A stretch of DNA of 29,844 nucleotides, from the IMG/VR virus record IMGVR_UViG_3300032324_000591, positions 1 through 29,844 of that record; one strand, given 5' to 3'. Under the pieces are notes generated by a model, which was not told the DNA's origin, searched no databases, and was given only the letters and a program-made list of their open reading frames with translations. The DNA is from a virus (taxonomy: Duplodnaviria > Caudoviricetes). This document shows positions 1 through 29,844 of this stretch, piece by piece; the stretch's first letter is position 1; every line of letters begins with the position of its first letter. Made by a program: the position numbers and the translations under genes.

Positions 1-1
1 G

Positions 2-1090
2 GACCGCGCAACTCAGATCATGCTGGCGGACAAAAACATTACCGCCACATCGGCCCTCGAAAAGGCACGCCAAGAATTCACCGCTGGCCAGAGCGCGCTG
101 GACCGCACTCAGCAGACAGACCTGGCAACAGCAGCCCAGGCGTCTCAGGCTACGCAAGCAGAAAAAGACCGCGCAACTCAGATCATGCTGGCGGACAAAA
201 ACATTACCGCAGCACAAGCCCTGGAAAAATCACGCCAGGAATCGACTGCCAGTTTGCAAACTGCGCAGCAGACTTTTACAACATCTCAAGCCGCGCTAGA
301 CCGCGCGCAGCAAACGGCGTTAACTGACAAAAGCATTGAGGCTACAAAAAACCTGGAAACTGCAAAACAGACTTTTGCAGCAGCTCAAGCCGTGCTTGAC
401 CGCAATCAACAAACAACCTTGCAAACTGCGCAGCAGACGTTTACAACAGCTCAAGCCGTGCTGGACCGCGCACAACAGGTGTCTTTAACTGACAAGAGTA
501 TTGAAGCTACAAAAAACCTGGAAACTGCAAAACAGACGTTTGCTACTGAGCAAGCCAAACTTGATCGTGCCCAGCAAACAGTTTTGCAAACTGCGCAGCA
601 GACTTTTACAACATCTCAAGCTGAACTCGACCGCGCACAGCAAACGGCGTTAACTGATAAGAGCATTACGGCTACCGCAAACCTGGAAACTGCAAAACAG
701 ACCTTCGCTTCTGCTCAAGCCGCGCTTGACCGTAGTCAGCAAACAATCTTGCAAACTGCGCAGCAGACTTTTACAACAGCTCAAGCCGCGCTAGACCGGG
801 CTAATCAAGTGTCGTTAACTGATAAAAGCATCACCGCTACAGCAAACCTGGAAACCGCAAGACAGACCTTCGCTTCTGCTCAAGCTGTGCTTGACCGTAG
901 CCAACAAACAGTTTTGCAAACTGCGCAACAGACTTTTACAACAGCTCAAGCCGCGCTAGACCGGGCTAACCAAGTATCTTTAACTGATAAGAGCATTGAA
1001 GCTACAAAAAACCTGGAAACTGCAAGACAGACTTTTGCTTCTGCTCAAGCTGTGCTTGACCGTAACCAGCAAACAACCGTACAAACCGCT
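2..1090 (+). repeat. Degenerate 165-bp intragenic tandem repeat
   Basis: ACTGA(C/T)AA recurs at 323, 488, 653, 818 and 983. An identical 44-bp block sits at 2-45 and 167-210. Confidence 0.95.
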
Positions 1091-1486
1091 GATAACGCAG
1101 CCAAGCTCAAGCAATTGGGTTATCAATATGAGTTGGAAAAAACAAAAATACCGGCAGCTTTTGCTGCTCAGATTACCAACACTACTATGTTGGGCGTCAA
1201 CACCATCATGGCCGACTCTACTCTGAGTGCTACTGTTGACGGCAAAGAACCCAGCGGTAGCAGCCCTAAAACACGCGCGGTCCAAAACGTAATTAATTAC
1301 TCCAACGCCCAGATTAGTTGGGCCAATACGTTTTACGGCGCGACGATTCCACCACTAGCTGCGTCTACTGTGGCCGTCCCGCCAGGTGGTGAAGATACGG
1401 CAGTAATCCGCGAACCAAACCCACCAATTAGCCGAACAAGAGCAATAGATCGTTTTGGAAATCAAAATGACGGGATAGAAGTATGA
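2..1486 (+). CDS. Repeat-rich long coiled-coil virion/ejection-associated protein (5'-truncated)
   Basis: Frame is open from the window edge (DRATQIM...). Contains 55-aa A/Q/T-rich repeats, then a unique C-terminus. Stop overlaps the next start (ATGA). Function is inferred from context only. Confidence 0.75.
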   Translation, partial: DRATQIMLADKNITATSALEKARQEFTAGQSALDRTQQTDLATAAQASQATQAEKDRATQIMLADKNITAAQALEKSRQESTASLQTAQQTFTTSQAALDRAQQTALTDKSIEATKNLETAKQTFAAAQAVLDRNQQTTLQTAQQTFTTAQAVLDRAQQVSLTDKSIEATKNLETAKQTFATEQAKLDRAQQTVLQTAQQTFTTSQAELDRAQQTALTDKSITATANLETAKQTFASAQAALDRSQQTILQTAQQTFTTAQAALDRANQVSLTDKSITATANLETARQTFASAQAVLDRSQQTVLQTAQQTFTTAQAALDRANQVSLTDKSIEATKNLETARQTFASAQAVLDRNQQTTVQTADNAAKLKQLGYQYELEKTKIPAAFAAQITNTTMLGVNTIMADSTLSATVDGKEPSGSSPKTRAVQNVINYSNAQISWANTFYGATIPPLAASTVAVPPGGEDTAVIREPNPPISRTRAIDRFGNQNDGIEV

Positions 1487-1923
1487 TCTACAGAAAAGCA
1501 AAATTCCAGGACATTCCAGCTATCGTAGAGATAGCGGTGATCTCCGTGTCAAACAACCCTCTGCCGGTCAACATCGACCGCGAGGCGATGGCGCGCATGG
1601 CCCAGGCTTGTATCAACCCAGCGCACTTCGCCTGGGTAGCAGAAGACGAAGATGGCAAAGTGGTTGCAGTGTTCGGTGCTTGTGTACAGAAGAGTTTTTG
1701 GTACGACAAGATGCAGTGCTCAGTGCTTTTGTACTACTCCCTGGTCAAGGGCGCAGGTCTCAAACTGATACGCGAATTTGCTGCCTGGGTTAAGGGCCGG
1801 TCGGCGATCAAAGTGGCTGTGCTTAGCTTGGAACCAGACGTAGACCCGCGTCTAGTGCGCTTTTTGAAACACCTTGGTTTCTCCAGGGAGACCGTTACCC
1901 TTTCATACGTAAGAGGAATTTAA
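1483..1923 (+). CDS. GNAT-family acetyltransferase-like protein
   Basis: N-terminus IYRKAKFQDIPAIVEI, strand WVAEDEDGKVVAVF, GAGLKLIREFAAW motif-A-like segment, C-terminal FLKHLGF. Typical position ahead of podovirus ejection genes. Confidence 0.75.
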   Translation: MIYRKAKFQDIPAIVEIAVISVSNNPLPVNIDREAMARMAQACINPAHFAWVAEDEDGKVVAVFGACVQKSFWYDKMQCSVLLYYSLVKGAGLKLIREFAAWVKGRSAIKVAVLSLEPDVDPRLVRFLKHLGFSRETVTLSYVRGI

Positions 1924-1925
1924 CC

Positions 1926-2861
1926 ATGACAAAAATAGTTGAGGGAATTGGCGACGCTATCGGCTCCGTAGTCAAGGGTGTAGTAAGTGTTGTCGAAGGC
2001 GTTGTTAAAGGTGTTGGCGATCTAGTCAAAGGTATTGCTGACTCCCCGATTGGTAAGGCCATCCTAATCGCTGGCGCTGTCTACTTTGGAGGTGCGGCGC
2101 TGGCCGGGGGCTTTGGGTCGTCAGCAGCAGGGGGGAGTTTCTTATCAGGCATGGGGACCGGTGTGGCCAGTGCGGCGGAAACGCTTTCCACCGCTTGGTC
2201 CTCCACCCTGGCCGGTAACTTTGGTGAAGCAGCCAGTGGTATAGGTAACGCTTTTGGTACTGCTGGTGCGGCTGGTGGTGAGTCCGCAGCTATGACACAA
2301 GCGCTTCAAAGCGGCGCTTCTACTTTAAGCGCTAGTGGAGCGGTTGCTCCTGCCGTTGAATCTGGGACCGCTGCCTTTAGCACACCTCAAATCACGTCTC
2401 TTACTCCTAGCGGCGCTGGCGCTGGCACGGGGTTAATTTCTAACGGCATGAGTGCAGCCGGGGCTACTGGCAGTACAGTGCTGCCCACTGTAAGCCCTTA
2501 CGCTCTTGTCCAACCAGCCAGCACTCTTGCCAGCACGCTCCCTGCCGCACTCCCCGCCGCAGCCCCGACAGCCGGATGGTGGGCTGGTGTTGATCCTTAT
2601 CTGAAGACCGCCGCTGTGATGGGCGGCACCCAGGTTGTTGGTGGTTTGATCTCTGGCGCTGGCCAAGCCAGTGCAGCTCAAAATGCACGCGATGAGGCCG
2701 AACGAATCAAACTCGAAAATATTGCCAGGTACAACGAAAACACTGGAACCCTTTTGGATTTCAGCCCGTTTGCACGCCCTGCCCCACAACCCCGGTATTA
2801 CCCTCAGCCTACGGCTGTAGCGCAGGCCCCCACAGGCATGGTCGCTAGGTACATGGGCTAA
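1926..2861 (+). CDS. Gly/Ala-rich putative DNA ejection (pilot) protein
   Basis: SD GAGG upstream. Amphipathic N-terminus, hydrophobic ILIAGAVYFGGAALAGG segment, and a second Gly-rich hydrophobic segment followed by a Q/E-rich helix, as in podovirus ejection proteins. Confidence 0.65.
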   Translation: MTKIVEGIGDAIGSVVKGVVSVVEGVVKGVGDLVKGIADSPIGKAILIAGAVYFGGAALAGGFGSSAAGGSFLSGMGTGVASAAETLSTAWSSTLAGNFGEAASGIGNAFGTAGAAGGESAAMTQALQSGASTLSASGAVAPAVESGTAAFSTPQITSLTPSGAGAGTGLISNGMSAAGATGSTVLPTVSPYALVQPASTLASTLPAALPAAAPTAGWWAGVDPYLKTAAVMGGTQVVGGLISGAGQASAAQNARDEAERIKLENIARYNENTGTLLDFSPFARPAPQPRYYPQPTAVAQAPTGMVARYMG

Positions 2862-2879
2862 TAAACAGAAAGACACACC

Positions 2880-3317
2880 ATGGCTACAACAATGAACCAG
2901 ATGCCGCAGCAGCAGCAGCCCGCTGATGAAAACAACCCTGCTTTTGTGCGCGCGTTAAAGTTTGCAATGCGAGTGCTATACGAACAAAAGGCAGCCGGTG
3001 ATGTGGCCAAGCAGTTACGTGCAGCCAAAGATAAAACAGATGCTTTAGGCAGCATTGCTTACGAAATCACTAGCACGGTCGACGAGCGCACCGAAGGCAC
3101 GGTGCCCCGTGAATTGCTTGGTCTATTAGCGATGGCGATCTTAAAAGAAGTGATTGATATTGGCCAAGCGGCCAAAATGAATCTTACCCCACAAGATGCG
3201 GCATCCGCTTTTAAGAACATGCTTTTGCGCTACCTGGGAGAAAACGGCGTAGATACAACTCAGCTTCAACAGGGTATGGACAAAATCGACCCGGCAATCT
3301 TTTCTCAAGGAGCTTAA
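2880..3317 (+). CDS. Hypothetical helical protein of the virion module
   Basis: 145-aa ORF filling the gap between two co-oriented genes; helical composition. Confidence 0.7.
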   Translation: MATTMNQMPQQQQPADENNPAFVRALKFAMRVLYEQKAAGDVAKQLRAAKDKTDALGSIAYEITSTVDERTEGTVPRELLGLLAMAILKEVIDIGQAAKMNLTPQDAASAFKNMLLRYLGENGVDTTQLQQGMDKIDPAIFSQGA

Positions 3318-3319
3318 TC

Positions 3320-4519
3320 ATGGCAGGCGAAGGTTTAATCTGGTCCGGCATTGGGCAAGGGATCGCTAACGCCGGTTCCACTATAGGCAGCTTTATGATG
3401 CGCTCTCAAGAGCGCGATGCTGAACGCGAGTACCGCGAAAGACAAGCCCAGGAAACACGCGATTACCGCGATAAGGTCGACCAGGAAAAGCGCGAGTACC
3501 GGGCTGAGCAAGACGCACTCTACAGGCGCACAGCCGCCCAGCAGACGGCTGGCGGCGGCGGCAAGGACCCCGGCATTCAACAAGCGGATTTAGAGCCTGG
3601 CGGTAAGTACGCTGGCATGGCTGCGGGCAGAGTGGCAGACATAACGTCAAGCATGACCACCGAGAACGATCTTGCCGATATTCGAAAGTACCGCAAAAGC
3701 GGCGAGATTGATGCCAATAAATACGGAAAGCCAATTGAAGTTGGCACAACGCTTGATGATACGTATGGCGAACAACCCGTAACGCAAATGCAAGTGCCCC
3801 CTGCACTTAAAGAAGAATTTACGTTAAAGGCCAAAGCCTTGTCAAGAATAGAAGAAGCCTATGCACTCAAAGGCAATTTCGATGACGTAAAAAAAGGCGA
3901 AAACACTGCTTTCAAAACTGGCGTTGGCCAAGGCGTTTTAGCTGGCACCACCAAAATGGGCATCGGCTCCGGCGCGGTTGCGGCCTCAGAAGGCACGCCG
4001 ATTATCAACGTCGAAGGCGGTGAGCTGTACAACCAGTACAGTGGGGAAAGCAAGACTACGCCCCTGGGCAAATCGCAGATTGCCGAGAACCAGGCCAAAG
4101 CTGGTGAAGCAAAACAAAAAGGTGATGCTGCTGAAACCAAATCCGAACGCCAAGAAAAAGATAAACGCGAAACCACAAAAGATTTGGAGCGCCAAGTAAA
4201 AAATGCAAAAGAGATTTTGTATGAAGGCTTGGGCGTCAGCAACACGGAAGCCCCAGCGGAGTTAAAACGCTTGCAAGATCGGGCTGCGGCTGGCGACGTC
4301 AAGGCCAAAGCCCGGTTGGATGCTTTGGCTCCTGCCATAGAAGATTTAGCTACAACGCGGGCCAAGCTAAAAGCATGGGAAGCAAAAGCCACCCCATCTG
4401 ATACCGGTGGCCGTGCGCCAACCGGCGGAATGCCCGAACCTAAATCGGCGGCAGAAGTTGCTAAATTAAAACCTGGAACCCGATTCAAAGCCCCGGATGG
4501 TTCTATCCGGGTTAGGTAA
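3320..4519 (+). CDS. Putative internal virion/ejection protein
   Basis: SD AAGGAG. Gly-rich hydrophobic N-terminus then a charged coiled coil. C-terminal motif AEVAKLKPGTRFKAPDGSIRVR is of the type seen in genes preceding giant phage proteins. Confidence 0.65.
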   Translation: MAGEGLIWSGIGQGIANAGSTIGSFMMRSQERDAEREYRERQAQETRDYRDKVDQEKREYRAEQDALYRRTAAQQTAGGGGKDPGIQQADLEPGGKYAGMAAGRVADITSSMTTENDLADIRKYRKSGEIDANKYGKPIEVGTTLDDTYGEQPVTQMQVPPALKEEFTLKAKALSRIEEAYALKGNFDDVKKGENTAFKTGVGQGVLAGTTKMGIGSGAVAASEGTPIINVEGGELYNQYSGESKTTPLGKSQIAENQAKAGEAKQKGDAAETKSERQEKDKRETTKDLERQVKNAKEILYEGLGVSNTEAPAELKRLQDRAAAGDVKAKARLDALAPAIEDLATTRAKLKAWEAKATPSDTGGRAPTGGMPEPKSAAEVAKLKPGTRFKAPDGSIRVR

Positions 4520-4524
4520 AAAAT

Positions 4525-7500
4525 ATGGCAAAAGAATGGTGGGAAACTTACGCTCCGGCTGACGAGTCGAAGGACGAGTGGTGGTCAAGCTATGCCGTCG
4601 AGTCTGAAGCGGCTAAGCCCCAAGGGCGACGCGACGTCACCCCGTTCAAGGTAGACATCCAGCAGCCGCGCGCGGCCCCCGTGCGCCAGGCCGCAGCCGC
4701 GCCTGAAGTTTCAACAGAGTACAGCCCAAGCGGTGATGACTTTGGCTCGGCCATCATGGCCGCTGCTGCGCCTGCTGCCCCTGTGCGGTCCAAGTCAGTC
4801 CTGGATAATTTACCGCCAGTTGATCGCACCAAAGAACCGGGCTTTATGCTTCGGCCCGAATTCGTGGACCAGGTGCGCAACAGCTTTGCCAGTATCCCGC
4901 CTGAAAAACGCCGCCAGGCTTTGATCGACGCTGCCGCTGGAACAGACGCCACCGCGCAAGCGGCCCAGCGCATCCTGTTTGACGTGCAAAAAGAAGACAA
5001 ATTCCTTCAAGCGGAAGAGGGTAGTCGGCAGGGCATGATTGACATCGTGCGCAAGGCACCGCGTGTTAAGCCAGAATTAAAGCTCGGCAACCAGCCTAAA
5101 CCGCCAGTCGTTTTTCCAGACGTCACCCCTACCGTCCTGGAGCGGGCCGACGCGTACAAAACCTCTGAAAGCGAACGCATCGCAAACCGGCTGCGCCAAG
5201 ACGAAGCGACACGCACCGTTGTTGGCGCGGAGACCAGCCTGGAAGCGTTGGCGGACCGTGCCGACAGAGAAAGCCGGGACTTTAGCGCTGAAGCATTTGC
5301 CAAAGAAAACCCATACCGCGCCGCCCTGGAATCTGGTGGCCGACAAATAATTTCAGGGTTAGCAAACTCCATTCCAACTATTGTGGATTTTGCTGCTCGG
5401 GTTATAGACGCTACCAAGACTGGTGTTGATACGACCGGAAACTTGACGATGTCTTTTGACACAGACACGTTCAATAATCAAAACGTCCGCGCTCCTACAT
5501 ACCAGTGGGCAGACCGGATGGCCATTACGGCCCGAAGCCTAATGCCAGAAGCTGGTCGCCAGAATATGGCTTCTGCTTTTTCTAAGGGCGAGTTTGGTTC
5601 TTGGCTTGGTTTGAACCTAACCGCTCAAGCACCACAAATGGCTACTAGTTTTGTAGCCGCTATTCTTCCAGCCGCTCGGCCATTTCTTCTTCCCGCAATG
5701 GGCGCGCAATCAGCAGGCCAATCTTTTGGTGAAGGCGACAGCTCTTTGGGCGCTTTGATCAAGGGCGGCGCTGAAATTGTTGGTGAAAGAATTACGCTTG
5801 GTGTGTTTGACCGCACCATGTCTTCGCTTTCCAAACTACCTTTGAGCTTGCAAGCTCCCACCATTCAATCAGTTGGCCGAGCTTTGGCAGCAACGGGCAA
5901 AGTGGTAACGGCCCAGGGCGTTGTCGGGGCTTTAGAAGAAACGACCACGAAGATTTTGCAAAACGGGGTAGACCGTTATCTTGAAGACAAAGATGTTGGC
6001 CTGCTTGATCAAACCGCTGACGCCGCTGTTCTTGGCGCTTTCATGGAAGGCCCGTTAGCCCTTGTCCAAGGACGGGCAGCGTTTAAGGGCGGCGCAAGTT
6101 CTTTTGCCGACGCCCTGGCCGGGGACGTAGCCGGTGCTCAATTTGACCCGGCAGCGTTCGACGCCTACGCCCGTCGTGCCCTGGACGTGCAGTCATACGA
6201 TGCCGCCCTCATCCGGCCATACCAAGCAGCCCGAGTCCAAGAGGACCAGACCGCTCTCCAAACCTCGACCACGGCAACCGACGCGGCCACGGCAGCCGAT
6301 AACCTATCCGGTTCGTTAAACGAGCTTCTAGTGCCCTCAACGGCTATCACGCCCCTACCCCTTGACCCAACCCTTGACATGGGCCAAATGGCCCCTTCTG
6401 TGGGCCGCGCTGAGCCAATTCTGGACCTGGGCATTCCGGCCCCAGTTAGCAGGACTATCGAACCGGCCCTGGACCTCAACGCCCCAGCCGCTGAAGTGCC
6501 GGGGATTAACCAGACAACCGAACAACAGTTTGGCTTGGACAAGCTGCGCATTAACGCGCCCAGGCCGCAAAGCATCCAGGGCACGCCGGTCGCTGACCTG
6601 ACAGACGATCAGCTCCAGGTAATCACTGGCGACGAGACCGTCGCGCCTATCTCTCGCCGCAGTGCAGCAATTGAGCTGACCGCACGCCAGGGGGAGCAGG
6701 CACCCGCGCCCACACCTGTGGCCGAGACCCGCGTAATGACGCCCGAAGAGCTGGGCGCAATGCCGATCCGCGACAGACGCGCATTGGCTAGTCAGTTTGA
6801 TCAGACGGAGAACGAAGATGGCACTATTACATTCACAGCCAAACCTGGAGCTGCGCCAAGTACCCAGATTGTTCCAACCCCCGGAACAGAACAAACTCTC
6901 GGAACAGCGCCAGTGCGGGATGTCGGTAATCAGCCAGTCCTTGACAACGAAACAGTACGAGCAGATGCGCAACGATCTCTGGACCGTTGGGCCGTCGACA
7001 ATGGCCAGGCCATCCCTGCAAAGTTAAACCCTGCACCTGACGCCGAAACCAGAGCTGTCGGCACCATAGCCAATTTGCTGGGCAGCCAGTTTGGTACACG
7101 CGTTATCGCGTTCCACGACACCAGCCCTGGTTCTGTCCAGGGTGTGGCCGTTGGCGGCACTGCCTTTGTCAACACAGCCAACGTGGTGACCAACGTCGGT
7201 CGCGTGTCTTTGCATGAGCTAAAGCACACGATTGAGCAGATTGCGTTTACCGAAAAACAGGCTGGCCTGACCGACACGTCAGCTCAGAAATTCACGGCCC
7301 AGATCGACAGCATCTTCGACGACATGACCGAAGAGGGTAAGCGCGCCTACGTCACCAACTTCCTGCATGCCGCAGAGCTGGCCGCTCTTGACTCCACGCC
7401 CGACATAAAAGAAAGCCGCATCCAAGAGTTACTGCAATCTCCGGTCTTGCGTTCAGAGATGACCGCTGACTTCATGGGCAACCGCGCCACAGATAAAGCG

Positions 7501-10500
7501 TTCTGGGCCGACGTGGCCAAGGCTGATCCGGGTGGGTTCAAAGGCTTTGTGCAAAAGTGGGTAAGCGTCATCGACAATTTGATGAGCACTTTGCGCGGTC
7601 AACCTAAACTGAAAACTGAGTCTGCTAAAGTTGACCAGTACGTGCATGACCTGGGCAAAGCCAAGATGGTGGCACGCGAAGCGCTGATTGCATACCGCCA
7701 AGGAACGCTTCAGCAATTTGAATCAGCACCCGCCGCCAGCTTGCGGCAAGGAGAAATCAATGCACCGACCATCGGAACCCGGGGAAGTGAAAACCTACCA
7801 GGACCAACAGCGCAGGATCGACCAGGCTTTAGCGAAGATGGGGGCGGTCCGACCCCAACCTACGGAACCGCAAGAGCAGGCGCAATCTCCGTTGTCGGAA
7901 GACACTACTCAACGACTCCCCGTCAAACGCTAAGTGGAGCCTACTATGGACAAGGACTCAAGGGGGCAGAACGTACTCGCCTGGACAGTAGCACTGATCC
8001 TCGACTTAAAAACCGCGTCTACTTCTATGTTGACCAAGGCGCAGGTATTCGCCCCGAATCCGGGGTCGGCGGGTACGCACACGAAGCCAAGCTGGACAAC
8101 ATCTATGACCCACAGACTCGACTGATCAAACCGCAGGCCGACGCAAACGCGTTCGAGTCAGCGGTCATCAATGCAGGGTTTGACGGGTACGTTGCACCGT
8201 TTGGCAACGGCCAATCAGCCGTGGTGCTGCTGGGCCAGAAACACAAGGCCGTGCCTGTCAGGCAGATCGGCCAGCCCCGAGCCGCAGCTTTGTCAGCCGA
8301 GGCCGCGCCTACCACCCTCAAGAAGGGCCTGCTGACACGCGAGGCCAGCCAGGTCGACACCGGCAACATCCCCGGTTCGCGCATGCGCATGGGCACCCTG
8401 GAGATACCAGCGGGCCAGGTTGAAGCGGCCAACACCGAGATGGGGCGCATCGGCAGCGAAATACGTTTTGCTAAAAGGCAAGCGGCCCCGGCTCGGGTTA
8501 TGTTTGAGGTCGCGCCTGACCCCAACAACCTTGATCTCAAAACCCGCTGGGACGCGGTGCCCTTTGAGCGCAAGATTGAAATCAGCCAGCGCGTTGCCGC
8601 GAAGATCATGCCCCAGGTTTTCAGATTGGCCGGGGTCCGGGCTAAGATGACCACGCAGTTGGGCGGCTACCTAGAAGACACAAGCCCGTCTTTTGCGGCC
8701 ATAGTCCCAAGCAGCGCATCGGCTCAGCAGCTCATGGACGTGGCCCGCGTCGGCGGCTTTGGCTTGGCCCAGGACAGCATGATGGTTCTGGACTCCAAGC
8801 CTTTTGAGGGGTCTTCCCCTACAGGCTTGATCACCATCACGTTGCCTGAGAACATGCAAGGCCAGGAAGACGTGCATTCAGTCTACCGGGCTGTGCGCAA
8901 AGTGTCGCCTGAAAACATCAGTGGCCACACAACGGTTGGCCAAGAAATGGTTTTGGCCGTTCCTTCTGATAGGATGGCCGACCTTACATCGAAAATTGCG
9001 GGAGTGCTAAACGCTCGGCCCGAAAACTTTAGCATCGGTTTTGCGGAAGGCCACATGGCTTTCCCAACCAAAGAGGAGTACGACTATGGTAGTGAAACAG
9101 GGGCAGTATCTGCCGAGCTTTTTGCAAAACGGACAGAAGCTAGTCGCATCCGCCAAGAAGCCAGCGCCGCAATCGAAGCCGAACTCGCAACCGACGAAAG
9201 CGCCGGTGGGCGCAAAATAGACACAGGCCGTTATCGTAGCGTCGCGGACGCCCTTAGCCTTTCCCAAGCGGAATACGACGCCACCGCGCTGCCCCTTATG
9301 CTGGGGGGAACTAAAGGTAAAACCTTCCGCGCCCCCAATGTTGGCGGCATCCCGGAAATTGTGCAGTGGTTGGACCAGCGCCGGGCTGACAGCGGGTTGC
9401 CCAAGTTAGACCTCAACAAACCGGAAGACCGCACCACCTTGGCTAAGCTGCTGGCGTCTGAGGCCGTGGCGGCAATCCGCAGCGCGGGCAACGCAGTCGA
9501 ATGGTACGACGAGACTGTCGCTAAAACGCTACAAATCATGGCGGTCAAGTATCCAGAGCTGGACACCGATCCAAACGCACGCAATGCCTTTTTGCTGGCC
9601 GTAGCCATATCGTCCCAGACGATGGACGTTGAGGCCAATTTAAAATACGCGTCCCAGCAGTACGAACAATTCCGCAACACCGGTCAATTCCCAGAAACCG
9701 GCACTGGTAAATCCGCCCCGGCGATGGCCAAGAATTTTGCTTTGGCCAACGACGTGCTGGCTGATATGGGGCCGGGCTTGTTGCGTCGGTTCCTGCAAAC
9801 AGAATTTACCAAGCGAGAGCTGGAGACCATAGGCTTCCCAATTGGCGGCGAGTCAATGGACGAAAAAATGCTTGGCTCTGCTATCTTTGGACCCAAGATT
9901 GGTTTTGGTTTTTACAGCAACCTTTCGGGCAACTTTGAGCCGATCACCATGGACATGTGGTTCATGCGCACCGTTGGTCGTTTGGCCGGAACGCTGCCTG
10001 CATTTGACCCGGTCCTGTTCCCCAAGCAAGTGGCCAAGCTGCGCGCTGCCCTGGCAGAAACCGGCCCAGCCGAACGTGGCGTCTACGCTGCCCAGTTTGA
10101 TCCGGCTGCCGTCCAGGCCGCGATGGAGACAGACGAAGGGGCCGTCGCCCTGGCCCGCCAGGTGAGCAGCCTGCATAACCGCCAATTCATCAAAGAGCGC
10201 GCTGCGTTTGACTCAGGCACCCGGATCAAAACCCCCTTGGTTGGCGCGGCTGGAGCCATACTAAAATCGGCTGACAAACCAACTGACGCACCATCCAGTG
10301 GGGGTGAGCGCCAACGCTTGCGTGACGTAACTCGCCAAATGGTGGCTATGGTTGAGCAGCAGACAGGTAAGCGCGTGCCGCCAGCGGCCTTGCAAGCGCT
10401 GATCTGGTATCCAGAGCAAGAGCTTTACAAGAAGCTGGGCGCTGGTCTTTATGTGACTAGCCAAGACTATGCGGGTGCGGCAAAATCACTACTTACGAAA

Positions 10501-10845
10501 GAAGGCTTTGATGGAAAACGAATCGACACAGCAGCCAAACCTGGACCAAGACCAGCACGACAAGTGGCTGGCAAGCCGGTCGCGGGAACAAATAAGCAGG
10601 CTGGCCAGCCGGGCGGGCCAACTGGCCCGATCCAAGGAGCAGAGCGGGAAACTTTCATCCAAAGCCAAACTCCCCTTGAAGACATCTTCGCCGGATTAGA
10701 GAAGCGCGGCCTGGCCAAGACACGCGCCGAGGCTGCATTCACTGCACGCCCGGACGGCGCGCAAATAAAATATGTCCAGGAAAATTTCAACGACATCTTG
10801 ATCCAGCTTGAGGATGCGGACAAGGTTAAGATCAATTGCAAATAA
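4525..10845 (+). CDS. Giant polyvalent virion/ejection protein 1 (zincin peptidase, ART-like, SAM-lyase-like, HhH-GPD-like domains)
   Basis: 2106-aa ORF. Duplicated N-terminal EWW..YA motif. HELKH...EMTAD at ~7213-7470; HYS..RVYFY..GFDGY at ~7890-8250; LGGY..VAR..QDSMMV at ~8500-8800; WY..GPKIG..TMDMWFMR..LQALIWY at ~9480-10470. Confidence 0.85.
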   Translation: MAKEWWETYAPADESKDEWWSSYAVESEAAKPQGRRDVTPFKVDIQQPRAAPVRQAAAAPEVSTEYSPSGDDFGSAIMAAAAPAAPVRSKSVLDNLPPVDRTKEPGFMLRPEFVDQVRNSFASIPPEKRRQALIDAAAGTDATAQAAQRILFDVQKEDKFLQAEEGSRQGMIDIVRKAPRVKPELKLGNQPKPPVVFPDVTPTVLERADAYKTSESERIANRLRQDEATRTVVGAETSLEALADRADRESRDFSAEAFAKENPYRAALESGGRQIISGLANSIPTIVDFAARVIDATKTGVDTTGNLTMSFDTDTFNNQNVRAPTYQWADRMAITARSLMPEAGRQNMASAFSKGEFGSWLGLNLTAQAPQMATSFVAAILPAARPFLLPAMGAQSAGQSFGEGDSSLGALIKGGAEIVGERITLGVFDRTMSSLSKLPLSLQAPTIQSVGRALAATGKVVTAQGVVGALEETTTKILQNGVDRYLEDKDVGLLDQTADAAVLGAFMEGPLALVQGRAAFKGGASSFADALAGDVAGAQFDPAAFDAYARRALDVQSYDAALIRPYQAARVQEDQTALQTSTTATDAATAADNLSGSLNELLVPSTAITPLPLDPTLDMGQMAPSVGRAEPILDLGIPAPVSRTIEPALDLNAPAAEVPGINQTTEQQFGLDKLRINAPRPQSIQGTPVADLTDDQLQVITGDETVAPISRRSAAIELTARQGEQAPAPTPVAETRVMTPEELGAMPIRDRRALASQFDQTENEDGTITFTAKPGAAPSTQIVPTPGTEQTLGTAPVRDVGNQPVLDNETVRADAQRSLDRWAVDNGQAIPAKLNPAPDAETRAVGTIANLLGSQFGTRVIAFHDTSPGSVQGVAVGGTAFVNTANVVTNVGRVSLHELKHTIEQIAFTEKQAGLTDTSAQKFTAQIDSIFDDMTEEGKRAYVTNFLHAAELAALDSTPDIKESRIQELLQSPVLRSEMTADFMGNRATDKAFWADVAKADPGGFKGFVQKWVSVIDNLMSTLRGQPKLKTESAKVDQYVHDLGKAKMVAREALIAYRQGTLQQFESAPAASLRQGEINAPTIGTRGSENLPGPTAQDRPGFSEDGGGPTPTYGTARAGAISVVGRHYSTTPRQTLSGAYYGQGLKGAERTRLDSSTDPRLKNRVYFYVDQGAGIRPESGVGGYAHEAKLDNIYDPQTRLIKPQADANAFESAVINAGFDGYVAPFGNGQSAVVLLGQKHKAVPVRQIGQPRAAALSAEAAPTTLKKGLLTREASQVDTGNIPGSRMRMGTLEIPAGQVEAANTEMGRIGSEIRFAKRQAAPARVMFEVAPDPNNLDLKTRWDAVPFERKIEISQRVAAKIMPQVFRLAGVRAKMTTQLGGYLEDTSPSFAAIVPSSASAQQLMDVARVGGFGLAQDSMMVLDSKPFEGSSPTGLITITLPENMQGQEDVHSVYRAVRKVSPENISGHTTVGQEMVLAVPSDRMADLTSKIAGVLNARPENFSIGFAEGHMAFPTKEEYDYGSETGAVSAELFAKRTEASRIRQEASAAIEAELATDESAGGRKIDTGRYRSVADALSLSQAEYDATALPLMLGGTKGKTFRAPNVGGIPEIVQWLDQRRADSGLPKLDLNKPEDRTTLAKLLASEAVAAIRSAGNAVEWYDETVAKTLQIMAVKYPELDTDPNARNAFLLAVAISSQTMDVEANLKYASQQYEQFRNTGQFPETGTGKSAPAMAKNFALANDVLADMGPGLLRRFLQTEFTKRELETIGFPIGGESMDEKMLGSAIFGPKIGFGFYSNLSGNFEPITMDMWFMRTVGRLAGTLPAFDPVLFPKQVAKLRAALAETGPAERGVYAAQFDPAAVQAAMETDEGAVALARQVSSLHNRQFIKERAAFDSGTRIKTPLVGAAGAILKSADKPTDAPSSGGERQRLRDVTRQMVAMVEQQTGKRVPPAALQALIWYPEQELYKKLGAGLYVTSQDYAGAAKSLLTKEGFDGKRIDTAAKPGPRPARQVAGKPVAGTNKQAGQPGGPTGPIQGAERETFIQSQTPLEDIFAGLEKRGLAKTRAEAAFTARPDGAQIKYVQENFNDILIQLEDADKVKINCK
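7760..7933 (+). CDS. Putative nested +1-frame small protein (57 aa) upstream of the ART-like domain
   Basis: AAGGAG at 7748-7753, 6 nt before ATG. Encodes the helix-like VKTYQDQQRRIDQALAKMG, while the host frame here is a G/P/R-rich linker. Confidence 0.5.
   Translation: MHRPSEPGEVKTYQDQQRRIDQALAKMGAVRPQPTEPQEQAQSPLSEDTTQRLPVKR
9086..9220 (+). CDS. Putative nested +1-frame small protein (44 aa) after the SAM-lyase-like region
   Basis: GAGGAG at 9073-9078, 7 nt before ATG. Translation MVVKQGQYLPSFLQNGQKLVASAKKPAPQSKPNSQPTKAPVGAK. Confidence 0.4.
   Translation: MVVKQGQYLPSFLQNGQKLVASAKKPAPQSKPNSQPTKAPVGAK
10511..10699 (+). CDS. Putative nested +1-frame small protein (62 aa) after the glycosylase-like domain
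   Basis: GAAGG 5 nt before ATG. Encodes DQDQHDKWLASRSREQISRLASRAGQLARSK, while the host frame is a low-complexity G/P/Q linker. Confidence 0.5.
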   Translation: MENESTQQPNLDQDQHDKWLASRSREQISRLASRAGQLARSKEQSGKLSSKAKLPLKTSSPD

Positions 10846-10856
10846 GGACCCAAGCC

Positions 10857-11348
10857 ATGCTACCCAAAATGATCATCTCCGCCGATTGCAAAAAGATGCT
10901 GGACGAAGCAATCCATTCCGAGTTGTACGCATCCAACCTGTACAAGCACATTGCCAATCAGCTCCAGCGAATCGGGTACTTTGGTGCAACCAAATTCTTT
11001 CTCAAAGAAAGCGCGGACGAGCTGGAGCATTACCAGCGCCACGTTGAATTCCAGAACGACGTAGGTACGGTGGCCAAGGTGCCCATGATTGAGGCGATGA
11101 ATGACACCATCGAGACCCTCAGCGACGCCATCGAGACTGGGTACGAAACCGAAATGGAGTTGTACAACAGCTACAAGGAGTGGTACGGTCGGGCCTCTGA
11201 CGATCCAGTGGTTCAACAATACCTTTTGCAATTCCTTGAAATTCAGCGCACCAGTGTCGGCGAGTACGGCGACCTGCTGGCGCGCATTGACCTTGTCGAC
11301 CAAGACAAGGCTGGCATGCTCCTGATCGACCAAGAACTAGGCGGCTAA
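10857..11348 (+). CDS. ftn: Ferritin (non-heme, Ftn-like)
   Basis: SD AAGGA before ATG 10857. ELYASNLY...GATKFF...ADELEH...YETE...Q ferroxidase pattern and a GMLLIDQEL terminal helix. Confidence 0.9.
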   Translation: MLPKMIISADCKKMLDEAIHSELYASNLYKHIANQLQRIGYFGATKFFLKESADELEHYQRHVEFQNDVGTVAKVPMIEAMNDTIETLSDAIETGYETEMELYNSYKEWYGRASDDPVVQQYLLQFLEIQRTSVGEYGDLLARIDLVDQDKAGMLLIDQELGG

Positions 11349-11351
11349 GCC

Positions 11352-14300
11352 ATGGCGAAAGATTGCACGTACAGGTTCACCGACCGTGACGGCAAAGAGC
11401 GAGTCATCCAGGGCCAAGTCGCGTTCAAAGCCTATCTGGTTAACGGCGGCTTGGAACACTTGCTGCCTAGCGCGCCTGTGGCGTTTAGCGGCAAACAGGA
11501 AAACCTTAACGAGCGCTTTCGCCAGCAAATATTCTCTGACTTTGACGCAGCGGTGCGTGAGTACAAAGCGCTGCCCGACACCAAGAACGGCAAGCTGTTA
11601 GACACCGACCAGGTGCGTGAGCTATCACCGGAATACCGCGCTGACCGAAGCCTGGCACCTCAAGTGCATGAAGCTGCCAGCGCCTTTACCCAACGAGCGT
11701 TTGAAGAGCGCATGGCAAACGCGCCAGATGGGGCCTTGGTAATCTTTATGGCGGGCGGTGGTGGGGCGGGTAAGTCCAGCGCCGAGCACTTGCTCAGCGA
11801 CGCTATGGAGCGTGCCAATACGATTTTGGATGGCACGTTGTCAAGCTACGACAAGGCGTCTCGAAATGTGCAGCTTGCGCTTGACAACAACCAGACCGTT
11901 CGCATAGCCTATGTGTATCGCGAACCACTCGATGCTTTGGCCAGCGAAAAAGGTGGCGTGCTGGAGAGGGCCATGAAGCGTGGCCGACCAGTCACTTTAG
12001 AGGCTTTGGTTAAGGGGCACGTCGGGTCCAGCGAAACGGTTCGCAAATTGCAACAGGCTTTTGGCGACAACCCCAATTTTAAAATCCAGGTTATCGACAA
12101 TTCGCGCGGGGCCGGGAACGCGGTCATGTCCACTTTGGAGGACGTGCCCGCAGTCCAGCTCGAAGGTTTAATGGAGAAATTTAAAAATGCAACAGACCAA
12201 GCACTCGCCGAAGGACGGATCAGCGAAACGATCCACCGGGCAACCACGACCCCCTATGACACCCGCCAAGCAAATGGAGGCGCGGGCCAGCGCCCAAGCG
12301 TTCGACCGCGCGGTGAGCGCGAAGTTCAAGGGCGGGCTGAGCCTGGCCAAGCAGGATACCCCGTAAACCGGGCAGCTCAAAAAAACCCCGAAGCCAGCCG
12401 GGTTGAGGGCACCAGCGCCGAACGGTTCAAACGGACCGAGCAACTCCAGCAGGCCGTGGGCGATCTGCAAGAAGGCAAGATCACTCGCAACGAATACGAC
12501 CGCATGGTTGACGAGTTGCGCCCCGTCTATCCCTACGAAAAAGTTCCGGCGGTCACGACCGTTGCCGACGCCCGTTACGCCCTGGCCACGGGCAAAGGCC
12601 AGAGTCCGGAGAAGGCGGCCAAGTACGGCCTGCCGTCCATGACCCTGAATACCGGCGACTGGGCGCAGCTCCGCCTGGACATTCCGTCTTACCAATTGCA
12701 CGACGCCTGGGTAGTCAGTGTGCACACGCCCAAGTCCACAAACCGCGAGGTCCAGGCTGCCTACGACGCTGGCACCGTGGTGGGCTACGAGTCCGTGGCC
12801 GCGCTCACTGACGTGACCTTTGGCATGAACCAGCGATCCGCAAGCAAAATCGCTATGGGCACGTCCAAGGGCACGATCGCCACCATGCTGGGCAAGTGGG
12901 CGCCCATCAGCAAAGAAGACGCCAAGGCTCGCGCCGACGCCGCGCTGAACGACCCGGCCTGGACCCAGGTTGGCATGGACCCGTTCCGCCACAGCTACTT
13001 CTACGACCGCGACAGCATGCGCCCGGTCCTCAGCGCAGATGAGGTGATCCAGATCGGCCCCCTGGTCCTGGCCAAGAACGTGAAGTTTGGCCAAGACACC
13101 GACATCACCGGCGCGCCGATCATGTTCAGCGCCAAGCAAGACTTGCCGGTGGACACCAAGCTGGAGCGTTGGGCTAAAACCATCTTTGACAAACTCGGCA
13201 GCGTGGCCGAATCAAAAATCTTGGCCGAGCGTTTGCCACATCCGTCGCTTTCCATGGGGCCGGGGGTTCCGTTGGGCGACCGCCAGATGGTGGTGCTTGA
13301 TGGCCATGCCCTGGACCATGCAGCCAAACACGTTGAAGACGGCATCACTGCCCGCATGATTGGCCAGCTTCCTGCTGCGCTCAAGGACCCACGGATGGTG
13401 GCGTTCCAGGGACCGGGCCAGGCTTTGGTGATGTTGCCTTTGCGGGCTGCCAACGGCGCCCCAATCGTGGTGGCATTGAAGAAGGAGGAGGTCAAGGGCG
13501 GGGGCACTACGCTGAAAGTCACGCGCTTTGCGACCACGTACCCGTTGGAAAATTCCGCGTCTTACATCGTGCGCGAAATGAGAAAAGGCAACCGAATTTG
13601 GTTGCCTGAAGAAGAGGTTTCACGGCTCCGTGATTTACTGGGAAAGCTCAATGCTACCCAACCCCGAGGCACTGGCCCCGGCGTCACCCAAACACTAGCG
13701 CTTCCTCTTGCGAGGGGTGGCAACCAAGCCGTGAAGGACTTCAGTGTACTCTCTGACGCCGCTCTTGCCAAGAAGCAAACCAACGAAAAAGGCTGGGAGC
13801 GTGAAACCGAGACGGTTTCTGTGCCAAATGATGCAGAAAAACAACTGCAAGGCATAGCGTTTGCCAAGCGCCAGCCGGTCGGCAAAGAGACCGAGGGCTG
13901 GCTGCTCAGCCGTGATGAGCTGGGCCGCTTCCGTTTCGGTGCCGGTGCCAAGGCATACCGTTACGCAGCGGACGTGGCCAACGCGGTCCTGGACGTGGTC
14001 GGTATGAAACCGGTCAGCCCAGAGCTGTCCCGTGCAATGCGCAAGATGCGCATGGAAGTCGACAAAGCACAGAACCTGACAGTCGAAGTTGCCAAGACCA
14101 TGAAGGACTTGCCCGAGCAAGAGCGCCAGATGATCAGCGATGTGATTGAAGGCGAACTCAAGCGCGGTGCCACGCCACCCAAGCGAGTGCTGGAGATCGC
14201 CGCGTCTATGCAGGACATTATGTCCGAGCAGTCGGCAGAGCTGGTCCGCCTGGGCATGCTATCCAAGGACGCCGCTGGCCGCTGGGACGGCAAGTACCTG

Positions 14301-16286
14301 CCGCGTTTCTACGAACAGAAACTGGGCGACGAAACCAAAGCTTGGATGAAAGCAGTCAAGGGATTGCTGGGACGCAAACAAACCATGCAAGGTATCAAGG
14401 GCAGCAGCCTCAAGGCGCGCGGCATGTTTGAGACTGTACCGGTCGCTGACCTGGCAGACTGGGAAGCCGAGGGCTGGGCAGTGCGAGACGCTACCTACGA
14501 TCCAGCGGTCGATACCGAGATCACAGTGTGGCGCGACTACACCAGGACGGAGCGCGACGACATGGGCGAGATTCGCGATGCCATGTTCCGCTTTGTCATG
14601 GGATACAACAAAAGCCAGCGCGACATTGCACTGGGCCGCTTGTATGAAAACCTGGCCGCGACCTACGCAAACAAGACAGAACAGCCGGGCTATGTTCAGG
14701 TGCCCGCGACCAACGTCGAAGACACCTTTGCTAAGCGCTACGGAAAGCTAGGCGGCAAGTACGTGCCCAGTGAAATCTTGGACCAGTTGGTTGCGTTTGA
14801 TAGCGACATGCAAAACGACCTGACCAAGATTTACCTCAAGGGCTTGTCGATGTGGAAAGAGGGCAAGACCGTACTCAACCCAGTGGCCCACGCAAACAAC
14901 GTGCTGTCGAACATCACGATGGCCCACTTTGCTGGCGTGTCTTACTGGGACGCGCACAAGTACATCGGCTCTATCAAGGACCTGGTCAAGGGCGACGCGA
15001 TGGTAGAAGAAGCCAGGGAAGCCGGTCTGTTTGGCGGCACGTTTAACCGTGCTGAGCTAACCGAAGCCATGCCCGAAGAGCTGCGCGTCTTGGCCCAGAT
15101 GGCCGAGAGCAAAAGCAAGCGCGCTGTCGAGATGGTCTGGAACGGCCTGTCTTTGTGGCTGCGCAAACCACTGGGCAAAGCATACAACGCAGAAGACGAA
15201 TTCTTCCGTTACGTGGTTTACCGTGATGCGCGCAACAACGGCCTAAGCGTAGACGCCTCAGTTGACTACGCACTCAAGTACATGTTCTCATACGACGATA
15301 TGCCTAAGGGCGCGCGTGTGATTCGTGACATGCCGGTCGGCTTGCCGTTCTTTTCCTATACGTACAAGATCGTGCCAGCCCTGGTCAATACAGCCCTTGA
15401 ACACCCTGTCCGCTATGCTGCCCCTGCCGTTGCGATTTACGTGGCAAATGCGGCCATGTACGCCATTGCTGCAAGCCTTGGCGGCGGGGAAGACGAAGAC
15501 TGGTGGACCATCATCCGTCGATACATGACCGACTCCGAATTCCGCCAGAGAACCAAGGACCTGGAAGAACAAGAGCGCAAGAACCTGCCCGAATGGATGA
15601 GGGGCGCAAGTCTGTCACTGGGCACAGAGAAGTCAATCCGCCTAGGCACGGACGACCTGACCAATTTGCCCGTGTTCCTTGATGTCAGCCGTATCTTCCC
15701 CGGTGGCGATCTGTTCGACGCGCACAATAACGCTGGCGGCATTCCCTTGCTTGCGCCGATCACACCCAACAGCCCGGTGCTTACAGTCGCGTCGGCCATG
15801 CTTTTCAACAAGGACACATTCCGTGGCCAGGACGTTGTCAAGAAAACGGACACCGACGCCGAGGCTGCGCAAAAGCGCGCGGCTTGGATGTGGAAACAAA
15901 TGACACCGGCCATCGCCGTGGGCAACACGCACTTTGAGCGGGCCATGAATGTGATCGCAAATGTAACCGGCCAGTCAGTCAACGTGGGCCTGGCCGAGTA
16001 CACGGGTATTGGCAAGGACGGCCTGCCAATCACACCGGGCTACGCGGCCTTGCAAACTGTCGGCATCAAGGCCAGGCCAATCGACCTGGACACTTCAGAA
16101 AAGATTCAGAAGGCGCAAACGAAAGCCCTTATCCGGGAATTGGAAGCGCAGATCAAACAGTCTCAACGCTTGGAAAACAAAGGTGCCATCAGCCCCACAA
16201 CAGGTGAGGCAGAGCGCGAAAAGCTGCGCGAGAAAAAGCAGTTCATTCGTCAAGGTTTGACCGTCGAGGGCGAGGAGAAGGACTAA
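11352..16286 (+). CDS. Giant polyvalent virion/ejection protein 2 (zeta-type P-loop kinase, unknown domain, MuF-C/PBECR-like RNase, LPD38-like C-terminus)
   Basis: 1644-aa ORF. FMAGGGGAGKSS..ILDGTL..RGRPV..VIDNS; RLDIPSY..QVGMDPFRHSYFYD; KH..QLPAALKDPRMV..GAPIVVAL..ATTYP; C-terminal KTVLNP..EDEFFR..PFFSY..LPEWM..NKDTFRG helical region. Confidence 0.85.
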   Translation: MAKDCTYRFTDRDGKERVIQGQVAFKAYLVNGGLEHLLPSAPVAFSGKQENLNERFRQQIFSDFDAAVREYKALPDTKNGKLLDTDQVRELSPEYRADRSLAPQVHEAASAFTQRAFEERMANAPDGALVIFMAGGGGAGKSSAEHLLSDAMERANTILDGTLSSYDKASRNVQLALDNNQTVRIAYVYREPLDALASEKGGVLERAMKRGRPVTLEALVKGHVGSSETVRKLQQAFGDNPNFKIQVIDNSRGAGNAVMSTLEDVPAVQLEGLMEKFKNATDQALAEGRISETIHRATTTPYDTRQANGGAGQRPSVRPRGEREVQGRAEPGQAGYPVNRAAQKNPEASRVEGTSAERFKRTEQLQQAVGDLQEGKITRNEYDRMVDELRPVYPYEKVPAVTTVADARYALATGKGQSPEKAAKYGLPSMTLNTGDWAQLRLDIPSYQLHDAWVVSVHTPKSTNREVQAAYDAGTVVGYESVAALTDVTFGMNQRSASKIAMGTSKGTIATMLGKWAPISKEDAKARADAALNDPAWTQVGMDPFRHSYFYDRDSMRPVLSADEVIQIGPLVLAKNVKFGQDTDITGAPIMFSAKQDLPVDTKLERWAKTIFDKLGSVAESKILAERLPHPSLSMGPGVPLGDRQMVVLDGHALDHAAKHVEDGITARMIGQLPAALKDPRMVAFQGPGQALVMLPLRAANGAPIVVALKKEEVKGGGTTLKVTRFATTYPLENSASYIVREMRKGNRIWLPEEEVSRLRDLLGKLNATQPRGTGPGVTQTLALPLARGGNQAVKDFSVLSDAALAKKQTNEKGWERETETVSVPNDAEKQLQGIAFAKRQPVGKETEGWLLSRDELGRFRFGAGAKAYRYAADVANAVLDVVGMKPVSPELSRAMRKMRMEVDKAQNLTVEVAKTMKDLPEQERQMISDVIEGELKRGATPPKRVLEIAASMQDIMSEQSAELVRLGMLSKDAAGRWDGKYLPRFYEQKLGDETKAWMKAVKGLLGRKQTMQGIKGSSLKARGMFETVPVADLADWEAEGWAVRDATYDPAVDTEITVWRDYTRTERDDMGEIRDAMFRFVMGYNKSQRDIALGRLYENLAATYANKTEQPGYVQVPATNVEDTFAKRYGKLGGKYVPSEILDQLVAFDSDMQNDLTKIYLKGLSMWKEGKTVLNPVAHANNVLSNITMAHFAGVSYWDAHKYIGSIKDLVKGDAMVEEAREAGLFGGTFNRAELTEAMPEELRVLAQMAESKSKRAVEMVWNGLSLWLRKPLGKAYNAEDEFFRYVVYRDARNNGLSVDASVDYALKYMFSYDDMPKGARVIRDMPVGLPFFSYTYKIVPALVNTALEHPVRYAAPAVAIYVANAAMYAIAASLGGGEDEDWWTIIRRYMTDSEFRQRTKDLEEQERKNLPEWMRGASLSLGTEKSIRLGTDDLTNLPVFLDVSRIFPGGDLFDAHNNAGGIPLLAPITPNSPVLTVASAMLFNKDTFRGQDVVKKTDTDAEAAQKRAAWMWKQMTPAIAVGNTHFERAMNVIANVTGQSVNVGLAEYTGIGKDGLPITPGYAALQTVGIKARPIDLDTSEKIQKAQTKALIRELEAQIKQSQRLENKGAISPTTGEAEREKLREKKQFIRQGLTVEGEEKD
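12187..12366 (+). CDS. Putative nested +1-frame small protein (59 aa) after the zeta-type kinase; candidate antitoxin
   Basis: GGAG plus an A-rich 10-nt spacer before ATG. Translation MQQTKHSPKDGSAKRSTGQPRPPMTPAKQMEARASAQAFDRAVSAKFKGGLSLAKQDTP. Not in the ORF track. Confidence 0.5.
   Translation: MQQTKHSPKDGSAKRSTGQPRPPMTPAKQMEARASAQAFDRAVSAKFKGGLSLAKQDTP
13581..13607 (-). terminator. Intrinsic terminator of the antisense RNA
   Basis: Minus strand AGGCAACC-AAATTC-GGTTGCCT followed by TTTCT; the U-tract is short. Confidence 0.55.
13581..13736 (-). ncRNA. Putative structured antisense small RNA (~155 nt) nested behind the PBECR-like domain
   Basis: Bounded by a promoter and a terminator. 9-bp long-range stem TTCACGGCT/AGCCGTGAA, CCTC-GCAA-GAGG tetraloop hairpin, and two further hairpins. 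Confidence 0.6.
13743..13771 (-). promoter_or_regulatory. Internal antisense sigma70-type promoter
   Basis: Minus strand TTGGCA (13771-13766), 17-bp spacer, TACACT (13748-13743). Confidence 0.65.
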
Positions 16287-16512
16287 CCGGGGGCGGGCAG
16301 TTTTCCGGGATCGGCACAGCCACCCACACGGCTGCGTACTGGCCCCTATTGGGTCCCACCCAGCGGTCGATGTAGCAGTCGGCCATCTTCGGCAGCGCGC
16401 GCCTAACGCTGTCCTCACCCAGGCCAGTGCGATCCGCTAGGTCGGGCACGGTAAGTCCGTCCGGGTTACGCAACAGGACGGCGCGGATCGTGGGGTGTTG
16501 TGATGTGGTCAT
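16243..16512 (-). CDS. Small winged-HTH-like phage protein
   Basis: IRAVLLRNPDGLTVPDLADRTGLGEDSVRRALPKM HTH pattern; ATGA-coupled to the upstream gene. Confidence 0.7.
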   Translation of the reverse strand: MTTSQHPTIRAVLLRNPDGLTVPDLADRTGLGEDSVRRALPKMADCYIDRWVGPNRGQYAAVWVAVPIPENCPPPVSPSPRPRRSNLDE

Positions 16513-17141
16513 TCGTCCTTACCTTGAATGCTATAAAACCAATCGTCGCCCGCGCTCCACTTGCGCGTGCCATCCACCGACCATAGATGTTGCGCTGCCT
16601 GGAAGTCGGGAAACTTCGTTTCAGAAGGAACCAGGCTTTGGTCATACCACAGGCACCGGTTGTTTGGCTGGCAGGCAAACTGCCCGTTCTCAAGGCGTAT
16701 GAAATTAAACGACTTGTGCTCTTCGGCTTGCTCGGTAAAACCCGTGTCCAGGTCTTGGCCGTCAGCGCAAAAATCCACGGTGAATAAGTAGTTGCCGTAA
16801 TACCATTGCTTGTCTTTGCCTAGAAACTTCACGCCCAGGTTGCGCAAAGCAATCTTCTCAACGACCGTAAACCGGTAGCCCATGCAGTCCCATAGCTGCA
16901 AGAAGTCGATGGGCAAATCACCGTGGTCTTCTTTCCAGACGTATGCGTGGATGGGCAGCTTGTCGTACAGCGCGCCGTAAGCTGGCAGCAACGACTCAAT
17001 CCTAAACACCTGGCCACGAAGACCTTTTATGCTGACCCAAACCGCAGGCTCTAGTTCGCCGTGGCCCTTGGTGAAGTTGTACAAAAACTCACGCCTTACA
17101 AAACACTTAATCGGGGGCAGTGATGCCACTAGATAGCTCAT
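16509..17141 (-). CDS. Conserved uncharacterised aquatic phage protein
   Basis: ATG 17141 is ATGA-coupled with SD AGGAG. Motifs GALYDKLPIHA, LQLWDC, YLFTVD, EHKSFNFIRLENGQFACQPNNR. Confidence 0.8.
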   Translation of the reverse strand: MSYLVASLPPIKCFVRREFLYNFTKGHGELEPAVWVSIKGLRGQVFRIESLLPAYGALYDKLPIHAYVWKEDHGDLPIDFLQLWDCMGYRFTVVEKIALRNLGVKFLGKDKQWYYGNYLFTVDFCADGQDLDTGFTEQAEEHKSFNFIRLENGQFACQPNNRCLWYDQSLVPSETKFPDFQAAQHLWSVDGTRKWSAGDDWFYSIQGKDE

Positions 17142-17515
17142 GTGTTCTCCTGTGGTGGTGTGCAAGTGTGAATCACTGTCAAGTCTTCTGTGCGCTTACC
17201 GCAACGGGGGCAAAAGTTACGCTCCTGCGCTGGCTGTGCTGCGGGTGGGGTGGTGTAGAGCTTTTCACCCCATGCCTTCGTTGCTTCTTCCCGCAATTGA
17301 GCAATCAACGCCTCTACCTCATCCCAATTTTGTAAGTACTGCGAGTAGTGAGGGTCATCATCTTGACCAAAGAGCACAACAGGCGGCGTAAGAGGGCCGA
17401 GATTAGCGCTGCCCATTCCCCCTATATGGTCTAGCATAAATGCCGTGTGGACTGCCCCACCTCTACGAATTTTTGCAGTCTCCTGTTTGTAGTAATCTTT
17501 TTGTTCAGGCGTCAT
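17138..17515 (-). CDS. Modular hypothetical protein with C-terminal CxxC..HxC knuckle
   Basis: ATGA-coupled; ends LYTTPPAAQPAQERNFCPRCGKR..IHTCTPP. Confidence 0.75.
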   Translation of the reverse strand: MTPEQKDYYKQETAKIRRGGAVHTAFMLDHIGGMGSANLGPLTPPVVLFGQDDDPHYSQYLQNWDEVEALIAQLREEATKAWGEKLYTTPPAAQPAQERNFCPRCGKRTEDLTVIHTCTPPQENT

Positions 17516-17880
17516 GTGTTCTTCTCCTTAAGTTTGGCTTCAGTTCTTGCAACCGTTTCAACATAAGTCGGGGCGGCACAAAATCCTTTTTCTTCATCCG
17601 TCAGCCCAACCCATGTGCGCTGTGCTGCTTTCATTCGCTCAATGTCGACCTTGAGTCCGAGAATAACAATCTCATAAGCAATCGACTCGCAGTGTTTTGC
17701 ACAAGGCGCTTGACCAGTGGGGTCGTCCGGCTGTGCTGCGGGTGGGGTGGTGTAGAGGGGTATCCAACCAACCCACGGGTTGCCTGTGCAAACCATTACA
17801 GTGCTGTGGTCACGAAATGCTGAGTCGTACCCTTCTTCGCTCGGGCGCATCCACGCCACAGGCTCCTGCGCTGGCTGTGC
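17221..17880. repeat. Dispersed exact repeats shared by adjacent accessory genes
   Basis: 29-bp GGCTGTGCTGCGGGTGGGGTGGTGTAGAG at 17232-17260 and 17729-17757; 19-bp GCTCCTGCGCTGGCTGTGC at 17221-17239 and 17862-17880. Confidence 0.9.
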
Positions 17881-17925
17881 CAGCTTGTCCTGCGCCATGT
17901 CCTTTTTGCTTTGATAGCCTGTCAT
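17512..17925 (-). CDS. Modular hypothetical protein (AQEPVAW / LYTTPP / WVGLTDEE motifs)
   Basis: Start MTGYQ at 17925 by ATGA coupling. Motif set typical of variable phage accessory genes. Confidence 0.75.
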   Translation of the reverse strand: MTGYQSKKDMAQDKLAQPAQEPVAWMRPSEEGYDSAFRDHSTVMVCTGNPWVGWIPLYTTPPAAQPDDPTGQAPCAKHCESIAYEIVILGLKVDIERMKAAQRTWVGLTDEEKGFCAAPTYVETVARTEAKLKEKNT

Positions 17926-18164
17926 GTTGTTCCCCTTGCTCGGATGGCGGCGGCACATTGGGCTCCGTATGCGTCAACTTCGTAATGAAGCGCATCACAC
18001 AACTCAATACACTTTTCACGCTCATCAGCACGGGCTGCTGCTTCTATTAATGCTGCAAACTTTTTGTTGAATAGGTCTTGATAAGCAGGGCCAACTTCCC
18101 AGTCTCCTGTTGAATTCTGGGCAGCATATTCTTCAGCTTCCTGTGTTAGTTCAATGATGTTCAT
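17922..18164 (-). CDS. Hypothetical phage protein (ERE.C...C..CAAAIRARG family)
   Basis: TGATG-coupled start; motif FAALIEAAARADEREKCIELCD..CAAAIRARG. Confidence 0.75.
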   Translation of the reverse strand: MNIIELTQEAEEYAAQNSTGDWEVGPAYQDLFNKKFAALIEAAARADEREKCIELCDALHYEVDAYGAQCAAAIRARGTT

Positions 18165-18382
18165 CACTTCCCCCATAATATAAAAGCCAGTAGCGTTACT
18201 GCTGCGGTAACAGCAATCACGGCAATGAGCGCTTTAAAAGTGTCCGCAACGTCATCGTATGGGTCAGCAACCCTGTCCCAACCACCACTTAGGTACGCAT
18301 CATCTGTTTCTTTTATACGCAACTTGCGTACAGGGCAGTCACGCCCTTGTGTGCAGTTACCGTTTGCGTTACAACAGTTCAT
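18164..18382 (-). CDS. Small membrane protein with Cys-rich N-terminus
   Basis: MNCCNANGNCTQGRDCPVR plus a C-terminal hydrophobic helix. Confidence 0.75.
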   Translation of the reverse strand: MNCCNANGNCTQGRDCPVRKLRIKETDDAYLSGGWDRVADPYDDVADTFKALIAVIAVTAAVTLLAFILWGK

Positions 18383-18603
18383 TGCTCCACCTCCTCATAA
18401 GTCATTGCAAAGATGTCAGGTTTGCATGGGTAGTGTTCACCCTTCACGCCAGTGATGATCCAGTCGCCAGATCGGACAAACATTTCGCCCTCAAGTGTTT
18501 TAATAGTTGGAACTGAGTTGTGGTTATAAAACACAGCAGGATGGTCGTCCATCTTGAACCACTGCGTGGCTTCGATAACTACGGGTTTCTTTCTGAATTT
18601 CAT
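18379..18603 (-). CDS. Conserved phage protein, KKPVVIEA/PGDYG-like family
   Basis: MKFRKKPVVIEA..IKTLEG..GDWIITGVKGEHYPCKPDIFAMTYE. Confidence 0.85.
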   Translation of the reverse strand: MKFRKKPVVIEATQWFKMDDHPAVFYNHNSVPTIKTLEGEMFVRSGDWIITGVKGEHYPCKPDIFAMTYEEVEQ

Positions 18604-18803
18604 TTGTATTCCTCCAGTCGTGCGTTAAGGCGGGCAATGCGGGTCACGTTATACGCCACTATGGACTGCGCATACTCGACTGCCGTTTCTGCAATCAGCT
18701 TCTCGCGATGGCATTCATCCAGCTCTGCCGCAATCATTTCCAGGGGCGATGGTTTTCTGAACGGGTCTTTGATCAGATCACGTAGCCCCATGTGGCGCAT
18801 CAT
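18600..18803 (-). CDS. Hypothetical helical phage protein
   Basis: Overlap-coupled on both sides; PSPLEMIAAEL..EYAQSIVAYN..RIARL. Confidence 0.75.
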   Translation of the reverse strand: MMRHMGLRDLIKDPFRKPSPLEMIAAELDECHREKLIAETAVEYAQSIVAYNVTRIARLNARLEEYK

Positions 18804-19063
18804 GCTGTGCCCCCTGCGGCCATCTTCTCTGCCCTCTTGCGCTCACGGTAGGTCCTGTTGTACTCGCGCTGTTTTTCTTTGGCCCTTTGCTGGGCGTAGT
18901 AGGCCCGTTGCCGTTCGCGTCGAAGGGCGATCTTTTCTTCGTCGGTAACTTTTGGCTTAGACACCGAGACGTTCCATGGCGTCATCACGTCGGCAAGTGC
19001 GCGTTGCAAGTCTTGGACCTGGTGCTCCAGTGCAGTGATACGGGTAAAGGGATTCCAATTCAT
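18800..19063 (-). CDS. Hypothetical basic coiled-coil protein
   Basis: SD GAGAAAGAAG and ATGA coupling; RERQRAYY..QREYNRTYRERKR. Confidence 0.7.
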   Translation of the reverse strand: MNWNPFTRITALEHQVQDLQRALADVMTPWNVSVSKPKVTDEEKIALRRERQRAYYAQQRAKEKQREYNRTYRERKRAEKMAAGGTA

Positions 19064-19242
19064 ACTTCTTTCTCCTGGTTAAAAGGGACCTGGTTACCCA
19101 GTCCAAAATCAAGCGCCTCAAGTACACGGTACATGTATTCGATTTGCTCTCTATGCGCGGCGAACGCTATCAAATCATCAGCCGGGGTGCCGCGTAAAAG
19201 GCCCAGCTTGAGTGCAGCTTTGTCAAGCTGTTCGGGTGTCAT
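19060..19242 (-). CDS. Hypothetical protein
   Basis: 60-aa ORF ATGA-coupled on both sides. Confidence 0.65.
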   Translation of the reverse strand: MTPEQLDKAALKLGLLRGTPADDLIAFAAHREQIEYMYRVLEALDFGLGNQVPFNQEKEV

Positions 19243-19427
19243 CCCTTGGTCCTCTCGACCCAGGCGATTACATCGGTTTCAAGCCAGACCAGACGTCGGC
19301 TGCCAGGTATCTTGAACCTGGGCGGCAGCACTTCTGGTCGGCGGCGCGCGTCGGACTTGATCGTCTCGACGCTGCGGTGTAGGAGCTTGGCCAGGTCAGC
19401 CGGGCCAAGTGTTTTAAGTGTGTTCAT
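19239..19427 (-). CDS. AlpA/excisionase-like HTH protein
   Basis: LGPADLAKLLHRSVETIK..LPPRFKIPGSRRLVWLETDVIAWV. Confidence 0.8.
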   Translation of the reverse strand: MNTLKTLGPADLAKLLHRSVETIKSDARRRPEVLPPRFKIPGSRRLVWLETDVIAWVERTKG

Positions 19428-19629
19428 TAAGTTTGGCCAAGTAGTGCTGCGCTTTAGCCGCGTCATCGGTGCCGTCTTTGCGGCCCTGGCGCATGCTGTA
19501 CTTGATCACATTGCCCTTGAGAAAACCAATGAACTCTTCGTGGCTAAGCACTGCCTCCATCACGGTCCAGGGTTGGACAGGCATGTCTTTGTAGTGGGTG
19601 CCGCCCACTTGTGTGTCGTCTGCTGCCAT
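19414..19629 (-). CDS. DUF3310-family protein
   Basis: QVGGTHYK..QPW..GFLKGNVIKY..R.GRK..DAAKAQHYL; TGATG-coupled to the polymerase. Confidence 0.85.
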   Translation of the reverse strand: MAADDTQVGGTHYKDMPVQPWTVMEAVLSHEEFIGFLKGNVIKYSMRQGRKDGTDDAAKAQHYLAKLNEHT

Positions 19630-21650
19630 CAGTCTATTTCCTTCATGTAGTAGGGTGTTGAAAATCCATCCGCACGTAACGGCAACCCTGGTGCCCACGT
19701 CAGGTCTCGGCCCATGATGGCCTCGATCTTTTTGAGATCATCTGGCTGATACGATTCGATGATGTCCTCGTCGTGCACCGTAAAGAGCTGGTCGAATCCG
19801 GCCTCGTCCAGTGCAAGCATCGACTCGGCCAGGCAGTCGCGCGCGATGGCCTGTGTGATGTTCTCCACCAGCTTGCCGCCGTATGTGGGCAGCCTGGTCC
19901 AGGTCTTGGTCTTTTGGTCCATGCCTTCGTATGTCAACGACCCGGCCCTGGCCACTACGTACTGGGCACCGGTCTTGCTGTTCTCGCGCACCAGGTCCTC
20001 GCCAGCAATGTATGGCTTGACGTAGAACAGTTTGCGACCTGATGGCAGCGTGATCGTCAGGAAGCCGGACTCCCAGGTAAAGACAAGCGCGGCCCGGCCA
20101 CCGGCAATCCGTAAGACTTCGTTTGAGTGGTTGGCCACCGCGTGCTGGGCTGCGCCTTCAACCGCGTACCAGAGCTTCACGATCTCGGGGTTGGCCTCGC
20201 GCCATGCCACCTTGATGGGGTCCAGCTCGTCCTCTGTCAGGCCCATGGCCAGAGCGCCCATGGTTTTCAGCGCACCGGCTCCGCCCTGGTAGCCCAAGGC
20301 CAGCTCTGCGATCTTGCCCTTCTGCCGGTATGGTGACTTCTTGCCCACCGATCCGGGCGTCAGCTTGAACATTTGCTCTGCGCTTGCTTCGTAGATTTTG
20401 CCGTGGGTCTTGAACACATCCAGACGCCACGTACACCAGGCCAGCCAAGCGATTACGCGGGCCTCAATGGCGCTGAAATCGACCGGCATGAGGGTAGCCC
20501 CCTGCCTGGGTATAAAGGCCGTCCTAATGAGCTGTGAGAGCGTGTCAGGCACGTTGCCAAAAAGCAACTCCAGGGTTTCATAATCACGCGTCTTCAGTAA
20601 CCTGCGAGCTGCGTCAATATCCTTGAGCTTGTTCTGGGGCAGGTTCTGCACCTGCACGATCCGGCCAGCCCAGCGGCCAGTGCGGTTGGCACCGTAGAAC
20701 TGGGTCAGGCCGCGCACGCAGTCGTCGACGTCACTCATGGCCCTGGCCATGGCGTGGTACTTGGACACGCTGGTCTTGGCCAGCTCCTGGCGCAGCTCAA
20801 GTACCCTGCGAACGACGTCGCTGTCGGTGTTGGCCAAAAGCACGGGCACGGTCTTCTTGGTCAGGTCGGCGATGGTGTCGTCGTCCTCTTCCTCTTGCAG
20901 CCAGGCGATGAGCTGGTTGCGGCTGTTGGGGTTGTCCAAGCCGGTTAGGCGCATGGCTTCGTTCAATGTGCGCTGGCGCACAATGCCGTCGCACTCGATG
21001 GCTGCCTCGACCAGATCGCGATCCAGCTTTGCGCCCTTGGTCATCATGCGATGGTCCAGGTGCCAGAGCTTCCACTCGCTATCGGGCACCGGGAACTTGG
21101 CCAGCTTTTGCGCGATGGCGTCTTCGGACTCGATGTCGCGCGCGCAGTATTCTTTGAAGAGCTGCCACTTGGCCGGGTCGTGTTGTGACCGGTTGCGAGT
21201 GCGGCCACCGTTGACCTTGGTCGGTTTGCATGGGATGCAGAAGTACCTGATCAGGGACCAGCCAATGGACATCTTTTGCTTGTCACCGCTCAAGCCCACG
21301 ACCTTGCCCACGTCTGCGAGGTTGCCTGGCATTCCCAAGTACAGGGCATGCACGCTGGTGCAGCGCCACTGGGTTACGTCAAGCGAGTCGATCAAGTGCA
21401 TGTTCAAGCAGGCCAGCTCGAAGGCCGCGTTGTATGCGGTCTTCAGAATTTTGGGATCGTAAAGGGCTAGGATGATGTGGGCCGGTATCTCTTCGCCAGC
21501 CGCCAGGTCAATGACGTGGGGCTGGCCGGTGCCGTACTTGTAGCCAAACAACATGATCTCAAAGTCGTCGGCCTCGACGTACTTATGCACGCCAACCTTG
21601 GGCAGGTTAGCGCTGCTGTAAGTCTCCAGGTCTATCCGCAGTGTGGTCAT
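19629..21650 (-). CDS. polA: Family A DNA polymerase with 3'-5' exonuclease (APSE/SPO2-like)
   Basis: Exonuclease motifs DLETYS, AYNAAFE, YCARD; polymerase motifs DFSAIEAR, RQKGKIAELALGY, TVHDE. Confidence 0.95.
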   Translation of the reverse strand: MTTLRIDLETYSSANLPKVGVHKYVEADDFEIMLFGYKYGTGQPHVIDLAAGEEIPAHIILALYDPKILKTAYNAAFELACLNMHLIDSLDVTQWRCTSVHALYLGMPGNLADVGKVVGLSGDKQKMSIGWSLIRYFCIPCKPTKVNGGRTRNRSQHDPAKWQLFKEYCARDIESEDAIAQKLAKFPVPDSEWKLWHLDHRMMTKGAKLDRDLVEAAIECDGIVRQRTLNEAMRLTGLDNPNSRNQLIAWLQEEEDDDTIADLTKKTVPVLLANTDSDVVRRVLELRQELAKTSVSKYHAMARAMSDVDDCVRGLTQFYGANRTGRWAGRIVQVQNLPQNKLKDIDAARRLLKTRDYETLELLFGNVPDTLSQLIRTAFIPRQGATLMPVDFSAIEARVIAWLAWCTWRLDVFKTHGKIYEASAEQMFKLTPGSVGKKSPYRQKGKIAELALGYQGGAGALKTMGALAMGLTEDELDPIKVAWREANPEIVKLWYAVEGAAQHAVANHSNEVLRIAGGRAALVFTWESGFLTITLPSGRKLFYVKPYIAGEDLVRENSKTGAQYVVARAGSLTYEGMDQKTKTWTRLPTYGGKLVENITQAIARDCLAESMLALDEAGFDQLFTVHDEDIIESYQPDDLKKIEAIMGRDLTWAPGLPLRADGFSTPYYMKEID

Positions 21651-21723
21651 CAAGTTGTTCCAGTAGTAGGGCTATCAGTCGTTCGTAGTGAAGTACCAAA
21701 AGCCAAAGCTCTTCTTCGGTCAT
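21607..21723 (-). CDS. Putative 38-aa small protein upstream of the polymerase
   Basis: GGGGA SD; MTEEELWLLVLHYERLIALLLEQLDDHTADRPGDLQQR; fills the intergenic gap and overlaps the polymerase start. Confidence 0.5.
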   Translation of the reverse strand: MTEEELWLLVLHYERLIALLLEQLDDHTADRPGDLQQR

Positions 21724-21759
21724 ATCGTCCCCGCTGTTGGGTGAAGGTTGGCCCTCACC

Positions 21760-21786
21760 AAACAGCCCCCGGCCTCCGGGGTGCTG
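21760..21786 (-). terminator. GC-rich hairpin (weak terminator or processing site)
   Basis: Minus strand CAGC-A-CCCCGG-AGG-CCGGGG-GCTG followed by only TTT. Confidence 0.45.
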
Positions 21787-21792
21787 TGCCGA

Positions 21793-21978
21793 TTAGTTGG
21801 CTTCGATAACTTCAACCTCGGCCTCTTCCGGGGTCTCGGTTTGTTGCTGCTGGTTTGCTTGAGCAATCACGTCAAAGACCAGCTCGTGGACTGTTTCGTG
21901 AGGCAGCTTGCGCAAAGCGGCAACAATTAAATTGCAGGATTCTGCGGTGAGTTTGATGTCCAGGAATTTTGGTTCCAT
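21793..21978 (-). CDS. Small conserved phage protein
   Basis: SD AAGGA; IKLTAESCNLIVAALRKLPHETVHELV..IAQA. Confidence 0.75.
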   Translation of the reverse strand: MEPKFLDIKLTAESCNLIVAALRKLPHETVHELVFDVIAQANQQQQTETPEEAEVEVIEAN

Positions 21979-21989
21979 GATGTTTTCCT

Positions 21990-22535
21990 TTAAGATAAAA
22001 AGTCTTCTTCCACTGCGGTGAAGTCTTCGCTTGCGCGAGAGCCTCCGCCAAAGCGTTCGCCGTCTGCAAGTTTTTGCACGTTGTTCAACCCGGATGCGAT
22101 CCCCTTGTTGCCATCGACATTGAAAGCGTAGAAGTTGATCGAAGCGCGGGCATAGCAGCCGCTGTAAACCTCAGACTTATCCATGATGGGGTTCAATCCC
22201 ATATCTACAACGTCCGGCTTTTTGCTGGTGTTGCAATTGATAAAGAAGTGACCCTTGTACTCTGGCGATTTCTCGGTGTCGCGCTCGGTGTCGCCATCAC
22301 GCAGTGGTGAGTTGTAACTGGCCAAGTGCTTGCCGCCCCAGGTAATCGCTGCTTTGGGGTCAGCCTTCACCGCGTCAATTGCGTTTTTGATTTTGTCCAG
22401 TGTTGCTTTGTCCGACTTGGCAATCAAAAGGCAAACGCTGTATTTGCCCTTGTCGTTCAGATCGAACACGTTAACGTAAGACAAACGCACTTTGCCGGTG
22501 ATGACTTTGGTCGAGGGGGCTAGTTTTTCAGACAT
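21990..22535 (-). CDS. DUF2815 ssDNA-binding protein (T7 gp2.5-like)
   Basis: VRLSY..KYSVCLLI..PLRDGD..VYSGCYARASINFYAF..GNKGIASGLNNVQKLADGE; acidic tail. Confidence 0.92.
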   Translation of the reverse strand: MSEKLAPSTKVITGKVRLSYVNVFDLNDKGKYSVCLLIAKSDKATLDKIKNAIDAVKADPKAAITWGGKHLASYNSPLRDGDTERDTEKSPEYKGHFFINCNTSKKPDVVDMGLNPIMDKSEVYSGCYARASINFYAFNVDGNKGIASGLNNVQKLADGERFGGGSRASEDFTAVEEDFLS

Positions 22536-22549
22536 ACTGTTTTCCTAAT

Positions 22550-23713
22550 TTACGGTTTGAAATCCTCGGCGGCGGATGCCGACAAGGTGATTGCTGGTCT
22601 CTTGTCTCCTTCGAGAACCAGCGTTGGTTTACCTGCTGGCTTGACGATCAAATCGCCCAGTAGCTCGGTGAACTTCTTTTTGCCAAGCGCTTCTGTCATG
22701 GCTGTAATGCCAAGCAAACTGCGCTCGAACATGATCTCTTCAGGGATGCCGCTCTCCCTGAGCTTGGCAGCCACATCGTCATGGCTGCCGTACTTGCGAT
22801 TGGACCGGCCCTCTACCAGCTTGAACCCAGGCACCATGACGTTGTGCTTGGTGGCCTGATCAAGTGCGTGGGCTTTTAGGTCGTTGAACCAGTCGATTAC
22901 CGTGTCAGCCTTGGGCAAGAGCTGCGCGATGCGTTCCATCGACAGCGTGGTCACTGCCGGTGGGACCGGTTCGGAGAACTCTGCCTTGGCTATGGCCAGT
23001 GAAGCCTCGGCCCTGGCCGGGCATGTGAACCTGGCCCTGCAAAACGATTCCTTGCAGTGATCGCCTGGTACGAATTCGCCCGCGCCCACCCATGCCTTCT
23101 TGGCCTTGGGCACCACTTCGCTTTGGCCCCATGCAAGCAGCTCTTCCATCGAGACGTCCTCGCTGCGGAAATTGCCCAGTCGTGGCTGGAGCACGGTCAT
23201 GCGCACTCGAAAGATGTCGTACAGGTGGCACAGCTCATAGTAGGCACCCAAGCCGTACAGACGGAGCTGGCTGTTGTTGATCGGGTCCACGTAGATGCCT
23301 TTGCCGTACTTCAGGTCCATCACTTCGACCAAGCCATCGGTGATGATGACCAAGTCACCAGTGCCAAAGCCCTCGGGCACCCACAAGCTGAAGTCCAGGC
23401 GCTGCTCGACCAGGATGACCGGGTCTTTGCATCGCGCACGGGCGTCGTCAATGCGGTTGATCGCGTAATCGACCGCCTCGGCTACGTAGCCGCGTAGCTC
23501 AGGGCTGTCGTGGTGCATCAGCTCTTTGGGCAACGGGTCGCACGGTCGGCCCAGGTAGGTCAGCAGGCTCTGCTCAAACACCGCGTGGGCGAAGGTGCCT
23601 TCGCTTGCGAAGTTGCTGCCCTCGTCGGGGAGCTGGCTCTCAATCTGCGCGCTTGGCGTGCAGACCATCCACTTGCCGCTTCCGCTGGCGCTGAGTTTGG
23701 CGTGGGCTGTCAC
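22550..23713 (-). CDS. DUF2800 PD-(D/E)XK (Cas4-like) nuclease
   Basis: HAKLSAS..W..CTPS, EGTFAH, VEQRLD..GFGTGD..DLKYGKG, QLRLY, terminal Cys cluster; GTG start. Confidence 0.92.
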   Translation of the reverse strand: MTAHAKLSASGSGKWMVCTPSAQIESQLPDEGSNFASEGTFAHAVFEQSLLTYLGRPCDPLPKELMHHDSPELRGYVAEAVDYAINRIDDARARCKDPVILVEQRLDFSLWVPEGFGTGDLVIITDGLVEVMDLKYGKGIYVDPINNSQLRLYGLGAYYELCHLYDIFRVRMTVLQPRLGNFRSEDVSMEELLAWGQSEVVPKAKKAWVGAGEFVPGDHCKESFCRARFTCPARAEASLAIAKAEFSEPVPPAVTTLSMERIAQLLPKADTVIDWFNDLKAHALDQATKHNVMVPGFKLVEGRSNRKYGSHDDVAAKLRESGIPEEIMFERSLLGITAMTEALGKKKFTELLGDLIVKPAGKPTLVLEGDKRPAITLSASAAEDFKP

Positions 23714-23964
23714 TGGTCACGCTCCACAAGCATTGCGTCTGCCACTTGGTATGCGCGTCGAGCGGTAATGTCGGCGCGGGCGTAATCAATCCCTGACGCA
23801 AAGTCACCCTGCATAGCCAACCCGGCAAAATGGTCGCGCAAAGCCTCTTGGTCGTCGGTCTTGCTGGCAATTCGGATGTGCTCACGCACGTATTTCTCGG
23901 CGTCATCAAACGTCATCTCGCCGCGCGACAAAAGGTGGAAAATGTCTTCAATAGACGGAATCAT
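23710..23964 (-). CDS. Conserved phage protein (LRD.FA..AMQG..AY..ADAML family)
   Basis: Motif present; ATGA coupling. Confidence 0.8.
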   Translation of the reverse strand: MIPSIEDIFHLLSRGEMTFDDAEKYVREHIRIASKTDDQEALRDHFAGLAMQGDFASGIDYARADITARRAYQVADAMLVERDQ

Positions 23965-24155
23965 TTTGCTTCTCCCATAGTGTTGTACCAAGCGATGGCA
24001 TCGTCGCTGATCTTGGCGATGTTGGCGCTGATGTAGGTCGCGATGATGAGGGCCGGTGTGGGCGGCTCGTCCAGGGCCTCGGGCCGGTCCAAGTTGCCTT
24101 CGATGGTGTACTCACCGTCGGGCATGTCTTTGATGACGATGGTCGCCGTGATCAT
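23961..24155 (-). CDS. Hypothetical protein
   Basis: 64-aa ORF coupled on both sides. Confidence 0.7.
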   Translation of the reverse strand: MITATIVIKDMPDGEYTIEGNLDRPEALDEPPTPALIIATYISANIAKISDDAIAWYNTMGEAK

Positions 24156-24550
24156 AGGGCCTCCGCTGCTGCCAGGACGTCTGCGTATTGGTCGGCCTTC
24201 AGGTCGGTGAGCTTCGTGCCGCCGAATTTGGCGATCAGGACCTTGATGTCGTCCTTCTTGCCGCCCTGGCTCAGCTCGGTCAGCTTGGCACGGACTTGCT
24301 CCAGGGTGACGGCGGATGCTTCAGGTTCGACAGCCGGGGCGTCGGGCTTCTTGAGCTTGCGCACCACCGCTTTGGGGGTCGTGGCATCCATCCCGGCGGC
24401 AACGACAACCGGAAGGTCTGGATGCTCAACAAGCTCTTGGGCGGCTGAGCTTGCCTGGGGTGTCGCTTTTATGTAGGCCATCATGGCCTGGGTGAGCGCG
24501 GCGACTTGCTGCGGGGTCTCTGGTGTGAATGTGATTTGAATCATGGCCAT
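24152..24550 (-). CDS. Conserved protein that typically precedes DUF2800 nucleases
   Basis: C-terminus VTLEQVRAKL..LIAKFGGTKLTDLKADQYADVLAAAEAL. Confidence 0.8.
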   Translation of the reverse strand: MAMIQITFTPETPQQVAALTQAMMAYIKATPQASSAAQELVEHPDLPVVVAAGMDATTPKAVVRKLKKPDAPAVEPEASAVTLEQVRAKLTELSQGGKKDDIKVLIAKFGGTKLTDLKADQYADVLAAAEAL

Positions 24551-24562
24551 CTCTCTTTTGTG

Positions 24563-24799
24563 TTACGGGGTTACGGGATCGGTGCTGAGGTTGCGGTATT
24601 GACTAATATAGGCGGAGCCTTGGAGGTCGTATTCGCTGGTCTTGTTGATTTGGAAATACTGTTCGACGTACTCTTTGACGCTGCAAAAGGTCCCGATCTG
24701 GGGGAACTCGCGCTGCTCAGGTACGCGCTTTTGCTTTCGTAGATCGGCCATAAATTCTTTGATCTTGGCCTTCATTGCTGGGGTGTCTTTCTTTGACAT
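24563..24799 (-). CDS. Hypothetical protein, first gene of the leftward operon
   Basis: SD AAGGA before ATG 24799, downstream of the leftward promoter. Confidence 0.7.
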   Translation of the reverse strand: MSKKDTPAMKAKIKEFMADLRKQKRVPEQREFPQIGTFCSVKEYVEQYFQINKTSEYDLQGSAYISQYRNLSTDPVTP

Positions 24800-24836
24800 A
24801 CTGGTTTCCTTTTTTACTGGGTTGGTGGTGAAACGG

Positions 24837-24866
24837 ATGATAGCACAGCTTTCGATTGGCGTGCAA
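24837..24866 (-). promoter_or_regulatory. Leftward sigma70 promoter
   Basis: TTGCAC, 18-bp spacer, TATCAT with extended TGn. Confidence 0.7.
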
Positions 24867-24898
24867 GCGTTATGTTTTAGCGGGCTGTGGCGTACTAT

Positions 24899-24916
24899 GA
24901 AATCCCTGCTATCATC
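24899..24916 (+). promoter_or_regulatory. Rightward extended -10 promoter (likely leaderless cro mRNA)
   Basis: TGC-TATCAT at 24907-24915; ATG 8 nt downstream; no SD. Confidence 0.55.
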
Positions 24917-24923
24917 GCCCATT

Positions 24924-25127
24924 ATGACCACTCAAGACATCATCAAAATGCTAGGCGGACCCGTCTGGGTAAGCCAGCACCTGGGCATTCGTAGCCAGGC
25001 GGTGTCCAACTGGAAGCGCATTCCCCTGGAGCGGGTGCCGCTCCTGCTGATGCTGGCCAAGTCGATGGGTGTGCAGATTAGCGCAGAGCAGATGAGGCCA
25101 GACGTAGAGTGGGCGGTGTTCCGGTGA
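24924..25127 (+). CDS. cro: Cro/YdaS-like HTH regulator
   Basis: IIKMLGG..VSQHLGIRSQAVSNWKRIP..R..ISAEQMRPDVEW. Confidence 0.85.
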   Translation: MTTQDIIKMLGGPVWVSQHLGIRSQAVSNWKRIPLERVPLLLMLAKSMGVQISAEQMRPDVEWAVFR

Positions 25128-25312
25128 CGACGTTTGGCCTGGCGCTCACGTTGGACGTGCTTGAGGCGCTGTTCGAGGGCAAGAAGGTTGTTTTGTTGGC
25201 CAAGGACGTGCGCTTTGTTTTGGAGATTGACCCGGCAGAGCTGGCGATGTCAAAGGATATGATTGAGAAGGCGATGCTGATGCACATGCACGCGTCGCCT
25301 TTGGTGAATTAA
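25124..25312 (+). CDS. Hypothetical protein
   Basis: GTGA-coupled to cro; 62 aa. Confidence 0.65.
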   Translation: MTTFGLALTLDVLEALFEGKKVVLLAKDVRFVLEIDPAELAMSKDMIEKAMLMHMHASPLVN

Positions 25313-25355
25313 GTACACCGTGTCAGCCGGATGCTGGCGTTTATTGGAGCTTTCC

Positions 25356-25553
25356 ATGCAATCGAGAATTGAGTATTTTGCCGATCTGCTGGACGACTGC
25401 GTCGAAGCGGTCGCCCAGACAAACCTTGCCACCGAGGACACCGGGCCGGTGATTGCAGCCCTGGTCATGTCGGACAGCTACAACGGCTTACGAAAAGCAA
25501 TACTCCAGGCAAGCACCATAGTTGCCAACAGCTCACCACCCGAACAGGGGTGA
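25356..25553 (+). CDS. Hypothetical protein
   Basis: SD GGAG before ATG 25356; 65 aa. Confidence 0.65.
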   Translation: MQSRIEYFADLLDDCVEAVAQTNLATEDTGPVIAALVMSDSYNGLRKAILQASTIVANSSPPEQG

Positions 25554-25556
25554 GCG

Positions 25557-27881
25557 ATGAAGCCAACATCACTGCCGGTTAAGCTGGCGGGCATTGCGCC
25601 CGAGTTAAAAGCTATCGACGCATGGGTCATGTGGCGCTACGTGCAGCGCGCCAAGCCCAGTGGCGAGAAGGTCTGGGCCAAGATGCCCATGACCGTGGAG
25701 GGCCGTGCGGCCAGCTCCACAAACCCCCTGACCTGGACCACATACGGCGACGTGGTCGACACCCTGATCATGGATGACACGTTCGACGGCATCGGCCTGG
25801 TGCTCGGAGCTGACGTGCAAGGCATCGACCTGGACGACTGCCGAGATTTGGAGAGCGGGGTTTTGACAGACTTTGCTCAGGAAGTGCTTGACCGGGTGGA
25901 CGGTTACGCCGAGGTTAGCCCGTCTGGCACCGGGCTGAAGATTTTCAGCCGCACGAACCTGGACGGATCACGTACCAAAAAAGAAGTGGGCCTGGAGCTT
26001 TACCGGGAAGGGCGATACTTCACAGTGACTGGCCATGGCATCAACGGGCATGATTGCCTGCCAGCGGATGTGCAGGACCTTGGCTGGCTGGTCGAGCGGG
26101 TGTGGGGCGAGGGCCTGAACCAGGGCGTGCTTGAGGGCGACGCCGCAGAGAGGGCCTTGGCCAACTACAAGGGGCCAATCGAAGATTGGGACTTGGACCG
26201 CGTAGTGGCCGAGGTGCTGCCTCACCTGGACCCGGACGCCGGTTACTCTGACTGGCTTCGCGTCGGCGCTGCGATGCACCATCAGGGCGGTGGCGATGAG
26301 GGTTGGCTGCAAGCATGGGACGAATGGTCGGCGCTATCGAGCAAGTGGGCGGAGGGCTACTGCGATCAGAAGTGGACTTCGTTTAGCGCTCAGCGCGCCA
26401 CCGGCAAAGGCTCTGTCACACTGGCTTCGCTTCTCAAGCAGACCAAGGACGCAAGGGAGTCGTCTGCCAGGTCGAGTCGTGACGTGATGATGGCCGACTT
26501 GCTTGGCCGCATTGAAGCGGTGACCGACCCGCGCGACCTGCAAGAGAAGATCGCGGCGTCGATTGCAAACAACGGCGACTACTCAGACGTGGAGAGGGCA
26601 CAGTTTGCCCAGGCCATCCAGTCACGCGCTCGGGTGCTGGGCACCAAGCTGGAGATCGCGACGGTGCGCGGCTGGCTTCGGGCCAGGGTGAGCGGCTCAA
26701 GCCTGTTCCCTCACCTGAACGACGACGGGCACCCGCTATGCACACTGGAAAACCTGGCGATCCTGCTTGACCGGTTGGACGTAATGGTGCGGTACAACGT
26801 CATCTCGAAAGCGACCGAGTTGCTGATACCAGATACGGCATTCACCAGGGACAACAAGGACAACGCGTCGATTGCCTATGTCCTGTCCGAGTGCGAGAAG
26901 GCTCGGATGTCGACCAAGTTTGTCCCCCAGTTCCTTTTGATGCTGGCCGACCAGAACCAATACAACCCAGTGGCTACATGGATTGAGTCTGTGGCTTGGG
27001 ACGGCGTATCTAGGTTGGGGCGTTTTTATGCGACAGTGGACTGCGGTGGCCAGATGGACCAGGGATTGAAAGAGCTTCTGATGCGCAAGTGGCTGGTCCA
27101 GGCGATTGGGGCAGCGTTTGAGCCTGACGGCATAGCGGCCCAGGGCATCCTGACATTCACGGGCGCTCAGAACATCGGCAAGACGACCTGGTTTAACAAG
27201 CTGGCACCGGAAGTGTTGGGGGTTATCCATACAGGCCACACGCTTGACGTGCGTTCCAAGGACTCGCAACTGATCGCGCTTCGCTACTGGATCGTTGAGC
27301 TGGGCGAAGTCGACGCGACGTTCAGGAAGTCGGACATGTCCGCTTTGAAGTCGTTTGCGACTCAGGCAATTGACACTATCAGGCGTCCATATGCCATTAC
27401 AGAATCCAACTATGGGCGCAGGACTGTGTTCGGCGCATCGGTCAATGACGTGGTGTTCCTGGCCGATCCGACAGGCAACCGGCGCTTCTGGACGATACCG
27501 GTGGTGGGCTTTCCGGTGGACGCGGAACTGGACATGCAGCAGGTCTGGGCCGAGGTCTTGGAGCTGTATCGGGCGGGTGAGCGCTGGTACTTGTCCATGG
27601 ATCAGGCCGGGTTGTTGGGTGAGCACAACGCCGATTTCACCGTGGTTGACCCCATTGACGAGCGCATTGCTGCTGGATTTTGTTGGGGCGAGGGGGTCAC
27701 CGTTTGGGATTGGGCGACTGCGACCGAGGTGCTGATGCGCATTAAGGTGCAGGAGCCGAGCAAAAATCAGACGATCACGGCTTCACGCGTTTTGCAAAAG
27801 CTGAACGGAGGCCAGAGAAAAAAGTCGAACGGCAAGGTACTTTTTGCAATTCCGAGTGCGGTGAACGACTTTTTAGGGTAA
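25557..27881 (+). CDS. AEP primase + PriCT-2 + VirE/VapE P-loop helicase
   Basis: IDLDDC..YAEVSPSGTG..ELY..RYFTVTG; YSDWLRVGAAMH..WDEWS..KWTSF; GAQNIGKTT..ELGE..DPTGNRRFW. Confidence 0.92.
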   Translation: MKPTSLPVKLAGIAPELKAIDAWVMWRYVQRAKPSGEKVWAKMPMTVEGRAASSTNPLTWTTYGDVVDTLIMDDTFDGIGLVLGADVQGIDLDDCRDLESGVLTDFAQEVLDRVDGYAEVSPSGTGLKIFSRTNLDGSRTKKEVGLELYREGRYFTVTGHGINGHDCLPADVQDLGWLVERVWGEGLNQGVLEGDAAERALANYKGPIEDWDLDRVVAEVLPHLDPDAGYSDWLRVGAAMHHQGGGDEGWLQAWDEWSALSSKWAEGYCDQKWTSFSAQRATGKGSVTLASLLKQTKDARESSARSSRDVMMADLLGRIEAVTDPRDLQEKIAASIANNGDYSDVERAQFAQAIQSRARVLGTKLEIATVRGWLRARVSGSSLFPHLNDDGHPLCTLENLAILLDRLDVMVRYNVISKATELLIPDTAFTRDNKDNASIAYVLSECEKARMSTKFVPQFLLMLADQNQYNPVATWIESVAWDGVSRLGRFYATVDCGGQMDQGLKELLMRKWLVQAIGAAFEPDGIAAQGILTFTGAQNIGKTTWFNKLAPEVLGVIHTGHTLDVRSKDSQLIALRYWIVELGEVDATFRKSDMSALKSFATQAIDTIRRPYAITESNYGRRTVFGASVNDVVFLADPTGNRRFWTIPVVGFPVDAELDMQQVWAEVLELYRAGERWYLSMDQAGLLGEHNADFTVVDPIDERIAAGFCWGEGVTVWDWATATEVLMRIKVQEPSKNQTITASRVLQKLNGGQRKKSNGKVLFAIPSAVNDFLG

Positions 27882-28095
27882 AGGGTATTGGAAAATGTTG
27901 CATTACCCTGCCCTATTACCCTGTCCTAACTCTTTGATTTACTTAACTTATTTACTATTTAGGGTAATAGGGTAATAGAAATAGAGCTATAAACTCAGAG
28001 GAGAAGTGTAAAAAGAGAGAATAATTATGTTGAGAAAAGGATGGCTTGGTACTTAAAGTGTTGGGAGGGGGGTAATGCACTGCCCTATTACCCTG
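27875..28095. repeat. Putative replication origin: GGGTAAT/ATTACCC iterons around an AT-rich tract
   Basis: About eight core copies in both orientations. 15-bp TGCCCTATTACCCTG at 27909 and 28081; TAGGGTAATAGGGTAATAG at 27960. Confidence 0.7.
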
Positions 28096-28106
28096 GAGGG
28101 ATTGTG

Positions 28107-28379
28107 ATGCTAGAAAAACGGATTGAGCAAAGGCTGGTGGCCAAGGCAAAGGAGGCGGGCGGTTTGGCAATTAAGTGGGTAGCGCCAGGATTTGCCGGAG
28201 TGCCTGATCGGATTGTGTTTTTGCCTGGCGGCAGGATCATCCTGGTAGAGCTGAAGGCACCCGGCCAAAAAGCCACAGTGCTTCAAAACAAAGTGCATGG
28301 AATTTTGAGGGACCTGGGCGTGGACGTCCGGGTCATTGACAGTTTTCAAAAAGTTGACATTTTATTTGAAAAAAGTTAA
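28107..28379 (+). CDS. VRR-NUC domain nuclease
   Basis: SD GGAGG; MLEKRIE..GGLAIKW..GVPDRIV..VELKAP. Confidence 0.92.
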   Translation: MLEKRIEQRLVAKAKEAGGLAIKWVAPGFAGVPDRIVFLPGGRIILVELKAPGQKATVLQNKVHGILRDLGVDVRVIDSFQKVDILFEKS

Positions 28380-28382
28380 ATT
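28354..28382 (+). promoter_or_regulatory. Near-consensus sigma70 promoter for the inserted gene
   Basis: TTGACA, 17-bp spacer, TAAATT in an AT-rich context. Confidence 0.7.
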
Positions 28383-28411
28383 CGATCACCATTTTACAAA
28401 AGGAGAAAGAT

Positions 28412-28747
28412 ATGAGCATATTTACTTTGGCTAGACAAGCCGGTTCAAATATCCGCGCCGCTTCAGGAAACCGTTATTTGCTGAGCGTTGTGGATGAGGA
28501 TGGAGCCGTTTTGTTTCAACAGCATTTTCCCGATTCGCTTTCAGCCCTAAAAGCTGCGCAAAGCATGCAAACGCAATTGCAAGAATTGAGAACCAAGTAT
28601 TTGGGAACGACGTCGTTGGCCAAACTGAAAGGGGAGTACCGGGCTGCCAAAGATTTGGCCGACTCGATACGGGATCAATTTGTAAAGGCTAGGCTGCAAG
28701 TCCATAACAGCCCATACAAAAACGAGCGCGGGCTGATTAAACCGTGA
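28412..28747 (+). CDS. Moron-like hypothetical protein
   Basis: AAGGAG SD, own promoter, visibly more AT-rich than its neighbours. Confidence 0.75.
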   Translation: MSIFTLARQAGSNIRAASGNRYLLSVVDEDGAVLFQQHFPDSLSALKAAQSMQTQLQELRTKYLGTTSLAKLKGEYRAAKDLADSIRDQFVKARLQVHNSPYKNERGLIKP

Positions 28748-29844
28748 ATTACTTACCGAGACCGGCGCAAGCCCTGGCCCAGGACCGGATGCTGGACAAC
28801 CCGTACCAGTTGATCGCGTTGAGGATGGGTGGTGGTAAGACCGTGGTCACGTTGACTGCGGTTGACGACCTGATGCGTAACCGGTTTGAGATCAGCAAGA
28901 CGCTGGTGGTAGCGCCGCTGAGGGTGGCGGAGCTAGTTTGGCATACAGAGGCTGCCAAATGGGGCCATTTGGCGGCTTTGAGGGTGTCCAAGGTACTGGG
29001 ACCGCAGGGCAAGCGTTTGGAGGCGCTACGGGCTGATGCTGACGTCTACGTAATCAACAGGGAGAATTTTGTCTGGCTGGTGCGTGAGATGGGCAGCAAG
29101 TGGCCATTTGATTGCGTGGTGATCGACGAGAACAAAGGATTCAAGGACCGGGCCAGCCTGGCCTGGCAGGCGCTAAAGCGGGTAAGGCAGAAGATCAATC
29201 GCTTGTACATCCTGACCGGCACGCCTGACCCCAACGGGAATTTGTTGGACCTGTGGCCGCAGATCAGCATCATGGACAGGGGTCAAAGACTGGGCAAAGG
29301 GATCACTGTTTATAAAGACAGGTGGTATCTGCCTGACAAGCGCAATGGCCAGACAATCTTTAGCTGGAAGCTCAGGCCAGGTGCAAGGGATGAAATCCAG
29401 GCCCTGGTTCGCGATGTCATGGTGAGCATCGACACTGGGGCTGTTTTGCCGGACCGGATTGACAACGTGGTGCCGGTGGTTTTTGATAGGAAGCGTTACG
29501 ACGAGATGCAAGCGACCCAGGTCAGCGGCAGGGTGATGGCGGTGAACACGGCAGTGCTTGCAGGCAAGCTGGGCCAGATGGCCAACGGAGCTGTGTACGA
29601 CGATGCAAAGGTCGTGCATCACATACACGATGCCAAGCTGGACGCGCTTGAGGAGATCATCGACCAGGGCGAACCGGTGCTGTGCTTTACCGCATACGTG
29701 CATGACATGGACAGGATCAAAAAGAGATTCCCCCAAGCTGTGCAGTTTGACGGTGAGCGAAGCCTGCTTGCATGGCAATCTGGATTGATCAGCCTGATGG
29801 TCATGCACCCAGGTAGCGGTGGCCATGGAGTAGACGGCTTGCAA
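28744..29844 (+). CDS. SNF2-family helicase (3'-truncated; not in the ORF track)
   Basis: GTG start coupled to the previous stop. LRMGGGKTV, LVVAPLRVA, VINREN, VVIDE, ILTGTP..DLWPQ. Open to the window end. Confidence 0.92.
   Translation, partial: MNYLPRPAQALAQDRMLDNPYQLIALRMGGGKTVVTLTAVDDLMRNRFEISKTLVVAPLRVAELVWHTEAAKWGHLAALRVSKVLGPQGKRLEALRADADVYVINRENFVWLVREMGSKWPFDCVVIDENKGFKDRASLAWQALKRVRQKINRLYILTGTPDPNGNLLDLWPQISIMDRGQRLGKGITVYKDRWYLPDKRNGQTIFSWKLRPGARDEIQALVRDVMVSIDTGAVLPDRIDNVVPVVFDRKRYDEMQATQVSGRVMAVNTAVLAGKLGQMANGAVYDDAKVVHHIHDAKLDALEEIIDQGEPVLCFTAYVHDMDRIKKRFPQAVQFDGERSLLAWQSGLISLMVMHPGSGGHGVDGLQ

Follow-up and report, generated by a model that had tools for sequence, protein, structure and literature searches.

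Genes with a ribosome-binding site of their own can lie within the reading frame of another gene, as Rz1 does within Rz of phage lambda, and the RNA antitoxins of type III and type I systems are small structured RNAs that are encoded next to a nuclease-fold gene and have a promoter and a terminator of their own. For the giant multidomain products of phage late genes that are termed polyvalent proteins, injection and cleavage into units have been proposed (Iyer et al. 2017, PMC5512222). MuF toxins carry one C-terminal toxin, with a separate immunity gene downstream (Jamet et al. 2017, PMC5576092), and in the AvrRxo1-Arc1 system the antitoxin gene lies downstream of a zeta-like kinase (PMC4938570). 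The active site of the SAM lyase Svi3-3 comprises conserved Gly, Glu, Gln and Tyr residues (PMC7877911). Synthetic insertion of a gene into an alternate frame has been reported to leave inner and outer genes both functional (bioRxiv 2024.11.07.622342). Polyvalent proteins, MuF pairs, zeta pairs, the SAM lyase and synthetic frame insertion are already known; no description of a layout in which cognate partners are nested inside polyvalent proteins was found in the literature searched, which included few subscription papers. The main text of PMC5512222 contains neither "overlapping" nor "antisense", and its accessible passages describe no nested inhibitor.

The locus lies in a window of 29,844 nucleotides, the whole stretch of DNA that was analysed, which represents a partial phage genome. 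Relatives were drawn from IMG/VR, metagenomes and GTDB genomes. Two giant ORFs with strings of enzyme-like domains, placed in an ejection module by the original prediction, are present with products of 2106 and 1644 aa, and the context fits that placement:

4525..10845, + strand: ORF A, a 2106-aa polyvalent protein with a C-terminal I-N-C motif
10857..11348, + strand: ferritin-like gene separating ORF A and ORF B (PF00210, 1.4e-16)
11352..16286, + strand: ORF B, a 1644-aa polyvalent protein with Cys5

ORF A and ORF B are phage polyvalent proteins made of swappable cassettes. Each polypeptide holds several disparate enzyme domains, the architectures are shuffled among homologues, and the genes are encoded among virion genes. 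Like the proteins described by Iyer et al., they combine a zincin-like peptidase, a predicted ART domain, a PBECR-type domain, a zeta-like kinase and an LPD38-like region (PMC5512222). In homologues the cassettes are bounded by short F-S/A-x-K/R-Q motifs, and the zeta, PF25735 and PBECR domains vary in order and swap between ORF A-type and ORF B-type proteins. The ferritin-like motif comes next after 43 of 44 ORF-A-type ends.

Ahead of ORF A and ORF B comes an acetyltransferase with a further match to a PHROG of internal virion proteins; the neighbour matches were phrog_308 (internal virion protein) at 2e-4 and, weakly, T7 gp14 at 0.013. In the pre-ejectosome of cyanophage A4, a profile of ORF B relatives matches chain 9k3a_A at E 0.0017; judging by its length, this chain is presumably gp26. 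The single ORF B C-terminus as query did not find 9k3a, a profile built on ORF A missed gp27 of A4, and a PDB sequence search with ORF A gave no significant match. A4, like this locus, has two adjacent giant proteins, which in A4 are ejection proteins (PMC12002296) and of which gp27 is disulfide-bonded through Cys1715 to Cys5 of gp26 (PMC12002296); the sequence link is weak at the E-value given above, and the accessible text of that report describes no nested genes. ORF A ends in I-N-C-K, with I2103, N2104 and C2105 invariant in 13 aligned sequences; a cysteine occurs in the last 3 aa of 117 of 120 ORF A homologues and in the first 7 aa of 69 of 71 ORF-B-type homologues. By analogy, this terminal cysteine pair resembles the gp27-gp26 disulfide. 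ORF A and ORF B are thus probably phage ejection proteins located in the virion, and the LPD38-like scaffold that ends ORF B is likely part of the ejectosome.

The domains recognised along the two proteins are as follows:

6925..7719, + strand: zincin-like metallopeptidase domain of ORF A, with an HELKH motif; no nested partner
7870..8244, + strand: predicted ART/RES-fold domain of ORF A (AF2 pLDDT 86.5)
8479..9090, + strand: tandem ferredoxin-fold domain of ORF A, tentatively SAM-lyase-like (AF2 pLDDT 92.4)
9250..10509, + strand: DUF7178-related helical domain of ORF A, with GPKIG and TMDMW motifs
11496..12251, + strand: zeta-toxin-like P-loop kinase domain of ORF B (PF06414, 3.7e-17)
12402..13127, + strand: PF25735 (phage L5 gp82-like) domain of ORF B; no nested partner seen
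13140..13691, + strand: MuF_C/PBECR nuclease-fold domain of ORF B (PF18819, 4.5e-6)
13872..16283, + strand: conserved C-terminal scaffold of ORF B, LPD38-like (Atlas 0.98 to LPD38 clusters, recognition 2269)

By family membership, the label "toxin" would apply to the zeta domain alone, zeta toxins being kinases of UDP-sugars, and toxicity is known just for relatives in that family; support for the ART, SAM-lyase and HhH labels is weak or comes from motifs. The zeta domain scores 62.8 bits against a PF06414 cut-off of 22.3, its G-x-G-K is invariant in 49 sequences, and its nearest solved sequence is ng_zeta1 (6eph, 1.1e-6). The MuF_C/PBECR domain scores 27.2 bits, just below its cut-off of 27.6. 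The zincin-like label comes from the motif, whose H897, E898 and H901 are invariant in the aligned ORF A sequences, and the domain has no Pfam match. For the ART/RES-like domain (125 aa), the best structural match was NatT (Z 6.4, rmsd 4.1, 112 residues aligned), followed by MbcT (6.2), the AcrIF11-type 6kyf (5.9) and ParT (5.5); the top structural-comparison rows (VIA) are nearly all ART/RES proteins, at a best Z of only 6.4. Foldseek returned nothing significant for this model (best E 0.16), and Pfam gave no match on 27 members of the family. The SAM-lyase-like domain consists of two ferredoxin-like units and has G62 and Q98 invariant; PF23780 is matched by 3 of 66 members (best 2.4e-4), and the model matches 6zm9 at Z 7.7, rank 19. 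In its alignment, the strand that follows G-x-Y lacks a conserved Glu, the residue mapping being itself inferred. In the DUF7178-related domain, GPKIG and D235 are invariant across 41 sequences and the only family match is DUF7178; we take its GPKIG/TMDMW motifs to resemble those of the HhH-GPD glycosylases, in which a catalytic Asp comes after the HhH motif, so that the label HhH-like is motif-based. PDB sequence searches with the ART-like, SAM-like and HhH-like domains gave no significant match.

Four nested ORFs lie in the +1 frame next to these domains, each with an ATG start and a Shine-Dalgarno (SD) motif:

7760..7933, + strand: n1, +1 frame, 57 aa, ATG, SD GGAGA; its stop lies inside the start of the ART/RES-like domain
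9086..9220, + strand: n2, +1 frame, 44 aa, ATG, SD GAGGAG
10511..10699, + strand: n3, +1 frame, 62 aa, ATG, SD GAAAGAAGG
12187..12366, + strand: n4, +1 frame, 59 aa, ATG, SD GGAGA; it starts over the last helices of the kinase

The overlap of n4 with the zeta kinase spans the last ~22 codons of the domain. The second ATG of n4, 12256, lacks an SD; we favour a start at 12187, where relatives keep both the SD and the ATG. Pfam and PADLOC gave no match on the four nested peptides.

Within the window alone n1-n4 are unremarkable, with 16 +1-frame starts at loose cut-offs; the support for them is comparative. Of 111 scored windows of 90 nt, 5 show more mismatch at outer-frame codon position 1 than at position 3, namely n1, n2, n3, n4 and one that rests on about 2 sequences. 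For n3 the mismatch by codon position is 0.28/0.18/0.17, against 0.18/0.11/0.47 in the adjoining domain. An ATG with SD and at least 40 aa is present at the site in 54/67 (n2), 40/50 (n3) and 41/55 (n4) distinct loci, against 7/839 (0.8%), 16/1725 (0.9%) and 27/972 (2.8%) control anchors in the same domains, the loci being related to one another and the site counts therefore non-independent events; 8 unanchored loci were left out of one n4-site comparison, and the n4 peptide alignment took in 40 of 49 peptides. Upstream of ART, an SD-led +1 frame is open in 22/22 close and 37/45 distant loci, and the +2 frame in 0/22 and 2/45; since 8 of the 45 distant loci fail, the ART domain can occur without n1. 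The outer codon that makes the ATG is NAT and not NAC in ratios of 56:1, 33:0 and 31:1 for n2, n3 and n4 (background about 40% T), a synonymous choice that totals 120:2.

These ORFs could instead be relics or by-products of constraint on the outer frame, with the antisense signals described below due to chance, and short ORFs and SD-like strings are indeed common in the window. Such an origin is highly improbable in our judgement, because it is the outer-frame third positions that are conserved in the nested stretches, and because of the preference for NAT over NAC. Comparison among homologues shows n1-n4 to be under selection of their own, behaving as real genes as far as sequence can tell. 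The codon-position flip and the conserved ATG and SD thus bear out the four SD-led ORFs of the original prediction, and its description of the nested elements as expressed-looking holds from sequence alone.

Each partner was next to one particular domain. Peptide profiles run over 329 records (2.55 Mb, six frames) matched solely beside their own domain, at 36/36 sites for n1 (ART), 78/78 for n2 (SAM-like), 65/65 for n3 and 45/45 for n4, in a test that is partly circular because the profiles were built from those sites and the loci fetched by domain; two of the 45 n4 matches sit in loci added after the domain table. Among protein sequences, all 48 that contain the SAM-like domain also show the outer-frame trace of n2, which is seen in none of 42 without that domain, and the trace of an antisense RNA unit behind PBECR is found in 9/9 proteins with PBECR and 0/66 without. 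Contigs of three sequencing runs, two of them from RNA libraries, were compared, and one contig lacks 13122-13856, a single 735-nt in-frame block that holds PBECR, the RNA and its promoter. The comparison shows that each putative nested gene is gained and lost with one domain: ART/RES-like, SAM-lyase-like, DUF7178/HhH-like or zeta. [quoted passage not shown] Because n1 ends inside ART and is absent where the peptidase precedes zeta, it is likely the upstream partner of the ART/RES-like domain. The zincin peptidase, the PF25735 domain and the C-terminal scaffold showed no nested partner in the codon-position scan. Profiles and protein traces therefore agree with the expected co-occurrence of each element with its domain, and the further expectation that the partner lies just downstream does not always hold, n1 being upstream of ART.

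In phage contigs L045, L056 and L067, zeta genes that stop at the end of the domain are overlapped by a +1 gene that encodes 48-60 aa. Of 42 zeta loci in GTDB genomes, 5 were left out as partial or edge and 37 were scored, in a test that did not require an SD; 36 of the 37 have a +1 partner, in a standalone layout at 18 loci and a read-through one at the other 18, whereas a +2 frame is present at 2. The giant-gene form reads through the stop codon of the standalone pair. With a profile built on 22 standalone partners, 16 of 75 nested partners match at E<=0.004, the best of 107 controls reaching E 0.051; the n4 of the window itself scores E 1.3 against this profile and is linked by position. 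In-frame capture is supported because 18 standalone zeta genes carry the overlapping partner at the same place, and for the zeta family the comparison of loci shows capture of what appears to be a two-gene pair. The proposal that the cassettes were captured in-frame holds to that extent only, as standalone forms were absent from 67 SAM-like, 50 HhH-like and 91 ART loci. The zeta/n4 pair shares a P-loop kinase and a small cognate protein with ng_zeta1/ng_epsilon1 (PMC5923241) and AvrRxo1-Arc1. In distinction to the small proteins of these two systems, n4 has no Pfam match, overlaps the kinase and is embedded in a read-through polyprotein.

A complex model of n3 with the DUF7178-related domain scored 0.84, against 0.00 for the best of 3 controls. 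Among solved pairs, 116 of 157 attain the mark used for such scores, as do 2 of 215 mismatched ones; the mark is only roughly applicable here because our own 41-row alignments were used (41 of 43 HhH pairs). Between runs, at least 82% of the contacts are the same, and the pLDDT of the partner is 73 or higher. The predicted contacts involve domain residues 122-126, 214-217 (GPKI), 233-238 (TMDMWF) and 386, many of them invariant columns, and no similar complex was found in PDB sequence searches. The model thus predicts that n3 binds over the best-conserved motifs of the DUF7178-related domain.

Cognate pairing and the binding model would fit equally well if the small proteins were binders of another kind, such as chaperones for folding or packaging, activators or co-injected subunits, with the domains serving in anti-defence or DNA protection. 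The ART-fold matches include an anti-CRISPR protein, and the SAM-lyase Glu that cannot be placed after the G-x-Y motif points the same way. We nevertheless regard this as rather unlikely: the predicted n3 interface covers the most conserved motifs of its domain, the standalone zeta pairs lie outside any virion gene in the layout of AvrRxo1-Arc1, and the scaffold, the peptidase and the PF25735 domain are without a partner.

The element behind PBECR is an RNA unit on the opposite strand:

13580..13737, - strand: predicted structured antisense RNA of ~160 nt that combines a closing stem and a GNRA hairpin with an intrinsic terminator
13607-13586, - strand: intrinsic terminator of the unit, from a sequence scan
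13743..13771, - strand: sigma70-like promoter TTGGCA-17-TACACT, from a sequence scan

This promoter is the only one of its type in 12.3 kb; shuffles give 3.6, and the count alone is therefore no evidence. The strand between promoter and terminator folds with z = -4.1. In each of the four copies the antisense fold has a z between -3.2 and -3.7, compared with -2.0 for the best of 15 other ORF B windows, and the sense strand folds nearly as well in two of the four (z -3.2 and -3.5). The -10 box and the terminator stem are invariant in 4/4 DNA copies, the -35 box is TTGGCA or TTGTCA, and changes among copies fall in the terminator loop. The GNRA tetraloop swaps between GCAA and GAAA, further changes keep G-U pairs on the antisense strand, and one hairpin of the unit is rebuilt with different letters in the window. 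Protein and DNA-pattern scans for the PBECR/RNA cassette led to the same 3 contigs, and a protein search to 12 proteins; with so few copies found, covariation is thin. That the RNA has just 4 close copies, on which its reading rests, would suit an origin by chance, but the GNRA loop swap and the G-U-keeping changes on the antisense strand speak against one. With promoter, fold and terminator kept in 4/4 copies, the one antisense RNA unit that had been proposed next to a domain is confirmed as a candidate, and it appears to be lost together with PBECR. Rfam gave no match at the unit, which occurs as a single copy and thus shows neither a known RNA family nor the repeat array of a type III toxin-antitoxin locus; a weak Rfam snoRNA match elsewhere in the window was judged to be chance. 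It differs from type III and type I RNA antitoxins in being antisense, inside a polyprotein gene, single-copy and without an Rfam match.

On balance we consider it probable that the partners are cognate inhibitors that share one late mRNA with the enzymes, and that quiet the enzyme domains while ejection proteins build up and are not delivered, or are outrun, after injection. The giant genes would have been assembled from mobile enzyme cassettes, four with a +1 gene and one with an antisense RNA. Each small partner would arise from that mRNA through translation that starts internally, tying partner supply to enzyme supply, and would bind and silence its own enzyme domain in the virion-building cell. 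Left behind or outrun at packaging or ejection, the partners would leave the domains, perhaps freed by the zincin peptidase, to act in the newly infected cell. The antisense RNA may act on the PBECR protein in a type III-like manner and not on the mRNA, because silencing of the mRNA would also remove the structural C-terminus.

Inhibition might also serve ends other than assembly, with the partners protecting a lysogen or resident cell (superinfection or kin immunity) or forming an addiction module. MuF toxin-immunity pairs are a precedent, read-through zeta loci occur in bacterial genome assemblies, and the antisense unit has its own host-type promoter. We hold such a role to be improbable, as the promoter scan gave no separate sigma70-like site on the sense strand ahead of n1-n4, which would therefore be made only with the late mRNA, and the 19 ORFs scanned in this partial genome included no recognisable integrase or repressor.

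Inhibition during assembly would give a testable answer to how a phage mass-produces a virion protein with harmful domains while the cell that builds it is unharmed, and the layout would explain how cassettes are shuffled with each enzyme keeping its partner. Here, in distinction to MuF toxins, several internal domains are involved and each partner is kept inside the reading frame. Compared with Rz1 of lambda or a synthetic insertion, the design here is natural and recurs, each mobile enzyme cassette having one cognate partner. We tentatively extend the reading, as a real possibility that stops somewhat short of probable, to polyvalent ejection proteins in general: they may be strings of captured toxin-antitoxin cassettes with protein or RNA antitoxins overprinted in the "linkers", arming their effectors only after injection and including a new family of PBECR RNA antitoxins. 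The low-complexity "linkers" of polyvalent proteins would then be shadows of unannotated genes, and standard annotation would miss families of small inhibitors. The domain-peptide and domain-RNA pairs are short and cheap to clone, and should open effector domains that are otherwise unclonable.

As to where similar sequences occur, one distant zeta match was seen among GenBank phages, and the sequencing run with RNA that has the most words in common with the window is a freshwater metatranscriptome.

In relatives of the window where the SAM-lyase-like domain is followed directly by the ART domain (loci L213, L122, L143, L101, L216 and L233), the small +1-frame partners of these domains, the n2-type and n1-type peptides, form a single fused +1 ORF. 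Additional +1 ORFs of protein-like composition were found behind other unidentified cassettes (L138:2221, L132, L137, L119 and L139), which suggests that the nested-partner layout may be general.

A further family of nested +1 peptides, ending in N-P-x-L-T/S-R...A.EM..AFGF, occurs at L002:4210-4440, L073, L009, L025, L187 and L217. In all distinct matches (8/8) the peptide lies immediately 5' of a domain motif that we take to be GNAT-like, for which Pfam returned no match, and some copies form a fusion with the partner of the domain that comes before.

In bacterial genomes, mostly of Acidobacteria, a standalone zeta-like kinase is accompanied by an overlapping downstream gene of 57-77 aa carrying the motif ..NL[KR/N]RNV (L345-L368). 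The one partner searched had no match in Pfam or PADLOC, and the pair is a candidate for an unnamed reverse-order toxin-antitoxin family.

Residues 1419-1595 of a cyanophage A4 ejection protein chain (PDB 9k3a_B) weakly matched the ART fold (Z 3.7); the term 'ADP-ribosyltransferase' is absent from the text of the corresponding paper (PMC12002296). Cyanophage A4 is a cultured system that can be used to search for nested genes.

Three further window features lie in or around the giant ORFs A and B:

20-1486, protein of 488 aa without a clear family, located directly upstream of the module and built of tandem ~44-residue helical repeats rich in Gln/Thr/Ala
8290-8469, small domain (~60 aa) without a family match, which comes after ART in most of the close relatives
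10857-11348, ferritin-like gene between the two putatively Cys-linked giant ORFs

A ferritin-like motif comes next after 43 of 44 ORF-A-type ends.

What the first reader, a model, noticed from the sequence alone, without database searches (positions are those of the whole stretch)
7748..12366. Four SD-preceded small ORFs, all in the +1 frame, overprinted on inter-domain linkers
Seen: ORFs at 7760-7933 (AAGGAG), 9086-9220 (GAGGAG), 10511-10699 (GAAGG) and 12187-12366 (GGAG). Each is 44-62 aa and sits at a domain boundary. For three of them the giant frame degrades to G/R/P-rich sequence while the +1 frame gives a plausible amphipathic helix; the 9086 ORF is the weakest case. Caveat: open +1 stretches are common in GC-rich genes, so the argument rests on the combination of SD, position and peptide quality.
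Basis: partly seen in the sequence, partly recalled or inferred. Interest (0 to 1): 0.8.

Follow-up and report, generated by a model that had tools for sequence, protein, structure and literature searches.

The report
Nested antitoxin genes in phage polyproteins
Two giant multi-enzyme phage genes carry four small conserved genes written one base out of step, each kept beside one particular toxin-like enzyme domain in related phages, so each likely encodes a private antidote that would protect the infected cell while the phage builds its predicted virion cargo.

Summary
Confirmed, and stronger than first read. All four +1-frame ORFs (7760, 9086, 10511, 12187) behave as real genes. Shine-Dalgarno site, ATG/GTG and open frame recur at the same place in relatives: ORF1 30 of 30, ORF2 33 of 36, ORF3 53 of 64, ORF4 34 of 34. 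Control windows give 0-15%. Purifying selection flips to the +1 frame. The 'weakest' ORF2 holds up.

New here: each ORF travels with one enzyme domain when domains are reshuffled. ORF4 goes with an ng-zeta1-type kinase, ORF3 with an HhH-glycosylase-fold domain, ORF2 with a SAM-lyase-like domain, and ORF1 (less firmly) with an ART-fold domain. In 7 of 34 zeta relatives the host gene stops inside the small ORF, leaving an ordinary two-gene operon.

Best reading (about 0.55): domain-specific antitoxin/immunity peptides, with the giant frame reading through them as G/R/P linker. Binding, toxicity and translation are untested; the complex predictor was unavailable. This scan noted nested genes in polyvalent linkers before on other DNA, without partner assignment; nine literature searches found no report.

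The parts
4525..10845 (+). Giant gene G1, 2106 aa multi-domain (polyvalent-type) protein, host frame of ORF1-3; likely virion cargo
   Evidence: no Pfam or PHROG hit as a whole; upstream neighbours hit phrog_308 internal virion protein (E 2e-4) and T7_gp14 (E 0.013, below cut-off)
7012..7722 (+). Domain A, HExxH motif (zincin-peptidase-like by motif only)
   Evidence: HELKH/HEFHH conserved in alignment; MPTase is the commonest polyvalent domain (PMC5512222 passages)
7748..7933 (+). ORF1: SD AAGGAG 7748-7753 + 57-aa +1 ORF 7760-7933; conserved core EVKTYQ..Q..ID..L.KMGAVR; tracks downstream domain B
   Evidence: 30 of 30; +1 pN/pS 0.36-0.40 vs host 1.37-2.49 at 7789-7848; after domain A in 33 of 33 when B follows, 0 of 7 when not
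7849..8280 (+). Domain B, ART-fold-like (H-[YF]-S ... YFY ... E)
   Evidence: alignment; model pLDDT mostly above 88; only listed structural row for this part is MbcT toxin 6fkg_B, Z 7.1, rmsd 3.7, 119 aligned
8497..9084 (+). Domain C, tandem ferredoxin-like fold, SAM-lyase-like (lead)
   Evidence: ESM Atlas 0.89 to PF23780 clusters; VIA rows 6zm9 Z 7.4, 9gab Z 7.2, 7ock_L Z 7.1, below unrelated ferredoxin folds at Z 10.3
9073..9220 (+). ORF2: SD GAGGAG 9073-9078 + 44-aa +1 ORF 9086-9220; core PSFLQNGQKL; tracks upstream domain C
9334..10512 (+). Domain D, HhH DNA-glycosylase-superfamily fold (DUF7178-related)
   Evidence: model pLDDT 92.8; top 22 VIA rows are HhH-superfamily or related folds, best 3n0u Z 11.6, rmsd 4.0, 198 aligned; DUF7178 in 4 of 64 members and Atlas 0.95-0.97
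10501..10699 (+). ORF3: SD GAAGG 10501-10505 + 62-aa +1 ORF 10511-10699; core QQPNLDQDQHDKWL...EQI.RLA; tracks upstream domain D
10857..11348 (+). Ferritin-like gene between the two giants (not part of the nested system)
   Evidence: PF00210 E 1e-16
11352..16286 (+). Giant gene G2, 1644 aa: zeta kinase, L5 gp82-like, MuF_C-like and a large C-terminal region; host frame of ORF4
11502..12245 (+). Zeta-toxin-type P-loop kinase domain (GGGGAGKS), ng-zeta1 subclass
   Evidence: PF06414 E 4e-17; alignment A5 hits 6eph_B Zeta_1 toxin E 9.5e-17 over profile 15-242
12173..12366 (+). ORF4: SD GGAG 12173-12176 + 59-aa +1 ORF 12187-12366; tracks upstream zeta domain
   Evidence: 34 of 34

Best explanation
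The four +1 ORFs are conserved small genes, each linked to one neighbouring enzyme domain of the giant proteins, and each likely encodes a short peptide that would bind and switch off that domain as a cognate antitoxin. Shown: conserved initiation signals, +1-frame purifying selection, co-movement of ORF2, 3 and 4 with their domain through rearrangements, and ordinary two-gene operon forms of the zeta pair. Inferred: (i) the giants are virion cargo made late in infection and ejected into the next host; (ii) the zeta kinase (cell-wall precursors), glycosylase-fold domain (DNA), SAM-lyase-like domain (SAM) and ART-fold domain (NAD+/proteins) would harm the producing cell; (iii) the peptides are translated from their own SD on the same mRNA, hold these domains inactive until packaging, and are left behind or lost, so the effectors act only after ejection; (iv) domain plus peptide form a mobile cassette, and when the cassette is fused into a polyprotein the giant frame reads through the small gene, which produces the G/R/P-rich linker.
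For: Real genes: SD+ATG/GTG+open +1 frame at a fixed place in 53 of 64 domain-D representatives vs 1-5 of 64 in eight control windows; 34 of 34 zeta representatives vs 3/33, 5/34, 1/34; 33 of 36 domain-C homologues vs 0 and 0; 30 of 30 for ORF1. The host D/N/Y/H codon that makes the ATG is the only such column fixed for T: 1 of 27 in D (51/51, plus 6 AGT-G giving GTG), 1 of 20 in zeta (26/26), 1 of 15 in C (12/12); mean elsewhere 0.26-0.29. pN/pS flips to +1 in each core. Of 8 windows with first-position over third-position diversity in the whole-gene scan, 7 lie in ORF1, 3 and 4. Cognate linkage: ORF2 motif in 36 of 36 D-loci with C directly upstream and 0 of 120 without (records, duplicates included). 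An SD-led ORF follows C also where C lies downstream of D. ORF3 follows D whatever comes next, and an HMM of it recovers untrained loci right after D. ORF4 follows zeta in G2-type, D-upstream and stand-alone contexts. In 7 of 34 zeta loci the host gene ends 4-26 codons into the small ORF. Neighbours have toxin-type folds. Precedents: ng-epsilon1 binds ng-zeta1 as an extended peptide over the ATP site (PMC5923241 passages); MuF virion toxins are followed by cognate immunity genes (PMC12226406 passages); Rpn intragenic antitoxins (PMC10327210 passages).
Against: No translation, toxicity or rescue data exist for these genes. ORF4 alignment shows no similarity to ng-epsilon1 or any solved antitoxin. 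Domain D with its invariant motifs lacks any visible partner in L102 and L110. Domain B with intact motif has no upstream +1 SD ORF in 5 of 15 loci that lack domain A, and the ORFs in the other 10 do not score against the ORF1 HMM (best E 8). Window ORF2 is not recovered by an HMM of the peptides after distant C homologues, so the position is shared but peptide homology is not shown. Part of ORF4's similarity comes from the zeta residues it overlaps. Other giants nest a gene of an unrelated general phage family (phrog_2423, E 2.8e-8), so nesting does not imply inhibition. Domains B and C are identified only at Z about 7. Genetic linkage fits an activator or chaperone equally well.
Confidence: 0.55

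Rival explanations
1. The peptides are cognate partners but not inhibitors: folding chaperones, activating subunits or packaging/ejection adaptors for the neighbouring domain.
For: All linkage and selection evidence shows partnership, not its sign. A D-associated tail occurs in frame on the domain itself in L041 and P0037, which suits a structural element.
Against: The firmly linked neighbours all have toxin-type enzyme folds; domain A alone has no ORF directly after it (0 of 7); the nearest solved relative of the zeta domain has a small extended antitoxin. Kinship of the L041 tail with ORF3 was not supported by HMM.
Confidence: 0.2
2. They are independent small phage genes captured by read-through, which hitch-hike next to a domain without acting on it.
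For: A nested member of the general family phrog_2423 occurs in L060; many other nested families exist; some B and D loci lack a partner.
Against: Fixed position over domain identities down to 24-35% and through changes of both flanks; peptide HMMs found no significant hit away from the expected position in the loci held.
Confidence: 0.12
3. Translation of the ORFs matters but the peptides do not: internal initiation tunes ribosome traffic, mRNA stability or stoichiometry along the giant mRNA.
For: Start signals are more conserved than most peptide residues (only M1 invariant; none).
Against: +1 pN/pS of 0.12-0.40 in the cores of ORF1-3 and family-specific hydrophobic patterns indicate selection on amino acids.
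Confidence: 0.06
4. Programmed +1 frameshifts at domain ends release shorter effector proteins with alternative tails.
For: An SD upstream of a frame change can stimulate +1 shifting (recalled, RF2); ORF2-4 begin at a domain's C-terminal end.
Against: ATG and GTG interchange at the site (46 ATG, 6 GTG) with SD spacing mostly 5-11, as for initiation. A +1 stop lies within 5 codons upstream in 21 of 34 zeta and 22 of 52 D loci, directly adjacent in 6 zeta loci. A shift at ORF4 would cut off the conserved end of the zeta domain.
Confidence: 0.04
5. By-product of host-frame amino-acid motifs (K-E-G, N-A, D-G) in a GC-rich gene.
For: Each site arises in 9-17% of synonymous shuffles; the SD+ATG ORF at 7946 is such a by-product.
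Against: stand-alone operon forms.
Confidence: 0.03

Closest known systems
Phage polyvalent proteins (Iyer et al. 2017, PMC5512222; passages and section 9 read)
   Same: Giant multi-domain phage proteins with HExxH peptidase, ART, zeta-like kinase and MuF-associated domains, proposed to be delivered with the DNA.
   Different: The main-text term search found no 'linker', one unrelated 'reading frame' and no passage on nested or cognate inhibitor genes among the 12 of 14 shown; its FTP supplements were not seen.
ng-epsilon1/ng-zeta1 toxin-antitoxin pair (PMC5923241, passages; PDB 6eph/6epg)
   Same: Same zeta subclass by profile (E 1e-16); small antitoxin binding as an extended chain; bicistronic.
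   Different: No sequence match of ORF4 to the epsilon chain; here the partner is downstream, overlapping, and usually wholly inside a fused host gene.
MuF polymorphic toxins with downstream immunity genes (PMC12226406, passages)
   Same: Phage-head-associated toxin domain with a cognate, fast-evolving partner encoded just downstream.
   Different: One C-terminal toxin and separate immunity genes; here several internal domains, each with a 44-62 aa partner in the +1 frame of the same gene.
Rpn intragenic antitoxins (PMC10327210, passages)
   Same: Antitoxin translated from an internal start inside the toxin gene.
   Different: RpnS is the toxin's own C-terminal domain (same frame), with an internal promoter, in a host defence system.
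Embedded out-of-frame genes: lambda Rz1 in Rz; Synechocystis slr0489 L/S (10.64898/2025.12.20.695498, section 22 read)
   Same: Small gene wholly inside a larger one in another frame, products acting together; Slr0489S appears to offset Slr0489L.
   Different: Single pairs of membrane proteins; not serial, not tied to exchangeable enzyme domains.

Membership tests
Embedded out-of-frame protein-coding gene | Own conserved SD and start codon | tested here: met
   (the fixed-T column test was inconclusive for ORF1 because its start shifts in the alignment)
Embedded out-of-frame protein-coding gene | Purifying selection in the alternative frame | tested here: met
Embedded out-of-frame protein-coding gene | Translation observed | not testable with these tools
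   only assembled contigs of RNA-library runs were available
Type II toxin-antitoxin / toxin-immunity pair | Tight two-gene linkage that moves as a unit | tested here: met
   ORF2, 3, 4:
Type II toxin-antitoxin / toxin-immunity pair | Linkage of ORF1 to domain B | tested here: inconclusive
   33/33 vs 0/7 but absent in 5 of 15 B loci without A
Type II toxin-antitoxin / toxin-immunity pair | Domain toxic alone and neutralised by the small protein | not testable with these tools
   needs expression assays
Type II toxin-antitoxin / toxin-immunity pair | Direct binding | not tested
Zeta toxin (PF06414), ng-zeta1 subclass | P-loop kinase above Pfam cut-off; profile match to ng-zeta1 | tested here: met
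   62.7 bits vs cut-off 22.3; E 9.5e-17
Epsilon antitoxins (ng-epsilon1, streptococcal epsilon) | Sequence similarity of ORF4 | tested here: not met
   A6 profile vs PDB: no epsilon chain up to E 10
HhH DNA glycosylase superfamily (domain D) | Fold | tested here: met
   Z 11.6, rmsd 4.0, 198 aligned; 22 top rows of this kind; Foldseek alone found nothing at E<=0.001
HhH DNA glycosylase superfamily (domain D) | Base-excision activity and substrate | not testable with these tools
   invariant D207, W209, R216, Q354, W358 suggest an active site only
SAM lyase PF23780 (domain C) | Fold and family similarity | tested here: inconclusive
   Atlas 0.89; Z 7.1-7.4; no Pfam or PDB sequence hit
ART fold (domain B) | Fold and H-Y-acid triad | tested here: inconclusive
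   MbcT Z 7.1; H and Y motifs conserved; no Pfam hit
Polyvalent proteins | Multi-domain, variable architecture, conflict-type domains | tested here: met
   domain order differs among relatives
Polyvalent proteins | Packaged and delivered with the DNA | tested here: inconclusive
   only weak neighbour hits

The most novel reading that the evidence does not exclude
Phage polyvalent proteins are chains of effector-antidote cassettes. Each toxic domain carries its own 45-90 aa inhibitor gene in the +1 frame at its edge, and the 'disordered G/R/P linkers' are the read-through shadows of those genes. This hidden, serial immunity layer is what lets a phage fuse many host-toxic enzymes into one ejected protein, and it is an unannotated source of small inhibitors of zeta kinases, HhH glycosylases, SAM lyases and ART-fold enzymes.
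Probability: 0.45. Interest if true: 0.92.

Novelty: new variant of a known kind. Interest (0 to 1): 0.8.

Why it matters
Annotation misses these genes: the 3126-aa gp45 of cultured Limnohabitans phage DC33 (PQ492659.1) is one CDS in GenBank yet holds SD-led +1 ORFs right after its domain D and right before its domain B. If the peptides are antitoxins they address an open question: how a cell can build virion-delivered multi-effector proteins without being poisoned. They would also make these domains clonable and testable, because any construct that keeps the nested gene carries its own inhibitor, and one that drops it may be lethal. A nested gene at a domain edge would then flag which unknown domains are toxic.

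Tried and rejected
Foldseek for domain D and for B+C gave no useful match. PDB sequence searches for D, B and C were empty or spurious. Pfam/PHROG gave nothing for the four peptides or for domains A-C. RNA: 2 RNA-library runs hold parts of the region as contigs (shares 0.29 and 0.06); contigs show neither transcription nor translation. No + strand sigma-70-like promoter in 4300-16600. My first impression that ORF1 was deleted in about half of the relatives came from too narrow a scan and was overturned. The SD+ATG ORF at 7946 was rejected: normal third-position pattern. Kinship of ORF3 with the separate gene after D in L038/L040 and the in-frame tail of L041/P0037 is by eye only; a bridging HMM did not recover them. 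The zeta tree puts 7 stand-alone operons in one clade plus long-branch L263 and does not show which state is older. 'All in +1' was dropped as evidence. Rows dropped before counts: 104 D loci anchored, reduced to 64 at <90% identity; 57 of 66 zeta loci anchored, reduced to 34 at <85%; the viral scan for D returned only the best 80 of 582. Region 13150-13870 had too few homologues for the codon scan. Literature: searches (listings and abstract starts) found no report of nested partner genes in polyvalent proteins; subscription journals and supplements were not covered.


Full report
Setting. The window is phage DNA: a module of likely virion genes on the + strand, then DNA polymerase, SSB, nuclease, primase and helicase genes. 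It holds two giants, G1 (4525-10845, 2106 aa) and G2 (11352-16286, 1644 aa), separated by a ferritin-like gene. Virion cargo is inferred from weak hits of upstream neighbours (phrog_308, E 2e-4; T7 gp14, E 0.013) and from the polyvalent-protein literature (PMC5512222, passages and section 9).

Observation. The four ORFs, their SD sites and their +1 phase are as reported. The host frame is G/R/P-rich under ORF1, 3 and 4 (0.41-0.45 against 0.19-0.21) but not under ORF2 (0.18). The window has six SD+ATG +1 ORFs of 40 aa or more, against 1.39 +/- 1.17 in 300 synonymous shuffles. Each single site arises in 9-17% of shuffles and +1 is favoured about 8:1 by chance, so the window alone is only suggestive.

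Are they genes? Homologous loci were fetched for each neighbouring domain. An SD plus ATG/GTG plus open +1 frame of at least 35 codons sits at the expected place in 53 of 64 domain-D representatives (controls 1-5 of 64), 34 of 34 zeta representatives (controls 3/33, 5/34, 1/34) and 33 of 36 domain-C homologues (controls 0 and 0). An SD-led +1 ORF spans the ORF1 position in 30 of 30 distinct, mostly close, domain-B loci. Of the 11 D misses, five have an ORF3-like peptide by HMM (E 1e-6 to 0.5), three have a differently arranged small ORF or tail, one has a possible TTG-led ORF, and two (L102, L110) have nothing visible. The three C misses have the peptide but no SD by my rule.

Codon-level tests. 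The host codon that creates the ATG is the only D/N/Y/H column fixed for T among 27 (D), 20 (zeta) and 15 (C), where the mean is 0.26-0.29; six D relatives use AGT-G, a GTG start. The test was inconclusive for ORF1. Pairwise pN/pS flips in the cores: ORF1 0.36-0.40 in +1 against 1.37-2.49 in the host frame (25 sequences); ORF2 0.12 against 2.76 (14); ORF3 0.14-0.26 against 1.95-2.89 (32); ORF4 0.47-0.68 against 0.94-2.14 (9). In a scan of 15-codon windows along both giants, 8 windows showed first-position above third-position diversity; 7 lie in ORF1, 3 and 4, and one is a saturated 4-sequence window. ORF2 was not flagged in that scan, which mixes in loci that lack domain C. Sequences are related, so counts are not independent events, but the pattern holds down to 24-35% domain identity.

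What are the neighbours? Zeta: PF06414 above cut-off, nearest solved relative ng-zeta1 (E 9.5e-17). Domain D: confident model with an HhH-glycosylase fold, Z 11.6. Domain C: tandem ferredoxin-like fold; SAM lyase is a lead (Atlas 0.89; Z 7.1-7.4, not the top rows). Domain B: ART-like motif, and the only structural row for it is the toxin MbcT (Z 7.1). Domain A has an HExxH motif.

Each ORF belongs to a domain. The ORF2 motif is in 36 of 36 D-locus records with C directly upstream and 0 of 120 without. An SD-led ORF starts at the same place after C when C lies downstream of D or upstream of B, though those peptides do not significantly match window ORF2. ORF3 follows D whatever lies downstream, including short genes that end within or soon after it (L111, L112, L096). 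ORF4 follows zeta in every context. In 7 of 34 representatives the zeta gene stops 4-26 codons into the small ORF, leaving a plain overlapping two-gene operon; an HMM of those operon peptides recovers nested ones such as L257 (E 6e-4) but the window's subfamily only weakly. ORF1 lies after A in 33 of 33 cases when B follows and 0 of 7 when it does not, which points to B. But 5 of 15 B loci without A have no upstream ORF, and the rest do not score against the ORF1 HMM, so this pairing is the least secure.

Mechanism. Initiation rather than frameshifting is indicated by ATG/GTG interchange and by +1 stops within five codons upstream in 21 of 34 zeta and 22 of 52 D loci. No internal sigma-70-like promoter was found, so the peptides are probably read from the giant mRNA. 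The most likely role is cognate inhibition. A small partner that is linked one-to-one to a toxin-type enzyme, diverges quickly, and appears as an overlapping downstream gene when the enzyme stands alone is the toxin-immunity pattern seen for MuF toxins (PMC12226406, passages) and for ng-zeta1, whose antitoxin is an extended chain over the ATP site (PMC5923241, passages). The peptides would keep the domains off while the producer cell makes and packages the giant, and the domains would act after ejection. This step is inference: binding could not be modelled here, ORF4 does not resemble ng-epsilon1, and linkage cannot tell inhibitor from activator or chaperone. My estimates: real translated genes about 0.93; cognate partners about 0.75; inhibitors about 0.55.

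Origin. Under the ORF cores the giant frame is the unconstrained one, and stand-alone operon forms exist, which suggests the linker is a read-through of the small gene rather than the reverse. The zeta tree clusters seven stand-alone forms in one clade within an open fork and does not establish the order.

Generality and novelty. Across 837 kb of long ORFs in the fetched loci (redundant), 160 distinct +1 and 6 +2 nested SD-led ORFs were found, many in recurring families; one matches the annotated phage family phrog_2423. Cultured Limnohabitans phage DC33 has unannotated nested ORFs after D and before B. Nine literature searches found precedents for embedded genes (Rz1; slr0489, section read) and in-frame intragenic antitoxins (Rpn), but no report of this arrangement; supplements and subscription journals were not seen. 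This scan's earlier notes describe nested genes in polyvalent linkers on other DNA (20 findings, 8 shown); the word 'antitoxin' met none, and searches for partner assignment or for this zeta stretch returned nothing. Those notes are unchecked and are not counted as support.

Verdict. The addition is their one-to-one linkage with four different toxin-type domains, best explained as a hidden immunity layer. New variant of a known kind; interest 0.8.

Noticed in passing
window 6818-7027: Possible fifth nested +1 ORF (GGAG, 69 aa) just upstream of domain A: the +1 frame is stop-free over 35 codons in 25 of 25 relatives, +1 pN/pS 0.6-1.0 vs host 0.7-1.2 over the first 30 codons, but SD+start in only 15 of 36.
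   Followed up: partly
window 7946-8125: SD+ATG +1 ORF inside domain B with an ordinary codon pattern; serves as a negative control.
   Followed up: yes
window 10857-11348: Ferritin-like gene (PF00210) wedged between the two giant genes.
   Followed up: no
L060:2750-2923; L070:2747-2920: Nested +1 gene of the annotated phage family phrog_2423 (E 2.8e-8 for L060) upstream of domain D.
   Followed up: partly
L100:4169-4396, L103:4097-4345, L109, L116, L060, L062, L070, L262:5184-5399: Longer ORF3-type peptides end in a shared extension (..HPGLTRE.A.E.A..FGF); weak hit to phrog_11719 (E 0.03).
   Followed up: partly
L185:1322-1582, L187:1190-1534, L194:1187-1450: Where domain C directly precedes domain B, the nested ORF is 66-115 aa and by eye looks like a C-partner fused to a second helical peptide at the ORF1 position.
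   Followed up: no
L038:2177-2386, L040:4101-5600, L041:4200-4323: After distant domain D a W.EDPDEPD peptide appears as an ATGA-coupled gene, as the N-terminus of the next gene, or fused in frame to D.
   Followed up: partly
L263 (MW202577.1) about 3678-3800: Zeta domain annotated as 'thymidylate kinase' ends a large protein; a +1 ATG ORF overlapping its last codons (read by eye) is not annotated.
   Followed up: partly
L094:1406-1609, L140:2327-2530, L056:662-799, L042:4772-5119: Further recurring nested SD-led families at other boundaries of related giants.
   Followed up: no

Follow-up and report, generated by a model that had tools for sequence, protein, structure and literature searches.

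Why would the gene of a probable phage ejection protein carry, antisense to the linker behind one of its enzymatic domains, a predicted promoter, structured RNA, and terminator, and what would such an RNA do? The question arises in a stretch of viral DNA of 29,844 nucleotides (Duplodnaviria; Caudoviricetes; positions 1 to 29,844 of IMG/VR record IMGVR_UViG_3300032324_000591), hereafter called the window. A first-pass annotation had read a complete RNA gene on the minus strand of this linker, proposed as an antitoxin or decoy substrate for the adjacent nuclease. The analysis described here, which is based on sequence comparison and structure prediction, supports a complete antisense structured-RNA unit, predicted from sequence, that is under selection and tied to the MuF-C/PBECR domain.

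Genomic setting of the locus

The 29.8-kb virus record is approximately 54% complete. Pfam profiles mark a replication block with PolA, Enc34 SSB, DUF2800, primase, and SNF2 helicase. Two giant ORFs lie on the plus strand (4525-10845 and 11352-16286), with a ferritin-like gene between them (10836-11348, +), as is also the case in the sibling phage L001. Judging by its ORF and Pfam profiles, the second giant gene (11352..16286, +) encodes a large polyvalent protein of 1644 amino acids, a probable ejection protein, in which a Zeta-toxin-like domain, an L5 gp82-like domain, the MuF-C domain, and a C-terminal region follow one another. We infer its packaging and ejection from Iyer et al. 2017 (PMC5512222) and from a passage of a phi24B structure preprint (10.64898/2026.04.10.717836), according to which phi24B gp47 bears a MuF-C domain, is present in virions, and is a proposed ejection protein. 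PMC5512222 predicts toxicity and RNase activity for MuF-C/PBECR domains, suggests other targets too, and reports PBECR domains in up to 26% of polyvalent proteins.

In GTDB, the window matches a single genome, a Limnohabitans MAG that holds a decayed remnant of the cassette, and this copy hints at a Limnohabitans-like host for the virus. The remnant (L016:2440-2780 and L009:870-1210, two near-identical sequences) lies in a genome island, and the gene upstream is one that we take to be gltX. Its nuclease core is deleted and its -35 box lost, with the RNA mostly retained. A phage collection searched with the window domain or RNA yielded no real match.

A predicted MuF-C/PBECR RNase domain

The domain preceding the linker spans amino acids ~600 to 760 (13149..13631, +) and is predicted to be a MuF-C/PBECR RNase from profile, alignment, and model evidence. 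Its match to PF18819 (MuF_C) at amino acids 662 to 753 scores 23.4 bits (E 6.8e-5), which is below the cut-off of 27.6, and the Atlas assigns it with 0.92 to MuF_C clusters at a recognition of 2100, under 2300. In a 44-row alignment, the candidate active-site residues His660 (13329-13331, +) and Thr728 (13533-13535, +) agree with the PBECR signature of His plus Ser/Thr: a His occurs in columns 59 to 76 in 43 of the 44 rows, and the Thr728 column holds S in 27 rows, T in 9, and N in 8. AlphaFold models the domain with a pLDDT of 86.5 from this alignment, against 31 from a 7-row alignment.

Foldseek with the domain model gave no match at E 0.001, and a PDB sequence search with the domain returned one unrelated match (E 0.78). 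In a wide fold search with VIA, the first 16 rows are all toxin-antitoxin or CDI toxin entries by title, led by BrnT (Z 5.5, rmsd 3.2, 76 aligned residues), RelE (5.4), and CdiA of Kp342 (4.8); the best Z falls in the range that the tool calls inconclusive, and every row is under the level that it calls clear. On the prediction of PMC5512222, toxicity and nuclease activity would be expected of the window domain.

Elements and fold of the predicted antisense RNA unit

On the minus strand, a -35 box TTGGCA (13766..13771) and a -10 box TACACT (13743..13748) are spaced by 17 nt, as the first-pass annotation had described, and this spacing places a predicted start near 13736. The predicted small RNA comprises ~156 nt including its terminator (13581..13736, -), as suggested by its fold, silent-site constraint, and covariation. 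This sigma-70-type promoter is the only promoter-like site in 12000-15500, where shuffled sequences yield 0.9 on average, so taken alone it is not above chance. The unit ends in an intrinsic-terminator-like hairpin with a U-run (13581..13607, -), which reads AGGCAACC-AAAUUC-GGUUGCCU and whose pairs have predicted probabilities of 0.87 to 1.0; six terminator-like sites were found against 5.0 expected.

The fold of 13745-13575 reaches -71.1 kcal/mol (z = -4.37; none of 200 shuffles was as good). This z is sensitive to where the bounds are set: for a fixed 160-nt segment at 13592-13751 it is only -2.0, so that folding energy alone is not decisive. The neighboring segment 13752-13911 is likewise more stable than its shuffled versions, whichever strand is folded (z of -2.8 and -3.3; 25 shuffles).

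In the predicted ensemble, most of the structure proposed in the first-pass annotation is well populated. The closing stem P1, which joins the 5' end (13726..13735, -) to 13619..13628 (-), has pair probabilities of 0.79 to 1.0. Hairpin P3 (13664..13681, -; CCGGGGC/GCCUCGG) reaches 0.99 to 1.0, and the AGC/GCU pairs of hairpin P4 (13639..13660, -), which present the loop AUUGA (13652-13648), reach 0.96 to 0.99. The GNRA hairpin CCUC-GCAA-GAGG (13704..13715, -) is present and conserved as a sequence, but its pairs have a probability of only 0.12 to 0.19, and a dominant GNRA hairpin was rejected as the main reading. The multibranch fold of the first-pass annotation is particular to the clade of the window, the conserved core being one hairpin loop on a long stem. 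By eye, an alternative pairing of the 5'-proximal GGUUGCC and AAGAGG with GGCAACC and CCUCUU near the terminator is also conceivable (13581-13730, -); the predicted ensemble retains the terminator. Rfam shows no family at gathering score in the window, only weak unrelated matches, and ARAGORN finds 0 tRNA genes.

Close homologues show constraint and covariation

At the protein level, twelve homologues have 63 to 100% identity. Besides the decayed copy, scanning viral contigs, metagenomes, and genomes turned up another four copies of the unit that are intact (L004, L005, L006, and L007); two 17-nt pattern matches (L013 and L015) were dropped as chance matches. The window and its close homologues each carry a single RNA unit.

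Across the five intact copies, 76 of 91 same-residue codons vary in the nuclease domain, against 6 of 32 in the RNA body and terminator. Divided by part, the RNA body has 5 variable codons of 26, the terminator 1 of 6, the promoter 3 of 5, and the sequence downstream 8 of 12. Taken whole, the RNA unit has 9 variable codons of 37, compared with 84 of 103 in the remaining sequence (Fisher p 7e-10, the sequences being related). It is the bases that are constrained, since amino acids change no less in the RNA body.

The stems covary as well. Six sequences were compared: pairing holds in 98.6% of 216 cells, and both partners differ in 7 of the 36 pairs. None of 500 shuffles attains the covariation score, and structures slid along the alignment are at most 52% paired. 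Hairpin P3 is swapped in sequence between subgroups with its pairing kept (both partners differ in 5 of its 9 pairs), and P4 has 2 of 3 pairs changed in this way. These counts amount to few events, since the sequences are related and P3 exists in essentially two variants. On the minus strand, every change confined to one side of a pair among the six close sequences is of the G-U type.

The -10 box is TACACT or, in L007, TACAAT in all six close sequences; it uses a GTA codon, which serves for only 9 of the 119 valines in the ORF. Variants of the -35 box in relatives are TTGTCA and TTTGCA. Covariation and promoter conservation, which the first-pass annotation had named as informative checks, are thus both found among the close homologues. 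By this homologue comparison, the minus strand of the window is confirmed to hold a real feature above chance, with the makeup of a predicted RNA unit.

Domain and RNA unit form one cassette

In sibling alleles from sequencing runs X3 and X4, which belong to two studies, position 13117 is joined to 13857 by 4 letters, a loss of 735 nt that keeps the frame. The missing in-frame cassette (13118..13856, covering both strands) consists of the MuF-C domain and the complete RNA unit with its promoter. The cassette-bearing allele co-occurs with the cassette-free allele in both runs, and both ends of the cassette lie at similar 'I-x-F-S/A-K' junction peptides. This supports the gain and loss of the MuF-C domain and the RNA unit together, as one in-frame cassette. 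A third allele in X3 and X4 has 231 other bases in place of the cassette (window 13079-13866). Of two further runs, X1 is an RNA run in which no reads fall on the cassette, and X2 is probably DNA.

A wider family of predicted MuF-C-linked hairpin RNAs

A model of the window-clade RNA (R1) finds only the window clade and has no match at eight distant loci. Distant MuF-C genes carry an antisense promoter match, a ~70-nt stem-loop, and a U-run, and the family peptide 'GLQLP' corresponds to the reverse strand of a hairpin with the loop AAUUGGA. PF18819 matches occur in 7 of 301 genomes in the family of genome G001 (8 places) and in 1 of 400 in its class (5 places). At 8 of the 8 places in the G001 family, an antisense TAnnnT box, weak at L023, follows the domain and precedes a long stem. 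In L020, a stand-alone gene, the RNA unit lies beyond the stop codon, so a conserved peptide cannot explain it.

Scanning IMG/VR with the hairpin GGGC-AATTGGA-GCCC as a 15-mer gave at least 120 loci (~170 estimated). Among these, 80 are long-flanked, of which 20 are duplicates, 3 lack an 80-aa ORF, and 57 were Pfam scanned; the other 40 are short-flanked and lay outside the scan. Among the matches listed, MuF_C is found on the strand opposite the hairpin at 46 of 60 distinct loci (57 scanned). From a DNA-picked set of 27 MuF-C loci less than 80% alike, 21 have a promoter scoring at least 8 at 25 to 42 nt before the hairpin, a distance chosen after the data had been viewed (28 shifted controls: mean, 0.36; maximum, 3). 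A U-run follows the hairpin in 23 (controls: mean, 3.5; maximum, 8). The outer arms pair with their own partners at -23.0 kcal/mol versus -11.7 with foreign ones, the own partner beating all 26 foreign arms in 20 of the 27 loci, and in 22 the antisense strand folds more stably than the sense strand.

Because this set had been picked by DNA and its distance window set post hoc, loci picked by protein were checked too. Sixteen were found and one incomplete locus was dropped; they represent one subfamily, and some lie on contigs shared with earlier loci. In each of the remaining 15, a -10 box, a long stem, and a U-run are present, and the loop conforms to RAUYGSM in 14. RNAalifold on 13 of them together with L025 and L063 shows 11 of 16 pairs compensated. 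The peptide varies (GLQLP, GLQLS, and GVQFP) while the pairing stays, as the stems GGGC, GGAC, GGAG, and GGGG each have matching partners. When 28 distant units were aligned with MAFFT and passed to RNAalifold, only four fixed pairs were found, because the outer arms are out of register; the cross-pairing control above was used instead.

Rfam gave nothing credible on 28 family loci, apart from one ordinary tRNA in L018. A literature search, largely in open-access papers, revealed no report of an RNA associated with MuF-C or PBECR. On these sequence comparisons, the predicted RNAs constitute a family that is undescribed in the literature searched, tied to MuF-C nucleases, and without an Rfam match.

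The family has members of several kinds. Phages phi24B (HM208303.1, near 54700-54780 on the minus strand), PhiR5_2, and Pmp11 carry the unit; in phi24B, an annotated antisense hypothetical ORF (vb_24B_51c; L167:696-1076) covers the predicted RNA gene and may be a mis-call over it. L027 and L029, the two folded, form longer multi-hairpin RNAs with AUUG-containing loops. They belong to a row of four tandem MuF-C genes of ~350 amino acids (L027-L030; G659:C16:12806-16234), each with an antisense TTGACA-17-TACYAT. Tandem RNA units spaced 63 to 69 nt apart occur in 6 of 21 family loci examined, several with variant loops. Exceptions to the motif are L026, with loop GAAC, and L162, where it is absent.

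Intact-looking units are also found in records lacking a MuF_C match (9 of 10 tested; most others are fragments). Two such records, G704 and G708, are rated 100% complete, and the unit in a further record, G709, is an apparent chance match of the pattern. G708, a 10.8-kb record with terminal repeats, has tandem hairpin units behind one promoter match (L062). At L020, L079, L136, and L120, the unit persists outside MuF-C reading frames.

The window RNA appears to be an enlarged variant within this family. In the 44-row alignment, the window sequence '...RLRDLL' ends where the family enters 'GLQLP', and the window continues with 'GKLNA'. At this homologous place lies the P4 loop AUUGA, which equals the family loop AAUUGGA minus two bases, and the window RNA has two extra arms and a separate terminator. 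The link between window and family is thus suggested by position and a short motif.

A proposed RNA antitoxin as the best explanation

We give slightly better than even chances to the reading that the predicted RNA is a protein-binding antitoxin of the predicted MuF-C RNase domain. In such a scheme, the host sigma-70 polymerase would make the minus-strand RNA irrespective of the state of the phage late genes, and the RNA would bind and block the predicted RNase encoded just upstream on the plus strand. The part recognized by the enzyme would be the apical loop, AUUGA here and AAUUGGA in most relatives, on its long stem. A cell carrying the phage DNA or building the virion would be protected by the RNA, whereas a domain delivered into a new cell would lack it on arrival. 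Transcription of the RNA and its binding to the enzyme are predictions of this scheme. When a domain sits midway through a giant reading frame, there is no room for an immunity ORF behind it, and a reverse-strand RNA gene in the linker would solve this problem of self-protection. Encoding the antidote antisense to the following linker would also make domain and antidote one in-frame module, movable between polyvalent proteins.

A trans-acting, protein-binding RNA is favored over antisense pairing because the loop is kept between distant phages while the stems are rewritten, because intact-looking units occur in records without MuF_C, and because tandem units occur, several with variant loops. 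Phage Mu gp30, whose domain is described as inactive in PMC5512222, has a 3' end at which neither a promoter nor a terminator is matched, a single case that counts for the antitoxin reading. The orphan RNA copies may be relics, comparable to L009 and L016. Weakening the antitoxin reading, the window loop is two bases short of the family loop, and L026 and L162 deviate from it.

An unlikely alternative is cis-antisense control of the type I kind, in which the RNA or its transcription would silence leaky mRNA from the polyvalent gene, or truncate it where the nuclease domain ends. The RNA does lie on the opposite strand behind a convergent promoter, with full complementarity to the mRNA. Many loops (UUGG, UUGA, and CUGA) moreover fit YUNR, the U-turn motif of antisense RNAs, which suits base-pairing control as well. 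A perfect cis complement, however, needs no loop conserved across distant phages, and neither the orphan units nor the tandem units with variant loops are in keeping with it. The UUGC variants break YUNR, and the L020 RNA is not part of the coding sequence at all.

Less likely again, the RNA would be a working partner or substrate of the enzyme and not its inhibitor, either as the cofactor of an RNP effector or as an anticodon-loop decoy. Such a role is suggested by a 7-nt loop on a 4- to 6-bp stem that places UUG, the Gln anticodon, at positions 34 to 36 in most family loops (CUG in L005), and by tRNase entries (CdiA of Kp342 and colicin D) among the fold rows. Against it, position 33 is A instead of U, several loops have C at 37, the variants UCG, UCA, and UGG occur, and the window loop aligns best as 5 nt. 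The tRNA mimic of the first-pass annotation fares no better: ARAGORN and Rfam detect no tRNA shape or cloverleaf, and since family loops begin with AA or GA, a tRNA or tRNA mimic was rejected as the main reading.

It is very unlikely that there is no functional transcript at all and that the stems function within the DNA or the sense mRNA, as a pause, processing, or recombination signal at the module border with promoter matches as peptide by-products; the sense strand does fold too (-60.3 versus -67.8 kcal/mol for the antisense strand) and one promoter match in 3.5 kb is at chance level, but the G-U-type changes favor the minus strand, promoter, stem, and U-run are in register in 21 to 23 of the 27 distant loci, and the unit persists outside MuF-C frames.

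Comparison with known toxin-antitoxin systems

The antitoxin reading recalls type III systems, where an endoribonuclease toxin is held by a small noncoding RNA, as proposed here for MuF-C, and some MuF-C loci share with them the tandem RNA units. In the classical systems (ToxIN, CptIN, and TenpIN), a repeat-array antitoxin lies upstream of the toxin and is cotranscribed with it, with a terminator between the two, and ToxI is pseudoknotted (PMC5086642). The MuF-C RNA, in contrast, lies downstream on the opposite strand, has its own putative promoter, is mostly single, and is nested in the toxin frame. The protein is MuF-C/BECR and not ToxN-like, and Rfam shows no match to a known antitoxin RNA family. 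Lacking an upstream repeat array and a shared promoter, the unit falls outside the classical type III definition, though it would work like a type III system. We regard it as a putative variation on the RNA-antitoxin principle, unusual in being nested antisense within the toxin frame.

The nearest prophage case is the AbiF toxin of a Clostridioides difficile prophage, which is neutralized in cis and in trans by direct binding of RCd22 RNA (10.1101/2025.04.15.648962). This too is a prophage-borne toxin with a structured RNA bearing conserved motifs. It differs in that the protein is of the Abi_2/AbiF type linked to Cas13 ancestors, has an abortive-infection role, and forms no part of a virion protein; reverse-strand nesting does not figure in the abstract. 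With the MuF-C/PBECR domains of PMC5512222, the window shares the domain, the His plus Ser/Thr signature, and the setting in a large virion protein. That article gives no RNA partner, and neither 'antisense' nor 'immunity protein' occurs in its main text. In the MuF polymorphic toxins of Jamet et al. 2017 (PMC5576092), the toxin domain is likewise virion borne, with a self-protection gene directly downstream. Protection there comes from a small protein ORF, and the main text uses neither 'antisense' nor 'RNA antitoxin'.

Among the features of the MuF-C unit, the small opposite-strand RNA with its own promoter and terminator, overlapping the toxin mRNA, is reminiscent of type I. Type I antitoxins such as Sok pair with the mRNA of a small toxic peptide. 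The MuF-C RNA differs from these in keeping its loop sequence across distant phages and in occurring also as orphan copies.

Implications for polyvalent ejection proteins

More tentatively, and at somewhat less than even chances, MuF-C nucleases and a ~70-nt reverse-strand hairpin RNA would make up a widespread, undescribed toxin-antitoxin class with the antidote inside the toxin frame. The conserved peptide motif 'GLQLP' would then really be RNA, and spare or variant copies would serve as immunity against the injected nucleases of rival phages. Orphan and tandem copies point to such RNA-based immunity between phages. The RNA unit gives a direct test of MuF-C as a toxin, and it adds an RNA family missed by Rfam and by annotation, although present in a named and studied phage, phi24B. 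If the generalization is true, then together with antisense units behind other toxin domains it would amount to a general rule of polyvalent ejection protein architecture.

Two observations concern such other domains. Behind the Zeta domain of the window (12150-12420, -), a weak antisense promoter match TTGAGC-16-TATCCT is seen at 12380, and L007 has the counterpart TTGTCC-16-TATCTT. The window, L006, and L007 each have an open antisense frame at this place. A nested antidote for Zeta is possibly encoded here. In the sibling phage L001, the N-terminal domain is swapped for another, presumably a RelA/SpoT-type nucleotidyltransferase-like domain, as we read it from a motif. Antisense in the linker of this protein (L001:1590-1850, -) lie a TATAAT, a GGAGG, and an ATG opening an ORF of ~76 codons, a possible nested protein antitoxin.
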